Shown piece after piece: positions 1 to 10,650 of a DNA stretch of 10,650 bases (the stretch's first letter is position 1; every line of letters begins with the position of its first letter). The position numbers were made by a program, and so were the translations under genes. This DNA is from Pseudobdellovibrionaceae bacterium. GTDB taxonomy: Bacteria > Bdellovibrionota > Bdellovibrionia > Bdellovibrionales > Bdellovibrionaceae. The stretch is taken from contig JBIKLL010000085.1 in the NCBI GenBank assembly GCA_044359815.1, positions 1 to 10,650 on the forward strand. The letters are read 5' to 3'. The notes below the pieces were generated by a model. That model did no database searches. It saw nothing but the letters and a program-made list of their open reading frames with translations, and was not told the DNA's origin.

Positions 1-1
1 A

Positions 2-3000
2 GAGGCTGACATTGCGATTGCAGCGTCACAAATTTCTAGCGGCACATTGCCGATTGCTCGCGGTGGTACAAATTCTGCGACAGCATTAAGTAACAACAGA
101 TTAATGGTATCAAACGGTGGAGCGATTGTTGAAGCCGGTGCAATGACCAACGGACAAATGATGGTCGGTGTGACAGGCAGTGCTCCTGCGATTGTATCAA
201 TGAGCGGTGATGCTACATTGGCATCAGGTGGTGCTTTAACATTAGCAAGCACTGGTGTGACAGCAGCGGCGTATGGATCAGTATCAGCAGTGCCTTCATT
301 TACAGTGGATGCAAAAGGTCGTTTAACTGCGGCTGGCTCAGCGGCTTATCAAGACGCTAGCTATGCAGCAAAAGGTATCGTGCAACTGGATACAAATGCA
401 GCGACTTCTGGATTAACAGTTTCAAGCGGAACAATTAAATTGGCAAACAGTGGTGTAACTGCAGCAAGCTATGGAACCACAGCTGCCAAAACAGTTTCAT
501 TAACTGTGGATGCATTTGGACGAATCACTACAGCAGCAGAAGCTGACATTGCAATCGCGGCTTCACAAATCACTAGCGGAACATTGGGAATTTCTCGAGG
601 CGGTACGGGAGCTTCGGCATTAACAGCTAATCGAATGATCATGATGAACGGTACAGGAACTGCGATGATCGTAGATGCTTGCGCAACCGGAGAAGTGTTG
701 CAGTTCAGTGGCACGACTTGGGGTTGCGTTGCGGGAACTTCATTGGGTAGCGGTGGCAGTGGTGACATCACAGATGTGACTGCAGGAACTGGTTTAACTG
801 GTGGAGCCGCAAGTGGCAATGCTACATTGTCATTAGCTGACACTGCAGTAAGTGCAGCTAGCTATGGATCAGCATCAGCAGTGCCTTCATTCACAGTAGA
901 TGCAAAAGGTCGTTTAACAGCAGCTGGTTCAGCAGCTTATCAAAACGCCAGCTATGCAGCTAAAGGTATAGTTCAATTAGATACAGATGCAGCGACATCT
1001 GGATTAACAGTAACGAGCGGCACAGTGAAATTAGCAAACAGCGGTGTGACTGCTGGGAGCTTCGGAACCACAGCTGCAAAAGCAGTTTCGTTAACAGTGG
1101 ATGCATTTGGTCGAATCACAGCGGCCTCACAAGCTGACATCGCGATTGCAGCGTCACAAGTTACAAGCGGTACATTGGGATTCAGCCGTGGTGGTACAGG
1201 ATCATCATCATTTACCGCAAATCGAATGGTTATGGTCAATGGAACAAATACTGGATTGATAAACGATACTTGCTCAACCGGAGAAGTTCTTCAGTTTAAT
1301 GGAACCACATGGGCTTGTGTTGCGGGATCTTCAATGGGTGCCGGTGGTGACATCACAGCAGTTACGACTAGTGCAAGCTTGACAGGTGGGGCAACTACGG
1401 GAGCCGTGTCTTTGGATTTATCATCAACAGGTGTGACAGCAGCTGCGTATGGTTCAACCTCAGCAGTGCCTTCATTTACAGTGGATGCTCAAGGTCGTTT
1501 ATCTGCGGCCAGTTCAGCAGCTTATCAAAACGCCAGTTATGCAGCAAAAGGTATAGTTCAATTGGATACAGATGCAGCGACATCTGGATTAACAGTTTCA
1601 AGCGGTACAATTAAATTAGCAAACAGCGGTGCCACAGCCGGAACTTATAAATCTGTGACTGTAGATGCTTTTGGCCGTGTGACTGGTGGAACAAATCCGA
1701 CGACTCTTTCTGGCTATGGAATCACTGATGCTGCTACATTGGGTGGAAACTCTGGTGCAGTTACAATTGGATCAAACGACAATGCTTTATATCTGGAAGC
1801 TAATAATTCAACTGTTGTGACAATTGATACTTCAGGCAACATGGGTGTGGGCGGTGCTGCAGATGCTGGGAAATTCAAAGTTACCAGAACTTACAGTTCA
1901 GCTACAGCAGGCGAACAATATGGTATCTATGGTGTCACTAACTATTCAGCTGCAGATACTTCGTATAAAGTGGGCGCAAGACTTAATACGGCAGCGACTC
2001 ACACAACGGGCACTATTGCTAATTTAGTTGGTATGATGTCATTAAACACAGGATCTGGAAATGGTGGAACAACCACTAATATCCATGGTAATTGGAGTCG
2101 AGTCGACGTATCAACAGGTCACACAGTATCAAGCGCTGTCAGTTATTACGCTGCCAACGGTTCGGGTGCTGGAACCATGTCTAATCAAGTAGGGTTGTAC
2201 GTTGAAAGCTTAACCAAAGGTACAACCAATTACTCGGTCTATACTGCTGGAACAACACCGTCGTTTTTTGGTGGTAATGTTGGTGTCGGAACGACGTCTG
2301 CAGGTGGAGCACTAGATATCAACTCTGCAACGGGTGCAAATTTACGATTAACTTATAATGATGCCGATGGATCCGCTGTTAACTATGCTGATTTTTCAAC
2401 AACCAGTGGTGGTGATTTAACAATTTCACCAAGCGGTGGTGACACGACTTTGAGTGGTTCATTAACTATCAGCACAGCTGGAAAATATTTGGTTTATTCA
2501 CCGAACGCAGTTGCTTGTACAAATGGCAACGTTTTGACAAAAACAGCCAATGGTTGGGAATGCGGAACAGCAGCCACTGGCACCATCACAGTTGTGACAG
2601 CAGGTACTGGATTAACTGGCGGTGGATCATCGGGCAACGTAACATTGTCATTAGCAAACACGTCTGTATCAGCAGCGGCGTATGGATCGACTTCAGCGGT
2701 GCCTTCATTCACAGTGGATGCTCAAGGTCGTTTAACGGCGGCATCAAGTGCGGCTTATCAAAATGCTTCTTACAGTGCTAAAGGTATTGTGCAACTTGAT
2801 ACTGATGCTGCGACTTCGGGATTAACAGTAACAAGTGGAACTATTAAATTGGCAAACAGCGGAGCCACTGCTGGAACATATAAATCAGTAACAGTGGATG
2901 CTTTTGGTCGAGTGACTGGTGGAACTAATCCAACGACTCTTGCTGGATACGGAATCACAGATGCTGGTGATATCACTGATGTGTCACCTGGTACTGGCTT

Positions 3001-4039
3001 AACTGGTGGTGGTTCATCTGGTAACGTGACTTTAAATGTGAACTGGGCATCGCCTGGATCAATCGGTTCTTCAACAGCTGCGGCGGGTGCATTCACGACT
3101 CTGTCGTCTTCAGGAACCTACACTGCAACTGGAAACATCACTCAAACTGGATCAACAACATTTGGCACAGGCACTGGTGCTGTCAGTCTGAATGGTGACA
3201 CAACCATCGCTGCTGGAAGAAACTTTGTGATGTCTTCAGGTGCGGGAACTCATGTTCAAACCTACACAGGAACAACTACAGACGCGGCACAAATCACAGC
3301 CAACAGCGTGACTACAGCTGATGTGTTGCAATTAACTGGTAATGGATTAACCAGCGGTAATATTTTAAATATTTCTTCTACCTCGACAGCTGCTGCCGCA
3401 GGCAATACAGGAGTTAACATTGCAATCAGCGGAGCTAACGGCACTTCAACAATTACCAGAACAGGTATCAGCTCTGCCGTGACTGCAACAGGAACTGCAT
3501 CAACAAATATTGCAGCAAGCTTTAGCGCTTCTGGTGGAACAAATAATTACGGATTATTGGTGACAAATGGTAACGTTGGTATCGGCGCGTCGACACCTAC
3601 TGAAAAATTAGAAGTTAGTGGTAACGTGAAAGCCACAAATTTTATTTCAACTTCGGATAGAAGGCTTAAGGAAAATATTCAGCCGACTAAAGGTTTGGAA
3701 GTTATTAATCAATTAACGGGTGTAAGTTGGGATTGGAAATCCAATCATCAACCAGATGCCGGTGTGATCGCTCAAGATCTTGAAAAAGTAATTCCAAGTG
3801 CTGTTGTGACCAATGAAGAAACAGGACTTAAGGCTGTAAAATACAACACGTTAGTGGCTCCATTAATTCAAGCCGTTAAAGAGCTTTATGTCATGATCAA
3901 AAATAATCTTATCCAAGATCAAGCACAAGATTCAGCTATTGCAGCACTTCAAAAAGACAATGAAAAGCTTAAGTCTGAAAATGAGAAGCTGAAAAAAGAT
4001 ATGGAAATGATTAAATCAAGACTTGGCTTACAAGACTAA
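2..4039 (+). CDS. 5'-truncated phage-tail-fibre-like trimeric adhesin with C-terminal peptidase S74 (intramolecular chaperone) domain and coiled coil; resembles Bdellovibrio mosaic adhesive trimer fibres
   Basis: The frame is open from position 2 (EADIAIAASQISSGTLPIARGG, itself a copy of an internal repeat), so TTG 47 is not the real start. Gly/Ser/Thr/Ala-rich. Tail-fibre motifs: KGIVQL x4, VTVDAFGRVTGGTNPTTLxGYGITDA x2, GN[MV]G[VI]G x3. S74 signature TSDRRLKENI at 3650-3679, followed by GVIAQDLEKVIP and LVAPLIQAVKEL and a heptad tail. Stop TAA 4037-4039. Confidence 0.92.
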   Translation, partial: EADIAIAASQISSGTLPIARGGTNSATALSNNRLMVSNGGAIVEAGAMTNGQMMVGVTGSAPAIVSMSGDATLASGGALTLASTGVTAAAYGSVSAVPSFTVDAKGRLTAAGSAAYQDASYAAKGIVQLDTNAATSGLTVSSGTIKLANSGVTAASYGTTAAKTVSLTVDAFGRITTAAEADIAIAASQITSGTLGISRGGTGASALTANRMIMMNGTGTAMIVDACATGEVLQFSGTTWGCVAGTSLGSGGSGDITDVTAGTGLTGGAASGNATLSLADTAVSAASYGSASAVPSFTVDAKGRLTAAGSAAYQNASYAAKGIVQLDTDAATSGLTVTSGTVKLANSGVTAGSFGTTAAKAVSLTVDAFGRITAASQADIAIAASQVTSGTLGFSRGGTGSSSFTANRMVMVNGTNTGLINDTCSTGEVLQFNGTTWACVAGSSMGAGGDITAVTTSASLTGGATTGAVSLDLSSTGVTAAAYGSTSAVPSFTVDAQGRLSAASSAAYQNASYAAKGIVQLDTDAATSGLTVSSGTIKLANSGATAGTYKSVTVDAFGRVTGGTNPTTLSGYGITDAATLGGNSGAVTIGSNDNALYLEANNSTVVTIDTSGNMGVGGAADAGKFKVTRTYSSATAGEQYGIYGVTNYSAADTSYKVGARLNTAATHTTGTIANLVGMMSLNTGSGNGGTTTNIHGNWSRVDVSTGHTVSSAVSYYAANGSGAGTMSNQVGLYVESLTKGTTNYSVYTAGTTPSFFGGNVGVGTTSAGGALDINSATGANLRLTYNDADGSAVNYADFSTTSGGDLTISPSGGDTTLSGSLTISTAGKYLVYSPNAVACTNGNVLTKTANGWECGTAATGTITVVTAGTGLTGGGSSGNVTLSLANTSVSAAAYGSTSAVPSFTVDAQGRLTAASSAAYQNASYSAKGIVQLDTDAATSGLTVTSGTIKLANSGATAGTYKSVTVDAFGRVTGGTNPTTLAGYGITDAGDITDVSPGTGLTGGGSSGNVTLNVNWASPGSIGSSTAAAGAFTTLSSSGTYTATGNITQTGSTTFGTGTGAVSLNGDTTIAAGRNFVMSSGAGTHVQTYTGTTTDAAQITANSVTTADVLQLTGNGLTSGNILNISSTSTAAAAGNTGVNIAISGANGTSTITRTGISSAVTATGTASTNIAASFSASGGTNNYGLLVTNGNVGIGASTPTEKLEVSGNVKATNFISTSDRRLKENIQPTKGLEVINQLTGVSWDWKSNHQPDAGVIAQDLEKVIPSAVVTNEETGLKAVKYNTLVAPLIQAVKELYVMIKNNLIQDQAQDSAIAALQKDNEKLKSENEKLKKDMEMIKSRLGLQD
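248..2966 (+). repeat. Intragenic coding repeats of the fibre gene (four copies of a ~70-aa module plus smaller modules)
   Basis: The VPSFTVDAxGRL...KGIVQLDT...GLTVxSGTxKLANSG module has its VP codons at 290, 881, 1466 and 2699 (offsets 591, 585, 1233 nt). ASQxxSGTLxxxRGGT at 23, 560, 1151. PTTLxGYGITDA at 1697 and 2930. Paired-Cys turns start at 680, 1271, 2516. Confidence 0.95.
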
Positions 4040-4062
4040 AATGAAGTGGATTTTTTGAGGTT

Positions 4063-4091
4063 TTGACTTCTTTGCTTAAAATCTCGAGAAT
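4063..4091 (+). promoter_or_regulatory. Possible sigma70 promoter for the Cys-rich gene
   Basis: TTGACT (4063-4068), 17-nt spacer, GAGAAT (4086-4091). AAGGA RBS at 4106-4110, 7 nt before ATG 4118. Confidence 0.4.
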
Positions 4092-4117
4092 GTAAGAGTG
4101 TAAATAAGGATGTTTTT

Positions 4118-4675
4118 ATGTATTTTGTTTTAGTGCTGAGCCAAATATTTCTTTCCCAATTTGCAATGGCCGCATGTACGAGTCCCACTGGCAATGCGGG
4201 CGATTTGACTTGGACGGCAAGTAAAATCAAATGGTGCGACGGAACAACGTGGAAAGACACTACGAACTCCACTGGATCATCTTGTACTGGAACGACCGCT
4301 GGGACCATAAACTACTCGGCAGGCACTTTATATTATTGCAATGGTACCAATTGGATTTCGATGAAAGGCGCATCTGCGGGATCATGCTCGGGGACTACGG
4401 CAGGTTCTTTTACCTACAATTCTGGTGCTGTAAAATACCGATTTTGTGATGGAACCAATTGGTACAACATGGAAGGTGGCTCTTTGGACTGCACGGCTCC
4501 TTGGGGAGCCACAGTTACAAATGGGTCTTCAGTGTTTGCTTTTGAAAACACCTTTTATTGCACTGAAATAGATGGACCTTGTTTTTCACATCGTCAAACA
4601 AGAACTTGCACTGCCGGTGTTCTTTCGGGGAGCTTTGCCAATGAAAGTTGTGATTCATTTTGTTGTTCTTGCTAA
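4118..4675 (+). CDS. Secreted Cys-rich repeat protein (185 aa, 14 Cys), function unknown
   Basis: AAGGA RBS. Hydrophobic N-terminus ending in AMA|A (signal peptide-like). Three tandem C...AG...[YW]...C[DN]GT[TN]W repeats, then a module CTAPWGATVTNGSSVFAF...C...C...TRTCTAGVLSGSF..SC. Confidence 0.88.
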   Translation: MYFVLVLSQIFLSQFAMAACTSPTGNAGDLTWTASKIKWCDGTTWKDTTNSTGSSCTGTTAGTINYSAGTLYYCNGTNWISMKGASAGSCSGTTAGSFTYNSGAVKYRFCDGTNWYNMEGGSLDCTAPWGATVTNGSSVFAFENTFYCTEIDGPCFSHRQTRTCTAGVLSGSFANESCDSFCCSC

Positions 4676-4687
4676 GATTCTCTGTCA

Positions 4688-4716
4688 TTGACTGCCAGAT
4701 TTGCGGGCCTTAGGAT
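4688..4716 (+). promoter_or_regulatory. Probable sigma70 promoter for the orphan gene at 4741
   Basis: TTGACT (4688-4693), 17-nt spacer, TAGGAT (4711-4716), inside a 65-nt intergenic gap. A purine-rich GAAGAGGCGG precedes ATG 4741. Confidence 0.55.
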
Positions 4717-4740
4717 TTTAGTGAAGAGGCGGAATCATAA

Positions 4741-5538
4741 ATGAACAACAAAAAACTGGTTTATTTCATATTTTCAATAATTGGTTTATTGATAGTGTCT
4801 TTTGCTATTTCGCTTTTTCCGAAAAAAGACTCAGGGACTCTGTTGGAAAGTAAAATTGAAATTAGTCCAGGTAAAGACGCACCTCGGGTGGCACCTAAAG
4901 TTGAAACAGTGACGCAAGAATTTAACAAAGGAATTTGCGCTGAGTTGACTGAAAAGCAAAAAACAATGGATAAAAACAAAATTGATTACTCTTTTTGGTT
5001 TAATGAATTTTTGAAACTAGATGAAAGCAACTCAGTGCTTTATGAAAAAGAAGTTTCGCAAAGCCAAGAACAGATTTTTCAGCTAATTAATTTGAACTTG
5101 CAAGCAAAGGCTAAGGCCTGTTTGTTTGCTCGAAAATTGATTACCAGTTTTTCAGACAAGGATTTGCTGGATAAAAAGATTGCAATTGCTTATGTAAAAC
5201 GAGCCATGAAGCCACCGGGTCTGAATTCCTTAAAGATCGAAATTCAAATTTTACAGAAACTAGCTCGTCTTAAATGGATTTCAATATCTGATAAAAATTT
5301 AAAGGAAATATCGTCTTTGCTTAAAAGAGTTAGTCTGGACATTAATAATCGCGTAGAATCAAGCAAAAAACTGGGAGCAGATTTTTCTGAATATATGTCT
5401 TATATTTCTCGAGGGGATTTTGAAAAACTAGAAACTGTTCCGAAATTTAAAGATATCGAAAAACTAAATCTAGATTTTATTTCCAAAGAACGGCAACATT
5501 TTAAAGAATATAATGATCTGATTAAGTCTGTTTTTTGA
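4741..5538 (+). CDS. Hypothetical protein with N-terminal membrane anchor; Lys/Glu/Leu-rich and probably helical (265 aa)
   Basis: Long ORF in AT-rich DNA. MNNKK is followed by a ~21-residue hydrophobic segment (LVYFIFSIIGLLIVSFAISLF). Two Cys in the soluble part. No family motif recognised. Confidence 0.82.
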   Translation: MNNKKLVYFIFSIIGLLIVSFAISLFPKKDSGTLLESKIEISPGKDAPRVAPKVETVTQEFNKGICAELTEKQKTMDKNKIDYSFWFNEFLKLDESNSVLYEKEVSQSQEQIFQLINLNLQAKAKACLFARKLITSFSDKDLLDKKIAIAYVKRAMKPPGLNSLKIEIQILQKLARLKWISISDKNLKEISSLLKRVSLDINNRVESSKKLGADFSEYMSYISRGDFEKLETVPKFKDIEKLNLDFISKERQHFKEYNDLIKSVF

Positions 5539-5642
5539 TTATCCCTCACTATGACCTGACGTAGCCAGAAAAAAGGATGCGGTTGATTTATTTTAGAAAA
5601 AGGGAGTTAATTTAAGTAACAACATACTCAAGGATGAATAGT

Positions 5643-6382
5643 ATGAAGCTTATCTTAGTGTTTAGCTAATTTTTTGTATTTCAATTAGCTAATGCCGCTT
5701 GTACAAGCCCTTCTGGTAATGCGGGCGATTTGACCTACACAGCTAGCAAAATTAAATGGTGCGACGGAACAACTTGGAAAGACACGACCAATGCCGTCGG
5801 TTCGTCTTGCACGGGAACGACTGCGGGGACTATCAGTATAATATGGAAGCATCTTCTGGACCCACTTGTACAGGGGGATGGGTCGATACTAATAACTTTT
5901 GCTGGATCAAAAGTGCCTCAGCTGCCAGTTGCGTAACTGCTTGTGCAAGCTTAGGTGGCTGCAATGTGAATCCAATTTTGTTTTATACAGGCGCTGGTGG
6001 GTCCGATGCAAATTGTCAAACCGTGATGAATGGCTTGGCAATGGCTGGTTCAGGAGCCCCTTCGACGATAGCTTTAGCAGTTGGCTGTGCAGCTTCTGGC
6101 ACAACTCGAAGAAGGGGGACTACCCAAACAACTTGTTCAGCAACCAGTGCTGGATACATTCGTGCCTGTTCTTGTTTGGATACGGGGAGTGCTTGCTACC
6201 ATGGTGGTGGTGGGGGAGTTGTGCAAAATGGAGCCTGTATCACCTCCTATGGAGCTCAATTTGTGGATGGTGATTGCGGCGAAAGCTGTACAGATATTCA
6301 AGGAACTTCTTGTTGTACAGACGGAGTAATAGATGCTAACCCGACGACTTGTACCGAAATTTTTAATGGGATCTGTAATTAA
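5643..6382 (+). pseudogene. Disrupted paralogue of the 4118-4675 secreted Cys-rich protein, with a different and longer C-terminal region
   Basis: AAGGA RBS (5630-5634) and ATG 5643 read MKLILVFS*FFVFQLANAACTSPSGNAG. TAA at 5667-5669 aligns with CAA (Gln) in the intact paralogue. The mature N-terminus is 42/46 aa identical. At ~5835 the sequence jumps from GTI to YNME in another frame, equivalent to loss of 4311-4461 (151 nt) of the paralogue. The remaining 179 aa (18 Cys) are open to TAA 6380-6382. Confidence 0.88.
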
Positions 6383-6475
6383 TTTTTTTATTACATAATT
6401 TTTCAATAACAAAAGCTGTACTTTGAAAGAACTCGGGAAGTATTTTGGATTCACGGGATTAAACAAGGAGGATTT

Positions 6476-7237
6476 GTGAATTTGATTTTGTCTATTTTCT
6501 TTTCGTTATTTGCGACGGCGAACGTTAAAACAGAAATCGTTAAATATGAATTAAATGGAACCAAGTTTGAGGGATTTATAGCTTTTGATGACAAAGTTAA
6601 AACACCATCTCCAGGATTTTTAATCGTACACGATTGGATGGGGATCGGCGATTATACAAAAAACAAAGCCAAGGAAATGGCCAAAAAAGGCTATGTGGGA
6701 TTTGCAGTAGATATTTTTGGAAAAGGTAATAACCCTAAAAATCAAGACGAAGCCGCAAAACTGGCCGGAAAGTTTAAAGAAGACAGAGTCAAATTGCGAG
6801 CCCATATTCAAGCAGCTTATGAGGTTTTGTCCAAAAGGAACGAAGTCAATAAAGAGAAAATTTTTGTATTTGGATATTGTTTTGGAGGAACCACAGCCTT
6901 GGAGTTGGGTCGTGCCGGAGCAAAGCTTGCTGGAATAGTTAGTTTCCATGGTGGATTGTCCAATCCCAAACCCGCTGATGCTAAAAATATTCAGGCACCT
7001 GTTTTGATTTTACATGGGGCCGATGACCCCTTTGTTCCAGCAAAAGAAGTCACTGATTTTAAATCCGAAATGCGAGCTGCGAAAAAAGTCATGCAGTTTG
7101 TGAACTATGCTGGAGTTGTTCATTCTTTTACCAACCCATTGGCGGGTGACGACAAGAGCAAGGGGGCTGCTTACAACGAAAAAGCGGATAAGGAATCTTG
7201 GGTTGAGTTCGAAAAATTCGTTGGGAAAAACATTTGA
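6476..7237 (+). CDS. Dienelactone hydrolase family protein (alpha/beta hydrolase), probably exported
   Basis: AGGAGG RBS at 6466-6471 and GTG start. Hydrophobic N-terminus. HDWMG motif, nucleophile elbow GYCFGG, SFHG, acid in LHGADDP, His in VHSFTNP. Confidence 0.93.
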   Translation: MNLILSIFFSLFATANVKTEIVKYELNGTKFEGFIAFDDKVKTPSPGFLIVHDWMGIGDYTKNKAKEMAKKGYVGFAVDIFGKGNNPKNQDEAAKLAGKFKEDRVKLRAHIQAAYEVLSKRNEVNKEKIFVFGYCFGGTTALELGRAGAKLAGIVSFHGGLSNPKPADAKNIQAPVLILHGADDPFVPAKEVTDFKSEMRAAKKVMQFVNYAGVVHSFTNPLAGDDKSKGAAYNEKADKESWVEFEKFVGKNI

Positions 7238-7419
7238 TTCAAATCCGCCTTTGCCCACGAAATTTTGTTCATAATCTCTGCAGCAATAATTTGAACTACA
7301 GAAGGCTATTGCCATCGCGATGGCCAGTCCAGTCCTAAAAACGTCACTCCTCGGGCAAAATATTCTGTACATTTAAATGACAGTTTCTGAAACTGGTATC
7401 AGTGGATACTATTTGCGCC

Positions 7420-8955
7420 ATGATCAAGATTTCAATCAGTTTAATTTTTTTAATCAGTCTGCAATCCATGGCTGCCTCACAGGATCAGGCCAATCAAGAC
7501 TGGGTTAAATACGAAAAAGCTGTTTTGCAAGAGCCTAAGACCTTGGGTGTTTCGGCCAGCAGCGAATGTGATCCCTATAGGATGATTCTGGAAACCAGCT
7601 TTAGTTGGACTGAAGCCCAAAAAATGATTTGCCGAAATGATTTTAACAAAGAAAAATTAAACAAAGACTTATCGGTATTGGCCAAGATTGCTGCCATCAC
7701 ACCCGAGGTCATTCAATCTATTCCAGGCTCATACAAATATTATCGATCCGAGGTCTTAGCCATGGCTCAAAACCTGAAAGCCTGTGCTAAACAGAAATAT
7801 GACGGCGGAAGGATCCAGAATGTTTTGATCCGCAAATCCACGGGCAGTAACTATGTAGTTAGCGCATCAGGGGCCAGTTTTGATCGTGAAACCTACAATT
7901 TAGCCAGGCGATTTTATTTGGTGAAACTGCTGATGGACCTGAGCTCAGAAAAAGTAGATTTTTGTTCAGTCAATTTTCAAAATGCATCTAATGTCAGATT
8001 CAGAACCTTGGCACCTGGTAAAGTGAAGAAATTTAGCGAAGGCCAAAGGGTGCATCCGGCTGTGGCTTCTGGAATCACACTGATCGCGGCGTTACACCAG
8101 AGCTGTGATGCAGCCAATTTGTCTGTTTCTGGACCCGAGTTTGAGGGCGAGGTTAATTGGTACAACGACGGTCGCAAAAGCTATAATTTTTCACAGAACT
8201 ATTCTGCTTTTGCAAAACGCCTAAGAACTGATTCTTGTTCACAGGATTTTGAACTGCCCTATTATTCGTGGGTGGATCGAAATCCCAAAATCAGTTTCCC
8301 AGAAAAACTGGATGGTGTGCCGCAATTAAAGTTTGTTAAAAAAGGCACTGATTGTTCAAGCTTTATCACCACGGCTTATGCTGCCAGTGGGCTTAGGTTT
8401 TTCAAAAACACGGATGACATTTATCAGTTTTTTCCAAAAGACAAAAACGGAACTCCCAATGCCTACAATACCACTATGTTAAAAGGCCTGCCTGACAAAC
8501 CTGAATCGTGTTTTCACAACGTGGATTTTTCTAGGGAATCCTATCTGAAACCTGGGGACGTGCTGGTAGGTGGTGGTCACACATGGTTGGTAGCAACTGC
8601 CAGCGATGATCCTTTTGGTTTTAGAACAATGAATAAAAAAGATTGTTCTGATTTTTCAAAATACAAACTGAATTTCACAGTGCTGGAATCAGATGAGTCG
8701 GATCGGGGCATGGGCCCCAGACACCATCATGGATCAGCTGCTTGGGCGCAGATCAATCAATTGGCCAGTTTAGCTTGTAAAGCCCATTTTGGCGGGCGCA
8801 AAAATTCAGTTTTTGCAAAAACCAAATCAGATGTGTTGATCAGACATTCGGGAAAGCCTGAATGCAAGATGAGTCAAACCCCTCATTTAGTAGGGACAAA
8901 ATGTGTCAGCTCTTGTCCAATCGTTCGTCAGCTCAATAAAGCCCTAACTGATTAA
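7420..8955 (+). CDS. Secreted protein with a divergent NlpC/P60 (papain-like) Cys-His domain; putative peptidoglycan hydrolase
   Basis: Signal-peptide-like N-terminus from ATG 7420 (MIKISISLIFLISLQSMA). GTG 7402 is an alternative start. Motifs PYYSW, GTDCSSFITTAY (Cys 8353-8355) and LKPGDVLVGGGHTWLV (His 8578-8580) match the NlpC/P60 PY.W / DCS.F / PGD..H pattern. The CDS is solid; the substrate is inferred. Confidence 0.75.
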   Translation: MIKISISLIFLISLQSMAASQDQANQDWVKYEKAVLQEPKTLGVSASSECDPYRMILETSFSWTEAQKMICRNDFNKEKLNKDLSVLAKIAAITPEVIQSIPGSYKYYRSEVLAMAQNLKACAKQKYDGGRIQNVLIRKSTGSNYVVSASGASFDRETYNLARRFYLVKLLMDLSSEKVDFCSVNFQNASNVRFRTLAPGKVKKFSEGQRVHPAVASGITLIAALHQSCDAANLSVSGPEFEGEVNWYNDGRKSYNFSQNYSAFAKRLRTDSCSQDFELPYYSWVDRNPKISFPEKLDGVPQLKFVKKGTDCSSFITTAYAASGLRFFKNTDDIYQFFPKDKNGTPNAYNTTMLKGLPDKPESCFHNVDFSRESYLKPGDVLVGGGHTWLVATASDDPFGFRTMNKKDCSDFSKYKLNFTVLESDESDRGMGPRHHHGSAAWAQINQLASLACKAHFGGRKNSVFAKTKSDVLIRHSGKPECKMSQTPHLVGTKCVSSCPIVRQLNKALTD

Positions 8956-8969
8956 AACCCCCAATGAAC

Positions 8970-8985
8970 TGGCAAAATAATTGCT
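8970..8985 (+). promoter_or_regulatory. sigma54 (RpoN) -24/-12 promoter motif
   Basis: TGGCAAAATAATTGCT has exact GG-N10-GC spacing with TGGCA and TTGCT flanks. It lies in the 63-nt gap before ATG 9019 and implies a start site near 8996. Confidence 0.65.
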
Positions 8986-9018
8986 TTGTTACAGTCCGAA
9001 TTGTTTCGGGAGATAACA

Positions 9019-10299
9019 ATGCACGTAGGTTCGAAACACATTTTTTTAGCTTTATATACAGCTGTTGCCATTGGATTCAATGGATCGGTTGCTTATGCTA
9101 AATCAGTGAATTTAAGCTCAAGCTGCACTTCAACAGATGGTAAAACCATCAAAGGGCTACGTACTGAAACGCTGTATCCCATCGCCAGTGTATCAAAAAT
9201 CTTTACTTCTTATTGGGCTCTTAAAACTTACGGAGTGGATCATCGCTTTATCACGAAAGTGCATTTAGCCAAAGTCGAAGGCGAATGGCAGGCTCACATC
9301 GAGGGCAGTTATGATCCCTATTTTTCAAAAAAGAGCATTCAGTATTTAGCAGCGACCCTAAATAAAAAAGGCATTTATAAATTATCCAGACTAACCTTTG
9401 ACGGTCGAGTTTTCTTGGCTTTAAATATTACTGACTCTGAGTTGATCAGCGACACCTATGAAAACACTCACCCATCGCGAGTAAAAACCGGCGACAATCT
9501 GGTTCAGATTTTCACGCGCTTAAACAGAGGCTATGAAACCCTCAGAAGCCAGGTCGAACAAGCTCATGGCGAACTGCTGCCAGACACTATCAATTTAACT
9601 GTAGAAGAAATTGCTTACTTAAACGCAAATTCGTTTAAACCCAAGGGTAAGACTGTGGTGTTGCTTCCGTCAGTCCCACTGATTGGTATGATCAAATACA
9701 TGAACACTCACAGTCATAACTATTTGTCTGAAGCTTTGTATCAAGGGTTAGGCAATGGCTCTGATCTGGAAAACTTTCTGCACAGTGAATTGGGTATTTC
9801 GGTGGCTGACATCAGCTTTTTGAATGGATCTGGCAATAATGATGGTGAAAACCGCTACACCAGAGCCAACTGCAAATCGATTATTAAAACAATTTATGCC
9901 CTTAGGAAGCTTATGATCGAAAGTGGCAAAAAATCCTATCATGCCATGGGTGTCGTTGATGTGGACCTAGAAACTGGAAAAGGGTATCGCAGTGAATACA
10001 CCAGTGATTCAGTGGTTGCTAAAACTGGAACGGTTGCAAAGGCCGTGACATTAGCGGGAATTGCTTCGACCCAACAGGGAAACGTTTATTTTGCTTTTAT
10101 CTATAAAACACCTAGCATCGCTTATGCAGGGCAAGCTCGCAGAGCTATCAAAGAGGATTTGATCGAACTGATCGATCAGCATGGTGGGCCAGAAAAAATG
10201 GATTCCAATTCGCCTGAAGGCTATGATCCCTTTGACAGAAAAAATGTCGTGATCATCACTCAAGAAAATCTGGATTCAGTTCCTCTTAGACAAAACTAG
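9019..10299 (+). CDS. dacB: Secreted D-Ala-D-Ala carboxypeptidase/endopeptidase, peptidase S13 (PBP4/DacB-like); resembles the predatory Bd0816/Bd3459 type
   Basis: GGGAGA RBS before ATG 9019 (preferred over TTG 8986). Signal peptide ending in AYA|K. SxxK in PIASVSK (9187-9198), HRFIT, GSYDP, SxN as SHN (9712-9720), NGSG, KTG (10021-10029). 426 aa. Confidence 0.92.
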   Translation: MHVGSKHIFLALYTAVAIGFNGSVAYAKSVNLSSSCTSTDGKTIKGLRTETLYPIASVSKIFTSYWALKTYGVDHRFITKVHLAKVEGEWQAHIEGSYDPYFSKKSIQYLAATLNKKGIYKLSRLTFDGRVFLALNITDSELISDTYENTHPSRVKTGDNLVQIFTRLNRGYETLRSQVEQAHGELLPDTINLTVEEIAYLNANSFKPKGKTVVLLPSVPLIGMIKYMNTHSHNYLSEALYQGLGNGSDLENFLHSELGISVADISFLNGSGNNDGENRYTRANCKSIIKTIYALRKLMIESGKKSYHAMGVVDVDLETGKGYRSEYTSDSVVAKTGTVAKAVTLAGIASTQQGNVYFAFIYKTPSIAYAGQARRAIKEDLIELIDQHGGPEKMDSNSPEGYDPFDRKNVVIITQENLDSVPLRQN

Positions 10300-10341
10300 A
10301 GCCGGCCCACTTGAGTGCGGTTAATTTGAGTCTAAAAATAC

Positions 10342-10650
10342 TTCAATGTTTTTACACCTTTTGAATACTTGCTAACGGCCGCAAGCTCATCTCTCGTATT
10401 GCGTAAATGCAAAAGTAATTTGTTTTTACTGTTTTTAGACACATGCAGCGAGCGTGCGGGGCATATCTGGTGTTGAGTCATTTTATAAAAGCAAAAAAAT
10501 TGCTTTTATAAAATGATTCAATACGAGAGATGAGCCCGCGGCCGTTAGCGAGTGTCTAAAAATAGTGAAAAAAATTATCTTTGCATTTACGCATCACGAG
10601 ATATGCCATGCGCGCTCGCAAATGTATTCAAAAGGTGTAAAAACATAGAA
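10342..10650. repeat. Composite inverted-repeat element A-B-C-D-E-E'-B'-C'-D'-A', probably truncated by the window end
   Basis: Hand alignment of each segment to the reverse complement of its partner: A 10342-10368 / A' 10624-10650 (26/27); B 10369-10401 / B' 10519-10551 (30/33); C 10400-10442 / C' 10552-10593 (38/43, one gap); D 10448-10475 / D' 10592-10619 (23/28); E 10473-10494 / E' 10500-10521 (21/22, A5 loop). Confidence 0.93.

Follow-up and report, generated by a model that had tools for sequence, protein, structure and literature searches.

Why should five inverted-repeat pairs stand in the order A-B-C-D-E-E'-B'-C'-D'-A', some nested and others crossed, and does such an order call for a special fold? 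The question is raised by positions 10342..10650, at the end of the 10,650-nucleotide stretch of DNA analysed here (the window, which is the complete contig C108, G000:C108:1-10650), where an earlier note had described this arrangement and had held that a single inverted duplication is unable to give it. Both statements are right, and repeat finding on the window sequence recovers the arms. Nested about a common centre at ~10497 are the pair 10342-10368/10624-10650 (27 nt, 96%) and the pairs 10388-10425/10568-10605, 10412-10442/10552-10582 and 10462-10494/10500-10532. Crossing these are the pairs 10349-10401/10519-10571 (53 nt, 81%, centre 10460) and 10448-10478/10589-10619 (31 nt, 81%, centre 10533.5), whose centres are offset by 37 nt to either side of the main centre, half of a 74-nt period that is also visible as a direct repeat (10347-10372 versus 10421-10446). 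As a single strand the stretch is predicted to form a rod, with a folding energy of -167.7 kcal/mol for plus-strand RNA against -70.6 ± 4.8 for 100 shuffled sequences (z = -20, with none of the shuffles equal to it) and of -143.4 kcal/mol (z = -16.8) for the minus strand.

Alignment of the quarters of this stretch, two of them reverse-complemented, resolves it into four homologous units of ~74 nt, in each of which an AT-rich head is followed by a GC-rich core of 33 nt and by a tail. The core is of one of two types: type a, in units 1 and 3, contains the 12-mer GCTAACGGCCGC, and type b, in units 2 and 4, contains GCGAGCGYGC, the strand order in the window being a, b, a', b'. Heads and tails pair in nested fashion (unit 1 with unit 4, unit 2 with unit 3), and the GC-rich cores match crosswise. 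The cores are weakly self-complementary, with local stems of 4-5 bp as read by eye rather than by a formal test; inspection by eye likewise led us to reject core b as a reverse-complemented form of core a. The features at this end of the window are listed below, with the basis of each in brackets.

8986..10299, plus strand: upstream gene, 437 aa, D-Ala-D-Ala carboxypeptidase S13-like (open reading frame list; Pfam PF02113, E 3.9e-18).
10300..10347, no strand: left outer arm (terminal inverted repeat), consisting of AGCC of the ARCT type (10300-10303), GGCCCAC (10304-10310) and an AT-rich arm (32-copy alignment, logo of 64 ends).
10348..10367, plus strand: head of unit 1, left arm of the outer element (unit alignment, nhmmer unit model).
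10368..10401, plus strand: core a of unit 1, segment B of the order given above, opposite the non-complementary b' at 10592-10624 (unit alignment; identity 0.94 among 32 copies).
10402..10420, plus strand: tail x, which forms the left-hand half of the stem at the centre of the outer element itself (set against the two-unit copy C5:4261-4396).
10421..10442, plus strand: head of unit 2, forming the left arm of the inverted inner element (no variation among 32 full copies at any of its 22 columns).
10443..10475, plus strand: core b of unit 2, segment D, opposite core a' at 10519-10552 (unit alignment, unit model).
10476..10518, no strand: central hairpin of the inner element, in its short 43-nt variant (hypervariable among copies, stems compensated).
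10519..10552, minus strand: core a of unit 3 in reverse, segment B' (repeat pairs, unit alignment).
10553..10571, minus strand: head of unit 3, right arm of the inner element (unit alignment).
10572..10591, minus strand: tail x', which forms the right-hand half of that same stem of the outer element (repeat pairs; comparison with the two-unit copy).
10592..10624, minus strand: core b of unit 4 in reverse, segment D' (repeat pairs, unit alignment).
10625..10644, minus strand: head of unit 4, right arm of the outer element (repeat pairs, unit alignment).
10645..10650, no strand: first 6 nt of the right outer arm, of which the remaining ~40-45 nt are absent.

The limits of the element, earlier placed at 10342 and 10650, have to be redrawn on the left, and on the right they coincide with the place where the contig stops inside the element. 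The element starts at ~10300, directly 3' of the TAG stop codon at 10297-10299, and the left outer arm (10300..10347) falls outside the earlier coordinates; other copies align from window positions 10304-10306. An alignment of 32 complete copies reveals that the palindrome reaches ~45 nt past each outer head, and that full copies end in a GGCCCAC...GTGGGCC pair with a semi-conserved ARCT in front, as is also seen in the logo of 64 ends. The stop codon of the S13-like gene lies 5 nt ahead of this GGCCCAC motif. The right outer arm is incomplete because the contig ends at 10650, and window positions 10300-10650 probably represent the left ~350 nt of a composite copy of ~415 nt. No open reading frame of at least 50 aa lies inside 10300-10650, and a scan of 10000-10650 detected no tRNA or tmRNA. 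Small open reading frames in the conserved blocks were dropped on inspection by eye, having no ribosome-binding site and a length that is not kept between element forms.

The element had been presented as a singular object; it is one of 37 four-unit copies in a family dispersed through the genome of this lake bacterium. A blastn search of the source genome, as the earlier note had proposed, matches 116 places, and an nhmmer profile of the 74-nt unit, iterated once, identifies 265 units in 93 clusters, all copy counts being derived from a fragmented assembly (2.95 Mb, 125 contigs, 91% complete). The units are distributed over both strands (129 on one, 136 on the other), and the clusters occupy 21,809 bases, or 0.74% of the genome. 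By core type, 134 units are a, 109 are b and 22 are unclassified; by eye, the unclassified cores are a variant of b in which 13 nt have been inserted, these making a small hairpin of their own. For 38 of the 250 contig ends a cluster is no more than 150 nt away, so that the family ranks among the main causes of assembly fragmentation, and its true copy number is higher. We consider it likely that the family belongs with palindromic repeats of the MITE/REPIN/BIME kind, being non-coding, dispersed and specific to its lineage, with a nested, two-core build that is unusual.

An assembly or fold-back artefact at the contig end, which the earlier note had named as a refuter, can be weighed against the same counts. 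The window copy is cut by a contig end, and contig ends near such repeats are frequent; nevertheless, the 32 complete copies lie inside contigs between unique flanks, and one locus of a separate metagenome assembly (L028) is a four-unit copy that is complete and bordered on either side by unique sequence. The gene and the start of the element also recur without any difference in Logan contigs of two lake-water runs (X1 record 1, 9655-10380; X2 record 9, 9650-10379), one of which may be the source sample. An artefact is scarcely credible in the light of these copies. None of the contigs from four lake-water DNA runs reaches across the element; they break inside the a core, and no joint that skips the element is listed.

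The arrangement of units within clusters follows strict rules. Units on the plus strand are followed by units on the minus strand in 63 of the 93 clusters (two inverse units, forming a hairpin); the arrangement ++-- occurs in 37 clusters and +-+- is absent among the 93. The cores of the 37 four-unit clusters read abab (12), baba, its equivalent on the other strand (15), or the same pattern with an unclassified long-b core (10), and the orders aabb, bbaa, abba and baab were found in none of them. Facing each other in inverted pairs are a and b in 83 of 84 classified cases, a and a in 1 and b and b in 0, with 16 further pairs holding an unclassified core; neighbours in the same orientation are heterotypic in 91 of 92 classified cases.

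The basic element is displayed by the two-unit copies (n = 12), which consist of an outer arm, head, core a, variable central hairpin, b', head' and outer arm'. It is most likely a long imperfect palindrome whose arms carry different, non-pairing cores, a and b'. As these two cores are unable to pair, the basic element is polar and contains a conserved bubble when folded. Serving as a guide to how the four-unit form is built are four copies in which the units are spaced (C6:21038, C20:30360, C83:682 and C106:57249); in all four, an inner element with its own full arms lies between the halves of the outer central stem, in the opposite orientation. In the window, the compact four-unit copy has this layout too, but its inner arms are short. 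In central hairpins of the 65-nt type the loop, GATTAATAAATTATC, is asymmetric, and its orientation with respect to the a-to-b' polarity is constant, whether in a two-unit copy or in an inner element, with two exceptions (C13 and C93); the inner part is therefore a genuine basic element, reversed.

In all likelihood, then, the four-unit form consists of a basic element at whose centre a second one lies inverted, and insertion as the route to this nesting is suggested by the element anatomy. With a two-core palindrome nested in opposite orientation, like cores come to be complementary crosswise while heads and tails remain nested, and the crossed order requires no special folding. For the two-unit copies with a short, x-type centre (C5 and C110) the best reading is that they arose from four-unit copies by deletion and are not ancestral to them, and short direct repeats, TTTG and TTGCAT, are candidate endpoints of these deletions.

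The earlier note had attached to the crossed order the idea of alternative folds, or of pairing from loop to loop in a paranemic or kissing geometry. That such pairing, in cis or between molecules, is the selected function is very unlikely, even though like cores are complementary over ~30 nt, their isolated duplexes reach -51.6 and -45.1 kcal/mol (against -19.7 and -30.2 for facing cores), and all 37 four-unit copies are oriented so that the bubbles are complementary and not identical. Crossed pairs can be compared with nested pairs over the 32 full copies, a check of the kind the earlier note had itself proposed. Compensatory double changes occur in 42 of 45 outer-arm pairs (198 cells) and in 15 of 20 head pairs (50 cells), as against 0 of the 31 crossed a:a' pairs, 18 of which vary, and 3 of the 33 crossed b:b' pairs (three cells of 1056), 22 of which vary. 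A short variable block inside the cores covaries instead with the facing core (AAG in a with CAT in b', GGG with CCC). Energetically the rod is favoured: forcing the crossed a:a' helix would cost 34 kcal/mol in RNA and 17 kcal/mol in DNA, and forcing b:b' would cost 52 and 32 kcal/mol. In addition, each of the twelve two-unit copies has a single a/b' bubble, with no partner in cis.

The orientation rule itself may have an origin other than loop pairing. The composites may descend from as few as three lineages, which makes the 'always opposite' arrangement statistically weak (~1 in 8 by chance), or same-orientation forms, containing near-identical tandem units, may have been lost, perhaps by slippage.

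Within one copy, the left and right arms are near-identical over ~40 nt. Mean pairwise identity among the 32 copies is 0.55 in the outer arms, 0.75-0.77 in the outer heads, 0.94 in core a of unit 1, 1.00 in the inner head (0.99 in its right-arm partner), 0.96 in core b of unit 2, 0.68 in the centre, 0.975 in core a' of unit 3 and 0.85 in core b' of unit 4, where there is an indel variant. Conservation increases gradually from the ends to the centre, with no step, a profile that insertion explains no better than does gene conversion between copies.

The contrast between cores, at 0.94-0.975 identity, and more variable AT-rich spacers could also be that of a protein-binding array on double-stranded DNA, in which the cores would be sites 74 bp apart (~7 helical turns) on bendable AT-rich DNA with a role in nucleoid structure, as proposed for BIMEs. 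The 74-nt unit period is in keeping with this, and the available part of PMC2817692 reports BIMEs as binding sites for several proteins. Such an array is nonetheless an improbable account of the family, leaving unexplained both the covariation of the arms and the constant facing of a and b, and its 74-bp register is broken by the spaced composites and the two-unit copies.

A related strain shows which properties of the family persist. Nine loci are carried by one metagenome assembly, with flanks 89-97% identical to contigs of this genome, indicating a related strain. Eight of the nine are occupied in both strains and the ninth is undecidable owing to a contig end; these loci were fetched via the element itself, a biased sample in which empty sites could not appear. 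Five loci were compared in detail, and at two of them the interior is flipped. At L028 (C110 in this genome) the interior is flipped relative to identical arms and flanks, and the inner element is present in one strain and absent in the other; at L036 (C49:51692) a flipped interior is accompanied by a short versus a long centre. The outer arm and a core are the same at L034 (C6), where a compact interior corresponds to a spaced one, and L030 (C87) differs by an indel of a 13-nt segment of b'. At L033 (C113) the central stem has been replaced, with 69% identity versus 95-97% in the rest of the element and 89% in the flank. The positions of loci are stable, and their internal structure is dynamic.

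Beyond this strain, no relatives were detected in the collections searched. The element had no blastn matches in 40 related genomes; the a-core pattern, allowing up to 3 mismatches, had none in 300 other genomes of the order (129 in its own genome, 0 for the reversed control), and the exact pattern had none in a collection of species-representative genomes or in viral contigs. Neither was there a match among the plasmid and phage records searched. A search for related loci by means of the neighbouring protein yielded no relative either, and a protein atlas returned just one hydrolase family, widespread and of mixed phyla. All 24 Rfam matches are sub-threshold, the best scoring 54.5 bits against a gathering threshold of 245 (a plant miRNA hairpin model); the generic hairpin (miRNA) models and the weak CRISPR-repeat match returned at a permissive E-value are far under threshold and were rejected. 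A literature search found no description of a nested two-core palindromic family, which does not in itself show its absence in print.

Where the copies sit relative to genes points to transcription as a second possible role. Of the 54 internal loci, 37 are flanked by convergent, 14 by co-directional and 3 by divergent genes, whereas 426 (17%) of the 2561 adjacent gene pairs in the genome are convergent and 440 divergent, on a crude, ORF-based gene set (2686 ORFs, 89% coding). An inward-reading ORF ends within 400 nt of 45 of the 64 element ends examined, and in 32 of these 45 the GGCCCAC motif follows the stop codon at a distance of 3-22 nt. In the logo the upstream flank is A-rich and, mirroring this, the downstream flank T-rich. 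Inverted repeats in the flanks beyond the ends are also in excess (7.46 versus 5.74 ± 0.40 in shuffled pairs), and the palindrome often extends into the flank. A role as a bidirectional terminator is plausible from this genomic position.

In its strongest form, this reading makes RNA or transcription the main role: the family would be a giant bidirectional terminator or 3'-UTR stabiliser, with the cores as bubbles recognized by proteins or RNases and with mobility secondary or extinct. It gains from the placement of the loci and the stop codons, from the mirrored A-rich and T-rich flanks, from the lack of any other terminator-like site after the S13-like gene in the window and from the sharing of positions between strains with near-identical cores; REP elements have been proposed as 3'-UTR regulators in the available part of 10.64898/2026.03.23.713779. 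A scan for promoter and terminator consensus sequences, however, gave 0 promoter-like sites and no terminator-like site within the element, and the stem does not lead directly into a T-run. In tandem contexts the a-to-b polarity is independent of gene direction, with 7-8 of the 14 co-directional loci running with the genes and 6 against them (three rows have an unclassified first core). The earlier note had seen an excess of G-U-compatible pairs on the plus strand, and the count is roughly reproduced in the window copy (9 in the plus-strand fold, 4 in the minus-strand fold), yet this reflects few fixed positions: the variable arms hold 29 G:T, 34 T:G, 30 A:C and 24 C:A pairs, and are without strand bias. 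The convergent enrichment, moreover, would be equally expected from selection against harmful insertions or from targeting of terminator hairpins. We regard a main role in transcription as possible but doubtful.

The means by which the family spreads was approached through its ends and through candidate enzymes. For 13 end-pairs, the longest direct repeat in the flanks averages 5.85 nt against 5.59 ± 0.30 for shuffled flanks, with no fixed offset, the exact termini of the element being diffuse, since conservation declines gradually as far as about -14. A model of the ends detects 99 ends in the genome; the 28 facing end-pairs are all 185-434 nt apart, and no larger element with the ends of the family was found in this 91%-complete, 125-contig assembly. 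There is a sister family with the same ends and a different, asymmetric GC-rich centre of ~50 nt (C101:4325-4523, C104:16888-17072 and others). A single RAYT-like ORF (C8:9501-10160) scores 72.4 bits on NF047646, under the 80-bit cut-off, and is flanked by a different 26-nt inverted repeat, itself dispersed in pairs. None of the nine matches to PF01797 (Y1-type) in the genome has a family unit within 3 kb. Eight weak Y1-type ORFs of ~211 aa have microsatellite-like arrays nearby and are conserved for only ~100 nt past the ORF.

The family could be a mobile palindrome of an undescribed kind that leaves no target-site duplication, its cores acting as bubbles for an HUH or other single-strand recombinase and its copies being placed at hairpin apices, namely terminators of convergent genes and the centres of other copies. 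We think this unlikely; if true, it would mean palindromes nested like Russian dolls, in which complementary bubbles could lock two layers or two molecules together.

For the palindromic family of MITE/REPIN/BIME kind that we favour, the arms would be kept symmetrical by template switching during replication or by recombination between arms. The difference between a and b' has survived in 83 of 84 pairs and between strains, which argues for constraint: the two-core asymmetry seems to outlast symmetrisation. Owing to this persistence, the a/b' bubble would most likely be a recognition feature of the folded single strand for an enzyme that copies or converts the element, as in BIMEs, and the composites that alone persist would be those of opposite orientation, perhaps through loss of tandem units in the same orientation by slippage.

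An apparent structural riddle has thereby become an ordinary genome feature with a clear anatomy, one that explains assembly breaks at many contig ends. Worthy of attention are the strict two-core asymmetry amid symmetrised surroundings, the replaced central stems, the flipped interiors and the preference for convergent sites behind stop codons. With 265 units in a small genome, and related strains in many lake metagenomes, the family offers a good natural system for the study of how palindromic repeats are maintained, converted and tolerated, and could also reveal whether such elements act as bidirectional terminators.

Several known systems share parts of this design. Integron attC sites and the ends of IS200/IS605 elements are imperfect hairpins in which unpaired bases give strand identity; here there is no integrase or linked transposase, and sizes and sequences are unrelated. 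Bacterial MITEs (ERIC/RU, Correia-type) are similar in being non-coding, intergenic and multi-copy, with long terminal inverted repeats and a length of 185-434 nt, a comparison with named families made by features and not by sequence, and the sister family with the same ends and another interior adds to this likeness; unlike them, the family has no detected target-site duplication (13 end-pairs) and no parent insertion sequence with its ends was found.

To REPINs, which are REP doublets mobilised by RAYTs, the family is similar, as far as the available sources describe them, in its hairpin-forming inverted doublets, its many copies, its restriction to a lineage and the persistence of positions between related strains. 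Its copies are much longer, however (~280 to 430 nt), their halves carry different cores, and no linked single-copy RAYT was found, no family unit lying within 3 kb of the RAYT-like ORF. The REP/REPIN unit is a GC-rich imperfect palindrome of 20-40 nt, from which the cores of the family, inspected by eye, differ.

Template switching at quasipalindromes, a process and not a family of elements, fits three traits seen here: arms that are symmetric yet particular to each copy, interiors that are flipped, and flanks with an excess of inverted repeats. Template switching homogenises the arms of inverted repeats, inverts their spacers and can extend the arms, according to the available parts of PMC8604942, PMC8794818, PMC13100816 and PMC7202029; alone it should erase the difference between a and b', yet this difference is kept.

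The earlier note recognized no REP/BIME or ncRNA family in the element, which holds for its sequence, all Rfam matches being sub-threshold, and fails for its kind, the inverse pairing of two types being BIME-like. The family differs from BIMEs in its 74-nt units with AT-rich heads and tails, in its 33-nt cores that are not themselves palindromes, in its nested ++-- units in place of a regular alternation in which heads meet heads and tails meet tails, and in having no sequence similarity and a RAYT-like gene that lies beside another repeat. In the available part of PMC3333891, E. coli BIMEs are defined by two different REP types (y with z1 or z2) in inverse orientation and are described as extragenic mosaics with variable linkers, whose copy number at a locus differs between strains, and binding of a single strand by the Y1 enzyme TnpA(REP) needs a mismatch in the stem. 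With BIMEs so described, the family shares two unit types that face each other (a/b in 83 of 84 pairs), variable centres, and differences between strains at fixed loci.

At the centre of a sister palindromic family in the same genome assembly is a GC-rich, non-palindromic stretch of about 50 nt, unlike the centre of the window's family. The terminal motif and the AT-rich arms are common to the two families, and the sister copies, about 185–200 nt long, lie at the following places (contig and position).

C101:4325-4523, sister-family copy
C104:16888-17072, sister-family copy
C109:15390, sister-family copy
C67:12101, sister-family copy
C124:61261, sister-family copy

As the same ends here enclose another GC-rich centre, an asymmetric GC core inside long perfect arms is a recurring design. 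Within the window's family, core b has a short and a long form, the latter with 13 additional nt that form a small hairpin with a GC stem. The two may replace each other between strains at one and the same locus, for example between C87:1544-1853 and the corresponding metagenome locus of a related strain, L030 (the reverse-oriented core, b', of many copies). At C56:2400-2631, beside one Y1-like ORF, lies an outer arm of the window's family, followed by heads joined in tandem to a third, different core, and core types other than a and b therefore exist.

Over the a core (window 10364-10397), the summed word depth in contigs of four lake-water DNA runs (X1, X2, X4 and X5) is ~170 to 800 times that of the neighbouring single-copy gene (depth about 3-5), a ratio exceeding the assembly's count of 129 a cores. 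Because these depths are sums over all compared contigs, including those of other organisms, the excess is at most a hint that family copies are under-assembled or common to other strains.

The start of the window is occupied by a large ORF.

Window 47-4039, plus strand, 1330-aa ORF with a Pfam match

Pfam matches it only in a C-terminal segment, residues 1203-1253 (E 2e-16), with Peptidase_S74, the 'chaperone of endosialidase' domain, which is known from phage tail fibres and from certain large surface proteins.

Eight mutually similar ORFs of ~211 aa in the assembly match Y1 transposases weakly (PF01797, about 22-25 bits; NF047646, 21 bits).

C23:186-821, Y1-like ORF
C48:48162-48797, Y1-like ORF
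C56:2966-3616, Y1-like ORF
C47:11949-12584, Y1-like ORF
C49:93316-93951, Y1-like ORF
C100:633-1268, Y1-like ORF
C125:2378-3013, Y1-like ORF
C8:23373-24140, Y1-like ORF

Conservation among the copies ends ~100 nt outside the ORF, and several adjoin long tandem arrays (repeat unit 4-8 nt) that vary between copies.

A RAYT-like ORF on C8 scores 72.4 bits against NF047646, below the cut-off of 80 bits.

C8:9501-10160 (locus L020:1237-1893), minus strand, RAYT-like ORF with NF047646 match

Flanking it on either side is an inverted 26-nt repeat with no relation to the window's palindromic family, and inverted pairs of this repeat occur on many contigs (C106, C49, C28, C32, C20, C116 and others). The ORF and its repeat look like a separate REP/REPIN–RAYT system within this genome.
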